Assembly: GCA_947630125.1 (NCBI GenBank)
Contig: CANRGO010000002.1
Location: forward strand, 6,829 to 70,828
DNA length: 64,000 nucleotides
Direction: 5' to 3'
Source: an uncultured Lachnospiraceae bacterium
Lineage (GTDB): Bacteria > Bacillota > Clostridia > Lachnospirales > Lachnospiraceae
Shown here: positions 1 to 64,000 of the stretch, one piece after another
How the letters are laid out: the number at the start of each line of letters is the position of its first letter
Numbering within the stretch: position 1 is the stretch's first letter
The notes under the pieces: generated by a model
The model's input: only the letters and a program-made list of their open reading frames with translations
What the model was told of the DNA's origin: nothing
The model's database searches: none
Translations under genes and position numbers: made by a program

Positions 1-2
1 AT

Positions 3-707
3 GCACAGGAAGTTAAAACAAAACTCTTAACCAATTCAAACTTAGAGCTGGATTTTAAAGCAAAACTGGAAGCAATTGCGAAACAGCAAGAAGTAGTAGA
101 TAAGCTTATGAAAGATAATGTGGATGGACAGATAACAGCACCTGTTGCTGGAACGATTACCAGTGTGAACTTTGTGGCTGGACAGACAACAACACCAGAG
201 GCCGTAATGGCAGTTATTCAAATGTCTGATAAGGGATATACTCTGGAGTTCTCGGTAACCAATGAACAGGCAAAAAAAGTATCCATTGGTGATCCTGGCG
301 AGCTTGTAAATGCATGGTATTATTATGATTTAAAAGCAACACTTTCTGCAATTAAACCAGATCCAAATAACCCTGGTAAAAATAAAATTCTAAGCTTTGA
401 TGTTACTGGCGAAGTGACCGCGGGTCAATCCCTAACACTATCCGTCGGTGAAAAAAGTGCGAATTATGATTTGATTGTTCCGAATTCGGCAATCAGAGAA
501 GACAACAATGGAAAATTTGTTTTAATCGTGGAGTCAAAGAGTAGTCCTCTTGGTAATCGTTATGTGGCGACCAGAGTTGATGTGGAAGTATTGGCATCCG
601 ATGATACACAAACAGCAATTTCAGCGGCTCTATACGGTTATGAGTATGTAATTACCACTTCAACCAAGCCTGTAGAAGCGGGGAAATTGGTTCGACTGGC
701 TGAATAA
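3..707 (+). CDS. Efflux transporter periplasmic adaptor subunit (HlyD/MacA-like), C-terminal part; 5' end off-window
   Basis: Frame is open from base 3 (no stop upstream of the listed ATG at 108). Motifs APVAGTITSVNFVAGQ and IVPNSAIREDNNGKFVLIVE are typical of HlyD-family adaptors. Confidence 0.6.
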   Translation, partial: AQEVKTKLLTNSNLELDFKAKLEAIAKQQEVVDKLMKDNVDGQITAPVAGTITSVNFVAGQTTTPEAVMAVIQMSDKGYTLEFSVTNEQAKKVSIGDPGELVNAWYYYDLKATLSAIKPDPNNPGKNKILSFDVTGEVTAGQSLTLSVGEKSANYDLIVPNSAIREDNNGKFVLIVESKSSPLGNRYVATRVDVEVLASDDTQTAISAALYGYEYVITTSTKPVEAGKLVRLAE

Positions 708-763
708 AGAAATGGTTCTGTAGCTGATTGCATTAAATCGGCTACAGACAGATTGGTGTGAGA

Positions 764-1834
764 ATGAGACAGTTTATTAATAATATAAAACTTAAACAAA
801 TAGTTTTCTTTGCGTTGGCAGTCTTATCCTTGCTGTTGTATTTTGGATTGACTTTCATAACCAATTTGCAGGAAAGTTCTTTATTGGAGCAAAGAATTGC
901 AAACGAATGGTCAAAAGAGGGAGATGCTGCCCAGATAAGTGCTTTTTTTACAGAAAAAGCAGGTGTTACTGTGGATAGTCTCACTGGCTTTGAAAGGCAG
1001 TTAGATAGTGCCTTATTGCAAGATTCCATTGTTGCAACCAGTGAAAGTGCTAGATTGTATGCTTCCACTTATAGTGGAAAAGGTGAAGTCACAATTACCA
1101 GTCAAAAAGGAAACGTAACTGCAGATGCAATCGGTGTGGCAGGAGATTTCTTTCTGTTTCATCCTTTGAAATTAGTAAGTGGCTCCTATTTTAATAGTTC
1201 AGAAATAACTGGCGACTATATTTTAATTGATGAAGAAGCTGCCTGGCAGTTATTTGGATCCAATGATATCGCAGGAAAACAAGTTATGATTGGACAGACC
1301 CCTCACTTTATTGCAGGGGTAATTGAACGAGATGATTCTGATTTATATCTAAAAGCAGGATTAAAGAAAACAACGGTTTATTTGTCCTATCACTCTTTAG
1401 AAACATATGGAACTACTAAGGGGATTGATTCCTATGAAATTGTAATGCCAAATCCTATTACGGGCTTTGCACTCAAAACAGTGAAGGAAAAGATTGGGGT
1501 AGCAGAAACAGAAGTATATCTTGTGGAGAATTCCAATCGATATTCTCTATTGTCACTGGCAAAAATATATCTAGAATCTTCCTATCGCTCTATGGGAATA
1601 ACAGGTGTAGTATTTCCTTATTGGGAAAACATAGCGAGATATTATGAGGATAAATTCGTTACAATGCTGGTTTTTCGAATTTTACTATTAATTTATCCAA
1701 TCATATATACCATTGTATTTTTAGTAAAAAAATGGAAAAATAGAAAATGGAAGTGGAGACAAATTCCAGGACTATTGAAAAATGCAGTTGTTTGGATAAA
1801 CAGAAATAAGATAAAGGAGGATTTAGATTTATGA
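764..1834 (+). CDS. Membrane protein with MacB-like extracytoplasmic core domain (ABC-permease-related; only 2 predicted TM helices, no complete FtsX domain)
   Basis: N-terminal TM (IVFFALAVLSLLLYFGLTFI), large soluble domain, one C-terminal TM. ATG at 764 (GTG 758 alternative). Its stop overlaps the next start (ATGA at 1831-1834). Confidence 0.5.
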   Translation: MRQFINNIKLKQIVFFALAVLSLLLYFGLTFITNLQESSLLEQRIANEWSKEGDAAQISAFFTEKAGVTVDSLTGFERQLDSALLQDSIVATSESARLYASTYSGKGEVTITSQKGNVTADAIGVAGDFFLFHPLKLVSGSYFNSSEITGDYILIDEEAAWQLFGSNDIAGKQVMIGQTPHFIAGVIERDDSDLYLKAGLKKTTVYLSYHSLETYGTTKGIDSYEIVMPNPITGFALKTVKEKIGVAETEVYLVENSNRYSLLSLAKIYLESSYRSMGITGVVFPYWENIARYYEDKFVTMLVFRILLLIYPIIYTIVFLVKKWKNRKWKWRQIPGLLKNAVVWINRNKIKEDLDL

Positions 1835-4095
1835 TACAAAATAAAAAGATAAATAAATTAATCACATTATTGCTTGTATTTATAATGGGAATCTCGCTTG
1901 CTGCCTGTGGAAAAAACGATGCAGTAAGTGAAGAGGCTAAGAAAGCTTCGAAAGAATTTGTATATCGAGGCGAAGTCTTGAATTTTGATGTAGCCGCAGA
2001 GAATATTTCAAGAACATTTTCTGCAAACAATAGAATTTACTTTCATACGACTCTTTATACTGATACTGGAGTGACCAATGAAATCGTTTCCTTTGATTTT
2101 GATGGTAGCAATAAACAGACCATTCCGCTTGTTTTTAGTGGTAATTCCTATGCCAATGGATTTGGTGTGGACAATGATGGCAATGTATATGCATTAGTCA
2201 GTGAATATATTGAGGATACAACAGATCCTGAAAACTATATTTACAAAGAGAATTATTTTTTAATTAAATATAGTGGAACTGGGGAAGAGTTGTGGCGTGT
2301 TGATCTGGCTGCCCTTAATACAACAGAAGAATATTTTTATGTGAATAACCTGTTGGTTTCAGGGGACAAGATGATCGTGGTATCTTCTTTGGGAATGTTT
2401 ATTTTTGACAAAGATTCCAATATGGTTCAAAAATTAGAAAATGCTGATGGAAACATGGGGAATATCTATACCTTAAAAGACGGAAAAGTTATGGTGAGCG
2501 AATATTCAGAAACAGGCGAAACCTTCCGTGAGTTGGATTTAAATACTGGTAAAACCAGTGAAGAACCAATTAAAATTCCTGGGATGAACTATAATTACTC
2601 TTATTATCAAGGCTATAGCCATGATTTATATTTAGCAGACGGCTATGGAGTTTATGGCTTTAATTTTGGGGATACAGAATTAACGAAACTTATGAGTTTT
2701 ATAGATTCAGATATTGATACCTCCTATTTAAATAACATAATTGGACTGAGTGATACAGAGTTTATTGCTTCTTATAATGATAATCTTACCTATGAAACAA
2801 TTTTTATGAAATTTACCAAAGTACCCCCAGAGGAAGTGGTAGATAAAGATGTGATTACCATTGCCTGCTATTATTTGGATTATACAGTTCGATCCAGAGT
2901 GGTAGAATTTAACAAGACAAATCCTGATTATCGTATTTCAATTACGGATTATTCTACCTTTGATACCATGGATGATTATACAGCAGGAATCACGAAATTA
3001 AATGCTGATATAGCAGCGGGAAATGTTCCGGACATTATGGTTATCAACAATCAGCTTCCGGTTAACAGTTATATTGAAAAAGGACTTTTTGAAGATTTAA
3101 ACCCATACATTGAAAAGGATGAAGAATTAGATGAAAATGATTATTTTGCTAATATCCTAGATGCTTTTTCTACAGATGGAAAGATGTATCAGTTAGTGCC
3201 TTCCTTTAATGTTTTATCTGTGGTTGGAAAAACAGCGGATGTTGGTGCGACACCAGGTTGGACCTTAGAGGACTTAAACAAACTAGTAGCAAGTAAAGGA
3301 CCTGATGTGGTTACATTCTCAGAAGTAACCCGTATGAGTATGCTTTATAATTCCATTCAACTGTCTAGCAGCCAGTTTATTAACTGGCAGACTGGGGAGT
3401 GCACCTTTAACACAAAGGGATTTACTGATTTGCTAGAATATTTAAAAGATTTTCCAGAAGAAATTGATTATGCGATTTATGAAAGAGAAGGTTACTGGGA
3501 AAACTATGAAACCATGTACCGAGAAGGCAGAGCTCTTCTTGCTGTTACTTATTTAAGTGATTTTGCAACATTTAATTATCAGAAAAAAGGAAATTTTGGG
3601 GAAGATATCACCTTTATTGGATTCCCAGCAGAAAATAAAAATGGCTCTGCAATTAATTATAGTTTAAACTTTGCTTTATCAGCAAAATCAAAACATAAAG
3701 ATGCAGCCTGGGATTTTATACGTTATTACTTAACGGATGAATATCAGGAAACCATAACTTATAATTTCCCAATCAGCAAAGAACATGTTGCGAAATTGGC
3801 AGAAACTGCAAAACAGAAACCTTTTTATCTTGATGAAAATGGAAACAAAGTGGAATATGATCAAACTTATTACCTGAATGGTGTTGAGATTGTGATTGAT
3901 CCTATCACAGATGCGGAAATTGAACAGGTAATGAATTTGCTGGAATCTGTAAATCAAGTAGTTGCATATGATGAAAGTTTAATTAATATTATTACAGAAG
4001 AAGCTGAATCCTTCTTCTCGGGTCAAAAATCTGCAGCGGATGTTGCTGCGATTATTCAAAGTCGTGTTCAAATTTACGTAAGTGAAAATTTATAA
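1831..4095 (+). CDS. Large lipoprotein: N-terminal beta-rich domain fused to extracellular solute-binding-protein-like C-terminal domain
   Basis: RBS AAGGAGG. Signal peptide with lipobox LAAC-G. The C-terminal half resembles family-1 sugar SBPs (..AAGNVPDIMVINN.., ..FIGFPAENKNGSA..). Confidence 0.6.
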   Translation: MIQNKKINKLITLLLVFIMGISLAACGKNDAVSEEAKKASKEFVYRGEVLNFDVAAENISRTFSANNRIYFHTTLYTDTGVTNEIVSFDFDGSNKQTIPLVFSGNSYANGFGVDNDGNVYALVSEYIEDTTDPENYIYKENYFLIKYSGTGEELWRVDLAALNTTEEYFYVNNLLVSGDKMIVVSSLGMFIFDKDSNMVQKLENADGNMGNIYTLKDGKVMVSEYSETGETFRELDLNTGKTSEEPIKIPGMNYNYSYYQGYSHDLYLADGYGVYGFNFGDTELTKLMSFIDSDIDTSYLNNIIGLSDTEFIASYNDNLTYETIFMKFTKVPPEEVVDKDVITIACYYLDYTVRSRVVEFNKTNPDYRISITDYSTFDTMDDYTAGITKLNADIAAGNVPDIMVINNQLPVNSYIEKGLFEDLNPYIEKDEELDENDYFANILDAFSTDGKMYQLVPSFNVLSVVGKTADVGATPGWTLEDLNKLVASKGPDVVTFSEVTRMSMLYNSIQLSSSQFINWQTGECTFNTKGFTDLLEYLKDFPEEIDYAIYEREGYWENYETMYREGRALLAVTYLSDFATFNYQKKGNFGEDITFIGFPAENKNGSAINYSLNFALSAKSKHKDAAWDFIRYYLTDEYQETITYNFPISKEHVAKLAETAKQKPFYLDENGNKVEYDQTYYLNGVEIVIDPITDAEIEQVMNLLESVNQVVAYDESLINIITEEAESFFSGQKSAADVAAIIQSRVQIYVSENL

Positions 4096-4105
4096 TTGCT
4101 TTATC

Positions 4106-4131
4106 AAAAAAAGACCCTCGGGTCTTTTTTT
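4106..4131 (+). terminator. Rho-independent terminator
   Basis: AAGACCC-TCG-GGGTCTT hairpin followed by a T-run, 11 nt after the stop. Confidence 0.8.
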
Positions 4132-4142
4132 GCTGTTTTTGC

Positions 4143-4170
4143 TAAAGTTGTTCTGTAGGTATGCCGATAT
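4143..4170 (+). promoter_or_regulatory. Sigma-D/FliA (sigma-28)-type promoter candidate
   Basis: TAAAGTTG ... GCCGATAT, i.e. TAAA-N16-GCCGATAT. The -10 octamer is identical to the Bacillus sigma-D consensus. It lies 34 nt upstream of the HAD gene that precedes the flagellin-like gene. Confidence 0.5.
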
Positions 4171-4203
4171 TATACTTACAAGAAATGAAATGGAGACATA
4201 ATA

Positions 4204-4821
4204 ATGGATGGAATTATATTTGATTTGGATGGAACTCTTTGGGATTCAAGAGAAGTTGTTGCAAAAGCTTGGAATAAGGCAATCAAAGAGCATTCAGATT
4301 TGAACATGACAGTTGATGTTCCTTTGCTAAGTACGTTGTTTGGAAAATCTATGAAAGAAATCAGTGATCAATTATTTCCTATGCTACCAGATGAAGAGAG
4401 AACAAAACTAGCAATTGCTTGCTATGAATATGAAAATGAACTATTGGAAACAGAACCAGGCGTTTTGTTTTCCGGAGTAAGAGAAACGTTAATAGAATTG
4501 TCTAAGGAATATCCCCTGTTTATTGTAAGTAATTGTCAATGTGGCTATATTGAAGTTTTTATGAAAGGCTGTCATCTTGAACATCTATTTACCGACTTTT
4601 TGTGCTTTGGAGATACTTCCATGCCAAAGGGATATAATATAAAAAAACTAATGGAAAAAAATGCTTTGCACGATGTTATTTATATAGGCGATACACAACA
4701 TGATGCAGATGCATGTATAGAAGCTGGTGTGCCATTTGTATTCGCTGCATATGGGTTTGGTAAGGTTCCAGATGCCACAAAAGTCATCACTACGTTTTCT
4801 GAAATAAACAAATTTCTTTAA
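4204..4821 (+). CDS. HAD-superfamily hydrolase (phosphoglycolate phosphatase-like)
   Basis: DLDGTLWDS motif I, SNC motif II, GDTQHDADA motif IV; RBS GGAGA. Confidence 0.8.
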   Translation: MDGIIFDLDGTLWDSREVVAKAWNKAIKEHSDLNMTVDVPLLSTLFGKSMKEISDQLFPMLPDEERTKLAIACYEYENELLETEPGVLFSGVRETLIELSKEYPLFIVSNCQCGYIEVFMKGCHLEHLFTDFLCFGDTSMPKGYNIKKLMEKNALHDVIYIGDTQHDADACIEAGVPFVFAAYGFGKVPDATKVITTFSEINKFL

Positions 4822-4941
4822 ATAGTCTGTAAATATTTGGTTTTAACTGTTTTCTGCCGGACTGTCTTGTAATTTGGCAGTTTTAGGAATATAATAAAAG
4901 AACAATAGGTGGATTTTAGTTTTAGACAAGGAGGTCACAAG

Positions 4942-5709
4942 ATGAGTACAATTTCGGGTGTTAGTAGTAATGTTGGTTCGAGTATGGACTATGGAACAAT
5001 TGCTTCTGGGAAGAGAATAAATTCTGCAGTAGATGATGCGGCAGGTTTAAGTATTGTAAATAAACTGGAAAGCCAGACAAACGGCTTGAATGCAGGTACA
5101 ACCAATGCAGAATCAGGGAAAAATGCTTTGAATGTTGCTGATGGTGCACTTGGAGGAATTCAGGATTATTTGCAAAAAATCAGAGAAATAAGTGTAAAAG
5201 CAATGAATGGTACCAATAGTGCATCAGATTTGAAAGCCATGCAAAAAGAAGTTGGCAGTTATCTTGCAGGAATTGAAGATTTGGCAAGAGGAACTGAATA
5301 CAATACAAAGAAGTTATTAGATGGAAGTATGGCAGATATGAACATTGCAACCAATCCGGACGGTAGTGGTATGAAGATTGCTATGGCAAATTCAACCTTA
5401 GAATCCCTGGGTATTGATGGTTATGATGTTACAAAGAAATTTGATATTGGAAAAATTGATGATGCAATCAGTAAAGTATCCGAATCAAGAAGTGGCATTG
5501 GTGCTTCTTATAATGCACTTGATTATGCATCGGCATATAATACTAATTCTGCCCTTCAACAAACAAGTGCACAAAGTAAGATGGAAGATTTGGATATGCC
5601 AAAGGCTATTAGTGAACAAAGAAAGAATGAAGTTTTAGAAGAATATCGTAATGCAATGCTTAAAAAGCAAATGGATGAAGAATCGCTAGTTACAAAACTT
5701 TTACAGTAA
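4942..5709 (+). CDS. Short, divergent flagellin-family protein (255 aa)
   Basis: Start moved to the ATG at 4942 behind AAGGAGG. N-domain signature SGKRINSAVDDAAGLSI..NAESGKNALNVADGAL. C-domain pattern SRSGIGASYNAL..SKMEDLDM.. Confidence 0.75.
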   Translation: MSTISGVSSNVGSSMDYGTIASGKRINSAVDDAAGLSIVNKLESQTNGLNAGTTNAESGKNALNVADGALGGIQDYLQKIREISVKAMNGTNSASDLKAMQKEVGSYLAGIEDLARGTEYNTKKLLDGSMADMNIATNPDGSGMKIAMANSTLESLGIDGYDVTKKFDIGKIDDAISKVSESRSGIGASYNALDYASAYNTNSALQQTSAQSKMEDLDMPKAISEQRKNEVLEEYRNAMLKKQMDEESLVTKLLQ

Positions 5710-5741
5710 AAACATAAAGAGAATTACAAAGATAGAATTGG

Positions 5742-5766
5742 GGCTGTGTTTACACAGCCTCTTTCT
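5742..5766 (+). terminator. Probable terminator after flagellin-like gene
   Basis: GGCTGTG-TTTA-CACAGCC hairpin followed by TCTTTCT (weak T-run). Confidence 0.45.
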
Positions 5767-5788
5767 GAAGAGATGAGAGGGTAATTTC

Positions 5789-6283
5789 ATGGAGAGTTTT
5801 AGTATCGTTTACTTGATTGCAATAATTATTGGAGTTGTTAAGCTGTTCGCGAAATTTGGTGGGGATAAACAAAAGAAAGAGAAAACCCATCAAGAAGTAA
5901 AGATACCTCAAGTTCAAAGAATGTCCACGATGCCTACGAGCGAAATAAAAGCACCACAAGTAAATCAGAGTCAAAAGGCAAATACGACTCCGACTTATCA
6001 GCCACAGCTAAAATACGAACGTACAGAGAAACAAAGTACCATGGATTACCTAAATGAAAAATCCAAATTAGGTGCGAAAGAAAAGCTTATGGAAAATCAA
6101 CGTGTGGAAAATAAGAAACGCCAGGAGATTGGGAATAAGCGTATAGGTGAAAGACTATACTTGGGCGATCCAATACCAAATGGAAAAATAGTCGTAAAGT
6201 GTTCCTATTGTGGTGCAGACAATTTGCTACCCCAGGAAGCCAGAGAGCCATACCTCTGTTATTTTTGCAGAGAAGTATTATAA
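5789..6283 (+). CDS. Hypothetical membrane-anchored protein with C-terminal zinc-ribbon (CxxC..CxxC)
   Basis: N-terminal TM (IVYLIAIIIGVVKLF), low-complexity basic middle, C-terminal CSYCGADN...CYFC. Confidence 0.55.
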   Translation: MESFSIVYLIAIIIGVVKLFAKFGGDKQKKEKTHQEVKIPQVQRMSTMPTSEIKAPQVNQSQKANTTPTYQPQLKYERTEKQSTMDYLNEKSKLGAKEKLMENQRVENKKRQEIGNKRIGERLYLGDPIPNGKIVVKCSYCGADNLLPQEAREPYLCYFCREVL

Positions 6284-6321
6284 TTAGATAAATGAAATAG
6301 CAGAAAGGGAATATTGTAATC

Positions 6322-6768
6322 ATGAATAAAATTGAATTAATCAGAACAGAAATGGTAGCAGCTATGAAAAATAAAGATAAGGAGAGAAAAGATACTTTAT
6401 CCATGCTATTATCTTCCTTGAAAAATAAAGCGATTGATAAAAGAGCAGACTTGACTGAAGATGAAGAAAATGAAGTGATTAAAAAAGAAATAAAGCAAAC
6501 AAAGGAAACACTGGAAACATCACCAGCAGACAGAGTAGATATCATTGAACAGTGTAAGATAAGAATTCAAATATTAAGTGAGTTTGCGCCAGAGGAGATG
6601 AGTGAAAATCAGATTCGTGGAGTAATTACAGAGATCTTAACTCAAATGGGTATTGATAACCCATCAGCTAAAGATAAAGGTAAATTAATGAAAGAGTTAA
6701 TGCCAAAAGTGAAGGGCAAGGCAGATGGTAGTCTTGTAAATCAGATTGTTAGTGAGATATTACAATAG
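6322..6768 (+). CDS. yqeY: GatB/YqeY domain-containing protein
   Basis: 148 aa; the N-terminal pattern ..AMKNKDKERKDTLSMLLSSLKNKAID.. and the size are typical of YqeY. Confidence 0.8.
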   Translation: MNKIELIRTEMVAAMKNKDKERKDTLSMLLSSLKNKAIDKRADLTEDEENEVIKKEIKQTKETLETSPADRVDIIEQCKIRIQILSEFAPEEMSENQIRGVITEILTQMGIDNPSAKDKGKLMKELMPKVKGKADGSLVNQIVSEILQ

Positions 6769-7140
6769 AACAAGTGATTTCGTGGGAAAGAATGAAGGTA
6801 AAATTACGTTTATTCTTTTTGTTTTTTGAATTAGTATAATGACTATACGAAAACGATATCATAAAAAACGAGCATTTACTTAAAAAAAGACTAATATTAT
6901 CATAAAAAACAACCAAAAATGAATGCAAAAATTTGGTTAAAACAGAAAAAAGGGTAATGTAGAACAAAAAATGATAAAATTAACTTGAAAAAAATAGGCA
7001 AAAGATATATATTGAAATTACGAAAACGATTAAGAAATAATCCGATTCGAAAATGTATGGTATTATTATTCAACTTGTACACTAAAGTTGAATTTTAATA
7101 TAAAAATGTAACTAAATTAATTAGTTTTGGGAGGAAAAGT

Positions 7141-8532
7141 ATGAAAAGAAAGTTACTTAGCGTACTACTTGCAACAGCAATGGTAGCAACATTAATGGTT
7201 GGCTGTGGAAAAACAGAAACAGAAACAACCGAAACAGAAACAACTGAAACAGAAACAGAAGTAGCAGAAACAGAGACAGAAGCTGCAGGTTATGCAGGAG
7301 AATTAAGCATTATGCATTTCTCAACTTCAGAAGAATCACAGGGAAATGGTGGATCTGATGGATTCCGTACCATGTTATCACAGTGGCAGGCAGCAAATCC
7401 AGACATCACATTAACAGAAGAAGTTCTTGCTAACGCAGAATACAAAACACAGATAGCTACTTATGCAGCAGCTGGTGATTTACCAGACGTTTTCTTACTT
7501 CAGGGTATGAATACAAAAACTTGGGCAGCACAGGGATTAATTCTTGACTTAACAGATGCAGTAAACAGTTCTCCATATGCAGCTGATTACAACAAAGCTT
7601 ACTTAACACCATTTATGGATGGAGATACAATTTACGGATATCCTGCTTTAACAGGTGGAACATGTACCGTAGTTGTATATGACTCAGCTAAATGGGCAGA
7701 AGCTGGATTTGATACATTCCCAACAACTTGGGCAGACGTAGAAGCAGCTAGTGCATACTTTGATGAACAAGGTGTTGATACCATCGCTTTTGGTAATGGT
7801 GGTGGATGGCAGGCAAATTCTTGCTTTATCTCTACACTTGGTAACAGATACACAGGAAAAGAATGGTATCAGTCTATGATCGACAAAGCTGGCGCTTCTT
7901 TTGAAGATGCTGAATTTGTTGCAGCGTTAGCTGAAACACAACGTTTATTTACATCAACAAGTATTTTCAATGAAGACTTCAATGCAATTACCAATGAAGA
8001 TGCTCGTGAATACTATATTTCAGGAGATGCAGCTGCTTTCATCGGCGGAAACTGGGATGTTTCTTACATCCAGTCTACACTTTCTGGAACAGATCTTTAC
8101 AATACTACCAAATTTGCAGTGCTTCCACAGCCAGCTGATGCTACAAAAGATCCTAACAGCCAGAACATTGGTTTAGGATATGCAGTTGCAGTTAGTACTG
8201 AAGTAGCAAATGATCCTGCAAAACTTGCTGCAGCTATTGACCTTGCTCAGTACTTAACAGGACCTGAATTCTCAACTTTCGTTGCTGAAAACTATGCACT
8301 TGGTGGATTTACTAACGTAGCAAATGTTGACCTTAGCGGATTTGATCAATGGACACAGGATTTCTACAACTGGTCATATGTTGATACAACAGCTTGTGAA
8401 ATCTATGATTCCTACTTAACAGGTGATGTTTGGGGATTATTCAACACTGATTTACAGACAATGATGAATGGTGGAATCACACCTGAAGATGTTGCAAAAC
8501 ATGCACAGGAAGCTTATCTTGCAAATTACTAA
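7141..8532 (+). CDS. Sugar ABC transporter substrate-binding lipoprotein
   Basis: RBS GGGAGG, lipobox MVGC-G, Thr/Glu linker, family-1 SBP-like body. Followed by two permease genes. Confidence 0.85.
7213..7281 (+). repeat. In-frame (ACAGAA)n-type tandem repeat encoding the TETETTETE.. linker
   Basis: Directly visible degenerate hexanucleotide repeats inside the SBP gene, after the lipobox. Confidence 0.9.
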
Positions 8533-8581
8533 GAATAACTAGTAAATTATAAGAAAACATGATATAAAAAAATAGAGAATT

Positions 8582-8615
8582 AGGCTGTCCTAACTTCACA
8601 ATCTTAGGACAGCTT
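8582..8615 (+). other. Intercistronic stem-loop between SBP and permease genes (attenuator / mRNA-stabilising hairpin)
   Basis: AGGCTGTCCTAA / TTAGGACAGCTT: 12-bp stem with one G-U and a 10-nt loop; only a weak T-tract follows. Confidence 0.5.
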
Positions 8616-8675
8616 AATTTTACTTAAAGCTTTTGTAGGTTATAAATTTTTGTAGAGAGACAAGGAGGCGTTAAC

Positions 8676-9572
8676 ATGCCAGAATCAATTCAACCCAAAA
8701 AAATAGTGATATTTGGTTACATGCTCGTTCCAATGACATTGTTTATATTTGCGGTATTTGTTCCGCTGGTTGCAGCAGGAGTATTTAGTTTTTTTGAGTG
8801 GAAAGGTGGCCCAAATAAAATCTTCATCGGTCTGGAAAACTACATAACGTTGATCAATGATGAGATTTTCTGGACAGCTTTCGGAAATAATATTTTTCTT
8901 GTGGTTGCATGTATTATTGGACAGATTGGTTTGGCATTTGTCTTTTCGTTAATGATATATTCAAGATTAGTGAAGTTTAAAAGTATTCATAGAACCTTTG
9001 GGTTTTTCCCGAGTACAGTTTCTGCAGTAGCAGTAGGTTTTATCTGGAGAATGGTATTTGATTACAAAAATGGTGTTATAAACTGGTTTTTAACAGCCAT
9101 AGGTCAAGAAGATCTGACAAGAGTTTGGCTGAACGATGAAAAAATAATTATGTTTGTAGTTGCAATCCCTTTAATATGGCAGTACATCGGATATTATATG
9201 ATAATAATCCTTTCCGCAATGAGTTCTGTATCACAGGAAATCTTTGAAGTTGCTGAATTGGATGGTGCAAATGGAATACAACGAGCGATTTATATTATCT
9301 TCCCTCTGATTAAAAATACATTATTGGTTTGTTTGACGCTTTGTATTGCGGGAAATATGAAAGCTTTTGATAATATTTATGTTATGACAAAAGGTGGTCC
9401 AGGTTATTCTTCAAATGTTATGGCAATGTATGCCTATAATATTTCCTTTGATAAATCAAATAACTTAGGATATGGTAGTGCAATTTCGGTTGGAATTTTT
9501 GTTTTAAGTTTATTGGTAATTGGTGGTTCACAGTTATTGATAAATAGAGCAACAAGAAGTAAGGAGGTTTAA
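8676..9572 (+). CDS. Sugar ABC transporter permease (MalF/UgpA-like)
   Basis: RBS AAGGAGG, six TM segments, EAA-type loop (EVAELDGANGIQRAIYIIFPL). Confidence 0.85.
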   Translation: MPESIQPKKIVIFGYMLVPMTLFIFAVFVPLVAAGVFSFFEWKGGPNKIFIGLENYITLINDEIFWTAFGNNIFLVVACIIGQIGLAFVFSLMIYSRLVKFKSIHRTFGFFPSTVSAVAVGFIWRMVFDYKNGVINWFLTAIGQEDLTRVWLNDEKIIMFVVAIPLIWQYIGYYMIIILSAMSSVSQEIFEVAELDGANGIQRAIYIIFPLIKNTLLVCLTLCIAGNMKAFDNIYVMTKGGPGYSSNVMAMYAYNISFDKSNNLGYGSAISVGIFVLSLLVIGGSQLLINRATRSKEV

Positions 9573-9575
9573 GAC

Positions 9576-10439
9576 ATGGCAGGAAAATCTATCAAAACAA
9601 ACAGTAAGTTTGCAAATGGCATCCTTGGATTCTTTATGAATGCGATGTTAATACTTTTCTCCTTATCATGTATTTTTCCTTTGATTTGGATGTTTTATTC
9701 TTCATTAAAAACAAAAAGAGAGTTTTATGCGGATGTGACGGGTTTACCCGAAAATCCAACATTTCAAAACTTTATTGATTTATTATCAAATCCAAATAAT
9801 AACTTGTTAAGTGCAATGCTTAATAGTGTTAGAACTACGTTTTTATCAGTAGTGTTAATTGTAATATGTGGCTATGTTTTGGGTTATATCTTATCAAGAA
9901 TTAATTTTAAAGGAAATCGTGTAATTTATATTATGTTACTTATGGGAATGCTAATTCCTGTTCATGCACTTTTAGTTCCTGTTTACATTGTGTATAAAGA
10001 TTTAAATTTATCCAATCAATGGTTTACCTTGATTATCCCATATGTAGCTTTTGGTCTTCCAATTGCAGTATTTCTTGTAGAAGGTTATATTAAAGCGATT
10101 CCCATTGAATTAGAAGAGGCAGCAGCAATTGATGGAAGTAGTTTTTCGAAGACTTTATTCTCGATAATTCTTCCAGTAAGCCGTCCTATTCTTGTAACCA
10201 TTGCAATTATACAAACCTTTGCTTGTTGGAATGAATTCTCTTTTGCCTTAATTCTGATTAAAGATTCGGCTTTACAGACAGTACCTCCAGCTTTAACAAT
10301 GTTTAAAGGCCAATTTTCTTCGGATTTTCCAAAAACAATGGCAGCTTTGTTGATTACAATGTCTCCAATTGTTGTTCTTTATTTTACTTTCAGCAAACAA
10401 ATTATCAAAGGTATGGTTGCTGGTGCTGTAAAAGGTTAA
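9576..10439 (+). CDS. Sugar ABC transporter permease (MalG/UgpE-like)
   Basis: RBS AAGGAGG; EAA loop EEAAAIDGSSFSKTLFSIILP. Confidence 0.85.
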   Translation: MAGKSIKTNSKFANGILGFFMNAMLILFSLSCIFPLIWMFYSSLKTKREFYADVTGLPENPTFQNFIDLLSNPNNNLLSAMLNSVRTTFLSVVLIVICGYVLGYILSRINFKGNRVIYIMLLMGMLIPVHALLVPVYIVYKDLNLSNQWFTLIIPYVAFGLPIAVFLVEGYIKAIPIELEEAAAIDGSSFSKTLFSIILPVSRPILVTIAIIQTFACWNEFSFALILIKDSALQTVPPALTMFKGQFSSDFPKTMAALLITMSPIVVLYFTFSKQIIKGMVAGAVKG

Positions 10440-10559
10440 CTTTGATGAACTTATGAAAACTTTTTGGCAATTTTTAGAAAAGGATGAAATAATTCTTATT
10501 TTATGATAGGGTATTCTTTGTCTTGAAAAATATATTGCTACAGGTTTGGGGAGTAAAAA

Positions 10560-11573
10560 ATGGTACAGTTAAAGGATATAGCCAAGGAATGTGGGGTTTC
10601 GACAGCGACAGTTAGTAAAGCACTGAATAATCAAAAGGATATTGGTGAAGAAACAAAAGAAAAAATCAAGCGAATTGCGAAAGAAATGGGATATTTTCCT
10701 AATTCCGCAGCGAGAGCTTTAAAAACCAATCGTTCTTATAATATAGGTGTGCTTTTTACAGAAGAAGCTGGTAGTGGTTTGAAGCATGAGTACTTTTCCG
10801 GTGTTTTAAATGGGTTTAAGATACAGGCAGAAATGCAGGGATACGACATAACATTTATTAATACAGGATTTGAAAATCTGGCAATGTCATATATTGAACA
10901 CTGTAAATATCGTAATTTTGAAGGTGTGATAATCGTATGCGCTAATTATGAAGATCCCAATGTGTATGAACTGTTGAATAGTAACATTCCATTGGTTACC
11001 ATTGATTATATTCATCAGAAGTGTACAGCAGTATGCTCCAATAATGTAAAAGGTATCGAAAGTCTTGTGCGTTTTGTCTATGAGAAGGGGCATCGAAAGA
11101 TTGCTTATATTCATGGTCAGACTTTTTCCTTCGTAACAAAAGACAGACTTGCAAGTTTTTATAGAACTATGGGTGAATTAGGATTAGAGGTACCGGATGA
11201 ATATATTCGAGAAGCAGCTTATCTTGAGACAAAGAAAACCGCTGTAATTACGAAAGAGCTGTTGGGGTTAAAAAATCCACCAACTTGTATCCTTTATCCA
11301 GATGATACTTCTTTGATTGGTGGTCGAAATGTGATTATTGAAGCTGGACTTCGTATACCGCAAGATATTTCCATTGCTGGTTATGATGGTTTTCAGATTT
11401 CTCAATTATTATTTCCAAAATTAACTACCATTCAACAGGACACCAATGAAATCGGAAGAGAAGCTGCTAGAAGGCTAATTGCTTCGATTGAGAGTCCAAA
11501 GACAGCTTTGGTTGAAAGAATCATCATTGATGGAATCCTTCAACAAGGACAATCAGTAGGGCAAATAGAGTAA
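10560..11573 (+). CDS. LacI-family transcriptional regulator
   Basis: N-terminal HTH LKDIAKECGVSTATVSKALNN plus a periplasmic-binding-protein-like core. Confidence 0.9.
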   Translation: MVQLKDIAKECGVSTATVSKALNNQKDIGEETKEKIKRIAKEMGYFPNSAARALKTNRSYNIGVLFTEEAGSGLKHEYFSGVLNGFKIQAEMQGYDITFINTGFENLAMSYIEHCKYRNFEGVIIVCANYEDPNVYELLNSNIPLVTIDYIHQKCTAVCSNNVKGIESLVRFVYEKGHRKIAYIHGQTFSFVTKDRLASFYRTMGELGLEVPDEYIREAAYLETKKTAVITKELLGLKNPPTCILYPDDTSLIGGRNVIIEAGLRIPQDISIAGYDGFQISQLLFPKLTTIQQDTNEIGREAARRLIASIESPKTALVERIIIDGILQQGQSVGQIE

Positions 11574-11609
11574 CAAAGAGTACTGTTTATCGGACATATA
11601 GAATGTTAT

Positions 11610-11653
11610 CCTCTACACATGTTAAGAGATTTTCATGTGTGGAGGATTTTTTT
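11610..11653 (+). terminator. Rho-independent terminator whose 3' arm contains the next gene's GGAGG
   Basis: CCTCTACACATG / CATGTGTGGAGG: 12-bp stem with one G-U, then ATTTTTTT immediately before the ATG at 11654. Confidence 0.75.
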
Positions 11654-12019
11654 ATGAAAAAAATTATGTGGATGATTTGTTCTGTTTTGCTAGTGCTTGT
11701 GATAGCTTTTTGTGTTTCTAAAATTGTAAGTGGAAAAGATAATCAGGATCGTATGGCCCTTGAACATTATTATGATTCCTTGGAAAAAGAATACATTGCT
11801 CAAGTTCGATCTGTTTTAAAAGAATTTGGCTATGAGTATAGTGGGTTAAATCTTACCAAGGTGGTAACTGATCAAGAGAGAAGTTATGATATGGTAATAC
11901 ATGATCAGAGATTTGAATATTTGACGGAGAATTATGAAGACACCTTACTTAGCAAACTAAAATTTATCGAAATGGATCAAGGAGAAAGTATTATTATGAT
12001 TTCCTTAGTTTATCGATAA
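11654..12019 (+). CDS. Hypothetical small membrane-anchored protein
   Basis: Start moved to MKKIMWMICSVLLVLVIAF.. (signal/anchor) behind GGAGG; no recognisable family. Confidence 0.5.
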   Translation: MKKIMWMICSVLLVLVIAFCVSKIVSGKDNQDRMALEHYYDSLEKEYIAQVRSVLKEFGYEYSGLNLTKVVTDQERSYDMVIHDQRFEYLTENYEDTLLSKLKFIEMDQGESIIMISLVYR

Positions 12020-12099
12020 ACAAAGAAAAACAAAGTGCAAAACAAGATTGAATATATTATAATGTTTCTTGTATGAAGAGAAAGAAAGGTGGATTCAAG

Positions 12100-12639
12100 A
12101 TGCCAAATAGGCCAAGACCATATGATAAATATAGACATTTTAAGGGGAATATGTACCAGATACTAGCGATTGCAGAGGATTCAGAAGATGCAAGTGAAAA
12201 GGTTGTGTATCAGGCGTTGTACGGTAATTATAAGATATATGTAAGAGATATGGCGATGTTTCTGAGTAGAGTTGATCATACGAAGTATCCAGAAGCTACC
12301 CAGGAATATCGGTTCCAATTATGGGATGAGAAAGAAGAAGAGGATAATTTGATTTCTTTTTTACAGGGTAATGACAATAAAGAGGTGAAACGAAGTCTTG
12401 TTCAGGAAGAGGAAGCAGTTTTACCTGAAGTTTTATCGAAATTTTTAGATTCGGACAGCTATGAGGAAAAATTAAATATTCTAAGTATGAATAGTTCACA
12501 AATCACGGAAGATATTTTGAATACCATAGCAGTTTCCTTGGATTTGGAATTAAAACAGGAAGGAACAGAAGAAAAGTTTGAAGAACTAAAAAACTGTCTG
12601 CTTATGTTGGAGAAATTTGAATGTAACAGACTTCGATAG
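12100..12639 (+). CDS. DUF1653-like domain protein with acidic C-terminal extension
   Basis: YRHFKGNMYQILAIAEDSEDASEKVVYQALYG resembles the DUF1653 core. Start at the ATG behind AAAGGTGG. Confidence 0.6.
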   Translation: MPNRPRPYDKYRHFKGNMYQILAIAEDSEDASEKVVYQALYGNYKIYVRDMAMFLSRVDHTKYPEATQEYRFQLWDEKEEEDNLISFLQGNDNKEVKRSLVQEEEAVLPEVLSKFLDSDSYEEKLNILSMNSSQITEDILNTIAVSLDLELKQEGTEEKFEELKNCLLMLEKFECNRLR

Positions 12640-12664
12640 TTTTAAAAAGAAAGGAGGGAGCACT

Positions 12665-13567
12665 ATGGCATATAGTTTGGAGCATAAACTTGTAGTAGGA
12701 GTTTCTTCCAGAGCGTTGTTTGATTTGACGGTCGAAAATACAATATTTGAAACAAAAGGAGTAGAAGCCTACCGACAGTACCAGTTGGAACACGAACAGG
12801 AAATTTTGAAGCCAGGACCAGGATTTACACTGATCAAATCTTTACTGAATCTGAATAAACTATCAAATCAGAAGCAGCGTGTTGAAGTTATCGTGATGTC
12901 GAGAAATAGTGCGGATACATCCCTTCGTGTGTTTAACTCACTTACACATTATGGATTGGAAATCTCCAGAGCTGCTCTGGCAAGTGGAGGGTCATTAGCT
13001 CCTTATCTTGGTGCCTTTAAGACGGATTTGTTCTTGTCTGCGTATGAAGATGATGTCCAAAGTGCGATTAACTCAGGTATAGCTGCAGGAATCATTGTGA
13101 GTGATGGGATTCATCATTATCCTTATTCAGATGACATCAAGCAAATTCGCATCGCTTTTGATGGAGATGCAGTTTTATTTACGGATGAATCGGAACGAAT
13201 ATATCAAAGAGACGGGCTTAAAGCGTTTGAAGAAAATGAGCGTAAAAACGCAAATAATCCATTACCAGAGGGACCTTTTGCAAAATTTTTAAAAACGATT
13301 TCTGCTTTACAGAAGGAATTTGATCAAAATAATGCACCAATACGTACAGCGCTTGTAACATCAAGAAGTGCACCTGCCCATGAGCGGGTAATACGTACAT
13401 TGCGGGCATGGAATGTACGTATTGATGAAGCTTTTTTTCTAGGAGGTATCTCTAAAAAGGAAATTCTGGAAGCGTTTCAGGCAGATATCTTTTTTGATGA
13501 TCAGGCAGTACATACAACACCAGCTTCGGAAGTAGTGCCTTCCGCAAGGGTGCCATATAAGCAGTAG
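12665..13567 (+). CDS. Putative 5'-nucleotidase (bacterial cytosolic 5'-nucleotidase family)
   Basis: Start behind AAAGGAGGG. LVVGVSSRALFDL.. and ..AFDGDAVLF.. blocks; family assignment is from memory. Confidence 0.5.
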   Translation: MAYSLEHKLVVGVSSRALFDLTVENTIFETKGVEAYRQYQLEHEQEILKPGPGFTLIKSLLNLNKLSNQKQRVEVIVMSRNSADTSLRVFNSLTHYGLEISRAALASGGSLAPYLGAFKTDLFLSAYEDDVQSAINSGIAAGIIVSDGIHHYPYSDDIKQIRIAFDGDAVLFTDESERIYQRDGLKAFEENERKNANNPLPEGPFAKFLKTISALQKEFDQNNAPIRTALVTSRSAPAHERVIRTLRAWNVRIDEAFFLGGISKKEILEAFQADIFFDDQAVHTTPASEVVPSARVPYKQ

Positions 13568-13577
13568 GAGGCTTGTC

Positions 13578-14285
13578 TTGTTATATAAGAATATTAAAGA
13601 AGCATTTTTTTTGGAGAGACCGAATCGTTTTATCGCGGAAGTACTAGTGGATGGTATCAAAGAAAGAGTGCATGTGAAGAATACTGGACGATGTAAAGAA
13701 TTATTGATTCCGGGAGTAAAAATATATTTAGAAGAGTCGGATAAAGAGGAAAGAAAAACTCGTTATGATTTAGTCATGGTTGAAAAGGGAGACAGACTCA
13801 TTAATATGGATTCTCAAAGCCCAAATGAAGCAGCCTATTGGTTTGCGAAAGCGGGTGGACTTGGGTTTGCTCCAACGCTTGTAAAAAGAGAGGTAAAGTT
13901 TCAAAATTCTCGTTTTGATTTTTATATAGAAGAAAATGAAAAAAGATATTTTATGGAAGTGAAAGGGGTCACTCTGGAAGAAGATGGAGTTGTTCGTTTT
14001 CCAGATGCTCCTTCGGAAAGAGCCATAAAACATGTGGAAGAATTGATACAGGCGACTAATCTTGGTTACGAGGCAATAATTTTATTTGTAATTCAAATGG
14101 GTGACGTTTTGCATTTTGAACCTAATTGGGTTACACAGAGAAAATTTGGAGAAGTACTTCAAAGAGCCGAAGAAGCTGGTGTTCGTATTCTGGCCTATGA
14201 TTGTATCGTAAGCAGAGAGAATATGGTTCTGCATAATTCGGTTAAAGTTGAATTGAACTTACCGCACAAAGACCAAACAAAGTAA
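13578..14285 (+). CDS. sfsA: Sugar fermentation stimulation protein SfsA
   Basis: TTG start 7 nt after AGGAGG. ERPNRFIAEV...HVKNTGRCKELL is the characteristic SfsA N-terminus. Confidence 0.85.
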   Translation: MLYKNIKEAFFLERPNRFIAEVLVDGIKERVHVKNTGRCKELLIPGVKIYLEESDKEERKTRYDLVMVEKGDRLINMDSQSPNEAAYWFAKAGGLGFAPTLVKREVKFQNSRFDFYIEENEKRYFMEVKGVTLEEDGVVRFPDAPSERAIKHVEELIQATNLGYEAIILFVIQMGDVLHFEPNWVTQRKFGEVLQRAEEAGVRILAYDCIVSRENMVLHNSVKVELNLPHKDQTK

Positions 14286-14296
14286 GGAAGATAAGT

Positions 14297-15370
14297 ATGA
14301 AGATAGAAACAATCGTTACCCCCTTGTTGGATTGGTTTTATTCACAAGCCAGAATCCTTCCGTGGAGAGAGAATCCGACTCCTTACAGAGTCTGGATTTC
14401 GGAAATTATGCTTCAACAGACCAGGGTCGAAGCAGTAAAGCCATATTATGACAGGTTTATGCAACGCTTGGAAAGTATAGAGGAACTGGCGCTTATTGAA
14501 GAACAGGAATTGTTGAAATTATGGGAAGGGCTTGGCTATTATAATCGAGCAAGGAACCTTAAAAAAACAGCAAATATCGTAGTTGATCAATATGATGGTA
14601 AGCTACCAGCAAGTTATGAAGAATTACAAAAACTTCCAGGAATCGGTAGCTATACTGCAGGAGCAGTGGCTTCCATTGCATATAAAATAAAAGCACCTGC
14701 TGTGGATGGGAATGTTCTGCGGGTATTTTCAAGACTTTTGTTATATGAAAAAGATGTATTGTCTCAAAAAGCAAAAAAAGAAATTGAACAACTTGTTATG
14801 GAAATCATGCCGGATGATCCGGCTGCTTTTAATCAGGCACTTATGGAGCTTGGAGCTCTTGTTTGTGTGCCAAATGGGAAACCGAAGTGTGAAAAATGTC
14901 CATTAGAAAACCTCTGTCTTGCAAAAGCAGAAGATAGAATGATGGAATATCCAAAGAAAACACCAAAAAAACCGAGAGTAATCGAAAACAGGACGATACT
15001 AGTGATAAAAGATCAAAATAAAGCGGCGATTCAAAAAAGGCCAGAGAAAGGACTCTTGGCTGGTATGTATGAATTTCCCAGTTTAAATGGTCATGTTTCT
15101 GAGGAAGATGTTATTGCATATTTAAAAGAAACAGGAATTGAAGTGATACGTATCCAGGCTCTTGAAAAATCAAAACATATTTTTAGCCACATTGAATGGC
15201 ATATGATAGGCTATGAGGTAAGAGTGGATGAACTTAGTCCATTAAAAAAAACAAATGAGCAATTACTGTTTATGACAGCGAAAGATACCCAGGATCATTA
15301 CCCGATTCCTACTGCTTTTCTGGCATATACAAAATATTTAAACATTCAGCTTGGAATTTATGAAAAATAA
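14297..15370 (+). CDS. mutY: A/G-specific adenine DNA glycosylase MutY
   Basis: LPWR..PY.VWISEIMLQQTRV; HhH-GPD (LPGIGSYTAGAVASIA); 4Fe-4S Cys cluster (C..C..C..C); NUDIX-like C-terminus. Confidence 0.9.
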   Translation: MKIETIVTPLLDWFYSQARILPWRENPTPYRVWISEIMLQQTRVEAVKPYYDRFMQRLESIEELALIEEQELLKLWEGLGYYNRARNLKKTANIVVDQYDGKLPASYEELQKLPGIGSYTAGAVASIAYKIKAPAVDGNVLRVFSRLLLYEKDVLSQKAKKEIEQLVMEIMPDDPAAFNQALMELGALVCVPNGKPKCEKCPLENLCLAKAEDRMMEYPKKTPKKPRVIENRTILVIKDQNKAAIQKRPEKGLLAGMYEFPSLNGHVSEEDVIAYLKETGIEVIRIQALEKSKHIFSHIEWHMIGYEVRVDELSPLKKTNEQLLFMTAKDTQDHYPIPTAFLAYTKYLNIQLGIYEK

Positions 15371-15390
15371 TAAATAGGAGTGTTATTATT

Positions 15391-16416
15391 ATGAAGTTAC
15401 TTACGATTACAATACCCTGCTATAATTCTGCTGCTTATATGAGAAATTGCATTGAATCCTTATTGCCAGGTGGTGATGATGTAGAAATTATTATTGTAAA
15501 TGATGGTTCGAAAGACGAAACAAAGGAGATCGCGGACGAATATGCTGCGAAATATCCATCCATTGTGAAAGCAATCCATAAAGAAAATGGTGGGCACGGC
15601 TCCGCAGTCAATGCAGGAATTGAACATGCTACGGGTCTTTATTTTAAGGTTGTCGATAGCGATGACTGGGTTAAGAACAGTGCTTATCTGGAAATATTAC
15701 AAACATTGAAAGAACTTTCTGGGACAAGGGAAAGTCTGGATATGTTAATCAGTAATTTTGTTTACGATAAGGTAGGAGAGACCAGGAAAAAAGTAATGGC
15801 ATATAAACATGTGCTTCCAGAGAACCGCTTATTTGGGTGGGAAGAAATCAGACGTTTTGGCAAAGGAAAATATATCTTAATGCATTCGGTAATTTTTCGA
15901 ACCAAACTCTTGTGGGAGTGTAATTTAAAACTCCCCGAGCATACATTTTATGTAGATAATATTTATGTATATTTTCCCTTGCTACATGTAAAAAATCTAT
16001 ATTATTTAAATGTTAATTTCTATCATTATTTTATTGGACGTGAAGATCAGTCTGTAAATGAAAAAGTGATGATTTCGAGAATCGATCAACAGATTCGTGT
16101 AAATAAGCTAATGATCGACTTTCTGTCAGAAAACTATAACAAACTGACAAAAGAAAAGAAATTAAAAAATTATATGTTAAATTATTTAGATATTATTACA
16201 ACGGTTTCCTCGATTATGTTAATTCGTTCTGAAACAGAAGAGAACTTCGAGAAAAAGAAGGAACTATGGTCTTATTTAAAACAAAAGAACAAATCTATTT
16301 ATAAACGCCTTCGGTATGGAATTTTGGGAAGCAGCATGAATTTACCGGGAAAGAGTGGTAGGAAGATTTCAGAAGAGGGATATAAAATTTGCCGTAAGTT
16401 TTTTAAATTCAACTAA
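15391..16416 (+). CDS. Family 2 glycosyltransferase
   Basis: ITIPCYNSAAYM, VNDGSKDET and DSDDW motifs. Confidence 0.85.
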   Translation: MKLLTITIPCYNSAAYMRNCIESLLPGGDDVEIIIVNDGSKDETKEIADEYAAKYPSIVKAIHKENGGHGSAVNAGIEHATGLYFKVVDSDDWVKNSAYLEILQTLKELSGTRESLDMLISNFVYDKVGETRKKVMAYKHVLPENRLFGWEEIRRFGKGKYILMHSVIFRTKLLWECNLKLPEHTFYVDNIYVYFPLLHVKNLYYLNVNFYHYFIGREDQSVNEKVMISRIDQQIRVNKLMIDFLSENYNKLTKEKKLKNYMLNYLDIITTVSSIMLIRSETEENFEKKKELWSYLKQKNKSIYKRLRYGILGSSMNLPGKSGRKISEEGYKICRKFFKFN

Positions 16417-16422
16417 AAAGAA

Positions 16423-16457
16423 AGAGAATTCCAATTAATTTTGGAATTCTCTTTTTT
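16423..16457. terminator. Bidirectional terminator between convergent genes
   Basis: AGAGAATTCCAA / TTGGAATTCTCT perfect 12-bp stem, flanked by an A-run and a T-run. Confidence 0.8.
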
Positions 16458-17151
16458 AATACTCTGTAATGGAGGAAGCTTTTTCCTGGCGAACAAAACT
16501 AAAGCCATACAATAAAAAGTACATAACTGCTGCTAACAAAAAGGCACTAATGACATCCATGATAGAGTGCTGTTTGATCAGTACAGTGGAACAGACAATG
16601 GAAATACAAAGTACAAATGAAAGAGTTTTGATTGCATATTTGTTCTTTAATTCTTCACAGTTCATCAGTGAAAGGTGAACAGCAAGAGAGTTATAAACAT
16701 GAATACTTGGAAAAATGTTTGTAGGTGTATCTGTTCGATATAGACCTTTTATTAATTCCGTGAATACGTTTGGTTCCTGAAACAAGGCTGGTCGTAAATT
16801 ATGACCGTTTGGAAATAGGAAAGAAATCAGCAAAAACAGAGTCATTCCTGTGTATAAAAACACACATAGTTTGCTATAAACACGTAGATTTTTCATCCCG
16901 CAGTACAATACAATCACAGCAACATAAGCAAACCAAAGAAGATAAGGGATAATAAAAATCTCTAAGAAGGGTATTTTATCATCTAAAGATACGTGAATGA
17001 TATGATAATTTTTAGTCACTGTTTTTTCCACATAAGAAAAGCCTGCCATATAAAATAGAAAATACATCAGCAGCGGAATCATGTGTTTGAATTGAAAATA
17101 TAGATTTTGTGATGTGGTCAGTGTTAAAGTTTTTTTGGTTATCATGTGCAC
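16456..17151 (-). CDS. PAP2-superfamily-like integral membrane protein
   Basis: Six TM segments. FPSIHV and KQHSIMDV resemble the PAP2 C2/C3 motifs (SGH / H..D). Confidence 0.5.
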   Translation of the reverse strand: MHMITKKTLTLTTSQNLYFQFKHMIPLLMYFLFYMAGFSYVEKTVTKNYHIIHVSLDDKIPFLEIFIIPYLLWFAYVAVIVLYCGMKNLRVYSKLCVFLYTGMTLFLLISFLFPNGHNLRPALFQEPNVFTELIKGLYRTDTPTNIFPSIHVYNSLAVHLSLMNCEELKNKYAIKTLSFVLCISIVCSTVLIKQHSIMDVISAFLLAAVMYFLLYGFSFVRQEKASSITEY

Positions 17152-17157
17152 GCCTCA

Positions 17158-18075
17158 TTAATAAAGGAATTTTAGTTGGTAGGATACTATGGAAAAATCA
17201 AGTTGTGTAGTTGTATTTTCTGACTCACCATCGGTATGGAAATAAAGTGGGAATTCAGATTCTACTTTTATTTTTGAAGCCTGATATATGTGTATGCCTT
17301 GAAACTTTGTATGTTTTCCGAAAAATGCGGTCGGTAATATACTAAGAGCTTTTGGTGTAGAAATGTTTGAAACTGCAATGATGTCTAAACGGCCATCATT
17401 GGGATTGGCATCAGGGCAAAATAAAAACCCACCACCTTCATATTTTTGGTTCATGGCTGCCATAAATAAACAGTGGTCTAAGTGAATTGTATTAGTATCG
17501 TCTAAAGTGATTGCAATATGGCCCTTTTTTGCAAATGCAATTTCAAGAAGTGCAATGCTTAGGTAACTTAGTTTTCCAAGACCAATGTGATTGAGCATAT
17601 TCTTGATTTTAGACTTGTTAACTTTCACGCAGACAGCCGCATCAAATCCAAGTCCGCTGCTTACAAGAAATTTTCTTGCAACGCCATTTGCTTCACATAA
17701 ACCCACGTCAAAAGATTTTGTTTGTGTGGATGAAATAATGTGTTCCAGATTCACTTTCATTTTTTTCTGAATGCCAAGAGAGCGGGCAAAATCATTGCTG
17801 GAACCTGTAGGAATATAACCTATGAGAACCTGTTCTGGATTTTGTATGCCCTGAATCACATCGTTAAGCGTACCATCTCCGCCTAAAACCACAAGGGTGA
17901 TGGATGCTGTTAGATGTGCGGTTAAATCGCTGGCTAACAGGGTTGCATCTTCTTTGCATTTTGTAAAATGAGCAGAATAGGCAATTTTTTGTTGCTTTAG
18001 TAAAGCTTCAACTTTATTCCAGATACGGATTCCTTTTCCGGATTTTGATGCTGGGTTAATAATAATTTCTAACAT
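17158..18075 (-). CDS. Diacylglycerol/lipid kinase family protein (YegS/DagK-like)
   Basis: INPASKSGKG...VVLGGDGTLNDV catalytic-domain signature. Confidence 0.85.
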   Translation of the reverse strand: MLEIIINPASKSGKGIRIWNKVEALLKQQKIAYSAHFTKCKEDATLLASDLTAHLTASITLVVLGGDGTLNDVIQGIQNPEQVLIGYIPTGSSNDFARSLGIQKKMKVNLEHIISSTQTKSFDVGLCEANGVARKFLVSSGLGFDAAVCVKVNKSKIKNMLNHIGLGKLSYLSIALLEIAFAKKGHIAITLDDTNTIHLDHCLFMAAMNQKYEGGGFLFCPDANPNDGRLDIIAVSNISTPKALSILPTAFFGKHTKFQGIHIYQASKIKVESEFPLYFHTDGESENTTTQLDFSIVSYQLKFLY

Positions 18076-18224
18076 GGTTTACCTCGCTGGTTTCATTTCA
18101 CACATGCATAATTGTATCAATAAATTATATATTAGTAAAGATTGTTTGGAAAATGTTTTCTTATGAAATATTTAGCAAAAAAATTCTTTTATATTTTAAT
18201 AATGTGTTTATTTTAACCATATTA

Positions 18225-18244
18225 TATGTTAATATATTAACATA
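18225..18244. promoter_or_regulatory. Perfect 20-bp palindrome matching the clostridial Rex operator
   Basis: TATGTTAATA|TATTAACATA. The inner 18-mer ATGTTAATATATTAACAT differs from TTGTTAA-N4-TTAACAA only at the two outermost positions. It lies ~100 nt upstream of the hydrogenase operon. Confidence 0.6.
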
Positions 18245-18346
18245 GTTGGGATATATTACTATATATATGAAGAAGCCTGATAATTTATTGTGGAATATGA
18301 CTGTATAGACCACAAAACTTGTATGAAGTGAAGAAAGGATCTTAAT

Positions 18347-20191
18347 GTGAGCAGATTAACAGTTGTTTCAGCCAGTAAGGCACAGAATGTAGTAGAGGGT
18401 CTTTATAAAGATTTAGAAAGAAGAATTATTGCCAGTCCACCAGGGCTATGTCCAGTTGATTTGACGGCGGCATTTTTAAAAATGTGTCATGCCCAAACTT
18501 GTGGAAAATGTGTTCCTTGCAGGATAGGATTAAAACAATTAGGCAACTTACTGGATGATATATTGGATAATCGTGGAACCTTAGAGACTTTAGAATTAAT
18601 AGAAAGCACAGCAAGAGTGGTTTATAATTCCTCGGATTGTGCTATTGGATATGAAGCTGCAAAATTAGTATTAAAAGGTCTTGAGGGGTTTCGAGAAGAT
18701 TACATATCCCATGTAGAAAATCATCGATGTACGTATAATCTTACCCAACCGGTTCCTTGTGTGGCCTTATGCCCAGCAGGGGTAGATATTCCAGGTTATA
18801 TTGCACTGATTAAAGATGGAAGATATAAGGATGCAATTCGGTTGATACGTAAAGATAATCCTTTTCCTGTTGCCTGTGCTCTTATTTGTGAACATCCTTG
18901 CGAAGCACGTTGTAGAAGAAATATGATTGATGATGCAATTAATATTCGCGGGATGAAGCGAGCTGCAGTTGATAATGCAGGAGAAGTTGAGATTCCATCC
19001 TGTGGCAAGGATACTGGTAAACATGTTGCGATTATAGGCGGAGGTCCATCTGGTCTTACAGCAGCATATTATTTAAGATTGATGGGGCATCAGGTAACCA
19101 TTTACGAGAAAAGAAAAGAACTTGGAGGAATGCTTCGTTATGGTATTCCAAATTATCGTCTTCCAAGAGAACGATTACAGCAGGATATTGATGCGATTTT
19201 GAAAACCGGTGTTAAGGTGTATCGAAATATTTCCATTGGATCTAGAGAAGGCCAGATTCCTTTGGAAGAAATTCGCAATACCTTTGATTCTGTTTATATT
19301 TCCATTGGAGCACATGTAGATAAAAAAGTGGGAATTGATGGAGAGGATGCTGCTGGTGTTATTTCAGCAGTTGAAATGTTACGAAATATAGGAAATTATG
19401 ATATGCCAGATTTCACAGGGAAGCGAGTATGTGTGATTGGTGGTGGTAATGTTGCTATGGATGTTTCCAGGTCTGCAATTCGCCTTGGGGCTAGTAAGGT
19501 TACGGTTGTCTATCGTAGGAGAATCGCAGATATGACAGCGCTCGAAGGAGAAATTCATGGTGCCGTTGCAGAGGGTGTTGATGTGCTAGAACTTCATGCG
19601 CCGGACTATATCGAAAAAGATGCCGCTAACCGAGTTTCTGCATTATGGGCAACTCCAAATATTATCAGCTTTATTGATAAGAGTGGTAGACCAAAAACTG
19701 CAGAATCAGAAAAAGAGAAACTTAGAATTCCTTGCGATATTGTAATCATTGCCATTGGACAAGGAATCGACAGTAAACATTTTGCGGAAAGTGGTATTCC
19801 TACTAATAAAGGCTCCATTCTTGCACAGGAGTGGGCTGAAGTTGAGAACATACCAGGAGTTTTTGCTGGAGGAGATTGTGTGACAGGTCCTGCAACGGTA
19901 ATTAAAGCAATTGCAGCAGGTAAAGTGGTAGCAGCAAATATTGATCAATACCTTGGATTTGAGCATATCATTACATCTGATGTTTCTATTCCAGCACCAG
20001 ATTTTTCAGACAGACTTCCTTGTGGTCGGGTTAATATGTCAGAACGAGATCCGATTGACAGGGTAAAAGATTTTGATTTGGTAGAATGTGAAATGTCTAT
20101 TCAGGAAGCAAACCAGGAAGCAAAGAGATGCTTGCGATGTGACCATTACGGTTATGGGATATTTAAGGGAGGGCGTGTAAACCAATGGTAA
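18347..20191 (+). CDS. NAD(P)H-dependent oxidoreductase: NuoF-type 4Fe-4S module fused to glutamate-synthase small-subunit (GltD)-like flavoprotein
   Basis: GTG start after AAAGGA. CGKCVPCRIG (NuoF N3-type); CVALCPAGVDIP / CEHPCEARC (GltD Fe-S motifs); VAIIGGGPSGLTAAYYL and VIGGGNVAMD dinucleotide folds. Confidence 0.8.
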   Translation: MSRLTVVSASKAQNVVEGLYKDLERRIIASPPGLCPVDLTAAFLKMCHAQTCGKCVPCRIGLKQLGNLLDDILDNRGTLETLELIESTARVVYNSSDCAIGYEAAKLVLKGLEGFREDYISHVENHRCTYNLTQPVPCVALCPAGVDIPGYIALIKDGRYKDAIRLIRKDNPFPVACALICEHPCEARCRRNMIDDAINIRGMKRAAVDNAGEVEIPSCGKDTGKHVAIIGGGPSGLTAAYYLRLMGHQVTIYEKRKELGGMLRYGIPNYRLPRERLQQDIDAILKTGVKVYRNISIGSREGQIPLEEIRNTFDSVYISIGAHVDKKVGIDGEDAAGVISAVEMLRNIGNYDMPDFTGKRVCVIGGGNVAMDVSRSAIRLGASKVTVVYRRRIADMTALEGEIHGAVAEGVDVLELHAPDYIEKDAANRVSALWATPNIISFIDKSGRPKTAESEKEKLRIPCDIVIIAIGQGIDSKHFAESGIPTNKGSILAQEWAEVENIPGVFAGGDCVTGPATVIKAIAAGKVVAANIDQYLGFEHIITSDVSIPAPDFSDRLPCGRVNMSERDPIDRVKDFDLVECEMSIQEANQEAKRCLRCDHYGYGIFKGGRVNQW

Positions 20192-21909
20192 ACTTGAAAA
20201 TAAACAATCTGCCGATTTCGGTTGATGATGGTACAACCATATTAGATGCTGCTAAGATTGCAGGTATTAAGATTCCAACTCTTTGTTATTTGAAAGAGCT
20301 CAATGAAATAGCTGCCTGCAGAGTTTGCGTGGTAGAAGTTGAAGGTGTTCACAGATTGGTTACTTCCTGTAACAATGTAGTTAGCGAGGGAATGGAAGTA
20401 CATACCAATACAGCTAAAGTTCGTGAGGCAAGAAAGACCAATGTGGAACTGATTTTGTCCCAACATCATACCAATTGCCCCTCTTGCGTAAGAAGTGGAA
20501 ATTGTCAATTGCAAACAGTTGCGAATAGTCTGGATTTGGTTACAGACCGCTATAAAAACGAGCCATTTTTTAAGGAATGGCCTTCCGAATTTCCATTGAT
20601 CAGAGATTCAAGTAAATGCATTAAATGCATGCGTTGTATACAGATTTGCGATGTAATTCAAGGGATGAATATTTGGGATGTTGCAAATACTGGTTCCAGA
20701 ACTACCGTTGATGTATCGGGAAATCGAAAAATAACAGAAACAAACTGCACACTATGCGGTCAGTGTATAACACATTGTCCAACGGGAGCTCTACAGGAAC
20801 GAGATGATGTATCTAAAATATTTGCTATGAATGGTATTTTAAATAATAAAGACCTCATCACCGTAGTTCAGGTAGCGCCTGCAGTGAGAGCTGCATGGGG
20901 AGAGGAATTTGGGCTTAGCCAGGAGTTTGCAAATGAAAAACGACTGGTTGCAGCATTAAAGAATATGGGGTTTGACTATGTGTTTGATACAAATTTTTCC
21001 GCCGATTTGACCATTATGGAAGAAGGGATGGAATTTATTCATAAAATGGAAGAAGGTAAGGAACAGGGATATCCACTGTTTACATCCTGTTGTCCAGCCT
21101 GGGTAAGTTTTATGAAATCAAGATATCCTGATATGGTGCCCTATTTATCAACCGCGAAATCTCCTCAGCAGATGTTTGGAGCAATTACAAAAACATATTT
21201 TGCAGAAAAGATAGGTGTGTCACCGGATAAAATAAGATGTATCTCTGTTATGCCATGTGTTGCAAAAAAGGCAGAAAGTGATCTTCCTTTTATCAATGCA
21301 GTAAAAGAAGGTAAGGATGTTGATGTTGTTTTAACCACTAGGGAAATCTGCCGTATGATTCAATTTGATCAGATTGATGTAACAAAACTACCAGAGATGG
21401 ATTTTGATTCGCCTCTCGGAACTGGTTCTGGTGCTGCAGTTATCTTTGGGGTAACAGGTGGTGTTATGGAAGCAGCACTTCGGACTTGTTATGCTGTTCT
21501 TATGGGAAAAAATCCTGACATGGATACCTTTCAGATTGTACGTGGACAAAAGGGATGGAAAGAAGCGGAATTTACCCTGGGAGATAAAACCCTAAAACTA
21601 GCAGTTGCAAGTGGACTCTCCAATGCCGCATCTTTGATGGAAGCCATACAACTGGGAAAAGCTAGTTATGATTTTGTGGAAGTTATGGCCTGCCCTGGAG
21701 GCTGCGCAGGCGGAGGCGGACAGCCAATCCATGATAATATGGAAATGGCTGGTGAAAGAAGCGAAAGTCTATATCTATATGATGAAAAAAATCCCCTTCG
21801 TTTTAGTCATGAAAATAAAGACGTTAAAATGTTGTATGATGAATTTTTAAAAGAGCCAAACTCTCATTTGGCTCATGAGTTATTACATACAAATCATAGA
21901 ATTGTCTGA
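20185..21909 (+). CDS. hydA: [FeFe] hydrogenase catalytic subunit (M3-type, 574 aa)
   Basis: N-terminal 2Fe-2S ferredoxin fold and 2x[4Fe-4S]. H-cluster motifs FTSCCPAW, MPCVAKKAE and EVMACPGGCAGGGGQP. 7-nt overlap with the upstream gene. Confidence 0.9.
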   Translation: MVNLKINNLPISVDDGTTILDAAKIAGIKIPTLCYLKELNEIAACRVCVVEVEGVHRLVTSCNNVVSEGMEVHTNTAKVREARKTNVELILSQHHTNCPSCVRSGNCQLQTVANSLDLVTDRYKNEPFFKEWPSEFPLIRDSSKCIKCMRCIQICDVIQGMNIWDVANTGSRTTVDVSGNRKITETNCTLCGQCITHCPTGALQERDDVSKIFAMNGILNNKDLITVVQVAPAVRAAWGEEFGLSQEFANEKRLVAALKNMGFDYVFDTNFSADLTIMEEGMEFIHKMEEGKEQGYPLFTSCCPAWVSFMKSRYPDMVPYLSTAKSPQQMFGAITKTYFAEKIGVSPDKIRCISVMPCVAKKAESDLPFINAVKEGKDVDVVLTTREICRMIQFDQIDVTKLPEMDFDSPLGTGSGAAVIFGVTGGVMEAALRTCYAVLMGKNPDMDTFQIVRGQKGWKEAEFTLGDKTLKLAVASGLSNAASLMEAIQLGKASYDFVEVMACPGGCAGGGGQPIHDNMEMAGERSESLYLYDEKNPLRFSHENKDVKMLYDEFLKEPNSHLAHELLHTNHRIV

Positions 21910-22040
21910 TTTTATTTGCATTCAAAAAAAACTGTGCTATAATCAAAACAATATGGAATTCTTTCGCTCACTAACGCGTTTTTGTGTGAAAGTGTTAGAA
22001 ACTATTTTATATGAAAAAGTAAATTCTGGGAGGAACAAAC

Positions 22041-23279
22041 ATGTATTCATTTGACGAAGTAAAAAATGTAGATCCAGAAGTAGCACAGGTTATTTTGGAT
22101 GAACAAAACAGACAAAACAGACATATTGAATTAATTGCATCAGAAAACTGGGTGAGTAAAGCTGTGATGGCAGCGATGGGAAGCCCATTAACCAATAAAT
22201 ACGCAGAAGGATATCCAGGGAAAAGATATTATGGAGGTTGCGAATGCGTAGATGTTGTTGAAAATCTTGCAATTGAACGTGCCAAAGAGTTGTTTGGTTG
22301 TGATTATGTTAATGTACAACCACATTCTGGAGCACAGGCGAATATGGCAGTTCAGTTTGCGATTTGCGATCCTGGAGATACTATCATGGGTATGAATCTG
22401 GCCCATGGTGGACATTTAACTCATGGAAGTCCAGTTAATATGTCTGGAAAATATTACAACATCGTTCCTTATGGTGTGAATGAAGAAGGCTTTATTGATT
22501 ATGAGGAACTGAGAAGAATCGCAATTGAAAGCAAACCCAAAATGATTATTGCAGGAGCATCTGCTTATGCAAGAAAAATTGATTTTAAGAAATTTAGAGA
22601 AGTGGCTGATGAAGTTGGTGCGGTGTTAATGGTAGATATGGCTCATATTGCTGGACTTGTTGCAGCAGGTGTTCATGAAAGTCCAATTCCTTATGCAGAT
22701 GTTGTAACCACCACGACACATAAAACATTGCGTGGACCAAGAGGTGGTATGATTTTATGTAATCAGGAAGCAGCAGATAAGTATAACTTCAATAAAGCTA
22801 TTTTTCCTGGGATTCAGGGGGGACCTCTGATGCACGTAATTGCAGCAAAGGCAGTTTGCTTTAAAGAAGCACTAACAGAGGAATTTAAGCAGTATCAGAG
22901 AAATGTAGCTGCAAATGCGCAGGCACTTTGTAAGTCTTTGATGGACAGAGAGATTAAAATTGTGTCTGGAGGCACTGATAATCACCTAATGCTAGTTGAT
23001 TTGACAAATTTTAACCTGACCGGAAAAGCAATCGAAAAACTTTTGGATCAGGCTCATATTACCGCAAATAAAAATACCATTCCGAATGATCCTCAAAGTC
23101 CTTTTGTAACCAGTGGAATTCGTCTGGGAACGCCTGCGGTTACTTCAAGAGGTATGAACGAAGAAGATATGGATGTGATTGCAGAAGCGATTGCACTTCT
23201 TATCAAAGGTGGAGAAGCAGAAGTAGATAATGCCAAGGCTTTGGTGAAGACTTTGACAGATAAATATCCATTAATTTAA
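22041..23279 (+). CDS. glyA: Serine hydroxymethyltransferase
   Basis: ELIASENW.., [18 protein letters not shown]-lysine motif. Confidence 0.95.
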
Positions 23280-23286
23280 TCCAAAA

Positions 23287-23319
23287 ATGTAGTGCTCGAA
23301 GGAGTGCTACATTTTTTTT
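23287..23319 (+). terminator. Rho-independent terminator after glyA
   Basis: ATGTAGTGCTC-GAAG-GAGTGCTACAT stem (two G-U pairs) followed by T8. Confidence 0.75.
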
Positions 23320-23421
23320 GAAAAAAAAGCTTTTATATTCAGAATATATTGTATGAAGTTCATGTTTACTATATAATACAAGCATGTGCATTTTGATAAA
23401 CAATAAGGGAGAAACTAAAAA

Positions 23422-25422
23422 ATGAAAAAAACAAGTATCGCAAAAAAGGTAGCCTTAAACATAGGCGCGCTGGCTATTTTCATCTGTTTGTTGATTGGCG
23501 GAATTGCAGTAGTTATTAGTTATGTTTCCATGACCAGTGAGGCGGAAAAATCATTGGCCGAAATTACCAAGTTAGGATCTGAGAAAATCAGTATTGTTGT
23601 GGAAGATCGGCTTCTTGTTCTACAAGAGATTGCAAACAAACCAGAAGTTCAGAGTATGGTTTTTATGAAACAGAAGGCTTCTCTTGCAACAGATGTGGAA
23701 CGATTAGGATACTTGGATATGGCGGTAGTGTCGTTACAAGGTGAGGCAAGATATGTCGTAGAAGATAAAACAGCGGATTTGTCAGATCGTGAATATGTAA
23801 TCAAAGCATTGGAAGGGGATGCAAATATTTCTGATGTAATTATTAGTAAGGTTACTAATTCAGCAGTATTAATGTATGCTGTACCAATTACCCAGAATGG
23901 AAAAGTGGTCGGCGCATTGATCGCAAGAAGAGATGGAAATTCCTTGGCTGAAATCACAAACGAGATGGGATATGGAGAAGAAGGCTATGCTTATGTAATC
24001 AATAAAAGTGGTGTTGTAGTAGCGCATCCAAATTCTGAGCTTACCATGAATCAGTTTGCTCCAATTGAAGCAGCTAAGGAAGATCCACAATACTTATCCG
24101 TTGCAAAACTTTTTACCATTATGTTACAAAGTCCAAGTGGAGTGGAGGAATATGATTACGAAGGCAAAAGTTTATATAGCGCTTTCGAAGAAATTGAGGG
24201 TACACCTTGGATTTTGGTTAGTGCAGCCAATAAGGATGAGGTTTTAGAAGGTGTTTACAATCTTGTGGGCTCTCTATTGGTAAATGTATTAATCGTACTC
24301 ATTATTTCATTGGTATTATCTTTAGCAATTGGTTTTTCGATTGCAAAACCTATCATTAAGCTAACCGCGGTTGTAAATAAACGTTCTGCCCTTGATTTTA
24401 CAAAAGAAGAGGGGAATGAAAAAACACTAAAGAAGGTGGATGAAGTAGGTCTTATGAAACTTGCAATCAATCAGATGTCCGAAAATGTAAGAGACTTCAT
24501 TTTAAATGTAACAGATACGGCAGAACAAGTATCTGCAACCAGTGAAGAATTAACAGCAACAAGCGAACAATCTGCATCCGCTTCTGAAGAGGTTGCACTG
24601 TCTGTATCAAAAATTGCAGAAGGTGCAGTGGAACAAGCCGAAATAACTACAAAAAGTGCACAATCCTTGGAACAATTAAATCAAGAGTTAATGGGAAACA
24701 AAGATCGTACCCTTGGTTTATCAGAAGCTACTGCTAAGATTAATGAATCCATTGAAAAAGGGGTTTCTATTATTCAGGAACTTTCTAAGAAAAATAAAGA
24801 AAACAGCGAATCCATAGAAAATGTTAATAAAAGTGTATTAAAGACACATGAAAGTTCTGCTAAAATATCCGAAGTGACAGCATTGATTGCAAATGTTTCT
24901 AGTCAGACAAACCTTTTAGCGTTGAATGCATCCATAGAAGCAGCACGTGCAGGCGAAATGGGAAAAGGCTTTGCAGTTGTTGCAGAAGAAATTAGAAAAC
25001 TTGCAGAGCAGTCATCAAAAATGACCACAATGATTAATGAAATAGTACAAGGGTTGTTAGCGGATGCTGAAGGAACCGTGTTAGAAATGAAAGAAACCAA
25101 TGAAATTGTAAAAGCACAGGAGTACAGTGTAAATCAAACAAAACTTGCCTTTGAAGATATTTCTAAAGCAATAGAAAAAGCTGAAATTTTTGTGAAGTCT
25201 ATTTACGAATCCAGTAAAACTATGGAACAAAGTAAAGAAGGTGTCATGAAGAATTTAAGTACACTCTCAGCAGTAGCGGATGATAACGCTGCATCAGCGC
25301 AGGAAGTATCTGCAGCAAGTGAAGAGCAGTCAGCGTCAGCAGAAGAAATCTCAAGAGCTAGTGAAGATTTAGCACAGATGGCACTGAATCTACAAACTAT
25401 GATTGAGCGATTTAAAGTTTAA
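23422..25422 (+). CDS. Methyl-accepting chemotaxis protein (Cache-like sensor, HAMP, MA domain)
   Basis: Two TM helices flank a ~260-aa sensor domain. Highly conserved [34 protein letters not shown]. Confidence 0.9.
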
Positions 25423-25448
25423 GACATGAAAGAGTAAAAGAATTGGAT

Positions 25449-25486
25449 CAGCTTCTGGGGATATTTTCCGCAGGAGCTGTTTTTTT
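25449..25486 (+). terminator. Rho-independent terminator after MCP gene
   Basis: CAGCTTCTG / CAGGAGCTG stem (one mismatch) followed by T7. Confidence 0.65.
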
Positions 25487-25542
25487 GTGCATATTTTAAG
25501 ACATAATAAATAAGATGCAAGTTTTTTTGTGTGATTTAACAC

Positions 25543-25571
25543 TTTACATTGTTAAAGATTTCAAGTATAAT
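25543..25571 (+). promoter_or_regulatory. Sigma-A-type promoter candidate for the ACT-hom operon
   Basis: TTTACA-N17-TATAAT; leaves a ~140-nt leader before the ATG at 25719. Confidence 0.45.
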
Positions 25572-25718
25572 TTGGCTATTGTTGTCCGTCTATTGAAAAC
25601 AGTTGTTTCTCCTAAGTAGAAAAAAATGGAGAAATCGGTAAAATGACTTGCATGGAGCAGTGGTATATGATAACATATCCCTCAGTTACAAACAATTGTA
25701 TGCGGAAGGGGAACAGAC

Positions 25719-26162
25719 ATGAATCAGTCAACAGGTTACTATATTGTAAAGCAAAAAGCTTTACCAGAAGTGCTGTTAAAAGTAGTGGAAGCAAAAAGGC
25801 TTATTGATTCAGAAAAGGTAATGACAGTTCAGGAAGCAGCTGATCTTGTTGGCATAAGTAGAAGCTCGTTTTATAAATATAAAGATGATATTATTCCCTT
25901 TCATGATAACTCCCAGGGAACGACAATAACGCTAACATTTCAAATGGATGATGAGCCGGGGTTATTATCAAATGTTTTAAAAGTAATCGCTGATTTTCAG
26001 GCAAATATTCTGACGATACATCAGAGTATACCAATTAATGGAGTGGCATCGCTTAGCTTAAGCGTTCAGATTTTGCAAAATACCTTGGACATATCAGATA
26101 TGGTATCTGCCATAGAAGCTCATGATGGTGTCCATCATGTAAAGATACTTGCAAAAGAATAA
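25719..26162 (+). CDS. ACT domain-containing protein (PheB/UPF0735-like)
   Basis: 147 aa; N-terminal HTH-like segment plus an ACT fold (ITLTFQMDDEPGLLSNVLKVIADFQANILTIHQ). Confidence 0.7.
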   Translation: MNQSTGYYIVKQKALPEVLLKVVEAKRLIDSEKVMTVQEAADLVGISRSSFYKYKDDIIPFHDNSQGTTITLTFQMDDEPGLLSNVLKVIADFQANILTIHQSIPINGVASLSLSVQILQNTLDISDMVSAIEAHDGVHHVKILAKE

Positions 26163-26197
26163 AACACGATAATTATAAGAAAGGTATGGTTTAGAAT

Positions 26198-27415
26198 ATG
26201 ATACAGGTTGCAGTGCTTGGATATGGAGTTGTAGGTAGTGGTGTTGTTGAAGTAATTGAGAAAAATCAAGAAATGATAAACAAAAAGGCTGGATGTGAAA
26301 TACAAGTTAAATATGTGCTTGATTTAAGAGATTTTCCAGATAATCCAATACAAAGTAAAATAGTTCATGATATAAATACTATTCTAGATGACTCACAGGT
26401 ACAGGTTATCGTGGAAACTATGGGCGGTGTTGAGCCTGCTTATACGTTTACAAAAAAAGCGCTGGCACTTGGAAAAAGTGTTTGTACTTCCAATAAGGAA
26501 CTGGTAGCAAACCATGCACCTGAGTTATTGCAGCTTGCGAAAGAAAATAATTGCAATTATTTATTTGAAGCCAGCGTTGGTGGTGGTATTCCAATTATCA
26601 GACCAATTAATTATTCCTTAACTCCGGAAAAAATTGAAGGAATAACAGGAATTTTAAATGGAACGACAAATTATATATTAACAAAAATGCAAAAAGAAGG
26701 AGCTGCTTTTCAGGATGTTCTGAAAGAAGCTCAATTAAAAGGATATGCAGAAAAAAATCCTGAGGCAGATGTAGAAGGTTATGATGCCTGTAGAAAAATT
26801 GCCATTCTTTCATCGCTTATGTATGGGAAGAATGTAAAATATGAGGATATCTATACAGAAGGTATCACAAAATTAACGGCAGAGGATTTTACTTATGCGA
26901 AAAAACTAGGAACCTCAATTAAGCTACTTGCAATCAGCAAAGATATGGGAGATAAATATTTTGCAATGGTTGCTCCGTTTATGATTGGACAGGAACATCC
27001 GTTGTTTAGTGTGAACGATGTATTCAATGGTATTTTTGTAAAAGGAAATATGCTTGGAGATACCATGTATTATGGACGTGGTGCGGGAAAATTACCAACA
27101 GCCAGTGCTGTGGTTAGTGATGTGATTGATTGTGCCAGACATTTAGGGAAAAATATTCTTTGCTTCTGGGATTCTGAACGAGTGAAACTTACTTCTATCA
27201 ACCAAATATCAAGAAAATTTTTCGTGAGAATTAAGGGAACAGTGGAAGAAGTATTACCAAAAGTGGAAGAGGTATTTGGTAAAGTCTCAGTAGTTACCTG
27301 TGAGGAATTACCAGAGGAATTTGGATTTATTACAGAAGAAATAACAGAGTTGTCCTTTAATGAAAAAGCAGAAGCAATCAGTGGAATTCGTAGTAGAATC
27401 AGAATAGAAGAATAG
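26198..27415 (+). CDS. hom: Homoserine dehydrogenase
   Basis: VAVLGYGVVGSGV NAD fold, ..TSNKELVA.., ..GILNGTTNYILT.., C-terminal ACT-like region. Confidence 0.9.
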   Translation: MIQVAVLGYGVVGSGVVEVIEKNQEMINKKAGCEIQVKYVLDLRDFPDNPIQSKIVHDINTILDDSQVQVIVETMGGVEPAYTFTKKALALGKSVCTSNKELVANHAPELLQLAKENNCNYLFEASVGGGIPIIRPINYSLTPEKIEGITGILNGTTNYILTKMQKEGAAFQDVLKEAQLKGYAEKNPEADVEGYDACRKIAILSSLMYGKNVKYEDIYTEGITKLTAEDFTYAKKLGTSIKLLAISKDMGDKYFAMVAPFMIGQEHPLFSVNDVFNGIFVKGNMLGDTMYYGRGAGKLPTASAVVSDVIDCARHLGKNILCFWDSERVKLTSINQISRKFFVRIKGTVEEVLPKVEEVFGKVSVVTCEELPEEFGFITEEITELSFNEKAEAISGIRSRIRIEE

Positions 27416-27427
27416 AGGTTTTATTGT

Positions 27428-28630
27428 ATGAAGTATGTGATTGTATTAGGAGATGGAATGGCCGACTGGCCTATTGAAAAACTGGGGGGGAAAACCCCAA
27501 TAGAGTATGCGAACACACCTTGTCTGGATCACATCAGTAAAGAATCCGTAATAGGATTGGTTAATACCATACCAGAGGGTATGAAGCCAGGGAGTGATAC
27601 TGCAAATTTATCTGTAATGGGCTATGATCCTAAAAAGTATTATTCTGGCCGTTCACCACTGGAAGCTTTGAGCATTGGTGTTCCAATGAAAGATACGGAC
27701 ATTGCACTTCGCTGTAACATTGTTACCATTTCAGAAGAAGAGGATGTGTTTGAAGAAAAGACTATTATCGATCATAGTTCAGGGGAAATTAGCACAGAAG
27801 AATGTGCCATTTTACTTAATGCAGTCAAAAAAGAATTGGAAACAGAAGCATATAAATTTTATGTTGGAACCAGTTACAGACATTGCTTGATTTGGGATAA
27901 TGGCTCTATATTAGATTTGGTACAGCCTCATGATGTATTAACTCAGAAAATTGGACAACATTTACCAGAAGATGCTGTATTAAAAAATATGATGAAAAAA
28001 AGTTATGAGATTTTAAAAAATCATCCGATTAATGTAGAACGTAAAAATAGAGGTGAAAATCCTGCAAACTGTTGTTGGTTCTGGGGAGCTGGAACAAAAC
28101 CTTTACTAACCAACTTTCAAGAAAAAACTGGTAAAAAGGGATATATGATTTCTGCTGTGGACTTATTAAAGGGTATTGCAGTAGGAGCAGGAATGGAATA
28201 TGCTACTGTTGATGGTGCAAACGGAGGGCTACATACAAATTACGAAGGTAAGGTAGAGGCCGCTTTAGAGGCTTTGCTCACGAAGGACTATGATTTTACT
28301 TATGTACATATTGAAGCACCAGATGAAATGGGGCATCAAGGCAGTGCGGAAAAGAAAGTTACAGCAATTGAATACTTAGATCAAAGGGTGATAGAACCTT
28401 TATTTGAAAAATTAAAAGCAGCAAATGTAGATTTTCGCATGTTGATCCTTCCAGATCATCCAACACCCGTTGCAAAAAGAACTCATACTTCAGAACCAGT
28501 GCCATTTTTGCTGTATGATAGTACGAATCCTGTCCAGAGCCAGTACGATTATTCTGAAAACCATGCTAAGGAAAGTGGACTTGTAATTGAAAAAGGCCAT
28601 GAGCTGATTGATTTTTTATTTGAAAAATAG
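27428..28630 (+). CDS. Cofactor-independent phosphoglycerate mutase (ApgM) family protein; probable non-orthologous homoserine kinase
   Basis: MKYVIVLGDGMADWP...PGSDTANLS...HIEAPDEMGHQG...LPDHPTP metalloenzyme motifs. Located between hom and the aspartate kinase gene. Confidence 0.7.
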   Translation: MKYVIVLGDGMADWPIEKLGGKTPIEYANTPCLDHISKESVIGLVNTIPEGMKPGSDTANLSVMGYDPKKYYSGRSPLEALSIGVPMKDTDIALRCNIVTISEEEDVFEEKTIIDHSSGEISTEECAILLNAVKKELETEAYKFYVGTSYRHCLIWDNGSILDLVQPHDVLTQKIGQHLPEDAVLKNMMKKSYEILKNHPINVERKNRGENPANCCWFWGAGTKPLLTNFQEKTGKKGYMISAVDLLKGIAVGAGMEYATVDGANGGLHTNYEGKVEAALEALLTKDYDFTYVHIEAPDEMGHQGSAEKKVTAIEYLDQRVIEPLFEKLKAANVDFRMLILPDHPTPVAKRTHTSEPVPFLLYDSTNPVQSQYDYSENHAKESGLVIEKGHELIDFLFEK

Positions 28631-28687
28631 AGAAAAAAGGTATAAACTACAGGGTGAGCGGTGCTCGGGTAAGGAGATTATAGTGTC

Positions 28688-30007
28688 ATGAAGAAATTGG
28701 TGAAATTTGGTGGGAGTTCACTCGCCAGTGCAGAACAGTTTCAAAAAGTAAAAGAAATTATTGATATGGATCCAAAAAGAAAATTGGTCATACCTTCTGC
28801 ACCTGGCAAACGATATGCAAAAGATACCAAAGTAACGGATATGTTATATATTTGCTACGGTATTGCAGAACAAGGTGGTAATTTTACCATCGAATTAGAG
28901 CAGATTAAGAATCGATATCTTGAAATTATAGAAGGACTGAAACTGGATTTATCTTTGGAACAGGAATTTGAAATCATTGAGAAGAATTTTAGAGAGAAGG
29001 CAGGTAATAATTATGCAGCTTCTCGTGGAGAATATCTGAATGGTATCATTATGGCTCATTATCTGGGTTATGAATTTATCGATGCTGCTGAAGTTATCTT
29101 TTTCAATGAAAATGGAAGTTTTGATGCAGAAAAAACCAATCAAATTCTGACTAAAAGACTGGAAAGTACAGATACTGCAGTTATCCCTGGATTTTATGGT
29201 TCCTATCCAGATAAGCGAGTAAAGACATTTTCGAGAGGTGGCTCAGATATTACAGGGTCCATAGTTGCTAGGGCCGTTATGGCAGAAGTCTATGAAAACT
29301 GGACAGATGTTTCTGGATTTTTAATTGCAGATCCAAGAATTATATCGAATCCAGAAGGAATCGATACCATTACCTATAGGGAACTACGAGAACTATCGTA
29401 TATGGGAGCTACAGTGCTTCATGAAGAAGCTATTTTCCCAGTGCGACAGGTTGGTATTCCGATTAATATCAGAAACACCAATATTCCGTCAGATGAAGGA
29501 ACCTGGATTGTAGAGAGTACCTGTCAAAAATCCAAGTATGTCATTACAGGAATTGCTGGTAAAAAAGGATTTTGTGCCATTAACATTGAAAAAGATATGA
29601 TGAACTCAGAAATTGGGTTTGGTAAAAAAGTGCTTTCTGTATTTGAAGAAAATGGAATTTCTTTTGAGCACATGCCTTCAGGAATTGATACAATGTCTGT
29701 GTTTGTTCATCAGGATGAGTTTATCCATAAGGAACAAAAAGTGGTATCTGGTTTACATAGAGAAGCAAAACCAGATTCTATTGATATTGAATCAGATCTT
29801 GCTCTGATTGCAGTTGTTGGTCGTGGAATGAAGTCGATGCGTGGTACTGCTGGTAGAATTTTCTCAGCACTTGCTCATGCTAGCGTAAATGTTAAGATGA
29901 TTGATCAGGGTTCTAGTGAGCTAAACATCATAATTGGTGTATCCAATGAGGATTTTGAAACTGCAATCAAAGCTATATATGATATTTTTGTTTTATCTCA
30001 ACTATAA
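28688..30007 (+). CDS. Aspartate kinase
   Basis: VKFGGSSLAS.., ..FSRGGSDITGS.., C-terminal ACT pair. Confidence 0.9.
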   Translation: MKKLVKFGGSSLASAEQFQKVKEIIDMDPKRKLVIPSAPGKRYAKDTKVTDMLYICYGIAEQGGNFTIELEQIKNRYLEIIEGLKLDLSLEQEFEIIEKNFREKAGNNYAASRGEYLNGIIMAHYLGYEFIDAAEVIFFNENGSFDAEKTNQILTKRLESTDTAVIPGFYGSYPDKRVKTFSRGGSDITGSIVARAVMAEVYENWTDVSGFLIADPRIISNPEGIDTITYRELRELSYMGATVLHEEAIFPVRQVGIPINIRNTNIPSDEGTWIVESTCQKSKYVITGIAGKKGFCAINIEKDMMNSEIGFGKKVLSVFEENGISFEHMPSGIDTMSVFVHQDEFIHKEQKVVSGLHREAKPDSIDIESDLALIAVVGRGMKSMRGTAGRIFSALAHASVNVKMIDQGSSELNIIIGVSNEDFETAIKAIYDIFVLSQL

Positions 30008-30017
30008 GGAAATGGAA

Positions 30018-30046
30018 GGAGCATCCCATTGGGGTAGCTCCTTTTT
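30018..30046 (+). terminator. Probable terminator of the thr-branch operon
   Basis: GGAGC..CCC-ATT-GGG..GCTCC hairpin with a 2-nt internal mismatch, followed by TTTTT. Confidence 0.6.
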
Positions 30047-30119
30047 GCTTTGAATTATGTGTGTAAATGAACTAATATGTTAAATTGATAATTAATTTAA
30101 AAAATAATATCAAATTGTA

Positions 30120-30148
30120 TTGACAAATAGATGCAAAACATTTATTAT
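30120..30148 (+). promoter_or_regulatory. Near-consensus sigma-A promoter with no downstream CDS
   Basis: TTGACA-N17-TATTAT; no ORF of 60 aa or more in any frame for the next ~670 nt. Confidence 0.5.
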
Positions 30149-30328
30149 AAAGACAGAAACAAAAGAAATACTTGTTTCAAATAAAAAAAGGAGGTACGGA
30201 CCACCAAAAACGTAAGTTAAAGTTTTATAAAATTTAGAAAATTGAATAAAGAAGCATTTAAAGAATTATATAATTAAATGCAAAACCAGAAAAGTAAGTT
30301 GAAACAAAAACTGTGAATGAAATACAAA

Positions 30329-30420
30329 TAACGGGAAATTACACAGTAACGGAAAATTACTCAGGGGTGAACAGCTCTTCAGTAACGGAAAATTACTCAG
30401 TAACGTAAATTATTCGTAAG
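30329..30420 (+). repeat. Five tandem 18-nt units (TAACGGRAAATTACWCAG); two 21-nt stretches are identical
   Basis: TAACGGGAAATTACACAG | TAACGGAAAATTACTCAG | GGGTGAACAGCTCTTCAG | TAACGGAAAATTACTCAG | TAACGTAAATTATTCGTA. CAGTAACGGAAAATTACTCAG occurs at 30344-30364 and 30380-30400. Confidence 0.9.
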
Positions 30421-30620
30421 ATACAAAACAGAGATTTACAAAAACATACAATTCTGGAAATAGAATGAAAAAGTTAGAATACGAGTACATTGAACATTTT
30501 GGTAACGAAGGACAATTTAGAATTGCCGTTACAAGTATTGAAGTACAAATAATGAGAAAATGGAAAGGAAGAAATGCTAAAAATTAAATACGGAGGCTAG
30601 TCCAATGGATAGTATAGTTT

Positions 30621-30666
30621 AGAAGCGGGTGTTTATCAAAATGATGGATGCCCGCTTCTTATTTTT
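30621..30666 (+). terminator. Rho-independent terminator (plus-strand orientation)
   Basis: AGAAGCGGG / CCCGCTTCT 9-bp GC-rich stem with a 21-nt loop, followed by TATTTTT. Confidence 0.7.
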
Positions 30667-30821
30667 GCGCTTTATTTTTCTGATTACAAAATATAGTGGT
30701 TTTTAAGAAAAAAATAAGAAAAAAATACAATATACTATAGAATTATGATAGAGAATCAGTTAAGATATAAAAAAGAAGTGCGAAATAAATGGGAATCGTT
30801 TAGCGGAGGATTTATTAATAT

Positions 30822-32141
30822 ATGGAAGAGCAGAATTATGATGATAAAAGAGAAGCCAGAAGAAAAAAAAGAATTAAGGCCCAGATAATTTCTTATACGG
30901 TACTAGTTTGTATTCTTTCTGTTATTGTAATTGGTGCATGGCAGGGAGTACGTTTGATTACAAATGCTTTTGATAAACAGGAGAGTGTTCCGATTCAGGA
31001 AGAAGTTGCAACGGAAGATGTTAGTGAGCCTGTTCCAGAAGAAGAAATACAAGAGGAAGTGGAAGAGGTTGTAGAAGAAGTTGATCCTATAGAACCTTTC
31101 ATTGATGAACTTCTTGCACAAATGCCTTTAGAAGATCGGGTTGCTGGATTATTTTTGGTTTCACCAGAATCAATTACGGGAGTAAGTAAAGTTGTTGCTG
31201 CTGGCAGTGGAACCCAGGAAGCACTTTCCAAATATGCAGTTGCTGGATTTGTATATACAAAAAGCAATATTCAGAATGCGGCGCAGTTTCAAGAGATGAT
31301 TGCCAATACAAAAACCATGAGCAAGTATCCGCTTTTTTATTCTGTATATGAAGAAGGTGGAGATGTAACAAGTTTGAAGGCGGCAGGACTAGATGTAGCA
31401 GGCTTTGACTCCATGTGGGATATTGGTTCTACCAACGATACGGCCAATGCTTATCAATTAGGAAGTACTATCGGAAGTTATTTGAAAGAATATGGAATTA
31501 ATTTGGATCTTGCACCAGTTGCGGATATTGTAACTGATGCAACTACATCATTTATGAAAGAAAGATCATTTGGTTCTGATCCAAAGATTGTGTCAGCCAT
31601 GGTCAGTTCAGCGGTTCAAGGATTTATGGAAACAGGAATTAGTACCTGTTTGAAACATTTTCCAGGGCAGGGGTTAACTGAAAGTGATACTTCAGCTGGC
31701 TATTCTGTAATAGACAGGTCTTACGATGAATTGAAATCATTGGAATTACTACCATTTCAGGAAGGAATCAGAGCAGGTTCCGAGTTTATCATGATGAGTC
31801 ACGTAACCTTGCCACAGATATCAGGAGATAGCATACCTGCATCTTTATCAGATGTTATGATACAGACCATCTTAAGAACAGATTTGGGATTTCAGGGAGT
31901 TGTTATAACGGATGCATTAAATAAAAAGGCAATTACAGAATACTACACAACTGAGGAAGCGGTGGTTATGGCAATTAAGGCTGGAGCAGATATCTTACTC
32001 TTGCCGGATGATTTTGAAGCTGCTTATACTGGATTACTTACAGCTGTGCAAAATGGTGAGATAACCGAAGAGAGGATTAATGAGTCTTTAAGAAGAATCT
32101 ACAGGGTAAAATATAAAGATTTTATGGAGACACAAGAATAA
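30822..32141 (+). CDS. Membrane-anchored glycoside hydrolase family 3 (NagZ-like beta-N-acetylhexosaminidase)
   Basis: RBS GGAGGA; basic N-terminus plus TM; acidic linker (EEEIQEEVEEVVEEVD); KHFPGQG and GH3 N-domain blocks. Confidence 0.8.
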   Translation: MEEQNYDDKREARRKKRIKAQIISYTVLVCILSVIVIGAWQGVRLITNAFDKQESVPIQEEVATEDVSEPVPEEEIQEEVEEVVEEVDPIEPFIDELLAQMPLEDRVAGLFLVSPESITGVSKVVAAGSGTQEALSKYAVAGFVYTKSNIQNAAQFQEMIANTKTMSKYPLFYSVYEEGGDVTSLKAAGLDVAGFDSMWDIGSTNDTANAYQLGSTIGSYLKEYGINLDLAPVADIVTDATTSFMKERSFGSDPKIVSAMVSSAVQGFMETGISTCLKHFPGQGLTESDTSAGYSVIDRSYDELKSLELLPFQEGIRAGSEFIMMSHVTLPQISGDSIPASLSDVMIQTILRTDLGFQGVVITDALNKKAITEYYTTEEAVVMAIKAGADILLLPDDFEAAYTGLLTAVQNGEITEERINESLRRIYRVKYKDFMETQE

Positions 32142-32172
32142 AGGTTTGATTATCAATTTTTTAAAAATGGAA

Positions 32173-32201
32173 TTGACAAAGTAACTATCCTATAGTATAT
32201 T
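32173..32201 (+). promoter_or_regulatory. Sigma-A promoter for tRNA-Gly
   Basis: TTGACA-N17-TATATT, ~30 nt upstream of the tRNA. Confidence 0.55.
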
Positions 32202-32233
32202 ATATTTTGCCTGTAAAAATAGCAGGCAAACAG

Positions 32234-32306
32234 GCGCGAGTGGCTCAGTTGGTAGAGCGCGACCTTGCCAAGGTCGAGGCCGCGGGTTCGAGTCCCGTCT
32301 CGCGCT
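32234..32306 (+). tRNA. tRNA-Gly (anticodon GCC), CCA not encoded
   Basis: Hand-folded cloverleaf. Acceptor GCGCGAG/CTCGCGC; D arm GCTC-AGTTGGTA-GAGC; anticodon arm CGACC-TTGCCAA-GGTCG; T arm GCGGG-TTCGAGT-CCCGT; 73 nt. Confidence 0.9.
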
Positions 32307-32326
32307 CTTTATAATGAATGTGTGAT

Positions 32327-32361
32327 AGAAGCTATGTCTTTTGACATAGCTTCTTTTTTTT
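32327..32361 (+). terminator. Rho-independent terminator after tRNA-Gly
   Basis: AGAAGCTATGTC-TTTT-GACATAGCTTCT perfect 12-bp stem followed by a T-run. Confidence 0.85.
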
Positions 32362-32396
32362 CAAACAGATAACAAGAAACTTAGAAAGGATTTATC

Positions 32397-34157
32397 ATGA
32401 CAAAGACAACGTATTCTACTAAAACATTAATTCTTCGATTTATACCTTATTATAAAAAATACAAAGGCATTTTGTTTATGGATTTATTTTGCGCAACACT
32501 TACAACGGTCTGTGAGTTGGTATTGCCATTAATTATGCGCTATATTACCAATGAAGGAATTAGAGATTTGGCAGGACTTTCCTTAAAAACAATCGGTGGA
32601 TTATCTTTTTTATACCTAATCCTTCGTCTAATTGATGCAGTGGCGAACTATTATATGGGGAATATGGGACATGTTATGGGGGCAAAGATCGAAACAGATA
32701 TGCGTAAGGATGCCTTTTCTCACTTGTTGCGGTTATCAGATACCTTTTACAGCAATACAAAAGTTGGTCAGATTATGGGACGCATTACCAATGACTTATT
32801 TGATGTTACAGAATTTGCCCATCATTGCCCAGAAGAATTTTTAATTGCTTTTTTTAAAACAGGAATTGCCTTTATCATATTACTAACCATACATGTTCCA
32901 CTTACGTTGATAATTTTTATGATTGTTCCAGTGATGACTGTTGTAGCGGTATTTTTGAATCGAAAAATGAGAGCAGCATTCGGACTGCAAAGAAATCAAA
33001 TTGGGGAATTAAATGCACAGATAGAAGATAGTTTGCTGGGACAAAAAGTTGTAAAAGCTTTTACCAGTGAAGAAATGGAACAACATCGTTTTCAGAAGGG
33101 AAATCATAAGTTTTTAGAAATTAAGACACTGACCTATCGCTACTTGGCTGCGTTCCATACAACCATACGTCTCTTTGATGGTTTAATGTATTTGACCGTA
33201 GTTTTAGCAGGTGGTATTTTCATGATGAAAGGGTATATAAAACCAGGTGATTTGGTTGCCTATCTTTTATATGTAACAACGTTGATTTCTACAATTAGAA
33301 GAATCATAGAATTTATGGAACAGTTTCAAAGGGGAATTACAGGGATTGAACGCTTTGTTCAAATCATGGATGCTGATGTGGATATTAAAGAACCGGAAGA
33401 TGGGGTTACATTAGTAAATCCAAAGGGTGAGATTACATTTGAACGTGTATCCTTTGAATATCCAGATGACCATAATATTGTGTTTAGAAATTTGAATTTG
33501 CAAATTCAGCCAGGTGAAAAAATAGCAATCGTAGGTCCAAGTGGTGGTGGAAAAACCACTTTATGTAATTTGATACCTCGTTTCTATGATGTGACAGAAG
33601 GAAGGATTTTGCTTGACGGAAGAGATATTAAAGACTTTACATTACAAAGTCTTCGTGAAAATATTGGGATTGTTCAGCAAGATGTGTATTTATTTTCAGG
33701 TACAATTTTAGAAAATATTCAATATGGAAATCCAAATGCTTCCCTGGAGGATGTTATGAAGGCGGCAAAAGAAGCAGGAGCCCATGATTTTATACAGGAA
33801 TTAAAAGATGGATATGATACCTACGTTGGAGAAAGAGGAGTTAAACTTTCTGGAGGTCAAAAACAGCGTATTAGTATAGCAAGAGTATTTTTAAAAAATC
33901 CACCTATTATTTTATTGGATGAAGCAACATCCGCTTTGGATAATGAAAGCGAATATGCGGTTGCAAAATCTTTAGGAGAATTATCTAAGGGTCGCACTAC
34001 GCTCACCATTGCTCATCGATTATCCAGTATACGAAATTCTGATCGAATTTTAGTTTTAACAGAAGAGGGAATCGAGGAGCAAGGAACGCATCAACAGTTA
34101 ATGGATTTAAAAGGCCTGTATTGTCAGTTTTACAATCGTGCAAATGAGATGAAGTAA
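32397..34157 (+). CDS. ABC exporter, fused permease/ATP-binding protein (MsbA/type-1 exporter-like)
   Basis: Six-TM N-domain; Walker A GPSGGGKTT; signature LSGGQKQR; Walker B ILLDEATSALD. Confidence 0.9.
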   Translation: MTKTTYSTKTLILRFIPYYKKYKGILFMDLFCATLTTVCELVLPLIMRYITNEGIRDLAGLSLKTIGGLSFLYLILRLIDAVANYYMGNMGHVMGAKIETDMRKDAFSHLLRLSDTFYSNTKVGQIMGRITNDLFDVTEFAHHCPEEFLIAFFKTGIAFIILLTIHVPLTLIIFMIVPVMTVVAVFLNRKMRAAFGLQRNQIGELNAQIEDSLLGQKVVKAFTSEEMEQHRFQKGNHKFLEIKTLTYRYLAAFHTTIRLFDGLMYLTVVLAGGIFMMKGYIKPGDLVAYLLYVTTLISTIRRIIEFMEQFQRGITGIERFVQIMDADVDIKEPEDGVTLVNPKGEITFERVSFEYPDDHNIVFRNLNLQIQPGEKIAIVGPSGGGKTTLCNLIPRFYDVTEGRILLDGRDIKDFTLQSLRENIGIVQQDVYLFSGTILENIQYGNPNASLEDVMKAAKEAGAHDFIQELKDGYDTYVGERGVKLSGGQKQRISIARVFLKNPPIILLDEATSALDNESEYAVAKSLGELSKGRTTLTIAHRLSSIRNSDRILVLTEEGIEEQGTHQQLMDLKGLYCQFYNRANEMK

Positions 34158-34186
34158 TCAATGGGTTTCATGAAAGGAGTGTGAAC

Positions 34187-34966
34187 ATGTTCCAAATGAA
34201 TAAGAAATATCAAATATTGAATGGCAGTGTTTTAAAAATTACCGCAATTATCACTATGTTAATTGACCATATTGGTGCAGCAATCTTATATTTTATACCT
34301 ACCCTTTTCTTACTGAATCCAGAGAACCAGAAAAACTTGGAATTATTTTATGGGATTTTCAGAAATGTTGGAAGAATAGCGTTTCCGTTATTTTGTTTTT
34401 TGCTTGTGGAGGGATTTGTCCATACTAAAAATGTAAAAAAATATATGCTAAGGTTATTTATATTTGCGCTGGTAAGTGAACTTCCCTTTGATCTGGCTTT
34501 TTATGATGGAATTGCATTTGTTCACCAAAATGTTTTCTGGACATTGCTTCTTGGACTTATCACGATATATGGGATTGACTGGATTATACAGTTTGCCAGA
34601 AGAGAGCAGGTTGATTTTAGTAAGGTGAAGAATCAGGTTCTGATGGCGATTGGTCTTTGCGGGGTAGGTATGATTGGTGGTGGGCTTTCAGTTCTTATGA
34701 ATACCGATTATTCTTATCATGGAGTTCTTTTGATCCTGATTTTTTACGTGTTAAGACATAATCGCATCATGGCTGGTTTGATTGGGTATATGACTTTTGT
34801 AACTTTTTTATACGAACCCTTTTGTTTACCTGCATTTATTATGATTCAATTTTATAATGGAAAAAAAGGACTAACCAAAACAAAAATCAATTATCAGTAC
34901 ATTTTCTATGCATTTTATCCGGTACACTTACTTATTTTATATCTGATTCGTATGTTAATGAGTTAA
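34187..34966 (+). CDS. TraX-family membrane protein
   Basis: LKITAIITMLIDHIGA N-terminal signature; polytopic; ATG 7 nt after GGAG. Confidence 0.7.
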   Translation: MFQMNKKYQILNGSVLKITAIITMLIDHIGAAILYFIPTLFLLNPENQKNLELFYGIFRNVGRIAFPLFCFLLVEGFVHTKNVKKYMLRLFIFALVSELPFDLAFYDGIAFVHQNVFWTLLLGLITIYGIDWIIQFARREQVDFSKVKNQVLMAIGLCGVGMIGGGLSVLMNTDYSYHGVLLILIFYVLRHNRIMAGLIGYMTFVTFLYEPFCLPAFIMIQFYNGKKGLTKTKINYQYIFYAFYPVHLLILYLIRMLMS

Positions 34967-35041
34967 GTTAAGAAACTGCTGAATAAAATATGCTTATCAG
35001 TAGGATAAAGGCGTGATCGTAACACGCAGAAAAGGTGGTTT

Positions 35042-36643
35042 ATGGAATTAATTTTTGTCAGAGCTAATCATGAAGTAACAGGAAGTTGTCATTATTTGTA
35101 TTCCAATGGAAAACATATCTTAATTGACTGTGGTATGGAACAAGGCACAGATGTATTTGAAAATATTGAGTTGCCTGTCAGTGAAGCACTTATTGATTAT
35201 GTTTTTTTAACCCATGCACATATTGATCATTCTGGACTTCTGCCACTCTTGTATGCAAGAGGATTTCGAGGGAAAATATATGCTACAGAAGCAACCATGA
35301 ATTTGTGCAGTATTATGTTGCGAGATAGTGCACATATTCAAATGCAGGAAGCAGAGTGGAAGAATCGTAAAGCTAAACGAAATAAGCAAATTCAAGTTGC
35401 AGATCCAATTTATACTATGCAGGATGCCGATGGCGTTATTCGACAGATCATTCCTTGTGTTTATGGGAAGGAAATAAAAGTAAGCGATGACATAAAAATT
35501 CGATTTACAGATATTGGACATTTACTTGGCTCTGCCAGTATTGAAGTATGGTTAACAGAACAGGCAGAAACGAAAAAAATTGTATTTTCAGGTGATATTG
35601 GGAATAAAAATCAACCTTTGATTAGAGATCCAAGATATACAGAAACTGCAGATTATGTGGTAATGGAATCTACCTATGGAGATCGATATCATACCATTGA
35701 TAAAGTGAATTATATCAATGAACTTACTGAAATCATACAGAAAACGTTTGATCGTGGTGGAAATGTTGTGATTCCTTCTTTTGCAGTGGGAAGAACCCAG
35801 GAGATTTTGTATTTTCTAAGAAAAATCAAAGCTGACAGACTGGTTCAGGGATATTCAAATTTTCCAGTGTATGTGGATAGTCCTTTAGCTGTTGAAGCAA
35901 CTGAGATTTTTCAAAAAAATAATCAGACTTGTTTTGATGAGGAAGCGCTGGAACTGGTGCATAAAGGTATTAATCCCATTAGTTTTCCGGGTCTAAGACT
36001 TTCTATAACAAGTGAAGAGTCAAAAGCGATTAACTTTGATGATACACCTAAGGTTATTATTTCAGCATCTGGAATGTGTGAAGCAGGAAGAATCAGACAT
36101 CATTTAAAACATAATCTTTGGAGAACGGATAGTGCTGTAGTTTTTGTTGGATATCAGGCAAATGGAACCCTGGGTAGAATGATTCTAGATGGTCTAAAAG
36201 AAGTCAGACTTTTTGGTGAAACAGTAGAAGTGAATGCTTCTATCTATAAGATACAGGGCTTAAGCGGACATGCAGACAAACAGGGTCTTTTGGACTGGGT
36301 GAATGCATTTAGCCAAAAGCCACAAAAAGTATTTGTTGTGCATGGAGAGGATACTGTATCAGAGGCCTTTGTTCAGTGCTTGAATACAGAATATGGTCAT
36401 GAGGCAGTAGCACCTTATAGTGGAAGCCGTTTTAATCTTTTGACGAATTCCTTTACACTCTTTGCAGAACCTGTTACGCTGAAAAAAGCGGAAGTACGAA
36501 GAATATCAGAGGTGTTTAAACGACTACTTGCAGCACATCAGAGACTCCTTGGAGTTATACAGAGAAATGAGGGGGTTGCAAATAAAGACTTGGCGAAATT
36601 TGCGGACCAAATTAATTCTCTTTGTGATAAATGGGATAGATAA
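35042..36643 (+). CDS. MBL-fold beta-CASP hydrolase (RNA-metabolising, CPSF73/RNase J-related)
   Basis: HAHIDHSG (HxHxDH), ..ESTYGDR.., ..LSGHAD.., ..VHGE.. motifs in beta-CASP order. Confidence 0.8.
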   Translation: MELIFVRANHEVTGSCHYLYSNGKHILIDCGMEQGTDVFENIELPVSEALIDYVFLTHAHIDHSGLLPLLYARGFRGKIYATEATMNLCSIMLRDSAHIQMQEAEWKNRKAKRNKQIQVADPIYTMQDADGVIRQIIPCVYGKEIKVSDDIKIRFTDIGHLLGSASIEVWLTEQAETKKIVFSGDIGNKNQPLIRDPRYTETADYVVMESTYGDRYHTIDKVNYINELTEIIQKTFDRGGNVVIPSFAVGRTQEILYFLRKIKADRLVQGYSNFPVYVDSPLAVEATEIFQKNNQTCFDEEALELVHKGINPISFPGLRLSITSEESKAINFDDTPKVIISASGMCEAGRIRHHLKHNLWRTDSAVVFVGYQANGTLGRMILDGLKEVRLFGETVEVNASIYKIQGLSGHADKQGLLDWVNAFSQKPQKVFVVHGEDTVSEAFVQCLNTEYGHEAVAPYSGSRFNLLTNSFTLFAEPVTLKKAEVRRISEVFKRLLAAHQRLLGVIQRNEGVANKDLAKFADQINSLCDKWDR

Positions 36644-36660
36644 GATTGGAGAAATAAGTT

Positions 36661-37509
36661 ATGAGTATGGCAGATCAGATTTTTATCAAAATGTGTAAAG
36701 ACATTTTAGAAAATGGAACCAGTACAGAAGGAGAAAAAGTTAGACCACGCTGGGACGACGGAACACCAGCATATACCATAAAACAATTTGGTGTGGTGAA
36801 TCGCTATGATCTTTCAAAAGAGTTTCCACTTCTTACCCTGAGAAAAACAGCATTGAAAAGTGCGACTGATGAGATGCTATGGATCTGGCAGCAAAAATCA
36901 AATAATATCAATCAGTTAAACAGTCATATATGGGATCAATGGGCCAATGGGGACGGTTCTATTGGTAAGGCTTATGGTTATCAGATGTCTGTGAAACATC
37001 AGTATAAAGAGGGCCTAATGGATCAGGTGGATCGTGTGATATATGATTTGAAACATAATCCATTCAGCCGACGTATTATGACCAATATCTATGTTCACCA
37101 GGATTTACATGAAATGAACCTCTATCCCTGTGCCTATAGCATGACTTTTAATGTAACCCAAAAGCCAGGGAATGATAAACTAACCCTAAATGGAATTTTA
37201 AATCAGAGATCTCAGGATATTTTGGCAGCAAACAATTGGAATGTGGTTCAGTATTCAGTTTTGATGCATATGCTTGCACAATCCTGCGATATGCAGGTAG
37301 GAGAGTTGGTTCATGTCATTGCAGATGCGCATATTTATGACAGACATATTCCGATAATCAAGGAATTGATTGAGAGAGAAACATATGAAGCACCAACCTT
37401 TTGGCTGAATCCAGAAATTAAAGATTTCTATGAGTTTACACGTCATGATGTTCGGGTTGAACAGTATCAGACAGGACCACAGATAGAAAATATTCCCATC
37501 GCGATCTAA
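36661..37509 (+). CDS. thyA: Thymidylate synthase (ThyA)
   Basis: ..RR..MT.. / YPCAYSMTFNV (catalytic Cys) / LNQRSQD / DAHIYDRH blocks. Confidence 0.9.
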   Translation: MSMADQIFIKMCKDILENGTSTEGEKVRPRWDDGTPAYTIKQFGVVNRYDLSKEFPLLTLRKTALKSATDEMLWIWQQKSNNINQLNSHIWDQWANGDGSIGKAYGYQMSVKHQYKEGLMDQVDRVIYDLKHNPFSRRIMTNIYVHQDLHEMNLYPCAYSMTFNVTQKPGNDKLTLNGILNQRSQDILAANNWNVVQYSVLMHMLAQSCDMQVGELVHVIADAHIYDRHIPIIKELIERETYEAPTFWLNPEIKDFYEFTRHDVRVEQYQTGPQIENIPIAI

Positions 37510-37561
37510 GTGTTAGGCATATTTGAATTACAAATTGAAGAAAGTTAGTTAGAGGTAAATT

Positions 37562-38059
37562 ATGAATTTAATCGTTGCAGTAGATAAAAACTGGGGAATT
37601 GGTTGTAATAACAGATTGCTTGTTAGAATACCAAATGATCAGAAATTTTTTAGACAGGAAACAACAGGAAAAGTTATTGTATTGGGCAGAAAAACGCTAG
37701 AAACTTTTCCAAATGGTCTTCCTTTGCAAAATCGTCTTAATATTATCTTGTCAAAAGATCCTAGTTATAAAGTGAAGGATGCTATCGTTGTTCATTCTAT
37801 TTCTGAGTTATTAGAGGAATTAAAAAAATATAATTCAAGAGATATTTATATCATAGGTGGAGATAGTGTTTACAAGCAAATGTTACCATACTGTGATGTT
37901 GCACATGTTACAAAAATAGAACAGGTTTATGAAGCAGATAGCTATTTCCCAAATCTGGATGAGATGGATGAATGGACTATTACGGCAGATAGTGAAGAGC
38001 AGACATATTTTGATATTGAATACACATTTTTAAAATATGAAAGAAAATCAAAGAAGTAA
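37562..38059 (+). CDS. folA: Dihydrofolate reductase
   Basis: LIVAVDKNWGIG...VLGRKTLE...IIGGDSVYKQ motifs, downstream of thyA. Confidence 0.9.
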   Translation: MNLIVAVDKNWGIGCNNRLLVRIPNDQKFFRQETTGKVIVLGRKTLETFPNGLPLQNRLNIILSKDPSYKVKDAIVVHSISELLEELKKYNSRDIYIIGGDSVYKQMLPYCDVAHVTKIEQVYEADSYFPNLDEMDEWTITADSEEQTYFDIEYTFLKYERKSKK

Positions 38060-38140
38060 AGAACTATTCTTGACTTTTCTTAAGAAAAGGATAATAATGT
38101 TTAAAAAATAAATGAGATAGCAGCAAGGAGCAAATCGATT

Positions 38141-39211
38141 ATGTTAAATATCAGAGTTGAAAAGATTCAAAATCCGAAGCCACTTCCATCACAGGATAAT
38201 CCATTAACATTTGGTACAATATTTAGCGACCATATGTTTATTATGGATTACGAAATAGGGAAAGGTTGGATTGATCCACGTATTGTTCCTTATGGACCAC
38301 TTGAGTTAGACCCTTCTTGTATGGTATTTCATTATGGACAGGAAATGTTTGAAGGTTTAAAGGCATATCGAACAGAAGACAATCGTATTCTCATGTTTAG
38401 ACCAGATAAAAATATCGAACGTGCCAATAAAACCAATGAGAGAATATGCATTCCAACCATTGATGAAGATGATTTTTTACAGGCTTTGAAAGCGATTGTT
38501 AAAATGGATGAAAGTTGGGTACCTGACAAACCAGGAACATCACTTTATATTCGCCCATTTATTATTGCAACCGATCCTTTTCTGGGCGTTCGTCCTTCGA
38601 ATACGTATAAGTTTATTATTATCCTATCTCCTGTTGGAGCGTATTATCCGGAAGGTTTAAATCCAGTTAAAATCTGGATCGAAGATGAGTATGTAAGGGC
38701 TGTTGCTGGTGGGCTTGGAGAAGCTAAGGCAGGTGCTAACTATGTGGCTAGTTTGAAAGCACAGGTTAAAGCTCATGACGAAGGATATTCTCAGGTGCTT
38801 TGGCTGGATGGTGTTGAGAGAAAATATATTGAAGAAGTTGGCGCAATGAATATCTTCTTCAAAATCAATGGTGTTGTAGTGACACCACAATTGAACGGTA
38901 GTATTTTGCCTGGAGTTACCAGAAGAAGTTGTATTGAACTTTGTAAATCCTGGGGAATTACGGTAGAAGAGAGAAAAATATCGGCAGAGGAATTGTTTAC
39001 AGCCGCAGAAGATGGAAGCTTGGAAGAAGTTTGGGGAACAGGTACTGCAGCAGTTATCTCACCAGTTGGTCATTTGAGAAAAGGTGATCAAGTGGTTCAG
39101 ATTGCAGACGGTGGAATCGGAAGCTTAAGTCAAAAACTATACGATACTGTGACAGGAATTCAATTGGGTAAAGTTGAAGCACCTGAAGGATGGATTGAAG
39201 AAGTAATATAA
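38141..39211 (+). CDS. ilvE: Branched-chain amino acid aminotransferase
   Basis: Class-IV aminotransferase blocks (FEGLKAYR, ..GEAKAGANY.., ..GVTRRS.., GTGTAAVI). Confidence 0.9.
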   Translation: MLNIRVEKIQNPKPLPSQDNPLTFGTIFSDHMFIMDYEIGKGWIDPRIVPYGPLELDPSCMVFHYGQEMFEGLKAYRTEDNRILMFRPDKNIERANKTNERICIPTIDEDDFLQALKAIVKMDESWVPDKPGTSLYIRPFIIATDPFLGVRPSNTYKFIIILSPVGAYYPEGLNPVKIWIEDEYVRAVAGGLGEAKAGANYVASLKAQVKAHDEGYSQVLWLDGVERKYIEEVGAMNIFFKINGVVVTPQLNGSILPGVTRRSCIELCKSWGITVEERKISAEELFTAAEDGSLEEVWGTGTAAVISPVGHLRKGDQVVQIADGGIGSLSQKLYDTVTGIQLGKVEAPEGWIEEVI

Positions 39212-39217
39212 AAAAAG

Positions 39218-39258
39218 AAAAGATATATCACGAGACGTGATATATCTTTTTGTTTTTT
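39218..39258. terminator. Bidirectional terminator between convergent ilvE and the ABC-2 permease gene
   Basis: AAGATATATCACG-AGA-CGTGATATATCTT stem, A-run upstream and T-run downstream. Confidence 0.85.
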
Positions 39259-39260
39259 TG

Positions 39261-40091
39261 TTAATCCAAATTCATTTTGTTTTTCATAAGTACAACAGTA
39301 AGAATGTAGTAAAATACTCCAAAGACTGCAGCAATAGCAAATCCACTTAACAAACTGCTGTTCATAATAGCACCGAAAGAGGCGGCATCTTCAATGCTGT
39401 TAATGGCCTTATCGATTGTAAAAGGAAGTGTAATAATCGAACTTATGGTTTGTTGAAGTATGTAGAGTCCAATATAGGAAACGATGGAACCCATAACCTT
39501 ATGTCTGCCAAACATCTGACCAATTGAGATCGCAGCATAAATCATTAAGATTGCTGAAAACGTACCGACAATCACACCGATAATAATCAGAAAGCCATAT
39601 AATCCAAGGTTCATACCTAACTCTTGTTCTAAAATTGGTTGAACTTCACGCCATCCCTTTGCTATTTCAGCAGCTAAATCAACGGTAGGCTCCGCATATG
39701 TAATCAGGCTAAATGCAAGTGAAATTACGCTTAAGATAATGGCAATTGTTGTGATCAAATAAAATGCAACGGTAACAAATAATTTGGAAAGTACTTTTGC
39801 ATGGACGCTAACAGGAAGTGTATGCATTAGATAACCTTCATCACCATATAAGTTCCTGTAAAAACGAACTCCCATAAAAATTAATACAGCAAAAATAATT
39901 ACGATAATGGTTAAATAATATAAAATCAAAGATAGAACACCAAAAATTTGAACCACTTCTAATTGATTTTCTGCAAATAAGGCACGGAAGGAAAACATTC
40001 CGAGCAAGGTTACTAAGAGGAGGAAGCAATTCATAGCTAAAATTATTCGCCAACTGCTTTTCCATTCATACTTTAATAATTTTCTTAACAT
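39261..40091 (-). CDS. ABC-2-type transporter permease
   Basis: Six hydrophobic segments; GGGAGG RBS; start overlaps the ATPase stop (ATGTTAA). Confidence 0.7.
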   Translation of the reverse strand: MLRKLLKYEWKSSWRIILAMNCFLLLVTLLGMFSFRALFAENQLEVVQIFGVLSLILYYLTIIVIIFAVLIFMGVRFYRNLYGDEGYLMHTLPVSVHAKVLSKLFVTVAFYLITTIAIILSVISLAFSLITYAEPTVDLAAEIAKGWREVQPILEQELGMNLGLYGFLIIIGVIVGTFSAILMIYAAISIGQMFGRHKVMGSIVSYIGLYILQQTISSIITLPFTIDKAINSIEDAASFGAIMNSSLLSGFAIAAVFGVFYYILTVVLMKNKMNLD

Positions 40092-40786
40092 GCAAATACC
40101 TCCCGGAAAAATGCGTCAACACTTTTTCCTTTTTCTTCCCGGATATTTTCTACAGTAGAACATAAAACAACCTGTCCATCACGAATAAAAATAACATCAT
40201 CTAGGATATTTTCAATATCAGAGATTAGGTGGGTGGAAAGAAGTATGGTAGCATTTTCGTTGTAATTTGTAATGATGGTTTTTAAAATATAGTCTCTGGC
40301 AGCAGGGTCTACTCCGGCAATAGGCTCATCCAGAATAAATAGGTCTGCATCACGACTCATAACTAATATTAACTGTACTTTTTCTTTGGTGCCTTTTGAT
40401 AAAGTCTTTAACTTTGCATTGCTATCAATGTTTAAAGATTGTAACATTGCATAAGCTCTGTCCTTTGCAAAATCTTCATAAAAATCTGCAAAAAAATCAA
40501 CCAGTTCATAAACCTTCATACTATTTTGTAAATATGTTTTTTCTGGTAAATACGCAATTTTCTTTTTGCTTTCAATTCCAATTTCATGGCCATTGATTAA
40601 AATAGTACCTGCTGTAGGTGTTAGTAAGCCATTCATCATTTTAATAAGTGTTGTCTTTCCGCTTCCATTAGGACCTAAAAGTCCGATAATTTTACCTCTT
40701 GGAATGGATAGGTTCATATTATTTACCGCAAGTTTTCGACCTTCGTAAACTTTTGTAAGGCCAGAAATTTCAACTAAATTATTCAT
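40085..40786 (-). CDS. ABC transporter ATP-binding protein
   Basis: Start trimmed to MNNLVEISGL... Walker A GPNGSGKTT, signature LSKGTKEK, Walker B FILDEP. Confidence 0.9.
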   Translation of the reverse strand: MNNLVEISGLTKVYEGRKLAVNNMNLSIPRGKIIGLLGPNGSGKTTLIKMMNGLLTPTAGTILINGHEIGIESKKKIAYLPEKTYLQNSMKVYELVDFFADFYEDFAKDRAYAMLQSLNIDSNAKLKTLSKGTKEKVQLILVMSRDADLFILDEPIAGVDPAARDYILKTIITNYNENATILLSTHLISDIENILDDVIFIRDGQVVLCSTVENIREEKGKSVDAFFREVFAC

Positions 40787-41156
40787 TCTGTGCCCCCTTT
40801 TCCGCAACTGTCTGTAGTAATGATATGATTTCTTCTTTTTCAAAGCCAAGTTCTTTCATTTTGTCAAAAAAAGCAACAATTTGTTCCGTTGCTAAATCCT
40901 GCTGAATTTCCTTTATCATCCCCAAATCCTCCGTTACTAATCGTCCACTGGTGCGTTGCGTAATAATTAATCCGCTCCGTTCCAGTTCTGTAAATGCTTT
41001 TTGCATTGTATTTGGATTTACACTTGCAACTGCCGCAAGTTCCCTTACACTTGGTAGCTTAACTCCTGGTTTATAAAAACCAGAAACGATTTGCAGTTGT
41101 ATTTTTTCCACGAGTTGCAAATAAATTGGTCTGTCAGATATTAAGTCCCATGCCAT
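40779..41156 (-). CDS. GntR-family (YtrA subfamily) transcriptional regulator
   Basis: 125 aa; winged HTH KLPSVRELAAVASVNPNTMQKAFTELERSGLI; short C-terminus; heads an ABC operon, as in ytrA systems. Confidence 0.85.
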   Translation of the reverse strand: MAWDLISDRPIYLQLVEKIQLQIVSGFYKPGVKLPSVRELAAVASVNPNTMQKAFTELERSGLIITQRTSGRLVTEDLGMIKEIQQDLATEQIVAFFDKMKELGFEKEEIISLLQTVAEKGAQNE

Positions 41157-41187
41157 ATTATTTTTCCTTTCTGTAGTTTACTTAGAA

Positions 41188-41224
41188 ACACATTTGATGT
41201 GTCACTGTACTAATTAATTAATAC
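41188..41224. promoter_or_regulatory. Two palindromes in the divergent control region (candidate YtrA-type operators)
   Basis: ACACAT-TTG-ATGTGT (41188-41202) and GTACTAATT|AATTAATAC (41207-24, one mismatch), 30-70 nt upstream of the GntR start. Confidence 0.35.
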
Positions 41225-41293
41225 AATAATACGAATAATTAAGAATGTCAATAGTTTTTTGAAAATATTATAAGGAAAAAGATACGGGTTATA

Positions 41294-41323
41294 TTGCGTT
41301 ATGTAAAACGAAGATGCTATAAT
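41294..41323 (+). promoter_or_regulatory. Extended -10 promoter candidate for the five-gene operon
   Basis: TTGCGT-N18-TATAAT, with TGc immediately upstream of the -10. Confidence 0.45.
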
Positions 41324-41373
41324 CAAATTGGTTTATTCTGAAAAAATATAGTAAGAACAGTCGGGGGTCAAAG

Positions 41374-42288
41374 TTGAAAGAAGTCATAGAACAATTAATA
41401 AACGACAAATTTTATACAGATAATGGAACCCTTGATTTTTCCTGTTCAAGTATTGAAATCAGTTTGAAAAAAAATGAAATTCCAGAGGAGTTCTTTCAGA
41501 TATTTTACGAGGGAAAGGTTCCATTAAAGGGCGTTATCACAACAAGCGATTTAAGAATTCGACTTCGTAAGAAAGAATTATCAAATGAAAGTAAGGAAGT
41601 TCGATTCTTCTACGATAGTACAGGCTTAGAAGAGGGAGATATTATAAAATCTTCCATTATCCTGATTACCAATATGGGAGAGTATGAGATTCCTGTACTT
41701 GTAACCGTGGAACAAGGGTATTTAAAATCTTCCTTAGGTGATATTAAGAATTTATTTCATTTTGCAAATCTAGCAAAAAGCAATTGGATGGAAGCTGTGC
41801 AATTATTCTACTCCAAAGAATTTCATCGGATCTTTGTTTCCAATGACAAACAACATTATCCAACCTATCTTGGATTAAGTCAGGCAAAAGGAAATCAGAA
41901 GAATGTGAACGAATTTCTCGTTATGATCAATAAAAAACAAAAGATAGAATATTTTGTTGAAAAACAGCAGTATTTATTTGAAAATCCAAGTGGCATTACA
42001 GAAGATACCATTAAGTTAACCAAAAATGGATGGGGATATGTTGATTTACAGGTAGAGGTAGAGGGAGATTTTCTCTTTGTAGATAAAGAATTTATCAGTG
42101 ATCAGGATTTTTTAGGGAATCATTGTTTTATAAATTTTCATGTAGATCAGGAAAAACTTCATATTGGGAAAAACTTCGGTAAGATTATGATTTCAAATAT
42201 TTTTTATACATTTGAAATTCATGTGACAGCTACATGGGAATGGACCGAGCGGGTTCATATGAAAAAGAGAAACAGCTGGAACGAATGA
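41374..42288 (+). CDS. Hypothetical protein, beta-rich (two putative beta-sandwich modules); gene 1 of an uncharacterised operon
   Basis: TTG start 4-5 nt after GGGGGT. Alternating-polarity beta-strand patterns (IILITNMGEYEIPVLVTVEQ; FGKIMISNIFYTFEIHVTA). No motif I can name. Confidence 0.6.
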   Translation: MKEVIEQLINDKFYTDNGTLDFSCSSIEISLKKNEIPEEFFQIFYEGKVPLKGVITTSDLRIRLRKKELSNESKEVRFFYDSTGLEEGDIIKSSIILITNMGEYEIPVLVTVEQGYLKSSLGDIKNLFHFANLAKSNWMEAVQLFYSKEFHRIFVSNDKQHYPTYLGLSQAKGNQKNVNEFLVMINKKQKIEYFVEKQQYLFENPSGITEDTIKLTKNGWGYVDLQVEVEGDFLFVDKEFISDQDFLGNHCFINFHVDQEKLHIGKNFGKIMISNIFYTFEIHVTATWEWTERVHMKKRNSWNE

Positions 42289-44930
42289 ATTTGGAACTTA
42301 TCAAAGCTTTTGTTTTGTTCCGGGGACAGAAAATATCTATGTCAGAATGGTTAAAGCAGACAGGTAAAATCGTAGAGCAGTTTGGAGATTATTATTTTGA
42401 TTTTCCAGGTTTTCGTCTATATCAGGCTCACTATTTAATCGGAGAAGAGCGGGTAAACGAAGCAAAATGGATTTTGGATCATATGGATGCAGAATTGTCC
42501 AAAGGTGAATTCCATCCAGAGTTTATGTGCTATTATCTGTTTTTAACCACACTTTTAAATAAAGAACTGGACTATGTTAACAATGTTACTGCCGAAGTAA
42601 AAAAAATATATGGGAATTATCCAACTTCATGGAGAGTGGCCTGGATTTATTTATACTTAGAAGAAGAATTTGCAAGAAGTGCTTCCAGTAAATGGCTATT
42701 TTTAGAAGAAGTATTTGAGAGAGGGTGTAGTAGTCCTGTTATCTATGTAGAGGCTTTGCAATTATTAAAAACCAATCCTACATTGCTACGTAAACTGGAT
42801 GGATTTGAACTTCAGATTTTGTATTTTGCGGCAAAAAATCAGTTGCTGGATATGGATTTAATTCATCAAATTCATTATCTTATGGGAAGAATAAAAGTAT
42901 TTCATCCTCTGTTATTAAAACTTCTGGAAGCATGCTATGAAATAAAACCTGAACAGGAAACGTTAACGGGCATTTGTTCGCTTTTAATATCTGGAAACAA
43001 AATAGGCACACAATATTTTCCTTGGTATGAACGAGCTGTTATGATGAATTTGCGAATTACAAAGTTATATGAATACTACATAAACTCCATCGATTTGAAT
43101 TTTCATGGAGAGTTGCCTCGAATGGTAGTTTTGTACTTTGCTTATCAAAGTGATTTAAGTTATGAAGTGAAAGCCTTTTTATATTCCAACATTTTAATGT
43201 ATGAAGATAAATATCAGGATATCTCTCTTCATTATCAGATGGAAATGGAAAAATTTGTTTTGGAACAAATACAACTGGGGCACATTAATGAAAAACTTGC
43301 TTATTTATATAAGCAATTAATCACACCTGCCATGCTAAATAAAGAAGTTGCAAATAAACTAACCAATTTATTGTTTGTTCATAAGATTCAGGTGTTTCAA
43401 TCAGATATCAGGCGAGTGGTTATTTTGCATTCAAAAACAGAACAGGAACTTAGTTATCCTGTGATTCATCAGATGGCATATGTCCCAATCTATAGCAGTG
43501 ATTATAGTATTTTTCTGGAAGATGCAAAGCAAAACCGTTATGGACAAACCTTGGATTTTCAAGTTGAAAAGTTAATTGGTCAAAGCAAACTTTTTACAAT
43601 GGTACATTCTTTTGTTCAGGATCAGTTGGGATACGATTTGTACTTATGTGAAGGAGCCAGAACCGGCATTTCCATTACAAGAGAAAATTGTGAACGGTTT
43701 TTAAGAATCTTAAAATCCTCAAAAATAACAAATGAGTATAAAAAAGAAATTCGTTTGCGTCTTGTTCAATTTTATTATGAGAATGATATGATTCAGGAAC
43801 TGGATGAGTATTTGCTTTCGATTGAAACAAAAAAGTTGGATAGTCGGGAGCGCGGTGAGTTACTCCAGTATCTGGTAAACAGAGGAATGCATGAAGTGGC
43901 TTTTAAGTGGATACGTGAGTATGGCTTGGAGGGTGTGCAGGTAAAAAGTCTGCTACGATTATGCGGAAGACTTCTTTCCAGAGACAGCTTAAGTTTTGAC
44001 CAGGATTTGGTTCTTATTTGTTACAATGCTTTTAAAGGCGGAAAATATGATGAATATATTTTGACGTATTTATGCCAATATTATGAGGGTTTAACAAAAG
44101 AATTAAGGGATATCTGGAAGGCTGCGAAGGACTTTGGAATAAATCTGCATACGATTAGTGAGCGAATAGTCGTGCAAATGCTTTTTAGCGGAGCATATGT
44201 AGGAGAAAAAGCTTCCATCTTTGAAAGCTATAAAAAGACAGGTTCGTCACCTAAGATTACGCTTGCCTATCTGTGTCAAAATGCCTATGAATATTTTATT
44301 TTAGATCGAATGGTGGACGATTCTATTTTTCTGGATATGGAATATTTATTTCAGAGAGAGGACACCTTAAATCTGATTTGTAAATTGGCATATTTGAAAT
44401 TTTTTGCTGAAAATAAGAAGCTTAGAACTGGAAATACCATTTCCATCAGTGCGGAGTTTGTTCGTGACATTCTAAAACAACACATGGTCTTTCCGTTTCT
44501 AAAGGAATATATGGATGCTGTAAATGAACTAAGCTTCCTTGCGGATAAAACCATAATTGAGTATAAAACAAAGCCAGAAAGCAAGGTTGTTATTCATTAT
44601 GTGTTGGAAAAAGAAGAAGGACCACATGAGTATCTCAAAGAAGAAATGCAAAATATGTATGGTGGAATATATGTTAAATCATTTGTGCTTTTCTTCGGGG
44701 AGTCTTTACAGTACTATATAACAGAAGAGTGTGAGAGAAAAGAGCAACTTACTGAAAGTGGAACGATTAGTAAAAGTGATCTTGGTTTTTCAACGAAGGA
44801 AAGTCGTTTTAATCTGTTAAATGATTTAGTGATTTCAAAAACCTTACAGGATTATGAAACGTTTGATAAAATTCTGGAAGAGTTTTTACGGAATGATTTT
44901 TTAGTACAAAAGCTATTCAAAATAGTATAA
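42285..44930 (+). CDS. Hypothetical 881-aa alpha-helical repeat (TPR/HEAT-like) protein; gene 2
   Basis: The ATG at 42285 overlaps the upstream TGA (ATGA coupling); the ORF-track ATG at 42234 lacks an RBS. Helical-repeat composition throughout. Confidence 0.65.
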   Translation: MNLELIKAFVLFRGQKISMSEWLKQTGKIVEQFGDYYFDFPGFRLYQAHYLIGEERVNEAKWILDHMDAELSKGEFHPEFMCYYLFLTTLLNKELDYVNNVTAEVKKIYGNYPTSWRVAWIYLYLEEEFARSASSKWLFLEEVFERGCSSPVIYVEALQLLKTNPTLLRKLDGFELQILYFAAKNQLLDMDLIHQIHYLMGRIKVFHPLLLKLLEACYEIKPEQETLTGICSLLISGNKIGTQYFPWYERAVMMNLRITKLYEYYINSIDLNFHGELPRMVVLYFAYQSDLSYEVKAFLYSNILMYEDKYQDISLHYQMEMEKFVLEQIQLGHINEKLAYLYKQLITPAMLNKEVANKLTNLLFVHKIQVFQSDIRRVVILHSKTEQELSYPVIHQMAYVPIYSSDYSIFLEDAKQNRYGQTLDFQVEKLIGQSKLFTMVHSFVQDQLGYDLYLCEGARTGISITRENCERFLRILKSSKITNEYKKEIRLRLVQFYYENDMIQELDEYLLSIETKKLDSRERGELLQYLVNRGMHEVAFKWIREYGLEGVQVKSLLRLCGRLLSRDSLSFDQDLVLICYNAFKGGKYDEYILTYLCQYYEGLTKELRDIWKAAKDFGINLHTISERIVVQMLFSGAYVGEKASIFESYKKTGSSPKITLAYLCQNAYEYFILDRMVDDSIFLDMEYLFQREDTLNLICKLAYLKFFAENKKLRTGNTISISAEFVRDILKQHMVFPFLKEYMDAVNELSFLADKTIIEYKTKPESKVVIHYVLEKEEGPHEYLKEEMQNMYGGIYVKSFVLFFGESLQYYITEECERKEQLTESGTISKSDLGFSTKESRFNLLNDLVISKTLQDYETFDKILEEFLRNDFLVQKLFKIV

Positions 44931-44949
44931 ACATAAAACCAGAGGATGA

Positions 44950-46269
44950 ATGATGTTAATTGATAAAAGTGTGCTTGGGAAAAAGAATGCTGATAAATAT
45001 TTTGTAGGCTATGATTTGGGGAATTTGATTTCTCAGATTAGTTATTGTAGTATCGCAGAGAAAGAACCAGAGACTGTTGCGGTAGTTGCAGGTAGCCAAC
45101 AGTTTAATATTCCTACCGTTTTATCAAAAAGACAGGAAGTCAATCAATGGTACTTTGGTAAAGAAGCGGTTAAATATCACCAGGAAAAGAGTTGTGTATA
45201 CCTGGATGGATTGTTAGAAAAAGCAAGGAAGAAAGAATCTATCTTGGTAGAAGATACAGAGTATCATCCAGTTGCATTGCTGGCATTGTTTATGAAGCGA
45301 AGTCTTTCTCTTTTATCCCTGTTAATTCCGCTGGATAAAGTGGAAGCCATGATGATTACAGTAGATGATTTGGATTATGAAATGATAGAAGTACTAACAG
45401 AAGTGGTTTTGCAAATGAATTTAAAGACTAAGCAGATTTATTTTCAAAGTCACATGGAAAGTTTTTTTCATTATGTGATTCGCCAACCGAAAGAGCTTTG
45501 GAATCATCAGGTCGTTGCCTTTGATTTTACATCAGATTATTTAAAAAGTTATCGGCTTGAAATGAATCGACACACGACACCTATGGTAGCATTCATCGAA
45601 AAGCAGCATATACATCAAATTAACCGAGTAATTGAAGAACAGCCAGGTGAGGATTTTGGAATTAAAGATAAGGGACTGGCAGATGACTTGTTTTATAAAA
45701 TTTGTGAAGAGACAGTATCGGGACGTATCGTAACTACAGTGTATCTTGTGGGAGAGGGTTTTCAAGGAGAATTTACAAAAAAATCACTTCCCTTTCTTTG
45801 CAATACCAGAAGAGTATTTGGGGGCAATAATTTATATAGTAAGGGTGCCTGCTTTGCCTTATGGGATAAACTGGAACTGTCAGAGTCTTCCAGAGCATAT
45901 ATTTTTCTTGGAGAGGATAAATTAAAGGCAAACCTTGGAATCAACCTTTGGAAAAGAAGAGAAATTATCTATCTTCCGCTTTTGGATGCTGGGGTAAATT
46001 GGTATGATGCAAAAAGCGAAGTAGATGTAACACTGCATCAGGGAAATACAATTTGCCTTCTCGCAACTCCTTTAAATGGAAAAAATAAACGGGAATATAT
46101 TATGACATTGGATGGTTTGCCTGAAAGACCAGAGAAAACAACCCGACTTAGAATTATACTGGATATGAAAAGTGAGCAGATTGCGCATATAACAGTTTTG
46201 GATTTAGGGTTTGGAAGTGTTTTTCAAAGCAGTAATTTGAAATGGGAAGAAGAATTTGCGATTATTTAA
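44950..46269 (+). CDS. Hypothetical protein with degenerate actin/Hsp70 (ASKHA)-like motif order; gene 3
   Basis: FVGYDLGNLISQ (res ~18-29), NIPTVLS..YFGKEA (~53-73), VVAFDFTSDYL (~188-198) and VYLVGEGFQG (~264-273) mirror the DLGTT / PSVV..G.eA / DLGGGT / LVGG order of Hsp70/MreB. Confidence 0.6.
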   Translation: MMLIDKSVLGKKNADKYFVGYDLGNLISQISYCSIAEKEPETVAVVAGSQQFNIPTVLSKRQEVNQWYFGKEAVKYHQEKSCVYLDGLLEKARKKESILVEDTEYHPVALLALFMKRSLSLLSLLIPLDKVEAMMITVDDLDYEMIEVLTEVVLQMNLKTKQIYFQSHMESFFHYVIRQPKELWNHQVVAFDFTSDYLKSYRLEMNRHTTPMVAFIEKQHIHQINRVIEEQPGEDFGIKDKGLADDLFYKICEETVSGRIVTTVYLVGEGFQGEFTKKSLPFLCNTRRVFGGNNLYSKGACFALWDKLELSESSRAYIFLGEDKLKANLGINLWKRREIIYLPLLDAGVNWYDAKSEVDVTLHQGNTICLLATPLNGKNKREYIMTLDGLPERPEKTTRLRIILDMKSEQIAHITVLDLGFGSVFQSSNLKWEEEFAII

Positions 46270-46287
46270 ACAAGAAAGGACACTACC

Positions 46288-47121
46288 GTGAGCAATCTAA
46301 GTCTATGTGTTGGAAAATATGCAAAAACTCCATATCTTTTGGAAAGAACCAACACAACGGTTTCTTCCATTGAAGAGTTATGTTATGTTATGAAAGAAAA
46401 TTTATTCTTGCTGGATAGTCGTAATATGAATCGAAAACTGGCGGATTTTATTGACCTGGAATTAGGGCTTTGGGATCTTAGTAAGAATTTATATGGTTTG
46501 CTAAATGGAAACTCAAGTGTGAGTGCTTATGTTACTACAATATTAGAATATGTAGGTTATTTAGAACCGGCACAAATCAAAGAAATAGAAAGTTTATTAA
46601 AGGAAAACGCAAATCTGAACGAATTTGAGAAGAGAAAAGTTCGAGCTGATTATGAAATGAAAAACCAAAGATATATGACTGCAGTACGAGAATATCTTGA
46701 AATTTTAAATCTGATTGATGAAAGTGATTATGTGCTGCAATCAAAAATGCTTCATAATCTTGGGGTTGCCTATGCCTGTATGTTTTTATTTGAGGAAGCA
46801 GGGGAGTATTTTCATCTTTCCTATCAAAAGCATCGCCAGGAAGAATCCTTGATCCAATATCTTGCCTGTATCAGGATGTTTAAATCGGAAGAAGAATATA
46901 TTTCATTTTTAAGTGAAAAACCGGAATACTTTGAGAGTTCCTTAAGACTTGAAAAAGACATGGCAGCAGTTATGACTCAATGGAAGGCAACCAAAAGTAA
47001 GTACTTATTGGAAGAACTTTTGGAACTGAAGGAACATGGAAATGTGTCCGCTTATTATCAGAAGGCAGAAGAAACGCTGGCTCATTTAAAAGAAATGTAC
47101 AGAGAGAGTGTGGTGGTATAG
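46288..47121 (+). CDS. Hypothetical helical (TPR-like) protein; gene 4
   Basis: GTG start after AAAGGA. The central YMTAVREYLEILNL...LHNLGVAYACMFLFEEAGEYFHLSY looks like TPR pairs. Confidence 0.55.
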   Translation: MSNLSLCVGKYAKTPYLLERTNTTVSSIEELCYVMKENLFLLDSRNMNRKLADFIDLELGLWDLSKNLYGLLNGNSSVSAYVTTILEYVGYLEPAQIKEIESLLKENANLNEFEKRKVRADYEMKNQRYMTAVREYLEILNLIDESDYVLQSKMLHNLGVAYACMFLFEEAGEYFHLSYQKHRQEESLIQYLACIRMFKSEEEYISFLSEKPEYFESSLRLEKDMAAVMTQWKATKSKYLLEELLELKEHGNVSAYYQKAEETLAHLKEMYRESVVV

Positions 47122-47122
47122 C

Positions 47123-48316
47123 ATGGGTCTGAAAGACTGGTTATTTAAAAAAAGAAAAAAACAGACTGTGCAGGAAGATGCAACTTATGATTTTGCGGAT
47201 TTTTCCAAGCAATCCACAGACTTAAGTTTTTCTCAGATTAAAGTTCAGGATGACTATCAGAGAGAAAAGTATATTAAAAATTGTCTGGAACAAATAGGGG
47301 AAGTGGCGTCGCAAATTGATACACTTAATATGGAATATTCCATCGTTACCTCTTACCTTTTGGATATTGAAGAGATTGAAGCCTTGCCAAAGGAAGAAAA
47401 AGATGAAGTTTTAGACTGTGCAGGTGTGATTGAACGCTATGAAAATGAGCGGGCAACGTATCAGGGCAGAAAAAGAGTAATTTCTGAAAAAGACTTTACA
47501 GCTATGGAAAAACTGGAAGATTTTATGCCAGAAGCCTATGAAAAGTTAAAAGCAGCGGAAGAGATGAAAGGAAAAATTAAACAAGATCTGGCAAGACTGG
47601 AACATGAAAAACAGGCATACGATCTTCAAAAAAATGATCTTCGCACAGCTTTGTCCAATTATAAATCCATGACAATCATAACCATGGGTGCATTTCTTTT
47701 TTTAATGTTTGCCTTATTTTTATTTCAGACCTTTTTAGAAATGGATGTTATGCTTGGCTACTTGGTTTCCATTGCAGCAGCAGCGCTTGTGTTAACAGTG
47801 GTATTCATGAAATATACAGATTCTAATATTGAAGTGAAACAGGTAGAAAAGGCTTATAATAAACTAATCCTATTACAAAACAGAGTAAAAATCAGATATG
47901 TTAATAATACTCAGTTGGTAGATTACCTGTGTCTGAAATATGGAGTGAAAGGTGTTAAGGATTTAAATAAATTATGGCAAGCCTATCAGGAAGAACAGGA
48001 AATCAGGAAAAAATATGAATATGCAACCACTACCTTAGAAAGGGCAAGGCGTGATTTGTTTGGAATCCTAAAACGGTATCAATTAACAGATCCACATATT
48101 TGGCTTAGACAGACAAAAGCACTGATCGATCCAAAGGAAATGGTAGAGATCAGACATGAACTTATTACCAGAAGACAAAGCCTTCGAAAGCAACTGGAAT
48201 ACAATCAAACCATAGCAGAACAAAGAAAAGAAGAGTTGAAAACTATGGCAAATCTTTATCCACAGTATGCAAAGGAAGTTTTGTCCTATGTAAATGAATA
48301 TGAAAAAAACAGATAA
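47123..48316 (+). CDS. Hypothetical coiled-coil protein with central two-helix membrane hairpin; gene 5
   Basis: ATG 1 nt after the upstream stop. Long heptad-like charged segments flank IITMGAFLFLMFALFLFQTFL and VMLGYLVSIAAAALVLTVVFM. Confidence 0.6.
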   Translation: MGLKDWLFKKRKKQTVQEDATYDFADFSKQSTDLSFSQIKVQDDYQREKYIKNCLEQIGEVASQIDTLNMEYSIVTSYLLDIEEIEALPKEEKDEVLDCAGVIERYENERATYQGRKRVISEKDFTAMEKLEDFMPEAYEKLKAAEEMKGKIKQDLARLEHEKQAYDLQKNDLRTALSNYKSMTIITMGAFLFLMFALFLFQTFLEMDVMLGYLVSIAAAALVLTVVFMKYTDSNIEVKQVEKAYNKLILLQNRVKIRYVNNTQLVDYLCLKYGVKGVKDLNKLWQAYQEEQEIRKKYEYATTTLERARRDLFGILKRYQLTDPHIWLRQTKALIDPKEMVEIRHELITRRQSLRKQLEYNQTIAEQRKEELKTMANLYPQYAKEVLSYVNEYEKNR

Positions 48317-48361
48317 GTTTTAGGGAAAATATCAGTAAATTCCCAATGTATCTGTTTTTTT
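48308..48361 (+). terminator. Terminator of the five-gene operon
   Basis: ACAGATA...TATCTGT outer stem with an inner GGGAA/TTCCC stem, followed by T8; the stop codon lies in the stem. Confidence 0.6.
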
Positions 48362-48507
48362 TATGCACAATGGAGAATTTATAGTTAGAAGTCATTGTTT
48401 TGTTGATTTCTATGGGGTACTCATGTAAAATGAAAACGGACTTTTCTCGGTTTAAAGCAAAAAAGCAATAATTTGAGTGCATGAAAAGCATGCAGATGGG
48501 AGCAAGA

Positions 48508-49212
48508 ATGAAGAAACTGAATCAACTTTATGAAGGCAAGGCAAAAAAAGTGTATGAGACAGAAGATCCAGATGTTGTAATCGTTGAATACAAGGATGAT
48601 GCCACCGCATTTAATGGCGAAAAAAAGGGTACAATTACAGGAAAAGGTGTAATTAATAACCGTATGACCAATCACATTTTTCAGGTTATGGAAAAAGAGG
48701 GTGTTCCCACACATTTTATTGAAGAAATAAATGACAGAGAAACCGCAGTTAAAAAAGTAGAGATTGTTCCCCTGGAAGTAATTATTAGAAATGTGGCTGC
48801 AGGAAGTTTTTCAAAAAGACTGGGTGTGGAAGAGGGTACTCCTTTTACTGAGCCAACCATCGAATTTAGTTATAAGAATGATGAACTTGGAGATCCACTC
48901 ATCAATGATTATTTTGCGGTTGCACTCAATCTTGCAACATGGGAAGAGATAGGAATTATCAAAGAATATGCATTTAAAGTAAATGAAGTTTTAAAGGCAT
49001 TTTTCTTAAAAGCAGATATCAAATTGATAGATTTTAAAATAGAATTTGGCCGATTTCATGGACAGATTATTCTGGCTGATGAAACAAGCCCTGACACTTG
49101 TAGACTTTGGGATGTTAATACCAATGAAAAACTAGACAAAGATCGATTCCGCAGAGATATGGGGAATGTTGAAGAAGCTTATAATGAAGTATTTAAACGT
49201 CTAGGGTTATAG
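48508..49212 (+). CDS. purC: Phosphoribosylaminoimidazole-succinocarboxamide synthase
   Basis: Start trimmed to [16 protein letters not shown].. behind GGGAG; SAICAR synthetase blocks. Confidence 0.9.
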
Positions 49213-49233
49213 ATTGAAAGGCATGGGTTTTAT

Positions 49234-50682
49234 ATGACAAGTGGAATTTTTGAACAGGCTGAATTAGAAGACAACTTAAGAGAAGAATGTGGTGTATTTG
49301 GTATTTATGACTTTGATGGAGCTGATGTGGCGACTTCCATTTATTATGGTCTTTTGGCTTTGCAGCATAGAGGACAGGAAAGTTGCGGAATCGCCGTAAG
49401 TGATACAGAAGGACCCAAGGGTAGAGTTCTTAGTTCTAAAGAAATGGGACTCATTAATGAAACCTTTACGCCAGAAACCCTGGAGAAATTAACGGGAAAT
49501 ATTGGGGTGGGACATGTGCGTTATTCCACAGCGGGAAGTAGTACTCGTGAAAATGCACAACCTTTGGTTTTGAATTATGTGAAAGGTACCCTTGGACTGG
49601 CACATAATGGGAATCTTATTAATGCATTAGAACTCAGAAAGGAACTGGAATATACAGGAGCTATTTTCCAGACCACCATTGATTCAGAAGTAATCGCTTA
49701 TCATATCGCAAGAGAACGTTTGAATTCAAAATCAGTTGAAGAAGCCGTTGGAAGAGCTATGGACAAAATTCAAGGCGCATATTCTTTGATTATTATGAGT
49801 CCAAGAAAATTAATCGGAGCAAGAGATCCTTATGGGTTCAGACCATTATGTATTGGTAAGCGTGATAATGCATATGTGCTTGCTTCTGAAACCTGTGCAC
49901 TTGATACAGTAGGAGCTACTTTTGTGAGAGATGTACTCCCTGGAGAAATTGTTACCATTAGTAAACAACATGGGATTCAATCTGATCTAAGTAAATGTAT
50001 CCTGTCTGAAAAACATAGCCGATGTATCTTTGAATATATTTATTTTGCAAGACCAGATAGTTATATTGATGGGGTTAGCGTATACAACTCCAGAATGATG
50101 GCTGGAAAATTCCTGGCAATGGATTCACCAGTTGAGGCGGATTTAGTAGTTGGTGTTCCAGAATCAGGGAATGTAGCAGCACTGGGCTATTCTTTAGAAT
50201 CAGGGATTCCATACGGAACAGCTTTTGTAAAAAATGGATATGTAGGAAGAACTTTTATTAAGCCTAAGCAAAAAAGTCGTGAGAATAGTGTACAGGTTAA
50301 ACTGAACCCCATTCGTGAAGCAGTTGCTGGTAAAAGAATTATAATGATTGATGATTCCATTGTACGTGGAACAACTTCGGACCGCATTGTTCATTTGTTA
50401 AGAGAAGCGGGAGCTACAGAAGTACATATGAGAGTAAGTTCACCGCCGTTTCTCTGGCCATGTTATTTCGGTACTGATGTACCAGCAAGAGAACAGTTAA
50501 TTGCATATAATCGTAGTGTAGAAGAAATCAGAGAAATTATTGGTGCAGATTCACTTGCATACTTGAACTTAAATCGTTTGGAAGAAATGGCTGAAAACCT
50601 TGGAATTTGTAAGGGTTGTTTTACAGGAGAGTATCCAATACTTCCACCAGATGAAGATATCCGAGGAGATTTTGACGAATAA
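49234..50682 (+). CDS. purF: Amidophosphoribosyltransferase
   Basis: ..ECGVFGI.. Ntn Cys, LQHRGQES, PRPP loop IMIDDSIVRGTT, C-terminal Fe-S cysteines. Confidence 0.95.
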   Translation: MTSGIFEQAELEDNLREECGVFGIYDFDGADVATSIYYGLLALQHRGQESCGIAVSDTEGPKGRVLSSKEMGLINETFTPETLEKLTGNIGVGHVRYSTAGSSTRENAQPLVLNYVKGTLGLAHNGNLINALELRKELEYTGAIFQTTIDSEVIAYHIARERLNSKSVEEAVGRAMDKIQGAYSLIIMSPRKLIGARDPYGFRPLCIGKRDNAYVLASETCALDTVGATFVRDVLPGEIVTISKQHGIQSDLSKCILSEKHSRCIFEYIYFARPDSYIDGVSVYNSRMMAGKFLAMDSPVEADLVVGVPESGNVAALGYSLESGIPYGTAFVKNGYVGRTFIKPKQKSRENSVQVKLNPIREAVAGKRIIMIDDSIVRGTTSDRIVHLLREAGATEVHMRVSSPPFLWPCYFGTDVPAREQLIAYNRSVEEIREIIGADSLAYLNLNRLEEMAENLGICKGCFTGEYPILPPDEDIRGDFDE

Positions 50683-50698
50683 AAAGGAGCCATACAAT

Positions 50699-52132
50699 AT
50701 GAGTACAGATAAATATCAAAGTCCGTTATCAGAACGTTATGCCAGTAAAGAAATGCAGTATATTTTTTCTCCTGATATGAAGTTTAAAACCTGGAGAAAA
50801 TTGTGGATTGCTCTAGCAGAAACAGAAATGGAACTAGGTCTTCCTATTACACAGGAACAGATTGAAGAATTAAGAGCATTTTCCGATGAAATCAACTATG
50901 ATGTGGCAAAAGAACAGGAAAAGAAAGTTCGTCATGATGTGATGAGCCATGTGCATGCTTATGGGGTACAGTGTCCAAAAGCAAAAGGAATTATACATCT
51001 TGGAGCTACATCCTGTTATGTGGGCGATAATACCGATATTATTGTTATGAGAGAGGCCTTAAAACTTGTAAAAGTGAAGCTGATTAATGTCCTTTCTGTA
51101 TTGGGAAAATTTGCAGATCAGTATAAAGATTTACCTACCCTTGCCTTTACACATTTCCAGCCAGCTCAGCCAACAACCGTTGGGAAAAGAGCAACACTTT
51201 GGATGCAGGAGTTTTGTCTGGATTTAGAAGATTTGGATTTTGTTCTTTATAATTTAAAGCTACTTGGTTCCAAAGGAACCACAGGAACACAGGCATCCTT
51301 TCAGGAATTATTTGAAGGAAATGATGAACTTATTGAGCAAATTGATCCTATGATAGCAAAAAAAATGGGATTTTCAGACTGTTATCCAGTCAGTGGACAA
51401 ACCTATTCTCGCAAAATCGATACCAGAGTTTGTAACGTGCTGTCTCAAATTGCAGCGAGTGCACATAAAATGTCCAATGATATTCGTCTGTTACAGCATT
51501 TAAAAGAAATTGAAGAACCTTTTGAAAAAAGTCAGATTGGATCTTCCGCTATGGCCTATAAGAGAAACCCAATGAGAAGTGAGCGTATTGCATCTTTAAG
51601 CAGATATGTAATGGTTGATGCCCTAAATCCTGCAATTACTTCTGCAACCCAGTGGTTTGAAAGAACCTTGGATGATTCTGCAAATAAGCGTCTTTCCGTT
51701 CCAGAGGCATTTCTTGCAATCGATGGAGTGTTAGATTTATGTTTAAATGTAGCTGATGGTCTGGTTGTTTATCCAAAAGTCATCGAAAAGCGTCTTATGA
51801 GTGAACTTCCTTTTATGGCTACAGAAAATATTATGATGGCAGCCGTAAAAGCTGGTGGTGATCGTCAGGAATTGCATGAAAGAATCCGCTTGCTTTCTAT
51901 GGAAGCTGGTAAACATGTAAAAGAAGAAGGTAAAGAAAATAATCTGTTAGAGTTGATTGCTGCTGACCCTGCTTTTAATATGAGTTATGAGGAATTGCAA
52001 AAAACCATGGACCCAAGTCTTTACACAGGACGAGCAGGAAAACAGGTTAGCAAATTCTTAACTCAGGTTGTTCAACCAATTTTGAGTGAAAACCAGGACC
52101 TTATAGGTGTTAAGGCTGAAATTCATGTTTAG
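50699..52132 (+). CDS. purB: Adenylosuccinate lyase
   Basis: Start trimmed to MSTDKYQSPLSERYASKEM behind AAAGGAG; GSSAMAYKRNP signature. Confidence 0.95.
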   Translation: MSTDKYQSPLSERYASKEMQYIFSPDMKFKTWRKLWIALAETEMELGLPITQEQIEELRAFSDEINYDVAKEQEKKVRHDVMSHVHAYGVQCPKAKGIIHLGATSCYVGDNTDIIVMREALKLVKVKLINVLSVLGKFADQYKDLPTLAFTHFQPAQPTTVGKRATLWMQEFCLDLEDLDFVLYNLKLLGSKGTTGTQASFQELFEGNDELIEQIDPMIAKKMGFSDCYPVSGQTYSRKIDTRVCNVLSQIAASAHKMSNDIRLLQHLKEIEEPFEKSQIGSSAMAYKRNPMRSERIASLSRYVMVDALNPAITSATQWFERTLDDSANKRLSVPEAFLAIDGVLDLCLNVADGLVVYPKVIEKRLMSELPFMATENIMMAAVKAGGDRQELHERIRLLSMEAGKHVKEEGKENNLLELIAADPAFNMSYEELQKTMDPSLYTGRAGKQVSKFLTQVVQPILSENQDLIGVKAEIHV

Positions 52133-52250
52133 ATGAAAAAATCTGAAGTGATATAAGCTGTACTTATGGCAAGCATAAAAAATATTGATTTTACTTATAT
52201 AAAACCTTGCTGTATAATCATATAGGAAGTCTAATCTAGGAGGAACAGTT

Positions 52251-53552
52251 ATGGTAAAAGCAGTTGTTGGAGCAAACTGGGGAGATGAAGGTAAGGGTAA
52301 AATCACCGACATGCTATCAGAAAAGGCAGATATTATTGTACGTTTTCAAGGTGGAGCAAACGCAGGCCATACCATAGTGAATAATTATGGAAAATTTGCA
52401 TTACATACATTACCCTCAGGTGTTTTTTATGATCACACCACTAGCGTGATTGGAAATGGAGTAGCACTTAATATTCCTGCATTATTTAATGAAATCAATG
52501 AAATATGTGAAAAAGATGTACCGACTCCAAAAATTTTAGTTTCAGACAGAGCACAGATTGTAATGCCTTATCATATTCTATTTGATCAATACGAAGAAGA
52601 ACGCCTAGGTGGAAAATCTTTTGGTTCAACCAAATCTGGTATTGCTCCTTTTTATTCTGATAAATATGCAAAAATTGGGTTTCAGGTAAGTGAATTATTT
52701 GATGAAGAAACCTTAAAAGATAAAGTGGAACGTGTATGTGAGCTTAAAAATGTACTGCTTGAGCACATGTATCATAAACCCAAACTACAAGCAGAAGAGT
52801 TATTAGCTACACTTCATGAATATCGTGAAATGGTGGCCCCTTATGTAGCAGATGTTTCTTTGTTTTTGGACAAAGCTATGAAAGCAGGAAAAACAATTCT
52901 ATTAGAAGGACAGCTTGGAACTTTAAAAGATCCAGATCATGGAATTTATCCTATGGTTACATCTTCCTCAACGCTTGCTTCTTATGGAGCAATTGGAGCA
53001 GGAATTCCTCCTTATGAAATAAAAGAAATCATTACCGTGGTGAAAGCATATTCTTCTGCGGTAGGTGCTGGTGCTTTTGTGTCTGAGATTTTTGGTGATG
53101 AAGCAAATGAACTTCGTATGCGCGGTGGCGATGGCGGAGAATTTGGTGCAACAACAGGACGTCCTAGAAGAATGGGATGGTTTGACTGTGTGGCAAGTAA
53201 GTATGGTTGTAGATTACAGGGAACAACAGATGTTGCGTTTACGGTTTTGGATGTTCTTGGTTATTTGGATGAAATTCCTGTTTGTATCGGTTACGAAGTA
53301 GATGGAGCAGTTACCACAGACTTCCCAGTAACTGTTAAATTAGAGAAAGCGAAACCTGTCTTAAAGGTACTTGAAGGCTGGAAAGAAGATATTCGTGGAA
53401 TTAAAGAATATGAACAACTTCCTGAAAAATGTCGCACATATATTGAATTTGTAGAGGAACAGATTGGTTATCCAATCACTATGATTTCTAATGGTCCAAA
53501 GAGAAGTGATATTATTTATCGTAATAGTCCTTTAAAAAAAGCAGAAAGTTAA
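52251..53552 (+). CDS. purA: Adenylosuccinate synthetase
   Basis: GANWGDEGKGK P-loop, GTTGRG-like ATTGRPRR, RBS AGGAGG. Confidence 0.95.
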   Translation: MVKAVVGANWGDEGKGKITDMLSEKADIIVRFQGGANAGHTIVNNYGKFALHTLPSGVFYDHTTSVIGNGVALNIPALFNEINEICEKDVPTPKILVSDRAQIVMPYHILFDQYEEERLGGKSFGSTKSGIAPFYSDKYAKIGFQVSELFDEETLKDKVERVCELKNVLLEHMYHKPKLQAEELLATLHEYREMVAPYVADVSLFLDKAMKAGKTILLEGQLGTLKDPDHGIYPMVTSSSTLASYGAIGAGIPPYEIKEIITVVKAYSSAVGAGAFVSEIFGDEANELRMRGGDGGEFGATTGRPRRMGWFDCVASKYGCRLQGTTDVAFTVLDVLGYLDEIPVCIGYEVDGAVTTDFPVTVKLEKAKPVLKVLEGWKEDIRGIKEYEQLPEKCRTYIEFVEEQIGYPITMISNGPKRSDIIYRNSPLKKAES

Positions 53553-53570
53553 ACTTTCTGTTTTTTTTTT
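53542..53570 (+). terminator. Rho-independent terminator after purA
   Basis: CAGAAAG..CTTTCTG stem overlapping the stop codon, followed by T10. Confidence 0.75.
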
Positions 53571-53636
53571 GACGTATAAGGTATATAATTTGAATATGTG
53601 TATGCTTTAAAGCGTCAAAGAGAAAGGATGGTACAT

Positions 53637-54749
53637 ATGATACAAGAAAAGCGATTAATTGAAAATTTTAAAAAGTTATGTGCCATTGATGCAGCCAGTT
53701 TTAAGGAACGGGAAATGGCAGATGAAATGAAGCGACAACTATTAGAATTGGGATTCCAGGTAGAAGAAGATCATGGAAATGATTATTATCATAGTAAGGC
53801 TGGGAATGTTTATGGATTTTTAAAGGGTAGTCTAGAAGGAGAACCACTACTTTTTTCGGCCCATCTTGATACGGTAGAACCATCAAAAGGAAAAGAAGCA
53901 CTCGTTTTAGAGGATGGTAAAATAGTTTCAAAAGGTGATACAGTCTTAGGAGCAGATGATATTTCAGGCTTGGTTGAAATATTAGAAGCAGTTCGTGGAA
54001 TACAAGAAGATGGTGTGGAGCATCGAGATATCGAAGTGCTATTTCCCTTTGCAGAAGAAGCATTTTTAAGAGGAAGTGCAGTGTTTGACTATAGTAAAGT
54101 TAAATCCAAATTTTCTTATATTATGGATTTGGAAGGTGAAATTGGAACCTATGCTGTAGCAGCCCCTACTGTGATTGCGTTTACTTTGGAAATTAAGGGG
54201 AAGGCCTCTCATGCAGGATTTGCACCAGAAAAAGGAATACATGCAATTAAGATTATGGCAGACATCATGAGTGAATTAAAGCTTGGTGTTTTGGAGGATG
54301 ATTCCAGAATGAACATTGGAACAATAAAAGGTGGAAGTGGAAGAAACATCATTCCAGAAAGTTGTATTGTGGAGGGCGAAATCAGAAGTTTATTACCAAA
54401 TCGTGCAGAAGAACTTCTGTCTGAACTGGAGGGAAGGGTGAAAGCCATAACCCAACATTATCATTCGACCTATACTTTGACCTATGACATTCCTTGTAAG
54501 GTATATGGAAAATCCACAAATCAGAAAGAAATTGACCGTTTTATTAAGTTTGTAAAAAAAGAAAACTTAACACCCAAAGAAATTCATACCTATGGGGGAA
54601 GTGATTTGAATAATTTCAATCAACATGGTATTGAGGGAATTGTAATAGCCTGTGGTATGCATCAGGTACACTCAACAGAAGAATACACCAGGGTTAAAGA
54701 CCTTGTTACTACCACGAAATTGCTATATTCGATTATGACGGAGAAGTAG
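53637..54749 (+). CDS. M20-family metallopeptidase (PepT/tripeptidase-like)
   Basis: Start trimmed to MIQEKRLIENF..; SAHLDTV, GADDISG, ..EE.. and SHAG blocks. Confidence 0.8.
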   Translation: MIQEKRLIENFKKLCAIDAASFKEREMADEMKRQLLELGFQVEEDHGNDYYHSKAGNVYGFLKGSLEGEPLLFSAHLDTVEPSKGKEALVLEDGKIVSKGDTVLGADDISGLVEILEAVRGIQEDGVEHRDIEVLFPFAEEAFLRGSAVFDYSKVKSKFSYIMDLEGEIGTYAVAAPTVIAFTLEIKGKASHAGFAPEKGIHAIKIMADIMSELKLGVLEDDSRMNIGTIKGGSGRNIIPESCIVEGEIRSLLPNRAEELLSELEGRVKAITQHYHSTYTLTYDIPCKVYGKSTNQKEIDRFIKFVKKENLTPKEIHTYGGSDLNNFNQHGIEGIVIACGMHQVHSTEEYTRVKDLVTTTKLLYSIMTEK

Positions 54750-54751
54750 AA

Positions 54752-55651
54752 ATGACAATGAACTTGGAATACTATAAAATATTTTACTATGTAGCGGTAA
54801 ATAAGAGTATAACCAATGCAGCGGAACAGTTATCTATTTCTCAGCCTGCAGTGAGTCAGTCTTTAAAACAGTTAGAACATCTGTTGGGGACGACTTTGTT
54901 TCAAAGAACCTCAAAAGGGGTATGTTTAACAGCGGAAGGGCAATTGTTATTTCAATATATAGAAAGAGGATATCAACAGTTTGAACTTGGAGAACTAAAA
55001 CTAAAACAACAATTAAATATGGAATCCGGAGAAATAAGAATTGGAGCCAGTGATATGACGCTACAATTTTATCTGCTTCCTTTTTTAGAAAAATTTCATG
55101 AGACTTATCCGGGAATTCAGGTGAGAGTTACCAATGCGCCAACTCCTGAGACTATGAAATTACTTCAAGAAGGAAAGATTGATTTTGGAGTGATTAGTAC
55201 CCCCTTTGCTGAGCAGAAAAATATGCTATCCTTCCCGGTAAGGGAAATAGAAGATGTATTTGTTGCTGGAAGAAAGTTCATACAGTATAAAAATAAAATG
55301 CTGGACTTGAATTTGCTGGAGCAACTGCCATTAATTTTACTGGAAAAAAATACATCCACCAGATCCTACATGGATCGCTTTTTAACAGAACATCATGTGC
55401 AAATCACACCGGAATTTGAACTTGCAACCAGTGATATGATTGTTCAGTTTGCGCTACGTAGTTTGGGTATTGGTTGTGTTGTGAAGGATTTTTGTAAATC
55501 ACAGTTAGAAGAAGGTCTACTTTTTGAACTACGTTTTAAGACACGAATTCCGAAACGCAAGTTTTGCGTTCTCACCAGTGAAAACCAGGTGCTTTCTAAA
55601 GCAGCAGGAAATTTACTTCAATTGATTCAACAAGACAGAAAGGAACTTTAG
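54752..55651 (+). CDS. LysR-family transcriptional regulator
   Basis: HTH ..SITNAAEQLSISQPAVSQSLKQLE.. plus a substrate-binding domain. Confidence 0.9.
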   Translation: MTMNLEYYKIFYYVAVNKSITNAAEQLSISQPAVSQSLKQLEHLLGTTLFQRTSKGVCLTAEGQLLFQYIERGYQQFELGELKLKQQLNMESGEIRIGASDMTLQFYLLPFLEKFHETYPGIQVRVTNAPTPETMKLLQEGKIDFGVISTPFAEQKNMLSFPVREIEDVFVAGRKFIQYKNKMLDLNLLEQLPLILLEKNTSTRSYMDRFLTEHHVQITPEFELATSDMIVQFALRSLGIGCVVKDFCKSQLEEGLLFELRFKTRIPKRKFCVLTSENQVLSKAAGNLLQLIQQDRKEL

Positions 55652-55653
55652 AG

Positions 55654-56262
55654 ATGGGAAAGATAAACACAGTTATTTTTGACATAGGAAATGTTTTAAC
55701 CGATTTTTGCTGGGAACAATTTATTATGAATAAAGGGTATAGTCAGGAAATGATGGAGCGTATTAGTCGCGCATCCATACATACCAAGGAATGGAATGAA
55801 TTAGATCGAGGCATTATGAAGGAAGAAGATGTCGTAGAGCTTTTTATTCAAAAAGATCCGGAAATAAAAGATGCGATTTTACATGTGTTTCAGGATTTGT
55901 CAGGGATTATTAGCGAAAGAGAATATGCCATCCCTTGGGTAAATGAACTGAAAAGTCGTGGGTATCAGGTTTTGGTATTGTCAAATTTTCCAGGCAAGGC
56001 TCATGTGGAATGTAAAGATCAAATGAAATTTTTGGATCATGTGGATGGAGGAATTTTATCTTATCAGGATCAACTGATTAAGCCTGATCCAGCCATCTAT
56101 CAGTTGTTACTAAAACGCTACGATTTAAATGCCAGCCAATGTGTATTTATTGATGATTTAGAGAAAAATATACAGGCTGGAAAAGAACAAGGAATTAATG
56201 GAATACAATTTATATCAAGAGAACAGGTGATTGAAGAACTAGAGAATTTATTGAGCCTTTAA
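55654..56262 (+). CDS. HAD-superfamily hydrolase (subfamily IA)
   Basis: IFDIGNVL motif I, LSN motif II, K...DD motifs III/IV. Confidence 0.8.
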   Translation: MGKINTVIFDIGNVLTDFCWEQFIMNKGYSQEMMERISRASIHTKEWNELDRGIMKEEDVVELFIQKDPEIKDAILHVFQDLSGIISEREYAIPWVNELKSRGYQVLVLSNFPGKAHVECKDQMKFLDHVDGGILSYQDQLIKPDPAIYQLLLKRYDLNASQCVFIDDLEKNIQAGKEQGINGIQFISREQVIEELENLLSL

Positions 56263-56301
56263 TTATCAAAGTATAAAAAATCCCTGGGAGGATGCATTTG
56301 T

Positions 56302-58527
56302 ATGAATTCCAATCTAAAAAATCCGAAACTTAAAGAAATGCTGGAATTATTGGATAAAAATAGATATAGCAAAATGGAAGAAACCATAGAACTAGCGCAT
56401 GTGGTTTATGAAGAATGCAAAAAAGAAAATCATGAACCAGGGATGGCATTTGCCTTGCTGGCCATCGGTCAGGCTTTTGTAGATAGCAGTCATTATGAGG
56501 AAGCTTTAAATTATTTGTTTGATTGTATAAAACTTGCACAAAATCAAGATATCTGTGACTTGCAGATTCTGGCCTATATTAGCATTGGCAATATGTATTT
56601 TGATTTGGGAAACTATGAGAAAAGTCTGGAATACTATCAGGCAGGAGAACGTTTGATTCGGATTATGAATCACAGTAGAAATTATTATAAAAATGTTAAT
56701 CCTGATTTTTATACCACAAAGATTAAAAATAATCTAGGAGAAATTCATCGGCTGATTGGTAGCTATCACGAAGCTAAAGAATACTATGAAACTGCGATTC
56801 AGATGGAGAAGGATAGTAATTATGCAGCATCCTTTGGAACCACGCTTTCTAATCTTGGAAATGTGGAATATCACTTAGGAAACTACCAGAAAGCAATTGC
56901 TTATTTTAAAGAGGCTATTCACTGGCTCTTACATTATGATTATCAATTAGGTTTGATCGAATCCTATGGTATGCTTGCCCTTGTGTATGAGAAACTGGAA
57001 AAAAATAAAGAATGCACCAAGTATTTTAAATTGGCAATTGATTTATCCTCCAACATTGAATATGCTTACAGTAAAGTTGATATTCTAATTGACTATAGTC
57101 AGTATTTGGAGCGCTCTGGTTTGCGTGAACTTTCTTTAAAAAACCTTGAGGAAGCATATTCTATAAGTAGTGACAAGAAATTGTATGCAAAGTCCATGGA
57201 AATTTGTAAGAAAGTGGTTTTGCTTTTGGAAAAATCAGGAGATTTGGTAAAAAGCAATTATTATTATCGTTTATATTTTGAAAATGAGGCTTGCCTAGCA
57301 CCAATCAAACAAGAAAATAAAGCTAGAAATCTTAAAATGAAAATGGAACTTGATCATTTGGAAGATGAACACAAGAATATTGTAGAGCAAAGTGAAGTTT
57401 TTCGAAGACGAACAGAGGACTTAATTGAAATCATTAAAAATATTTCCATTATCAATGAATTGGGAGAAAAACTTTCTACAACACTGGAGCTAGAAAAAAT
57501 ATACGAGATGTTGTTTGATACCGTACAAGGGATTGTGTCTTTTAGTGCTTTTGCAGTAGGTTTATATAATCAGGATAGCAATTCGATTCAATACCATTTT
57601 GCAGTAGAAAATCAGAATAGAATTCCTATGTATCAGACTAATTTGGACAACGAATCATCACTTGCGGTAAAGTGTTTACAAAATAATCAGACATTGGTCA
57701 TCAATGATATGGGAAATGAGTATCTATATTATATAGAGGATGTTAACTATATTACGTCTAAAAAAGGAAACGAAGATTTGAAATCTGCGATATTTTGTCC
57801 TTTGATAATTGATCAGGTTATGATTGGGGTAATGACTGTTCAGGCTACCGAAAAAAATGCATTTACCACCTTGGTGGTGGAAATGATTAAAGCCTTATCC
57901 ACTTATGCAGCAATTGCAATTCATAATTCCATCAAATCAAAAAGTCTGGTGAATGAAATTAGTCAGAGAGTAAAATTTCAGGAACAATTAGAGGAAACAA
58001 ATCGAAAACTAATGTATTTGTCGGAAAATGATGGACTTACGAACATTCCAAACAGACGAAAATTAGATTATGTGATTAGTGAAACCTGGGAGACTTGTAA
58101 GAGTAAACAGGAAGTACTGTCTTTGATTATCTTTGATATTGATCATTTTAAACAATATAATGATAATTTTGGACATACAAAAGGGGATCAGTGTTTAATT
58201 GATGTTTGTGATTACCTGAAGGATAAAATCAATCAGAAGTATTTTGCAGCCCGATATGGAGGGGATGAATTTGTTGTCCTGTTACCGGAAACGTCCTTAG
58301 ATTTTGCAAAGGAATTTGCTGAAGAATTCCGAATAGGGATTGAAAAAATGGCATTTCCAAATCCCTACTCAAAAGTTAGCAATGTGGTAACCGTAACCCT
58401 AGGGGGTAGTAGTGTGAAACCAACTGATCAGTTTGAAATTATTGATTTGATTCGTCAGGCAGATATGAATCTTTATGCAGCAAAAGAAAATGGAAAAAAT
58501 CAAGTGGTAGGATCTGAGTTATCTTGA
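56302..58527 (+). CDS. TPR-GAF-GGDEF diguanylate cyclase
   Basis: N-terminal TPR repeats (..YEEALNYL.., ..YEKSLEYY.., ..YQKAIAYF..); GAF-like middle; intact RYGGDEFVVLL active site; no obvious RxxD I-site seen. Confidence 0.85.
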   Translation: MNSNLKNPKLKEMLELLDKNRYSKMEETIELAHVVYEECKKENHEPGMAFALLAIGQAFVDSSHYEEALNYLFDCIKLAQNQDICDLQILAYISIGNMYFDLGNYEKSLEYYQAGERLIRIMNHSRNYYKNVNPDFYTTKIKNNLGEIHRLIGSYHEAKEYYETAIQMEKDSNYAASFGTTLSNLGNVEYHLGNYQKAIAYFKEAIHWLLHYDYQLGLIESYGMLALVYEKLEKNKECTKYFKLAIDLSSNIEYAYSKVDILIDYSQYLERSGLRELSLKNLEEAYSISSDKKLYAKSMEICKKVVLLLEKSGDLVKSNYYYRLYFENEACLAPIKQENKARNLKMKMELDHLEDEHKNIVEQSEVFRRRTEDLIEIIKNISIINELGEKLSTTLELEKIYEMLFDTVQGIVSFSAFAVGLYNQDSNSIQYHFAVENQNRIPMYQTNLDNESSLAVKCLQNNQTLVINDMGNEYLYYIEDVNYITSKKGNEDLKSAIFCPLIIDQVMIGVMTVQATEKNAFTTLVVEMIKALSTYAAIAIHNSIKSKSLVNEISQRVKFQEQLEETNRKLMYLSENDGLTNIPNRRKLDYVISETWETCKSKQEVLSLIIFDIDHFKQYNDNFGHTKGDQCLIDVCDYLKDKINQKYFAARYGGDEFVVLLPETSLDFAKEFAEEFRIGIEKMAFPNPYSKVSNVVTVTLGGSSVKPTDQFEIIDLIRQADMNLYAAKENGKNQVVGSELS

Positions 58528-58778
58528 GTCTCTTCCGCTGTGGGTAGTTCATCTTCTGGCCAGACAGTAGCTAAAGTACGTTTATTGGCATAGACCCCAT
58601 AAAGCCAGATATAAACCCAAAGTAAAATGGGTAAAAATATCATAGCAAGAGCGCTTGCCATAAATAAGCGTTCTTTTCCTGGAAAATCAAGGATAGCAAT
58701 CACCAGTGTACTAATGGAAAGAAGAACTAATAAAACAATTGCAACAATGGCAAGGATGCGTTTTGTATTTTTTTTCAT
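58500..58778 (-). CDS. Hypothetical small membrane protein (two TM)
   Basis: MKKNTKRILAIVAIVLLVLLSISTLVIAIL.. and ..MIFLPILLWVYIWLYGVY. Convergent 28-nt overlap with the GGDEF gene. Confidence 0.5.
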   Translation of the reverse strand: MKKNTKRILAIVAIVLLVLLSISTLVIAILDFPGKERLFMASALAMIFLPILLWVYIWLYGVYANKRTLATVWPEDELPTAEETQDNSDPTT

Positions 58779-58959
58779 ATGATGGTTTCCTTTTCTTTTT
58801 TTTAAGAACTAATTTTATCTTAACATAGATTTATAGGAATCGGAACGAGGTTGTGAAATAATCTTTGATTATTTTTTCAAGATACTATATAATATACAGG
58901 TACTTAACAGAGGATAACCTCTTATATTATGGATTATATAGAAAAGGTAGGAAATAATA

Positions 58960-59463
58960 ATGGCATTATTAGAACAGTGGAGAAGCAGTGCTTACTCTGA
59001 AACCGCAAATAAAGGTGAATTACAGAGAATGTGGGCGGCTTATTTTCAAAAAGAAAAAGAGATTTATCAGGAACTTTTAAAGGATCCAAAAAAAGAAGCA
59101 AAAGGAACTGTAAAAGAGCTTGCTGAGAAATTTCAAGTTGACATAATGACAATGACTGGTTTTTTAGATGGTATCAATGATAGTTTAGTAAAGCAGAATC
59201 CAATTGAAGAAATGGATGAAGATACCAAAGTCAGCCTAAAATTTGATATTGAATTGCTATATAAAAACATGGTAGGTGCACAGGCAGATTGGTTATATGA
59301 ATTAGAAGAATGGGATACAATCCTTGATGAAGAACGTAGAAAAGAATTATACAAAGAACAAAAAGTTTCTACTACAGTAATTAAAGAAGAAAAAGTTTAT
59401 CCTAATGATCCATGTCCTTGTGGAAGTGGTAAAAAGTATAAAAAATGTTGTGGAAAAAATTAA
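58960..59463 (+). CDS. SEC-C metal-binding motif protein
   Basis: C-terminal [15 protein letters not shown]. Confidence 0.8.
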
Positions 59464-59484
59464 ATTAAAAAAGCCTTTACAGAT

Positions 59485-59513
59485 TTGATTTTTCGGCATA
59501 GAATACCTATATA
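59485..59513 (+). promoter_or_regulatory. Sigma-A promoter candidate for the T-box leader
   Basis: TTGATT-N17-TATATA. Confidence 0.45.
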
Positions 59514-59564
59514 AATGTACGTGTCATGCGTACAATATGAAAAATTGATAGAACATATAAGAAT

Positions 59565-59800
59565 ACGTTGATGAGACGAGTACAATATGGAAAGTAGCAG
59601 AGAGAGATACCCCTTGTTTTCTGGGTGCTGAAAGTATCTTTTCTGGAAATGTTGGAAAACTAACTCTGAGTGGTCCTAATCAGACCCGGTAATTCCGTTA
59701 TCATTGTTAAAGAGACTTTAAATAGTTATTTTTAAAGTAAGTAGGGTGGAACCGCGTGATGAACGTCCCTTGTGCTAGTATCTAGTGCAAGGGATTTTTT
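59565..59800 (+). promoter_or_regulatory. T-box riboswitch leader, probable Thr (ACU) specifier, with terminator
   Basis: GA/K-turn UUGAUGAG..AGUA; AGAGAG box; distal GGUGCUGAAAG; specifier region GGAAA-ACU-A. T-box core AGGGUGGAACCGCG. Terminator CCCTTGTGCTAG-TATC-TAGTGCAAGGG followed by T7. Confidence 0.85.
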
Positions 59801-59864
59801 TATTTCAAAGAATCCAGTCATTTAGCAAGAGGCAACTGTGCCGCAATGAGGAAAGGGAAGGTAA

Positions 59865-60188
59865 ATGAACATGAAACAATCCACAAAAGAAAATTTAAAC
59901 AAATTATTTGTAGGGGAAGTTACCCTGAAAAAAAGAGAACTTTGGTTAGTAGGAGCAGTATGTTTATTTTTTGGAATTATTTATGGTTTGAAAAAAGCTC
60001 CACTTACAAAAGGTGTAAATGTTACAGTAGGAAGTAATAATGGAAACCACAATAGTAATTGCAGTAATGAAGATGCAGATGATTGCGAATGTGTTGAAGT
60101 ATGTGAATGCGAAGATGACGATTGTTGTTGTGACGATGACTGTTGTTGTGAAGATGACGATTGCTGTAACGAAGAATGCAATTGTTAA
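59865..60188 (+). CDS. Hypothetical single-pass membrane protein with extreme Cys/Asp/Glu-rich C-terminal tail
   Basis: RBS GGGAAGG; TM LWLVGAVCLFFGIIYGL. The tail CSNEDADDCECVEVCECEDDDCCCDDDCCCEDDDCCNEECNC has 15 Cys and 20 D/E in 42 aa. Lies between the T-box terminator and thrS. Confidence 0.6.
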   Translation: MNMKQSTKENLNKLFVGEVTLKKRELWLVGAVCLFFGIIYGLKKAPLTKGVNVTVGSNNGNHNSNCSNEDADDCECVEVCECEDDDCCCDDDCCCEDDDCCNEECNC

Positions 60189-60224
60189 GTATTTATTTTT
60201 AAAGCAGGAAGGATTGGTAGTAAC

Positions 60225-62183
60225 ATGAAAATAACATTAAAAGATGGATCTCAAAAAGAGTATGCAGCAAGCATGTCAATCTATGACATTGCATTTGATA
60301 TTAGTGAAGGCTTGGCAAGAATGGCCTGTGCTGGTGAAGTAAATGGAAAAGTATGTGATTTGAGACAGGAAATCAGTGAAGATTGTGAGCTAAATATTTT
60401 AACAGCAAATGATGCAGAAGGACTTCAAGTGCTTCGCCATACAACCTCTCATGTTTTGGCAGAAGCTGTTAAAAGAGTATTTCCAGATGCTAAACTTGCG
60501 ATTGGACCAAGCATTGATACCGGATATTATTATGATTTCGAACATGCTCCTTTTACCAGAGAAGATTTGGATTTAATTGAAGCAGAAATGAAAAAAATCA
60601 TAAAAGAAGGAAATAAATTAGAACGTTTTACGCTTGCTAGAGAAGAAGCAGTGCGTTTTATGGAAGACAAACAGGAACCTTACAAAGTTGAGCTAATACG
60701 TGATCTCCCAGAAGATGCAGTGATTTCTTTTTATAGCCAAGGAGATTTTGTAGACTTATGTGCAGGACCTCACTTAATGAGTACCAAAAATATAAAAGCT
60801 TTCAAACTTATTTCTTCTTCAGGTGCTTATTGGAGAGGGAAATCTGAAAACACTATGCTACAAAGAATCTATGGAACTGCATTTAATAAGAAAGAAGAGC
60901 TTGCGGCATATCTGGAGCACTTAGAAGATATTAAAAAGCGTGACCATAATAAATTAGGTCGTGAAATGGAATTATTTACAACGGTGGATGTAATTGGACA
61001 AGGTCTTCCTCTTATGATGCCAAAAGGAACTAAAATGATTCAGACTCTTCAGCGTTGGATTGAAGATGAAGAAGAAAGACGTGGATATGTAAGAACAAAA
61101 ACTCCACTGATGGCGAAAAAAGATCTTTATGTAATTTCAGATCATTGGGCACATTATAAAGAAGGCATGTTTGTGCTGGGAGATGAAGAGAAGGAAGAAG
61201 AGGTATTTGCTCTTCGACCAATGACATGTCCATTCCAGTATTATGTTTATAAGAATAGCCAAAAATCCTATCGTGATTTACCTTTACGTTATGGTGAAAC
61301 ATCAACTCTTTTTAGAAATGAAGATTCAGGTGAAATGCATGGATTAACAAGAGTTCGTCAGTTTACTATTTCTGAAGGACACTTGATTGTAAGACCTGAT
61401 CAGGTGGAAGAAGAATTTAAAGGTTGTATTGATTTAGCGAAATACTGTCTCACAACTCTAGGACTTGCAGATGATGTGACCTATCGTTTATCAAAGTGGG
61501 ATCCTAATAACAAAGCAAAATATATGGGAAATGAAGAAACATGGAATTATGTACAGGATACCATGAGAGATATTTTAAATCACATTGGCATTAAATTTAC
61601 AGAGGCTGATGGAGAAGCTGCTTTTTATGGTCCAAAGTTAGATATTCAGGCTAAAAACGTATACGGTAAAGAAGATACCATGATAACCATTCAGTTGGAT
61701 ATGTTTATTGCTGAACGTTTTGATATGACTTACATTGATTCCAATGGTGAAAAAGTACGTCCCTATATCATCCACAGAACAAGTATGGGCTGTTATGAAA
61801 GAACACTTGCCTGGTTGATTGAAAAATATGCAGGTAAATTCCCAACATGGTTATGTCCAGAACAGGTTCGTGTACTTCCAATCTCTGAAAAGTATGCGGA
61901 GTATGCGAAAAAAGTAGAAGAAGTATTAAAAAGCAATGGTGTACTTGCAACACTTGACAATCGTTCTGAAAAAATTGGCTATAAGATTCGTGAAACAAGA
62001 CTTGCAAAAGTTCCATATATGCTGGTAGTTGGACAGAAGGAAGAAGAGGATGGACTGGTTAGTGTTCGTAGCAGATTCCTTGGAGATGAAGGACAAAAGC
62101 CATTAAGTCAGTTTATCGATGAGATTACAAAAGAAATCAGAACCAAAGAAATTCGTAAGGAAATGGTTGTGGAAGAGAACTAA
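60225..62183 (+). CDS. thrS: Threonine--tRNA ligase
   Basis: TGS domain, second additional domain (HTTSH..), class II core (..RPMTCP.., ..FRNE.SG..GL.RVR.F..), anticodon-binding domain. Confidence 0.95.
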   Translation: MKITLKDGSQKEYAASMSIYDIAFDISEGLARMACAGEVNGKVCDLRQEISEDCELNILTANDAEGLQVLRHTTSHVLAEAVKRVFPDAKLAIGPSIDTGYYYDFEHAPFTREDLDLIEAEMKKIIKEGNKLERFTLAREEAVRFMEDKQEPYKVELIRDLPEDAVISFYSQGDFVDLCAGPHLMSTKNIKAFKLISSSGAYWRGKSENTMLQRIYGTAFNKKEELAAYLEHLEDIKKRDHNKLGREMELFTTVDVIGQGLPLMMPKGTKMIQTLQRWIEDEEERRGYVRTKTPLMAKKDLYVISDHWAHYKEGMFVLGDEEKEEEVFALRPMTCPFQYYVYKNSQKSYRDLPLRYGETSTLFRNEDSGEMHGLTRVRQFTISEGHLIVRPDQVEEEFKGCIDLAKYCLTTLGLADDVTYRLSKWDPNNKAKYMGNEETWNYVQDTMRDILNHIGIKFTEADGEAAFYGPKLDIQAKNVYGKEDTMITIQLDMFIAERFDMTYIDSNGEKVRPYIIHRTSMGCYERTLAWLIEKYAGKFPTWLCPEQVRVLPISEKYAEYAKKVEEVLKSNGVLATLDNRSEKIGYKIRETRLAKVPYMLVVGQKEEEDGLVSVRSRFLGDEGQKPLSQFIDEITKEIRTKEIRKEMVVEEN

Positions 62184-62184
62184 T

Positions 62185-63066
62185 ATGACAGTAGAAAAAC
62201 GAAAAGTGTGGGCTCATATAGCGGGGATTCTAACTGCCGTTATATGGGGGACCACCTTTATATCGACAAAAGTACTTTTGGAAGATTTTGAACCAATTGC
62301 TGTTTTGATTTATCGATTTATCATTGCCTATGTTGCTTTAAGCATAATCAAGCCGAAGCCTTTAGCCTTTGAGAGTCTAAAAAAAGAGTTTTGGTATTTT
62401 TTGGCAGGTTTATTAGGGGTTACCATATATTTTCTATTTGAGAATATTGGATTAACCTACACCCTAGCGAGTAATGCAAGTGTAATTGTATCAACAGCCC
62501 CTTTATTTACAGCACTTTTGGTTTTTGTTTTCTTGAAAAATGAAAAGCCAAAAAAATATTTTTTCATTGGCTTTCTATTTGCTATGTCTGGAATTGCATT
62601 GATTAGTTTTCAGGGAACATCAACCCTGGAATTACATGTCATAGGTGATTTGTTAGCCTTAGGTGCCGCAATTGTTTGGGCTTTTTATTCCGTGATATTG
62701 AAGAAACACGTGGATATGAGCAAGCAGATGATAGAAATAACAAAGAGAATTATTTTTTATGGGATTCTAACGATGCTCCCATTTGGAGCAGTGTATGGAG
62801 CAAAACTAGATTTGAACAAACTGTTTTCAGGAGTAAACCTTGGAAACTTCTTGTATCTTGGAATAGGAGCTTCTGCGATTTGCTATGTAACCTGGAATTA
62901 TTCGCTGGAAGTTTTGGGAGCACTAAAAGCCAGTCTGTATATTTATCTGGTTCCAGTAATAGCAATTATTACTTCAGTTGTTGTTTTGGGAGAACCTTTT
63001 ACTTTAACAGTTGCAGCTGGAGTGGTGTTAACCTTAGCAGGACTTTTGATTTCTGAAAAGAAATAA
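62185..63066 (+). CDS. EamA/DMT-family transporter
   Basis: Start trimmed to MTVEKRKVWAHIAG.. 2 nt after the thrS stop; 10 TM; duplicated EamA pattern. Confidence 0.8.
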   Translation: MTVEKRKVWAHIAGILTAVIWGTTFISTKVLLEDFEPIAVLIYRFIIAYVALSIIKPKPLAFESLKKEFWYFLAGLLGVTIYFLFENIGLTYTLASNASVIVSTAPLFTALLVFVFLKNEKPKKYFFIGFLFAMSGIALISFQGTSTLELHVIGDLLALGAAIVWAFYSVILKKHVDMSKQMIEITKRIIFYGILTMLPFGAVYGAKLDLNKLFSGVNLGNFLYLGIGASAICYVTWNYSLEVLGALKASLYIYLVPVIAIITSVVVLGEPFTLTVAAGVVLTLAGLLISEKK

Positions 63067-63093
63067 GTTTATATTGGAGGAATTTGAAATAGA

Positions 63094-63741
63094 ATGTTGT
63101 TAAAAAAACTAAAATGGTCAATTTTAAGTATAGGGTTGGTATTTTCTATGATTGGATGTTCTAATGTTTCAACATCAGAAGAAGGAACTGCACTTGATGT
63201 GAAAGTGGAAGAAGAACTTGAACCAGAAGAATTATCACTTCAATCGGGGTTACACCAGGTGGAGATTGTGGTGAAGGATTTTGGAAGCATTATAGTTGAA
63301 CTAGATGCAGATGTTGCACCAATCACCGTAACGAATTTTATGAAATTGGTCGAAGAAGGGTTTTACGATGGCTTAACTTTTCATCGCATTATCAGTGGTT
63401 TTATGATTCAGGGTGGTGACCCAAATGGAAATGGTACTGGTGGTTCAGGTACGTCGATTACCGGTGAGTTCTCCATGAATACAATCAAAAATGATATTTC
63501 TCATACCAGAGGAGTTATATCCATGGCTCGCTCTGCGAATATGAATAGTGCAAGTTCCCAGTTTTTTATTATGCATCAGGATGCAACACAGCTGGATGGA
63601 CAGTATGCTGCCTTTGGTCATGTTACGGAAGGAATGGAAATTGTGGATCAAATCTGTGAACTTACCAAAGTTCAGGATTATAATGGCACAGTGGATCCAG
63701 TGGATCAGCCAATTATTGAGAAAATCACAATTATTGAATAA
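63094..63741 (+). CDS. Cyclophilin-type peptidyl-prolyl isomerase lipoprotein
   Basis: Lipobox MIGC-S; FHRIISGFMIQGGDP; SMAR..NSASSQFFI. Confidence 0.9.
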   Translation: MLLKKLKWSILSIGLVFSMIGCSNVSTSEEGTALDVKVEEELEPEELSLQSGLHQVEIVVKDFGSIIVELDADVAPITVTNFMKLVEEGFYDGLTFHRIISGFMIQGGDPNGNGTGGSGTSITGEFSMNTIKNDISHTRGVISMARSANMNSASSQFFIMHQDATQLDGQYAAFGHVTEGMEIVDQICELTKVQDYNGTVDPVDQPIIEKITIIE

Positions 63742-63913
63742 ATAGGTATTGACTTATGAAGCAAGCCGTGGTATTCTTCATTGGTATGAAAAATACATTA
63801 AAACAAAGCAGAGTTTCCACTCTCACCCTAGCGCATTGGCGGATAGGTGTTAATAGTTTGCAAGTTTTCAAATGATTACTATATTTTCATTTGAGTACCC
63901 TGTGTAAATTATG

Positions 63914-63941
63914 GTGGATAGTCTGACTATCCACTTTTTTT
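63914..63941 (+). terminator. Rho-independent terminator
   Basis: GTGGATAG-TCTGA-CTATCCAC 8-bp stem followed by T7, 172 nt after the PPIase stop. Confidence 0.85.
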
Positions 63942-64000
63942 ATTGTCTATATAATCAGTGGTTGTTGTTAAGATTCATGAATTTGAAATATTTTTCATTA

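Follow-up and report, generated by a model that had tools for sequence, protein, structure and literature searches.

Described systems that resemble the element

In the ampC attenuator of E. coli, a ribosome-binding site with AUG-UAA reportedly lies just before the hairpin. A later paper cites Jaurin et al. 1981 for growth-rate-dependent anti-termination at this attenuator (PMC6045580). The element described here, found in a 64-kb stretch of Lachnospiraceae DNA (hereafter, the window), likewise has a minimal ORF and a ribosome-binding site directly before a terminator hairpin, where ribosome occupancy would oppose termination, and the ampC attenuator is its closest match in how it would work. 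That attenuator, however, belongs to Proteobacteria and lacks a conserved RNA body of 300-800 nt, a second Shine-Dalgarno (SD) module and a conserved peptide. The B. subtilis vmlR attenuator leader contains a three-codon ORF, uORF(MIN) (PMC9226507), and shares with the element a strong SD, an ORF of 3-5 codons, an intrinsic terminator (a predicted one in the element) and a long RNA before a co-oriented Firmicute gene. The vmlR uORF sits in an upstream stem-loop and acts via alternative RNA structures, whereas here there is no antiterminator helix and the terminator stem begins within the stop codon. A further difference is that the genes after the element are not resistance genes; most of them carry a promoter of their own, and in some copies no co-oriented gene follows at all. 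The element shows no sequence homology to the vmlR leader and has no Rfam match.

The STAB-SD sequences of Bacillus, reportedly described for cryIIIA by Agaisse and Lereclus in 1996, are said to act as 5' mRNA stabilisers. The 5' unit of the element resembles them as an SD-like sequence near the 5' end of the transcript, remote from any gene start and with no start codon at initiation distance. Here, in contrast, conservation extends to the 9-nt spacer following the SD, a spacer also found in the functional 3' SD module, the unit may occur in two to five copies, and the stabiliser role is putative. The protein-sequestering sRNAs CsrB and RsmZ are likewise transcribed from a promoter of their own up to a terminator, carry short single-stranded purine motifs in repeated form and differ in repeat number between lineages, but their defining GGA/ANGGA excess is absent in most members of this family, whose recurrent motifs are GUAC-purine and GGUAYRGNCCA.

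The TwoAYGGAY RNA motif (Rfam RF01731) is known from gut Clostridia, a similar host range. AYGGAY is matched by ACGGAC in the window's 5' unit and, in many relatives, by AUGGAC in the 3' unit. The 3' unit of the window itself reads GGCTAGTCC without AYGGAY, most copies read ACGGUC, ACAGUC or AUAGGC instead, and the two sites are 250-700 nt apart. We rejected membership, as cmscan of three family members gave no match to this motif even with E up to 10. Type III toxin-antitoxin loci of the CptIN type have known Lachnospiraceae hosts, and the layout of ToxI and CptI (promoter, tandem RNA repeats, terminator, gene) is found here too, except that the repeats form a lineage-specific insert inside a larger conserved RNA. 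A ToxIN/CptIN system was rejected given that the downstream gene encodes a glycoside hydrolase family 3 (GH3) protein (PF00933), not a ToxN-like endoribonuclease, and that the repeats are absent in most members.

A conserved non-coding RNA downstream of ask

The 814 nt at positions 30008-30821 are the longest stretch without ORFs of at least 60 aa in the window. The next-longest gaps are 382 nt at this cut-off and 432 nt at a 100-aa cut-off (the original prediction put the others at about 400 nt at most). The largest ORF inside the gap has 40 aa (30465-30587) and, like other small ORFs there, lacks conservation among relatives. The upstream gene is ask (aspartate kinase, by NCBIfam NF006540), which ends with a terminator consisting of an inverted repeat (30016-30027 and 30032-30043) and a T-run. 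Comparison of related sequences indicates that the gap encodes a conserved non-coding RNA of a family that is not in Rfam, with a predicted length in this genome of about 510 nt, from approximately 30155 to 30668 (Table 1). Both its promoter and its terminator hairpin are conserved across the family, as expected of the self-contained transcription unit originally proposed.

A scan of the whole window against Rfam 15 at the gathering threshold returned a tRNA (32234-32306) as its sole match. No score at this threshold was obtained for T-box, 6S, tmRNA, OLE, PyrR site or TwoAYGGAY, all of which were rejected as candidates. With E up to 10, cmscan of the window's copy and of two further copies (L072 and L025) gave scattered chance matches, none common to the copies, and the earlier failure to recognise a known RNA family therein was borne out. 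Text searches for conserved strings and in 200 supplementary files of a gut structured-RNA catalogue yielded nothing relevant; this was a limited search, and the family may be described.

Conservation in relatives, proposed earlier as a check, was profiled using nhmmer. The element was detected, as a single + strand copy, in 44 of 80 ask loci of related genomes. Of 120 metagenome contigs, 119 carried it, and at least 84 lineages are represented that are <88% identical to each other in the core. The carriers are gut Lachnospiraceae from mammalian and bird gut genomes and metagenomes. In the window, profile positions 3-139 matched 30119-30253 and positions 167-341 matched 30482-30661. The best ask match among the GTDB hits, from which the species of the window is absent, was 81% identical, and the RNA core shares 80% identity with that of the next related species (L116).

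Table 1 Features of the element and its surroundings in the window.
Feature	Position	Strand	Details
Upstream ask (aspartate kinase) terminator	30016-30050	+	Context, outside the element
Promoter P1	30120-30148	+	-35 TTGACA 30120-30125, 17-nt spacer, -10 TATTAT 30143-30148
5'-proximal hairpin	30156-30178	+	GAAACAA...TTGTTTC; MFE and centroid structures
5' unit	30188-30215	+	SD-like AAGGAGGT, spacer ACGGACCA, CCA AAA ACG TAA; start codon absent
Conserved block	30241-30255	+	ATTGAATAAAGAAGC (family consensus AAATGAATAAGGAAC); alignments; end of conserved 5' part
Hypervariable lineage-specific insert	30256-30481	+	Outside the profile match
GAGTACA	30483-30489	+	Recurrent GTAC motif; start of conserved core
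Hairpin P-a	30501-30532	+	GGTAACG 30501-30507 pairs with CGTTACC 30526-30532
Hairpin P-b	30535-30546	+	GTAT 30535-30538, loop TGAA, GTAC 30543-30546
Conserved motif	30560-30568	+	ATGGAAAGG (family consensus GTGGAAAGAG); alignments
3' unit SD	30592-30604	+	GGAGG 30592-30596, then 8-nt spacer CTAGTCCA
Mini-ORF	30605-30622	+	ATG GAT AGT ATA GTT TAG, M-D-S-I-V
Terminal hairpin and U-tract	30621-30668	+	18 pairs 30621-30659, then TATTTTTG; terminator scan
Promoter-like site P2	30703-30731	+	TTAAGA-17-TACAAT, 9/12; for the GH3 gene, outside the RNA
Membrane-anchored GH3 protein, like beta-N-acetylhexosaminidase (NagZ)	30822-32141	+	Pfam PF00933, E = 2.9e-72

P1, the near-consensus promoter of the original prediction, is a predicted sigma-A promoter. 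With a score of 11/12 it is the best promoter site in the region, and the predicted transcription start is near 30155. Its form GTGTTGACAAAT...TATAAT is nearly invariant in 40 aligned copies and reaches a 12/12 consensus in L025 and L072. The hairpin that follows is lineage-specific, with other hairpins in relatives and variable insertions at profile position 63.

The SD-like GGAGGT module of the original prediction stands with its positions (GGAGGT at 30190-30195, ACCACC at 30200-30205) and is conserved across the family, where the 5' unit reads AGAGAGGTAYRGNCCA CCN AAA ACN TAA in every one of 40 copies and lies 68-113 nt from the -35 hexamer. Most elements have one such unit (96 of 120), and up to five occur in L131 and L189. 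Of 126 units, 93 have CCN at the start position and only 13 have ATG; as most copies also lack an in-frame upstream start, a second mini-ORF at this site was rejected. Most 5' units read ACGGUCC or ACAGUCC, in which GGA is absent. The spacer GGUAYRGNCCA is common to both SD modules. A pairing between the 5' and 3' units suggested by RNAalifold (GUCCA/UGGAU, CGUAgUC/GAgUACG) was also rejected, with no compensatory change and with no such pairing in the window, L058 or L074, and RNAduplex on 40 pairs of 5' and 3' units gave no consistent register.

Between the conserved 5' part and the core lies an insert that is different in each lineage and measures only about 25 nt in the short forms found in most relatives and about 450 nt in L058 and L074. 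That of L116 (about 500 nt) carries different 18-nt and 29-nt repeats unrelated to those of the window, and that of a contig from the same species is nearly identical to the window's. The features on which the original prediction laid most weight fall here. The five tandem 18-nt units were recovered as a repeat at 30329-30409 with a period of 18 and 4.5 copies, matching at only 63% because the middle unit is degenerate. The perfect 8-bp hairpin is present (GCATTTAA at 30254-30261, TTAAATGC at 30274-30281), ending one position later than the 30280 given before. The duplicated AAAAGTAAGTT element also exists (30203-30221 and 30285-30303, 84% identical), with the second copy of AAAAGTAAGTTGAA inside the hypervariable insert. 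Judged from this distribution, the 18-nt repeats are filler specific to this lineage. Amplification of units that carry motifs took place independently in three lineages, giving the 18-nt units in the window, five units of about 37 nt in L059 and five 5' units in L131; as read from the sequence, GUAA/UUAC pairing within each 18-nt unit could place ACGGA in a loop.

Three hairpins covary in the family, with G-U alternatives that fit the + strand only. For P-a, 91% of cells were paired in 84 diverse copies compared with 18-50% in slid controls, and A-U was replaced by G-C (5 and 7 copies) or G-U; RNAalifold predicted it as well. The complementarity of CCGTTAC (30525-30531) to GTAACGG, pointed out originally, is thus conserved, but the comparative data show its real partner to be the nearer GGTAACG rather than the repeats. 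P-b had 89% of cells paired and a closing pair that is C-G in 42 copies, U-A in 24 and U-G in 5, and the third is the terminal hairpin. GTAC is enriched across the family (median z 3.3; z >2 in 78% of copies), and [AG]TAC[AG]NANG occurs 3-4 times per typical copy against 0.2 expected. The RNA is purine-rich (A 44%, G 23%), a strand-specific bias, and its body is mostly single-stranded, with covariation backing only these three hairpins. The large structured RNA of the original prediction is not borne out.

A five-codon ORF at the terminal hairpin and the genes beyond

The most striking conserved feature, a five-codon ORF abutting the terminator, had been missed. GGAGG or GAGAGG precedes its start codon by 8-10 nt in all 42 unbiased copies, in which the start is TTG (n = 37), ATG (n = 3) or GTG (n = 2) and the stop TAG (n = 23), TGA (n = 17) or TAA (n = 2; Fisher p = 7e-10). 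Another 95 metagenome copies, gathered by a pattern allowing any NTG start and any TRR stop, had TTG (n = 72), ATG (n = 21), GTG (n = 2) and CTG (n = 0) as starts and TAG (n = 57), TGA (n = 23), TAA (n = 15) and TGG (n = 0) as stops, where about 14 UGG would be expected in these copies if the two positions varied independently. Neither a CUG start nor a UGG stop was found in any of the 137 copies. Every copy has five sense codons. Within codons 2, 3 and 5, variation among the 42 unbiased copies is greatest at the third position, a synonymous-type pattern. The peptide has Asp/Glu at position 2, Ser at position 3 in most copies, a variable position 4 (I, V, A, E, T) and a hydrophobic C-terminus. 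These patterns indicate that the mini-ORF is under coding-type constraint and is translatable, for which five codons are unusually short. An SD with a short translatable ORF in the leader is what a ribosome-dependent transcription attenuator of the tiny-uORF type would have.

The terminator scan of the region called two sites against 0.1 expected, one of them that of ask and the other the GC-rich hairpin and T-run noted originally. This hairpin is conserved across the family with 16-18 bp, and 94% of cells were paired in 84 copies, with many compensatory changes. The stem begins inside the stop codon. This overlap with the first stem pairs is seen in every copy, a placement in which the end of translation collides with the end of transcription. 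At least five T within 8 nt after the stem were found in only 42 of 84 copies, and no terminator was called by the scan in L025 and L072; the terminator of the window has a strong U-tract. The weak U-tracts of half of the copies would fit a leaky or regulated terminator. Automatic calls of the stem end were too noisy for U-tract strength to be compared with the presence of a downstream promoter. RNAalifold revealed no conserved helix using the 5' arm of the hairpin, i.e., no antiterminator, and the upstream sequence, as read, has almost no C-rich stretch able to pair with GCGGG. Given that there is no alternative antiterminator helix, only a ribosome could oppose the hairpin.

The protein encoded downstream in the window was matched by the NCBIfam beta-N-acetylhexosaminidase model below its cut-off, and an exact-protein look-up found it not on record. 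In 123 of 133 copies the first downstream ORF is co-oriented, and in 93 it is GH3, which still adjoins the element where 1-3 kb of other genes part ask from it. About 30% of copies adjoin unrelated genes, including those for a prepilin-type protein, an ABC ATPase, FprA and SpoIIAA; one context is a MacB-like ABC transporter. Convergent genes follow a few copies, i.e., ProRS (two copies) and an FtsX permease (one copy). A promoter-like site scoring at least 9/12 was present in 48 of 76 gaps before GH3. At P2, T[AG]GAAA-17-TATNAT recurs in relatives together with a conserved inverted repeat (TTTCCTGTGGAAA), and the surrounding block (30686-30767) is 92.7% identical to L116, above the value for the RNA core. 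L058 and L074 have an 85-nt GC-rich gap before GH3 without a promoter-like site, and their U-tract is weak. Four reduced relatives (L035, L043, L050 and L071) have a promoter-RNA-terminator unit before GH3 in which the mini-ORF is absent. L071 is 'Bacterium D16-50', the sole named isolate in the loci with an element near ask; in another, 'Lachnospiraceae bacterium 526-35' (L078), none was seen near ask.

Possible modes of action

The reading that we favor, with a probability of roughly 0.4, is a ribosome-gated terminator that would control read-through into the downstream gene (GH3 here and in roughly 70% of copies). Once a ribosome had started on the mini-ORF and arrived at its stop, it would cover and unwind the 5' arm of the hairpin, which could then no longer form behind the RNA polymerase, allowing read-through into the next gene. 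If the mini-ORF were left untranslated, the hairpin would form and the transcript would end as a stable short RNA, and downstream expression would depend on how available ribosomes are or on the state of translation. The model could be refined by letting the ribosome stall on the conserved M-D-S-I/V-V peptide, and the 5' SD module may bind 30S subunits as a STAB-SD-like 5' stabiliser or as a decoy. Gating is consistent with the conservation, the invariant promoter, the + strand covariation, the constraint on the mini-ORF, the stop/stem geometry and the link to GH3. The gap without a promoter-like site and the weak U-tract in L058 and L074 speak for it too, and vmlR uORF(MIN) (PMC9226507) and the ampC attenuator are precedents. 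Gating is harder to reconcile with the promoter-like sites that most downstream genes have between the hairpin and their start codon, the unrelated or, in a few copies, convergent neighbors, the reduced relatives that keep the unit before GH3 without the mini-ORF, and the strong U-tract of the window's own terminator. The conserved GGUAYRGNCCA spacer and the GTAC motifs are left unexplained by this model. If true, gating would provide a simple, testable Firmicute case of the ribosome as antiterminator, a point of interest given that the two processes, transcription and translation, are regarded as mostly uncoupled in Firmicutes.

A broader and more doubtful version is a ribosome-sensing RNA, in which the one to five start-less SD modules and the translated five-codon ORF would report free-ribosome or translation status, with the terminating ribosome at the foot of the hairpin deciding between a stable small RNA and read-through into the neighbor. 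The ribosome itself would then be the ligand of a free-standing regulatory RNA, and the repeat-prone middle would evolve in the manner of a tunable spacer. Hardly any regulatory RNAs have been characterised in Lachnospiraceae, a dominant group of gut commensals in which this RNA family is abundant and diverse.

The main rival to gating, tentative but to be taken seriously, is a free-standing trans-acting sRNA that would always end at the hairpin and bind a protein or ribosomal subunits as putative partner via its repeated single-stranded GGUAYRGNCCA and GUAC-purine motifs; the SD modules and mini-ORF would mainly load ribosomes that shield the RNA from RNases, and the GH3 link would be inherited synteny. 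The RNA's own consensus promoter and hairpin, the promoters of the downstream genes, the varying and sometimes convergent neighbors, the reduced relatives that retain the RNA without the mini-ORF, the GTAC enrichment and the independent amplification of motif-bearing units in three lineages all point this way. It gives no reason, however, for a strictly kept ORF whose stop overlaps the terminator stem, and half of the copies have no good U-tract. C-rich seeds are typical of Firmicute base-pairing sRNAs, and this purine-rich RNA is without them. If the RNA does act in trans, it would represent a new sRNA family with an unexplained GGUAYRGNCCA motif and lineage-specific repeat expansions. An unlikely special case of gating is an antibiotic- or metabolite-sensing leader, in which M-D-S-I/V-V would stall the ribosome with an inhibitor or small molecule and hold the hairpin open. 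Conservation of the peptide lies at the level of its amino acids, with codons that change synonymously, a MacB-like ABC transporter occurs in one context, and tiny uORFs do sense ribosome-targeting drugs, e.g., vmlR uORF(MIN) (PMC9226507), but the usual downstream gene encodes a GH3 hydrolase rather than a resistance gene and position 4 of the peptide varies.

The CsrA-type sponge raised in the original prediction, in which many GGA/ANGGA sites, partly located in hairpin loops, would sequester CsrA and thereby connect the RNA with flagellar regulation, is very unlikely. Its frequent GGA (about 11) were counted as 12 in the transcript of the window, which is not significant against 8.9 ± 2.0 in dinucleotide shuffles (20 of 200 reach 12). 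ANGGA is in excess, with 10 sites in the window where 3.8 are expected (a count reached by 0 of 200 shuffles) and 19 against 10.7 in L058, the SD modules resemble CsrA sites and the 18-nt units could loop out ACGGA, but the excess in the window is due to these species-specific tandem units. Sponge function is not a family property in that GGA/ANGGA has a median z of 0.8 with only 12-13% of 118 copies above z 2, a typical copy has 5 GGA against 5.7 expected, the ACGGA units occur in this species only and most 5' units have no GGA. Neither csrA nor fliW is present within the 64-kb window, which says little about the whole genome. Hardly credible is the reading in which there is no RNA element, and the gap holds a decayed gene, a gene for a small protein or, at the DNA level, an array of sites at which transcription factors would act on the GH3 promoter. 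It could draw on the 40-aa ORF, on GTAC being a DNA palindrome and on the inverted repeat at P2. The core ORFs, however, differ in frame, start and sequence (median 27 aa in 111 copies), and with no reading frame conserved among these relatives we rejected a small-protein gene or gene remnant; a decayed gene remnant would have refuted the original prediction. The conserved consensus promoter points into the element, the purine bias is strand-specific, the G-U pairs work on the + strand only, and the element is also found away from GH3.

Conservation of the element and its features in the window

The original prediction of a large structured RNA in the gap between ask (aspartate kinase) and GH3 (glycoside hydrolase family 3) had proposed a search of related genomes. 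The ask protein was searched against one genome per GTDB species, which gave 80 Lachnospiraceae loci (ask 76–81% identical) spanning Acetatifactor, Eisenbergiella, Kineothrix and many uncultured MAGs. A related element was detected by blastn and then by an nhmmer profile in 44 of these 80 loci, as one copy each, always on the ask strand and 338 to 804 nt long. The profile matched the window copy in two pieces, a 5' part (30119–30253) and a 3' core (30482–30661), with no profile match between 30253 and 30482. A second, independent sample came from one metagenome-contig scan with a degenerate pattern for the 3' block only, i.e., the Shine-Dalgarno (SD) sequence and a five-codon ORF (mini-ORF). 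The whole element was present in 119 of the 120 contigs found (nhmmer), and clustering left at least 84 lineages with pairwise identity <88% over the 265-nt core; sources named in record titles include human, mouse, rabbit, ruminant and chicken gut. On this sequence evidence the element is shown to be a conserved RNA. That part of the prediction thus stood, whereas the repeats it had stressed (18-nt units, 8-bp hairpin and second AAAAGTAAGTT copy) all lie in a hypervariable region.

The gap is the longest in the 64-kb window, with 814 nt free of ORFs of ≥60 aa (runner-up 382 nt), and every feature that had been listed was found, with coordinates right within one base. The promoter scored 11/12, the terminator joins an 18-pair hairpin to a T-run (two terminator-like sites in the region versus 0.1 expected), and the duplicated AAAAGTAAGTT element, the perfect 8-bp hairpin and the complementarity of CCGTTAC to GTAACGG were all recovered. 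The tandem array, described as five units, is present as 4.5 copies with matches of only 63%. The impression that no known RNA family is represented agreed with the Rfam scan, which returned no match at the gathering threshold or at E up to 10. GGA triplets, thought to be frequent, were not enriched (12 copies versus 8.9 ± 2.0 in shuffles); ANGGA was (10 versus 3.8 expected), because of the tandem units.

Features of the element and its flanks (window positions)
Feature	Position	Description
ask, aspartate kinase	28688–30007	NCBIfam NF006540
Promoter	30120–30148	TTGACA-17-TATTAT
5' unit	30188–30215	AGAGAGG/AAGGAGG-TAYRGNCCA-CCN-AAA-ACN-TAA, from family comparison
Conserved block	30241–30255	AAAGTACAAATGAATAAGGAAC (window version ATTGAATAAAGAAGC)
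Perfect 8-bp hairpin	30254–30281	
Hypervariable region	30256–30481	~225 nt
18-nt tandem array	30329–30409	
Hairpin P-a	30501–30532	GTAACG...CGTTAC
Hairpin P-b	30535–30546	GTAY-loop-RTAC, directly 3' of P-a
3' unit		GGAGG, spacer TAYRGNCCA (form as in 5' unit), five-codon ORF
Mini-ORF	30605–30622	Hairpin start 30621 is the A of UAG
Terminal hairpin and terminator	30621–30668	16–18 bp in the family; starts within the stop codon
Promoter-like site for GH3	30703–30731	TTAAGA-17-TACAAT
GH3, membrane-anchored glycoside hydrolase family 3	30822–32141	Pfam PF00933, E = 2.9e-72

Anatomy of the RNA and its hairpins

The promoter (GTGTTGACAAAT-N-TATAAT) is near-invariant across the family, scoring 12/12 in two relatives (L025 and L072; L-numbers denote loci or contigs compared with the window). 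Between it and the 5' unit lie 30–70 nt, often with a lineage-specific hairpin. The 5' unit is a strong SD sequence without a start codon, since 93 of the 126 units read CCN at the start-codon position and only 13 read ATG, and an in-frame start upstream of it is absent from most copies. One such unit per element is usual, with two in ten elements and five in L131 and L189. The idea of a ribosome-bound 5' stabiliser (STAB-SD) is a putative fit to this unit. The hypervariable region ranges from ~25 nt in short forms to about 450–500 nt (L058, L074 and L116), and the core comprises, in order, GAGTACA, P-a, P-b and GTGGAAAGAG. GTAC motifs are enriched across the family (median z 3.3), and typical copies hold 3–4 occurrences of the extended motif versus 0.2 expected.

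The transcript (A 44%, G 23%, T 19%, C 14%) is predicted to be open outside its hairpins, and the terminal hairpin probably accounts for most of the folding z-scores of the window (−4.3) and L072 (−4.0). The three hairpins were tabulated over 84 diverse copies. P-a was paired in 91% of cells (slid controls 18–50%), its two central A-U pairs being replaced by G-C (5 and 7 copies) or G-U (5 and 9); P-b was paired in 89% (controls 6–60%), with a closing pair of C-G in 42, U-A in 24 and U-G in 5 copies; and the terminal hairpin reached 94% (controls 41–50%), with compensatory changes at nearly all positions. The frequent G-U alternatives are compatible with the + strand only. At least five U within 8 nt 3' of the terminal hairpin were present in only 42 of the 84 copies. 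RNAalifold, applied to 15 short copies, also predicted all three hairpins; the long-range pairs it drew as well, linking the two SD units or surrounding the core, were not accepted, because they are absent from the window and lack compensatory changes.

No longer ORF over the core is conserved, frame and sequence differing among copies (median 27 aa). The 40-aa ORF of the window (30465–30587, +; MKKLEYEYIEHFGNEGQFRIAVTSIEVQIMRKWKGRNAKN), which has a weak SD and overlaps P-a and P-b, is shared unchanged with L181, but neither L116 nor any other copy conserves it, and it is therefore not regarded as a gene.

In L181, a same-species contig 97.7% identical over 1695 nt, the repeats, 8-bp hairpin and second AAAAGTAAGTT copy of the window are nearly unchanged, and the 550-nt element shows 7 differences, as against ~10% divergence just 5' of its promoter. 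The next relative, L116 (GH3 65% identical), has a middle of ~500 nt with repeats unrelated to those of the window, i.e., an 18-nt ATTAAAAAGTATTAGATT array of 4.6 copies plus 29-nt units. The reduced form upstream of GH3 in L059 (5440–5640) carries five tandem ~37-nt units, each with GTACAAAAG and GCACAGAAGAAG, an independent amplification of the GTAC-purine motif, and the five 5' units (GGGGTACAGTCCRATG...) of L131 (8030–8400; also L189) are spaced at 90–100 nt. Judged from these arrays, the middle of the RNA expands repeatedly by tandem duplication, and the 18-nt array of the window, whose units contain GTAACGG, a copy of the P-a 5' arm, is one such event.

Several further variants were seen. 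The divergence from L181 is ~10% over the 3'-terminal 90 nt of ask, the ask terminator and the spacer (compared over 29922–30115), ~1.3% from the RNA promoter onward (30117–30670) and low into GH3; the step may reflect a recombination boundary or purifying selection acting on the element. Several L131 5' units have a real ATG with a 3-codon frame (M-K-T-stop), and the gene downstream of this element encodes an FprA-type flavoprotein instead of GH3. Many copies have an extra 30–80 nt between GTGGAAAGAG and the 3' SD (e.g., L025 5715–5760) with a conserved ATGG-N-AACTGAATA motif, absent from the window and short forms. In L032 (5770–5860), modules are duplicated mid-RNA, with an extra SD and TTG GAC AAT TAA mini-ORF followed by an extra 5' unit.

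The mini-ORF at the terminal hairpin

The 42 copies reached via ask involved no selection on the mini-ORF block. All 42 have an SD 8–10 nt upstream, an NUG start (UUG 37, AUG 3, GUG 2), four further codons and a stop, which is UAG in 23, UGA in 17, UAA in 2 and UGG in none (Fisher p = 7e-10, relatedness ignored). The metagenome pattern admitted any NTG and any TRR, and the 95 distinct copies had UUG (72), AUG (21), GUG (2) and CUG (0) starts, and UAG (57), UGA (23), UAA (15) and UGG (0) stops, whereas independent variation of the two purine positions would predict ~14 UGG. Entropy peaks at the third positions of codons 2 (GAU/GAC/GAG), 3 (AGC/AGU) and 5 (GUU/GUC/GUA/GCA), codon 4 is variable (I, V, A, E, T), and the usual peptide is M-D-S-I-V. 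As read from the aligned sequences, this pattern marks a translated frame rather than a structural RNA motif, and shows the mini-ORF to be under coding constraint, ending where the terminal hairpin starts.

Genomic context and candidate functions

At the ask loci the element always lies directly upstream of a GH3 orthologue, even with 1–3 kb of other genes between ask and the element, a picture corrected by the unbiased metagenome sample. Where 700 nt or more of downstream sequence was available (133 elements), the next gene is GH3 in 93, a prepilin-type protein followed by AddB in 10 and a MacB-like ABC ATPase in 4; FprA, SpoIIAA/AB, an AraC regulator and others are single cases, and in a few cases the neighbour is a genuine convergent gene (ProRS in L082 and L183, FtsX permease in L139). 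In most cases the gap holds a promoter-like site belonging to the downstream gene. The 82-nt block around the GH3 site (30686–30767) shares 92.7% identity with L116, more than the RNA core (80%) or the GH3 protein (65% aa), pointing to a conserved operator or promoter. Relatives repeatedly show T[AG]GAAA-17-TATNAT 20–30 nt upstream of the SD; no promoter-like site was visible in the 85-nt GC-rich gap of L058 and L074 (Eisenbergiella). In the reduced relative carried by some GH3 loci (L035, L043, L050 and L071), a promoter and a terminator flank ~150 nt of purine-rich RNA containing GTACAGAAGAA and GTGGAGAAAAG, and the mini-ORF is absent.

From the geometry of mini-ORF and hairpin we infer, with a probability of roughly 0.4, a ribosome-gated terminator. 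While positioned on the last mini-ORF codons or the stop codon, a ribosome would occupy the 5' arm of the terminal hairpin, so that termination would fail and transcription run into the next gene; with the mini-ORF untranslated, the hairpin would form and a stable short RNA be released. No competing antiterminator helix was found by RNAalifold in the 15 short copies, which leaves the ribosome as the only candidate to oppose the hairpin. The E. coli ampC attenuator carries RBS-AUG-UAA, and the proposed terminator would work alike. Growth-rate-dependent anti-termination is described for that attenuator in PMC6045580, citing Jaurin 1981, and Firmicute attenuators with tiny uORFs, among them vmlR uORF(MIN) (PMC9226507), would be comparable in operation.

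The downstream genes' own promoters, the convergent neighbours and the reduced relatives without a mini-ORF argue against a ribosome-gated terminator, which also leaves the conservation of the GGUAYRGNCCA spacer and GTAC motifs unexplained. These repeated motifs are central to the main rival, a free-standing trans-acting RNA that would use them to bind a protein or ribosomal subunits; this is possible, if somewhat doubtful. Motif-bearing units were amplified independently in three lineages, which counts in its favour, and the strict ORF–hairpin overlap counts against it as the whole story. The two are not mutually exclusive. A CsrA sponge specifically, as had been speculated, is very improbable, a family-wide GGA/ANGGA excess being absent (median z 0.8).

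The element appears to be built on known principles, i.e., an sRNA gene, an SD decoy and a uORF adjoining a terminator. We could not match their combination, with its putative functional roles, to any described family; the element belongs to no Rfam family, and limited literature text searches with conserved strings and in supplements of one gut structured-RNA catalogue found nothing.

The 3' flanks showed further features. In L001, L003, L025, L031, L044, L053 and L075, a conserved inverted repeat, TTTCCTGTGGAAAAA, lies between hairpin and GH3 (e.g., L025 5925–5970), where it overlaps the GH3 promoter at its -35-like TGGAAA, and the spacer of L001 and L075 has TGTCGAA or GTCGAA, which we take to resemble a Spo0A box. 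In reduced relatives, TTGTCGAA, presumably Spo0A-box-like, lies directly 5' of the -35 TTGACA in the promoter of the RNA (L035 ~5555–5575, L050 ~4615–4640, L071 ~5375–5400). L058 (Candidatus Eisenbergiella) has a 7-nt microsatellite (GCAGACA, ~6x) between terminal hairpin and GH3 start (6485–6530). Transposase-like genes, by eye of the Rpn/YhgA (PD-(D/E)XK) family from their N-terminal sequence, sit immediately 3' of the element and separate it from GH3 in L036 (6825–7757) and L142 (2801–3814), and an AAA-ATPase gene on the opposite strand is likewise directly 3' of the element in L020. In the window, the 255-nt gap after GH3 holds a tRNA gene (32234–32306, +; Rfam RF00005, 71 bits), followed by an MsbA-like ABC transporter gene (32397–34157).

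Follow-up and report, generated by a model that had tools for sequence, protein, structure and literature searches.

The window, a 64,000-nucleotide stretch of a contig from an uncultured Lachnospiraceae bacterium, contains a four-gene operon that encodes a DUF5717 protein, a DUF5716 protein, a TPR protein and a two-transmembrane (2-TM) helical protein. Considering the folds, natural gene fusions and synteny together, we estimate at a probability of roughly 0.45 that the four products form a complex that is tethered to the membrane and acts as an Hsp70-like holdase or scaffold, probably independently of ATP. The first-pass annotation of this DNA had described five genes with no recognisable function. 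No function has been assigned; however, three of the five ORFs fall into families already catalogued in Pfam, DUF5717 and DUF5716, and no paper in the literature searched mentions these in a functional context. We keep the numbering of the five ORFs, so that ORF1 and ORF2 are followed by genes 3, 4 and 5.

Operon organisation

The recomputed ORF coordinates (Table 1) agree with those reported previously, as do the ATGA stop/start overlap of ORF1 and ORF2 at 42285–42288 and the gaps of 19, 18 and 1 nt after ORF2. Across 72 homologous loci, the median intergenic gaps are 21, 20.5 and 18 nt. The proposed extended −10 promoter is present as a pattern, and in 36 of 73 homologous loci its extended −10 element (TGGTATAAT or TGCTATAAT) recurs 40–60 nt 5' of the start of DUF5717, often paired with TTGC(A/G) at −35; a generic promoter scanner missed the copy in the window because its −35 matches at just 3/6. 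At the other end of the unit, the suggested hairpin and U-run fold at −20.4 kcal/mol (z = −5.67), and none of 200 shuffled sequences was equally stable. Compactness, the promoter and terminator in place and the conserved gene order all argue for a sigma-A-driven, terminator-bounded operon read as a single transcription unit, as had been supposed.

No riboswitch or other Rfam element was found on either side of the operon. A conserved palindrome (41199–41232) lies at the promoter of the divergent gntR gene (GntR/YtrA), at least 60 nt 5' of the operon −35, and we judge it to be the GntR repressor's own operator. Control of the operon by the divergent GntR/YtrA was rejected, as the promoter is no different in operons that lack a GntR neighbour.

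Table 1. Features of the operon; positions count from the first nucleotide of the window.
Feature	Position	Strand	Description and basis
Candidate promoter, sigma-A-type	41294..41323	+	TTGCGT, 18-nt spacer, TG-extended −10 TGCTATAAT at 41315–41323; sole pattern match in the window
ORF1, 304 aa, DUF5717 N-terminal fragment	41374..42288	+	DUF5717_N profile match; residues 1–299 plus 5 out-of-frame residues
1-nt deletion site splitting DUF5717	42270..42271	+	C lost: GAGA-AAC versus GAGACAAC in the conspecific
ORF2, 881 aa, DUF5717 C-terminal fragment	42285..44930	+	Residues 305–1185; DUF5717_N and DUF5717 C-terminal domain
Gene 3, DUF5716, 439 aa, predicted lidless Hsp70 homologue	44950..46269	+	Pfam DUF5716_C, AF2, Foldseek, hhalign
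Gene 4, 277 aa, predicted TPR protein	46288..47121	+	Profile versus PDB, Pfam TPR models, natural gene3::gene4 fusions
Gene 5, 397 aa, predicted 2-TM helical protein	47123..48316	+	Hydropathy windows, homologue alignments
Predicted intrinsic terminator	48300..48365	+	Long hairpin, 5' arm overlapping the gene 5 stop codon, then U8

A one-base deletion divides the DUF5717 gene

The count of five genes did not survive comparison with related genomes. ORF1 and ORF2 lie consecutively on one Pfam model, DUF5717_N, with ORF1 covering positions 1–299 (E 5e-94, 316 bits) and ORF2 positions 307–872 (E 1e-188, 629 bits); ORF2 also matches the DUF5717 C-terminal domain (E 1e-101, 340 bits), each score standing above a cut-off of 25 (accessions PF18984/PF18983 for DUF5717 and PF18980 for DUF5716). 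DUF5717 is one uninterrupted ORF of 1178–1201 aa in 74 of 74 related loci, is intact in both the conspecific contig L081 (98.7% identical) and the 76%-identical relative L082, and at least 120 homologues are listed, each of about 1185 aa. In the blastn alignment with L081 (98.7% identity over 11.2 kb), the deletion at 42270/42271 is the sole coding indel, the remaining ones being confined to an intergenic T-run, and between the two fragments just the residues QQLER are missing. The deletion falls in the linker that follows the N-terminal module. These comparisons point to ORF1 and ORF2 as two halves of a single gene of about 1185 codons, and to the split as a strain-specific mutation or an assembly error and no feature of the system.

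That the split is an assembly or sequencing error, the strain truly carrying an intact gene, has in our estimate a little less than an even chance. Split products are recorded from one 81-kb NCBI contig only, the other members of its 90% cluster with a full-length DUF5717 call are all 1185 aa long, the difference from the conspecific is one base, and ORF2 differs from its conspecific counterpart by 38 synonymous versus 8 non-synonymous changes. Against an error stand the nature of the lost base, a C in GACAAC whose loss changes no homopolymer length, and the restriction of all other indels to the T-run; an unsystematic glance at the ORF table also revealed no obvious second split gene in the window. 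A real recent mutation would fit equally well and is possibly tolerated through coupled re-initiation, which the ATGA overlap would permit.

The heptamer G AAA AAG at 42261–42267, just 5' of the deletion, could serve as a −1 slip site. We rejected programmed frameshifting as the usual condition because the DUF5717 frame is unbroken in conspecifics.

In the AF2 model of P0121, the unbroken protein of the conspecific, the ORF1 part forms two Ig/ASH-like beta-sandwiches around a highly conserved helical insert. The ORF2 part runs from a TPR-like alpha-solenoid through a small beta domain, a second solenoid and a C-terminal beta-sandwich to two helices, so that the earlier description of ORF2 as all-helical has to be amended by two beta domains. 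Foldseek matched the ORF1 part to tandem Ig/ASH/PapD-like domains and the ORF2 part to TPR superhelical scaffolds, and model and search together yielded TPR superhelices and tandem Ig/ASH domains only. DUF5717 is thus modelled as a cytoplasmic scaffold of about 1185 aa built from Ig/ASH-like domains and TPR solenoids.

Gene 3 models as an Hsp70 without a lid

Gene 3 matches Pfam DUF5716_C (E 3e-102, 342 bits, cut-off 34.7), the only family reported for it; the HSP70 model (PF00012) gave no match at E ≤ 0.1, and a gene 3 profile run against PDB sequences found no Hsp70. The relationship emerges from structure. The AF2 model (pLDDT 85.7, pTM 0.82) has a two-lobed actin-like nucleotide-binding domain (NBD) with subdomains IB and IIB trimmed, a linker and a beta substrate-binding domain (SBD-beta). 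Foldseek returned 487 PDB matches at E ≤ 1e-3, and each of the best 50 is an Hsp70-family chain or an Hsp70-containing entry (DnaK, BiP, Hsc70, Ssb, Ssz1), with E values down to 2.7e-19 over about 510–570 alignment columns at an identity to Hsp70s of 10–13%. An hhalign alignment with DnaK is colinear across NBD, linker and SBD-beta (LDGLPERP...DLGFG versus LDGINPAPRG...DKNSGK); with a 20-sequence gene 3 profile against the single DnaK sequence, a weak SBD-beta match alone was obtained. By domain order and fold, gene 3 models confidently as an Hsp70 homologue, in line with the actin/Hsp70-like motif order and degenerate nucleotide loops noted at first reading. The alpha-helical lid is absent, since residue 439 closes the last beta-strand of the modelled sandwich; family lengths are about 405–450 aa, and none of the best 150 of 1751 clusters in a whole-library gene 3 profile search reaches canonical Hsp70 length.

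The catalytic residues were mapped through secondary-structure register and a profile alignment that is weak (E 5.9e-4, probability 12%), using provisional DnaK and Hsc70 sequences, and columns were counted in 128 family representatives. With this weak mapping, the phosphate-1 loop (positions 24–27) and the phosphate-2 loop (193–197) are variable and show neither TT nor GGG, Q166/S167 occupy the place of DnaK E171, and K70 has no counterpart. The only ATP-motif residues retained are D22, D192 and G268, and the Hsp70 set (phosphate-1 DLGTT(N/Y)S, phosphate-2 DLGGGTFD, K70, E171 and adenosine GG(S/Q)TR) is not found in gene 3. Both glycine-rich phosphate loops appear to be lost throughout the DUF5716 family. 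Loop loss is no proof of lost nucleotide binding, because D22, D192 and G268 are kept and the lidless Hsp70 Ssz1 itself binds ATP; binding may persist in DUF5716 despite the missing canonical loops. Pfam and NCBIfam searches matched no operon product to the DnaJ or GrpE families, which, as negative evidence only, fits a non-cycling gene 3; such partners may be encoded elsewhere.

The C-terminal consensus W.EEFEV was considered as an EEVD-like tail for the TPR protein. The idea was dropped because the motif forms the last beta-strand of the modelled sandwich (431–437) and gives way to TQTIMV or THTLQV elsewhere among the clades.

A TPR partner and a putative membrane anchor

The TPR-like assignment of gene 4 was borne out. 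Its profile matches TPR domains in the PDB (E 2.6e-5), the best being designed consensus TPRs; the matches also include Tah1 and SPAG1 and, weakly, the TPR domains of CHIP and SGTA, and, among 27 homologues, 17 match Pfam TPR_12 and 16 match TPR_2. The repeats lie at about 110–230, and the roughly 110 aa in front of them form a conserved N-terminal domain with no assigned fold. In eight natural proteins of 685–765 aa, complete gene 3 and gene 4 sequences are joined in that order; these proteins are very divergent, with a mutual identity of just 25–35%. A metagenome scan with a fusion protein as query gave no close fusion relatives and recovered a distant lineage in which genes 3 and 4 are separate. 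The fusions point to gene 4 as the partner of gene 3.

Gene 5 is the sole operon product with hydrophobic segments, two of which lie side by side at about 181–232 in hydropathy windows. As already suggested at first reading, the protein probably has a central two-helix membrane hairpin, here flanked by two large, probably cytoplasmic, helical domains. The start codon ATG at 47123 is supported by homologue alignments, which begin at MG..K.LF. Profile searches placed gene 5 in no Pfam, NCBIfam or PDB family, and neither its profile nor that of DUF5717 gave anything useful against PDB sequences. Matches of its 28 homologues to DUF2207_C (8 of 28), SLATT_4 (3 of 28), T2SSF and holin models were rejected as family assignments, being below threshold and all on the hydrophobic hairpin. 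In related loci, gene 5 always closes the block.

Distribution and selection

The block is found in at least 559 species-level genomes; distribution and synteny were sampled in the best 80 of these matches. Across Lachnospiraceae, the order DUF5717-DUF5716-TPR-2-TM is kept as a rigid block while flanking genes vary, and the same order occurs in a lineage just 30–33% identical, so the co-conservation that had been named as a check is seen for the four genes. The operon appears to be confined to a single bacterial family. In a clade of four loci close to Kineothrix, genes 3-4-5 occur with no DUF5717 within 8–10 kb, and DUF5717 may therefore be dispensable or act from elsewhere. Besides the ORF2 counts given above, synonymous and non-synonymous differences from the conspecific number 11:0 in gene 4 and 10:4 in gene 3, which suggests that the operon is under purifying selection.

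Just 3' of the operon, purC-purF-purB follow in 44–47 loci, with an amino-acid ABC transporter inserted in between in 28 loci. A functional purine link was rejected in view of the operon's own terminator, the missing riboswitch or Rfam element and the intervening transporter; the pur adjacency is treated as inherited synteny.

Genomic neighbourhood and alternative explanations

A SpoIID/PG_binding_1 protein is an immediate upstream neighbour in 43 loci, which speaks for the alternative of a module for the cell envelope or for morphogenesis, in division, sporulation or wall remodelling, whose complex would position or scaffold envelope machinery and would not handle unfolded proteins. The membrane anchor, the large repeat scaffolds, the apparent limitation to one bacterial family and weak MinC_N_1 matches in 3 of 27 gene 4 homologues would suit such a role. 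The SpoIID/PG_binding_1 gene, however, varies in orientation and is absent at the window locus, the MinC matches are below threshold, the promoter is of the vegetative sigma-A type and not of a sporulation-sigma type, and the operon occurs in Butyrivibrio, which is not known to sporulate. We regard this explanation as unlikely on its own terms, although it is compatible with a membrane-tethered Hsp70-like complex and does not exclude it.

Chaperone genes in the vicinity bear on a second alternative, an active, ATP-cycling specialised Hsp70 system in which DUF5716 would use non-canonical loops to bind and hydrolyse ATP, the TPR proteins would stand in as co-chaperones or adaptors for J-proteins and exchange factors, and gene 5 would recruit the system to membrane clients. 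HtpG (Hsp90) is encoded within 5 kb upstream in 34 loci, representing 11 of 20 gene-3 clades, and a PrsA-type foldase in 17 loci; the complete Hsp70 domain order including the linker and the conserved D22, D192 and G268 speak for the same idea. HtpG is absent from the window and, as a neighbour, is conserved no better than the purC-purF-purB flank, so that its vicinity may be inherited synteny; we set the HtpG link aside and keep it as a lead only. Considering also the variable phosphate loops without E171 and K70 equivalents, the missing lid and an operon without a J-domain or GrpE-like protein, we find ATP cycling quite improbable.

An actin-like cytoskeletal filament, with gene 3 polymerising on the membrane anchor, was suggested by the ASKHA motif order seen at first reading. 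The Hsp70 NBD indeed has the actin-like ATPase fold, and a helical partner anchored in the membrane is reminiscent of FtsA- or MreB-type tethering, but the best 50 structural matches are Hsp70-type and extend over NBD and SBD-beta, with no actin, MreB, ParM or FtsA among them, and the phosphate loops, on which the dynamics of a nucleotide-driven polymer would depend, are degenerate. This makes a filament very improbable. Of the earlier view that the inventory befits a cytoskeletal, scaffolding or chaperone-like machine, the Hsp70-like core, the TPR-type scaffolds and the membrane-anchored helical protein are supported, and the cytoskeletal option is weakened.

We give hardly any credence to a role in anti-phage defence or another kind of conflict, for which a multi-gene operon of repeat proteins and a 2-TM protein without assigned function and the weak matches to SLATT_4 (a 2-TM effector) might be quoted, as PADLOC-DB gave no significant match (a lone MTase_II match at E 0.0033, 14 bits), PHROGs no operon match, and plasmid and viral-contig collections no operon copies, and as the promoter is conserved and of housekeeping type, the genes seem to be under purifying selection and their position among housekeeping genes is stable across the family. 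The core-genome setting without mobility genes had been recognised at first reading, and so had the lack of enzyme-type motifs: Pfam and NCBIfam searches detected no nuclease, protease, NTPase or other effector or enzyme domain in the operon products.

Proposed mechanism and significance

In the membrane-tethered holdase or scaffold that we favour, the four products would assemble at the cytoplasmic face of the membrane, with gene 5 as the anchor and DUF5717 and the small TPR protein (gene 4) as docking surfaces. Gene 3 would act as a nucleotide-independent clamp or holdase, its SBD-beta gripping one specific peptide stretch in a client or partner protein, comparable to the way Ssz1 is held in the ribosome-associated complex RAC by Zuo1. 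Our leading guess for the process served would be membrane-proximal proteostasis or the assembly of an envelope-associated structure. A broader proposal is tentative and, on present evidence, rather doubtful: Lachnospiraceae may have built a machine around an Hsp70 descendant that has neither an ATP cycle nor a lid and is membrane-tethered and permanently partnered with TPR proteins, in some lineages fused to one of them, which would constitute an Hsp70-TPR partnership independent of eukaryotic Hop/CHIP and RAC.

In the gut of humans and animals, Lachnospiraceae rank with the most abundant families, and the block, intact down to about 30% protein identity, has neither a name nor a published function. 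If gene 3 is indeed a nucleotide-independent clamp with TPR partners and an anchor, it would represent a bacterial Hsp70 that has become a structural subunit, as is best known so far from the eukaryotic Ssz1, and would bear on the evolution of chaperone networks. To our knowledge, it would also be one of few bacterial Hsp70-type proteins dedicated to TPR partners. The four genes would offer four testable points of entry into a cellular process peculiar to the family, in bacteria whose genetic manipulation is just becoming feasible. In practical terms, the apparent 'five genes' result from one base missing in a single assembly.

Comparison with known systems

ORF1 with ORF2 and gene 3 are clear members of Pfam DUF5717 and DUF5716, respectively, both catalogued as families of unknown function. 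In its long TPR-like superhelices and tandem Ig/ASH-like sandwiches, DUF5717 resembles Ctr9, Ski3, Naa15 and IFT-A TTC21B and the ASH domains of Hydin and CEP192 (Foldseek E 1e-5 to 1e-3), but TM-scores of 0.06–0.15 and an identity of about 10% mark this as a generic repeat match; the models suggest a likeness in fold class only, with no sign of shared ancestry or function. Gene 4 shares with the TPR co-chaperones Hop/Sti1, CHIP, Tah1 and SGTA a short TPR array and a tie to an Hsp70-type protein, here through gene linkage and, in the fusions, a physical one. Its TPR similarity is generic, however, it carries the additional N-terminal domain, and, unlike Hop/CHIP-type systems, its presumed partner gene 3 has no free acidic EEVD-like C-terminal tail.

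Gene 3 has the NBD, hydrophobic linker and beta-sandwich SBD of Hsp70/DnaK (PF00012) in the same order, with Foldseek E values of ~1e-19 to DnaK, BiP and Hsc70 and an aligned LxGxP.xP...D..xG block in SBD-beta. It differs in its length (439 versus about 610–640 aa), the missing lid, the trimmed IB and IIB, the absence of phosphate loops and of K70/E171 equivalents and an operon without a J-protein or GrpE partner. The closest counterpart in logic may be Ssz1 in RAC, whose chains 6sr6, 7x3k and 5mb9 are among the best Foldseek matches of gene 3; we draw this functional analogy with low confidence and claim no orthology. Ssz1 is lidless, keeps SBD-beta, binds ATP without hydrolysing it, functions as a stable subunit, and has its SBD-beta complemented by Zuo1, which inserts a pseudo-substrate motif (PMC7083937). 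Gene 3 is likewise lidless with SBD-beta retained, but its loops are lost whereas Ssz1 keeps the canonical ones, and where Ssz1 is partnered by a ribosome-bound J-protein, gene 3 has TPR proteins and a membrane hairpin protein as candidate partners, and nothing indicates ribosome association.

Gene organization and transcription unit

Inspection of the sequence had suggested a five-gene operon, read from five same-strand ORFs with a TTG start, an ATGA stop/start overlap and gaps of 19, 18 and 1 nt between ORF2 and genes 3, 4 and 5. The ORF coordinates reproduce this layout, but comparison with related loci indicates that the operon is one of four genes, with DUF5717 divided in the window by a single-base deletion. 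ORF1 and ORF2 match positions 1–299 and 307–872 of a single Pfam model, DUF5717_N, and ORF2 also contains the DUF5717 C-terminal domain. In our comparison set, the best 80 loci from at least 559 matching species-level genomes, nearly all Lachnospiraceae, ORF1 and ORF2 form one in-frame ORF of 1178–1201 aa in all 74 loci having an ORF1 homologue, and ORF2 homologues are ~1185 aa long in 120/120 of the matches listed. A single DUF5717 gene with the same neighbours is also present in the conspecific Logan contig L081 (98.7% identical) and in the relative L082 (76% identical).

Alignment with L081 showed one C to be absent between 42270 and 42271 (GAGA-AAC versus GAGACAAC), the sole coding indel across 11.2 kb. 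The intact protein reads ...HMKKRQQLERMNLELIK... around the break and the window products read ...HMKKRNSWNE-stop, then MNLELIK..., so that only the residues QQLER are lost. In the structural model the break lies in a low-confidence linker (residues 290–296) that joins the N-terminal beta module to the first helix of the solenoid. The split products are recorded from just one NCBI contig (81 kb), the full-length proteins in their 90% cluster being 1185 aa, and most differences from the conspecific are synonymous (38 versus 8 non-synonymous in ORF2, 11 versus 0 in gene 4, 10 versus 4 in gene 3); for these reasons the split may be recent, tolerated or an assembly error, and we place the last, which would concern the split alone, a little short of even odds. 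The ATGA overlap could permit coupled re-initiation of ORF2, and a −1 slip at G AAA AAG (42261–42267) would also restore full-length DUF5717, with KK-EK-QLER predicted instead of KK-RQ-QLER. Separately, on a 60.3-kb JGI contig of the same species, belonging to the cluster of the intact conspecific DUF5717 (P0121), the gene is annotated in at least six pieces of 95–296 aa, and that assembly seems to be full of frameshifts.

The promoter and terminator proposed from the sequence both held up. The element TGGTATAAT or TGCTATAAT occurs 40–60 nt 5' of the start codon in 36/73 homologous loci, where the paired −35 is usually TTGC(A/G); because the same −10 element recurs in this way, the promoter candidate is not a fortuitous match. 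The 3' hairpin is markedly stable on folding (table). No Rfam family was found flanking the operon on either side, and the sole Rfam match in the entire window is a single tRNA gene (32234–32306, 71 bits). Among the relatives, Butyrivibrio hungatei has a Clostridiales-1 RNA (109 bits) in its purF–purB interval (L079:14929–15081), and locus L013 ends with a TwoAYGGAY RNA (21177–21308).

Features of the operon and predicted domains of intact DUF5717 (conspecific P0121 model)
Feature	Position	Strand	Remarks
Promoter candidate	41294–41323	+	TTGCGT, 18-nt spacer, TATAAT; −10 preceded by TG
ORF1	41374–42288	+	TTG start, 304 aa
ORF2	42285–44930	+	881 aa counted from ATG inside ATGA overlap
Gene 3	44950–46269	+	DUF5716, 439 aa
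Gene 4	46288–47121	+	277 aa
Gene 5	47123–48316	+	397 aa
Intrinsic terminator (hairpin + U8)	48300–48365	+	RNA fold −20.4 kcal/mol, z = −5.67
DUF5717 beta-sandwich	residues 20–124		
DUF5717 conserved helical insert	residues 127–184		
DUF5717 beta-sandwich	residues 193–288		
DUF5717 solenoid	residues 293–667		
DUF5717 beta domain	residues 669–733		
DUF5717 solenoid	residues 738–1056		
DUF5717 beta-sandwich	residues 1059–1133		
DUF5717 two terminal helices			after 1059–1133 sandwich

Conservation and genomic neighbourhood

The neighbourhood check bore out co-conservation of the operon genes: the order DUF5717–DUF5716–gene 4–gene 5 is retained in 74 of the 80 loci, 2 more being truncated at a contig end, with median intergenic gaps of 21, 20.5 and 18 nt in homologous loci. 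Carriers of the operon include the cultivable species Kineothrix alysoides (L023) and Butyrivibrio hungatei (L079). The same order is found in human-gut metagenome contigs (L083–L114, e.g. L088:4419–11154) at 30–33% protein identity to the window; three of these (L109, L110, L114) show several frame changes within DUF5717 and gene 3. Four loci forming one clade adjoining Kineothrix (L048, L055, L067, L070; e.g. L070:9944–13578) have genes 3-4-5, with no DUF5717 found within 8–10 kb of them, and there the trio follows an amino-acid ABC transporter (SBP_bac_3, permease, ATPase).

The flanks differ among the 80 loci. Directly 5' of the operon many Lachnospiraceae carry a PrsA-type PPIase (17 loci), HtpG (Hsp90; 34) or a SpoIID/PG_binding_1 protein (43), as in L013:1254–6112 and 33 further loci; none of the three is present in the 64-kb window, which has a divergent GntR-ABC unit upstream, as do 19 loci. 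Downstream, purC-purF-purB are found in 44–47 loci, and the transporter seen beside the Kineothrix-adjacent trio lies downstream of the operon, interposed before these genes, in 28. Of 20 gene-3 clades, roughly half have HtpG (11/20), and roughly half the pur genes. The pattern looks like old family-level synteny surrounding a self-contained block; an envelope or morphogenesis module, considered alongside the SpoIID/PG-binding neighbours, is an improbable identity for that block.

Several features of these flanks were recorded in passing. The divergent GntR (YtrA-like)/ABC unit has an imperfect palindrome, GTGTCACTGTACTAATTAATTAATACAATAATAC, at its promoter (41199–41232), and the same motif (TGTATTACTGTAT...TAATACAATAATAC) is repeated 5' of gntR in the other loci with a GntR neighbour; the palindrome is probably the repressor's own operator and not a regulator of the DUF operon. 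The ABC ATPase (40085–40849, − strand) has a longest ORF beginning at TTG with a ~70-nt overlap with the end of gntR, and its true start is probably an internal ATG (MNNLVEISGL...), because the L081 and L082 homologues are called at 233 aa. At 39252–39253, between the aminotransferase and ABC permease genes, the window has T5 G T7 versus T6 G T9 in L081. Two other loci (L011:6010–6388, L039:6146–6422) carry a 50–60-nt GC-rich repeat (e.g. GCGAAGCGAGCCAGAGTGCAAAGCACGCCTGGCTTTG...) several times in tandem 5' of DUF5717, which is absent from the window.

Predicted structures of the products

For genes 3, 4 and 5, the ASKHA-like core with degenerate loops, the TPR-like protein and the central two-helix membrane hairpin of the first-pass annotation were each recovered. 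In Foldseek against the PDB, the best 50 matches of the predicted gene 3 structure (pLDDT 85.7, pTM 0.82) are without exception Hsp70-family chains or Hsp70-containing entries; they include DnaK, BiP, Hsc70, Ssb and an atypical Hsp70, Ssz1 (E down to 2.7e-19), with alignments covering the nucleotide-binding and beta substrate-binding domains at 10–13% identity. The protein terminates right after the beta sandwich and therefore lacks a lid. A 128-sequence DUF5716 profile is colinear with DnaK and Hsc70 (global E 5.9e-4), and the residue mapping drawn from it is a lead. On this mapping and the column counts, D22, D192 and G268 are retained, Q166/S167 occupy the position of the catalytic E171 and the family has no counterpart of K70; the phosphate loops (positions 24–27 and 193–197) vary, and their profile columns contain neither TT nor GGG. 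A whole-library profile search returned 1751 clusters out of 1.84 billion, and none of the best 150 has canonical Hsp70 length. Model and profile together show gene 3 as a predicted Hsp70 fold without lid and without canonical ATP loops. An active ATP-cycling chaperone, in keeping with the fold and at odds with these loops, is unlikely, slightly more so than the envelope module, and an actin-like filament, given the Hsp70 character of the best 50 matches, is very unlikely. Since the linker and first SBD strands (LGEDKLKAN, LLDAG.NWY) are among the best-conserved segments, the ligand would seem to be specific and conserved, as opposed to promiscuous clients.

The model of intact DUF5717 (pLDDT 85.7, pTM 0.58) shows a predicted scaffold architecture, for which Foldseek returned solely matches of low TM-score, to generic TPR superhelices (Ctr9, Ski3, Naa15, IFT-A) and to tandem Ig/ASH-like domains; invariant residues are most concentrated at the two ends, in the module at the N-terminus and the sandwich near the C-terminus.

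The gene 4 profile matches TPR domains in the PDB (E 2.6e-5) and 17/27 homologues match Pfam TPR models, which identifies it as a TPR protein; its N-terminus is a conserved domain of ~110 aa with no assigned fold. Full gene 3 followed by full gene 4 occurs as a natural fusion of 685–765 aa in 8 of the best 150 gene-3 clusters (P0370, P0398, P0406, P0409, P0416, P0485, P0502, P0506), strong Rosetta-stone evidence that the two would act together; as the fusion proteins share just 25–35% pairwise identity, the fusion is either old or recurrent.

Hydrophobic segments are confined to gene 5 (two, adjacent, ~181–232), which shows the operon to have one predicted membrane protein. Helical regions are conserved either side of the hairpin, with the motifs LQN.VKIRYVNNT immediately past it and EMVEIRH.LI.RRQ close to the C-terminus; database searches gave no family match. 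With its short acidic loop and basic flanks, the hairpin would leave both large domains in the cytoplasm, alongside the other three products.

Proposed function and relation to known systems

We propose that the four products assemble on the cytoplasmic side of the membrane into a complex in which the Hsp70-like gene 3 would serve as a nucleotide-independent clamp, its SBD-beta gripping a segment of a partner or client. Searches of the products revealed neither enzyme nor effector domains, and membrane-proximal proteostasis or envelope-structure assembly are the leading guesses for the process served. The operon gave no match to PADLOC, PHROGs, plasmids or viral contigs, and a defence system is the least probable alternative.

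Our literature search found no paper treating DUF5716 or DUF5717. The initial description of proteins with no recognisable function stands in that both are uncharacterized and fails in that both are already catalogued; genes 4 and 5 are in no family. Widespread in a gut family of importance, the block is unexpected in its architecture, and its function is entirely inferred. The closest precedent for gene 3 is Ssz1 of the ribosome-associated complex, likewise lidless, which binds ATP but cannot hydrolyse it and is stabilized by strands and a pseudo-substrate motif of its partner Zuo1 (PMC7083937). The operon is an Hsp70-derived system with an unusual set of partners, neither a canonical Hsp70 nor wholly without relatives.

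Follow-up and report, generated by a model that had tools for sequence, protein, structure and literature searches.

X, a protein with a cysteine- and aspartate-rich tail encoded between a threonine T-box and thrS, as a predicted member of an undescribed family of small membrane-anchored proteins of gut Clostridia

What is the product of an open reading frame that lies between a threonine T-box and thrS, and why does its C-terminus consist largely of cysteine and acidic residues? The frame in question, termed X here, occupies positions 59865..60188 (+) of the window (the whole 64-kb stretch of DNA analysed), and was delineated using the ORF list, its homologues and the substitution pattern in its coding frame. 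Both the frame and the C-terminus reported for it in an initial annotation were found exactly as described, and a recount of the last 42 residues of the 107-residue translation gave 15 Cys and 20 Asp/Glu. The ribosome-binding site that had been called plausible is present as GGGAAGG (59855..59861, +, read from the sequence), 3 nt before the ATG at 59865 and 9 nt before a second ATG at 59871 (MKQ...), but it is the second ATG that is the better placed (GGAAGG at 59856-61, 9 nt away). Because of this better Shine-Dalgarno spacing, and because the homologue P0001 (98% identical to X) is annotated as starting at the equivalent ATG, X is probably 105 rather than 107 residues long, with its start at 59871. 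No identical entry for the exact 105-residue sequence was found in the protein collection searched, nor was a paralogue of X found elsewhere in the 64-kb window. A check for an existing annotation of X on the contig that carries the window's own ThrRS gene likewise returned no entry. That X is a real gene, belongs to a new family and is a member of the thrS operon is, as a joint claim, very probably correct, and the evidence for each part is given below.

The T-box leader RNA was located at 59559..59773 (+) as a full-length match to the Rfam model RF00230 (87.8 bits, E 1.5e-19), with the T-box sequence GGGTGGAACCGCG at about 59744-59756 (+) and the specifier codon ACU at 59659-59661 (+), as read from the RF00230 alignment (GAA-A-ACU-A). 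This leader escaped detection when the window was scanned with Rfam's default settings because its score lies just below the gathering score of 93, and the apparent absence was rejected as a false negative after a local scan; T-boxes of the relatives likewise fall below the default threshold in several loci in local Rfam scans. An intrinsic terminator, consisting of a 14-bp stem (59765..59795) and a T-run, was predicted at 59765..59805 (+) by a terminator scan; the T-box model reaches into it with its 3' end. Upstream of the leader, a promoter-like site, TTTACA-17-TAGAAT (59476..59504, +), was picked out in a consensus scan by its consensus match alone (10/12 positions). ACU is a threonine codon and so fits thrS (threonine-tRNA ligase; 60225..62183, +; NCBIfam TIGR00418, E 2.5e-184), the second cistron. 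The T-box postulated in the initial annotation is real. X begins about 64-70 nt past the T-run, in agreement with the 65 nt given before, and 36 nt, not 37, separate its stop codon from the thrS start. The probable third cistron encodes an EamA/DMT-family transporter (62185..63066, +; Pfam EamA, E 1.8e-46), whose ATG lies 2 nt past the thrS stop; it is not conserved in the other loci and, among the loci compared, is restricted to this species. The upstream neighbour, a SEC-C-motif protein (PRK05590; 58960..59463, +; Pfam SEC-C, NCBIfam NF004088, E 7e-68), was assigned to a separate transcription unit.

No terminator was predicted between X and thrS by the terminator scan, and the elements of a T-box-regulated unit (leader, matching specifier, terminator and a same-strand gene with no intervening terminator) were all identified in the sequence. 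The placement of X within the Thr T-box/thrS transcription unit, as proposed initially, is borne out by this and by the conservation of the linkage in relatives described below. X is therefore predicted to be the first cistron of a T-box operon that senses tRNA-Thr and comprises, in this species, the T-box, X, thrS and the EamA transporter gene, and it would be co-produced with ThrRS when tRNA-Thr is uncharged.

Whether X is translated was assessed by comparing the window with L007, a relative locus whose thrS DNA is 86% identical. The head of X differs from that of L007 by 22 synonymous and 9 non-synonymous codons, every indel in the tail comprises whole codons, and seven Cys codons of the tail differ synonymously only (TGT<->TGC). 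Frame 0 gave the best ratios of synonymous to non-synonymous changes (22:9 for the head; 10:14 for the tail, where the remaining frames gave 2:26 and 9:18), and third-position changes predominate. The tail is conserved in P0001 and P0002, with synonymous Cys-codon changes. A chance origin of the Cys/Asp pattern is excluded because the tail is kept in relatives, its Cys codons change synonymously and its indels are of whole codons; the L007 tail shows no frameshift of the kind that had been put forward as grounds for refutation. An overlapping frame at 60040..60228, which encodes 62 aa including Thr, Val and Ile and runs up to the thrS start, was weighed as a possible leader peptide and rejected, as it carries stop codons in L007 and shows a worse substitution pattern; it is a by-product of the GAY and TGY codons. 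A structured RNA in the X region was likewise rejected, the fold being unremarkable (z = -0.6). These codon-level comparisons indicate that X is a genuine, translated gene.

The homologue search called for in the initial annotation revealed a family. A word-based search with X returned six relatives, a profile search against 1.84 billion representatives returned 270 proteins at E<=1e-3 (50%-identity clusters; length 57-159 aa among the best 150 of the 270), and a second profile search returned 371 clusters at 90% identity. Among the 120 matches listed of these 371 clusters no Pfam domain was present, and those that were named were named 'hypothetical protein', as is the copy of the cultured species Acetatifactor muris (WP_146039971.1). 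The carriers are mostly Lachnospiraceae (Acetatifactor, Blautia), with other Clostridia in addition. X scored 105.6 bits (E 3e-32) against the family HMM, a model built from sequences that include X itself. No relative was found in Pfam, NCBIfam or the PDB for X or for 80 members scanned singly; weak matches to YtxH, LapA_dom, AmaP and Flu_M2, each from one of the 80 members, were treated as noise, as were the only hits of X to Pfam at E<=1 (Flu_M2 and FHIPEP). Literature searches for a small membrane protein linked to thrS or a T-box, for Cys-rich small proteins of Lachnospiraceae, for the GSNNGN motif and for membrane-anchored bacterial metallothioneins found nothing relevant. The earlier statement that no characterised family has this architecture thus holds for the databases and literature searched, and X is assigned by sequence to a family of small proteins with a membrane anchor that has not been described before and occurs in hundreds of gut Clostridia.

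An AlphaFold2 model of X was built with an 80-sequence alignment and examined together with the family alignments. An amphipathic helix is predicted at the N terminus (residues 3-14; 59871..59906, +), followed by a transmembrane helix (residues 23-44; 59931..59996, +; pLDDT about 94) in which G37 and G41 are invariant in the family alignment; the single TM helix proposed initially is thus supported by a confident model. The juxtamembrane motif KK-AP-x-T-K/H-G-V...-V-GSNNGN (residues 45-61; 59997..60047, +) contains three positions, P46, N59 and G60, that are at least 90% conserved. Across the family the conserved part comprises the N-terminal helix, the TM helix with its invariant G-x3-G and an AP-x-THG-x-IGSNNGN motif, and X displays the complete architecture (N-terminal helix, G-x3-G TM helix, AP-x-T-x-G...GSNNGN and disordered tail). 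This anchor module probably docks X in the membrane, possibly against a partner via the G-x3-G face. In the 299 unique members surveyed, the ten residues after the TM helix contain on average 1.7 K+R and 0.02 D+E, and the flank on its N-side has a net charge of zero; the tail of the Acetatifactor muris member has a charge of about +11. Because the post-TM residues are basic and never acidic, and because the strongly basic tails of some members could not be translocated, the tail of X is placed, on balance, in the cytoplasm (N-out/C-in). The topology of X was read from charge statistics alone, and a tail with a net charge of about -20 might instead be exported.

The tail itself (residues 66-107; 60060..60185, +), delimited from the translation, is disordered as judged by low AlphaFold2 pLDDT, carries the 15 Cys and 20 Asp/Glu, and is kept in P0001 and P0002. 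Part of it is encoded by an 18-nt tandem repeat (2.9 copies, 60111..60167, +, Tandem Repeats Finder) that specifies DDD-CCC units and differs in unit number in P0002. For a survey of the 299 members, with tail bounds set by HMM alignment, the median tail length was 27 aa (range 10-68) and the composition was E 17%, N 15%, G 11%, D 10.5%, K 7.6% and C 6.2%, the last being several-fold above expectation for typical bacterial proteins. Tails are net acidic in 247 of the 299 members (83%) and net basic in 47 (16%), the latter often with Cys, e.g. KCCKRQKKCRKGK. Cys is lacking altogether in 122/299 tails (41%) and present at least four times in 52/299 (17%); these richer tails turn up in many parts of the family, namely in 17 of the 58 clusters formed at 60% head identity, and Cys recurs as CxC, CC and CCC clusters in many branches. 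The 15 tail Cys of the window are the maximum of the 299 members, reached also by P0001 and L008. The nearest relatives of the window beyond P0002 have 1-2 tail Cys, and among members a head identity of 78-82% is compatible with Cys-free, purely acidic tails. A hypervariable, disordered and usually polyanionic tail behind an Asn/Gly-rich spacer is the design of the family. The 15-Cys tail of the window, in turn, appears from these comparisons to be an extreme form, driven by the repeat and confined to one lineage, of a tail that changes readily, yet one that selection maintains within that lineage; it is taken as lineage-specific because near relatives have only 1-2 Cys, similar heads carry Cys-free tails and the 18-nt repeat varies.

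The conservation of the T-box, X and thrS linkage, raised as a question at the outset, was examined across relatives, and the order T-box->X->thrS was found in about 30 of the 38 loci analysed. The ThrRS gene (MKITLKDGS...) lies directly 3' of X in 33 of the first 35 loci, at spacings of -4 to +202 nt. A T-box signature always occurs 5' of X and never in the X-thrS interval, with ACU or ACC specifier candidates in most loci. By Rfam, a T-box was detected 5' of X in eight relatives (L013 at 103 bits; L001, L010, L017, L025, L040, L044 and L046 at 63-87 bits) and in neither L031 nor L039. The SEC-C upstream neighbour is common to L001-L008 and L042-L047, and in divergent members the recurring order is SEC-C, sometimes C_GCAxxG_C_C, then leader-X-thrS and sometimes DUF1540. 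The arrangement in the window resembles known T-box aminoacyl-tRNA synthetase operons in having a canonical Thr T-box with terminator 5' of thrS; a conserved protein-coding cistron between T-box and synthetase gene was found described nowhere in the literature searched. One sub-branch of the family, represented by six loci, is located between relA/spoT and dtd, with gaps of 10-13 nt and 3 nt; its heads carry ...VNQRELVLG...SPKKNVTIGSNNGN and its tails are Cys-free. A radical-SAM gene is found in the relA-dtd loci, three genes from X. No conserved membrane partner was found near X, the genes downstream of thrS being EamA here and elsewhere a 530-aa protein without Pfam match or DUF1540. By gene order, then, the family has two operon homes, T-box(Thr)-X-thrS and relA/spoT-X-dtd, each of which bears on the charging state of tRNA.

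As to function, X was compared with systems of similar composition or build. Like metallothioneins (including the SmtA/BmtA type), the tail is short, about one third Cys with CxC, CC and CCC clusters, free of aromatics, and disordered in the way that these proteins are without metal; CEC, CCC and CC are all present in X, and F, W and Y are absent. Known metallothioneins are soluble and less acidic than this tail. Unlike them, X has a TM anchor (helix 23-44), an extremely acidic tail (20 Asp/Glu, no Lys or Arg) and a Cys content that is not conserved in its own family, and neither X (Pfam, E<=1) nor the 80 members matched a metallothionein model (Pfam Metallothio families, bacterial PF02069). 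A second likeness is to phytochelatins and the synthetic (Glu-Cys)n-Gly peptides EC8-EC20. Natural phytochelatins are gamma-linked and enzyme-made, and the EC peptides are engineered. The X family shares their acidic-Cys repeats (CECVEVCECE in X, CECDCDCDCECDCEC or CDCNCGEDCDCDC in P0148 and P0013), but the stretch in X is natural and alpha-linked, consists in part of DDD/CCC blocks and is joined to a conserved membrane anchor, and the tail of X, being gene-encoded and under codon-level selection, is no non-ribosomal gamma-Glu-Cys product. PMC4292183 (citing Bae et al. 2000) describes cell-anchored (Glu-Cys)n peptides, alpha-linked and synthesised by ribosomes, which contain 8-20 Cys and bind Cd.

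Two further groups invite comparison. YtxH-like proteins (PF12732) and the X family both have, at the N terminus, a hydrophobic helix rich in Gly that leads into an 'AP' turn, but the match was weak and confined to one of 80 members (E = 0.014, below any curated cut-off; none for X), and the helical C-terminal domain of the YtxH type is absent from X. AcrZ, MgtS and KdpF are examples of small bacterial membrane proteins that span the membrane once and work through a partner. X is like them in size, in a single TM helix with a small-residue face (here the invariant G-x3-G) and in co-transcription with a larger gene, and unlike them in that it shows no homology, has no conserved membrane partner nearby and bears a long disordered charged tail.

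In how it would work, X comes closest to an analogue of metallothioneins or phytochelatins that is very acidic and anchored in the membrane. The anchor would tether the protein at the membrane and the tail would do variable work; in the lineage of the window, tandem duplication of the 18-nt unit may have enlarged the tail into an (Asp/Glu)n-(Cys)n array. Tethered to the membrane, this array could chelate soft metal ions such as Zn, Cu(I), Cd or Fe at high capacity through thiolates and carboxylates, or act on them as a thiol buffer. Because the composition resembles that of metallothioneins and (Glu-Cys)n peptides, and the cytoplasm of an anaerobe is reducing, metal or thiol buffering is the most likely role for the tail. 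Metal chelation by this particular tail is nevertheless put forward tentatively, by analogy, and with rather more doubt than belief, and the reading of X as a whole (family, operon, anchor, cytoplasmic tail and chelator), the best explanation available, is held with belief and doubt in equal parts. The metallothionein-like character suggested initially is therefore a fair description of the tail in the window (15 Cys in 42 residues) and not of the family, in which thiolate chelation is not the conserved function because 41% of tails, and the whole relA-dtd branch, are Cys-free. Since thiols are absent from so many members, the conserved function should reside in the anchor and motif, in a generic charged tail, or in both.

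In the rival that survives best, the tail works as a general polyanion through negative charge and disorder, Cys in this lineage being incidental or limited to redox buffering. It could act by binding divalent cations with low affinity, by nucleic-acid mimicry, by docking on the basic surfaces with which ThrRS, Rel, Dtd or ribosomes bind RNA, or by tuning the local surface charge of the membrane. Acidity is indeed the commonest tail property (247/299) and Cys is so often missing, close relatives alternate between Cys-rich and Cys-free acidic tails, and tRNA-binding enzymes are encoded in both conserved contexts. However, the net basic tails (16%) mean that a polyanion is not universal, the overall Cys content of 6.2%, clustered as it is in many branches, suggests selection for thiols, and the window's lineage keeps its Cys residues through synonymous changes. 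A general polyanion is regarded as rather unlikely.

A broader proposal, which we consider speculative and distinctly unlikely, would make the family a hitherto overlooked component, tethered to the membrane, with which bacteria react to tRNA that is uncharged or mischarged. Its synthesis would be switched on through the Thr T-box or go along with that of Rel and Dtd, and its cytoplasmic tail, charged or rich in thiols, would recruit, buffer or protect charging enzymes at the membrane, e.g. by supplying Zn to ThrRS or, in strict anaerobes, by shielding the editing site of ThrRS, which is sensitive to oxidation. The tail would then evolve fast to fit the metal or redox niche of each lineage.

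The narrower idea of a dedicated zinc chaperone or buffer for ThrRS, co-induced with it, had been offered as a speculation in the initial annotation. ThrRS is a zinc enzyme, and X lies in the thrS unit under a Thr T-box in a conserved arrangement, has a metallothionein-like tail that, from the charge statistics, is probably cytoplasmic like ThrRS, and often has Cys-rich or zinc-type neighbours (SEC-C, C_GCAxxG_C_C, DUF1540). Against this, most thrS-linked members have few or no tail Cys and a whole branch sits beside relA-dtd instead of thrS; to our knowledge, the ThrRS of most bacteria functions without such a factor. Because the Cys tail is not conserved and the relA-dtd branch is unlinked to thrS, a dedicated zinc role cannot explain the conserved gene; it finds no support family-wide, is very unlikely for X, and zinc handling for ThrRS would at best be a lineage-specific add-on.

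A precursor in which the conserved N-terminal 60 residues act as leader or signal-anchor, with the tail released or modified in the manner of a RiPP or pheromone after cleavage near GSNNGN, is very unlikely indeed. A conserved leader and hypervariable core are typical of RiPP and pheromone precursors, a pattern that the conserved head and hypervariable tail reproduce, with a conserved motif exactly at their junction, and radical-SAM thioether enzymes of ranthipeptides act on Cys/Asp-rich cores. However, no conserved maturase, protease or exporter adjoins X in any context (its neighbours being SEC-C, C_GCAxxG_C_C, thrS, DUF1540 and EamA), the radical-SAM gene of the relA-dtd loci is three genes away from tails that are Cys-free, no NCBIfam model for SCIFF or other precursor families was matched, and the basic residues that directly follow the hydrophobic segment make cleavage as a Sec signal unlikely; a RiPP precursor was rejected on the lack of a conserved maturase nearby. 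Hardly credible, finally, is a cis-regulatory or spurious frame that is untranslated or matters solely for thrS expression (through coupling, mRNA protection or a Thr-sensing leader, possibly 60040..60228), since, although X occupies the thrS leader region and the overlapping 62-aa frame ends at the thrS start, frame 0 is under purifying selection and hundreds of clusters retain the anchor's amino-acid sequence, the alternative frame contains stop codons in L007 and shows the poorer substitution pattern, the gene also occurs away from thrS, and X (105-107 aa) begins without overlap more than 60 nt beyond the T-box terminator and has only 4 Thr codons, unlike an attenuation leader peptide.

With X read as an anchored protein with a variable tail, what had been one odd ORF becomes part of a defined and widespread, database-unnamed family of small proteins of gut Clostridia, with an anchor-plus-variable-tail design and two operon homes that report on tRNA charging. 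The family provides a concrete target for research on small proteins and aminoacyl-tRNA synthetases, with Acetatifactor muris as a cultured carrier, and its sequences include (Asp/Glu-Cys)n stretches that are natural and gene-encoded and look like peptides engineered for metal binding. Should the tails bind metals or thiol-reactive compounds, amino-acid starvation signalling would be linked to metal and redox handling in anaerobes, and should the link to tRNA charging prove functional, the family would be a categorically new component.

The thrS T-boxes of the clade to which the window belongs scored 63-88 bits (window 59559-59773; L001, L010, L017, L025, L040, L044 and L046, such handles denoting loci of relatives that encode members of the family of X, the small membrane protein preceding thrS). 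As these scores lie below the Rfam T-box gathering score of 93 bits, the elements are missed by default Rfam annotation, that of L013 being the only thrS T-box of the clade to exceed the threshold. No T-box was detectable upstream of X-thrS at E<=0.001 in L031 and L039, and X adjoins thrS in both, with a gap of 202 nt in L039. A sub-threshold match to the FMN riboswitch (39.8 bits versus a gathering score of 66.2) was recorded in L001 at 101-197 (+), upstream of a Macro-domain gene.

A sub-branch of the X family is placed between relA/spoT and dtd, which encodes D-aminoacyl-tRNA deacylase, with gaps of 3-13 nt (L037, 3486-3695; L038, 3456-3713; L048-L051). The tails of these members are devoid of Cys. 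In L037 and L038, genes for an MBL-fold hydrolase and a radical-SAM protein come after this group.

Upstream of X-thrS, a SEC-C-motif protein of the PRK05590 type (window 58960-59463, +) is a constant neighbour, found also in L001-L008 and L042-L047, and many loci carry C_GCAxxG_C_C upstream and DUF1540 after thrS. Each of these three neighbours is small and Cys-rich or of metal type, a shared character that may form a theme or be coincidental. Identical X-thrS loci are present on two contigs (L011 and L012) of a single Lachnospiraceae MAG, which could reflect either an assembly duplication or a true one.

Further upstream in the window, the GGDEF/GAF/TPR gene (56302-58527) has an overlap at its 3' end with a 92-aa ORF (58500-58778, -). 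The product of this ORF has an acidic C-terminus and two predicted hydrophobic segments, and Pfam gave no significant match. The ORF is probably a real gene, since genes are called at the corresponding position in the relatives L008 (92 aa) and L007 (98 aa).

Several relatives encode a protein of ~530 aa, without a Pfam match, starting about 10-20 nt past thrS (L001 5862-7457; L046 from 5244). In the window, this position is occupied by an EamA/DMT-family transporter ORF (62185-63066, +), not conserved after thrS in other loci. Because its start most likely lies 2 nt past the thrS stop codon, in this species it probably belongs to the Thr T-box operon as a third cistron. RhtA, a Thr/homoserine carrier, belongs to the EamA family and, by analogy, the window product may transport Thr.
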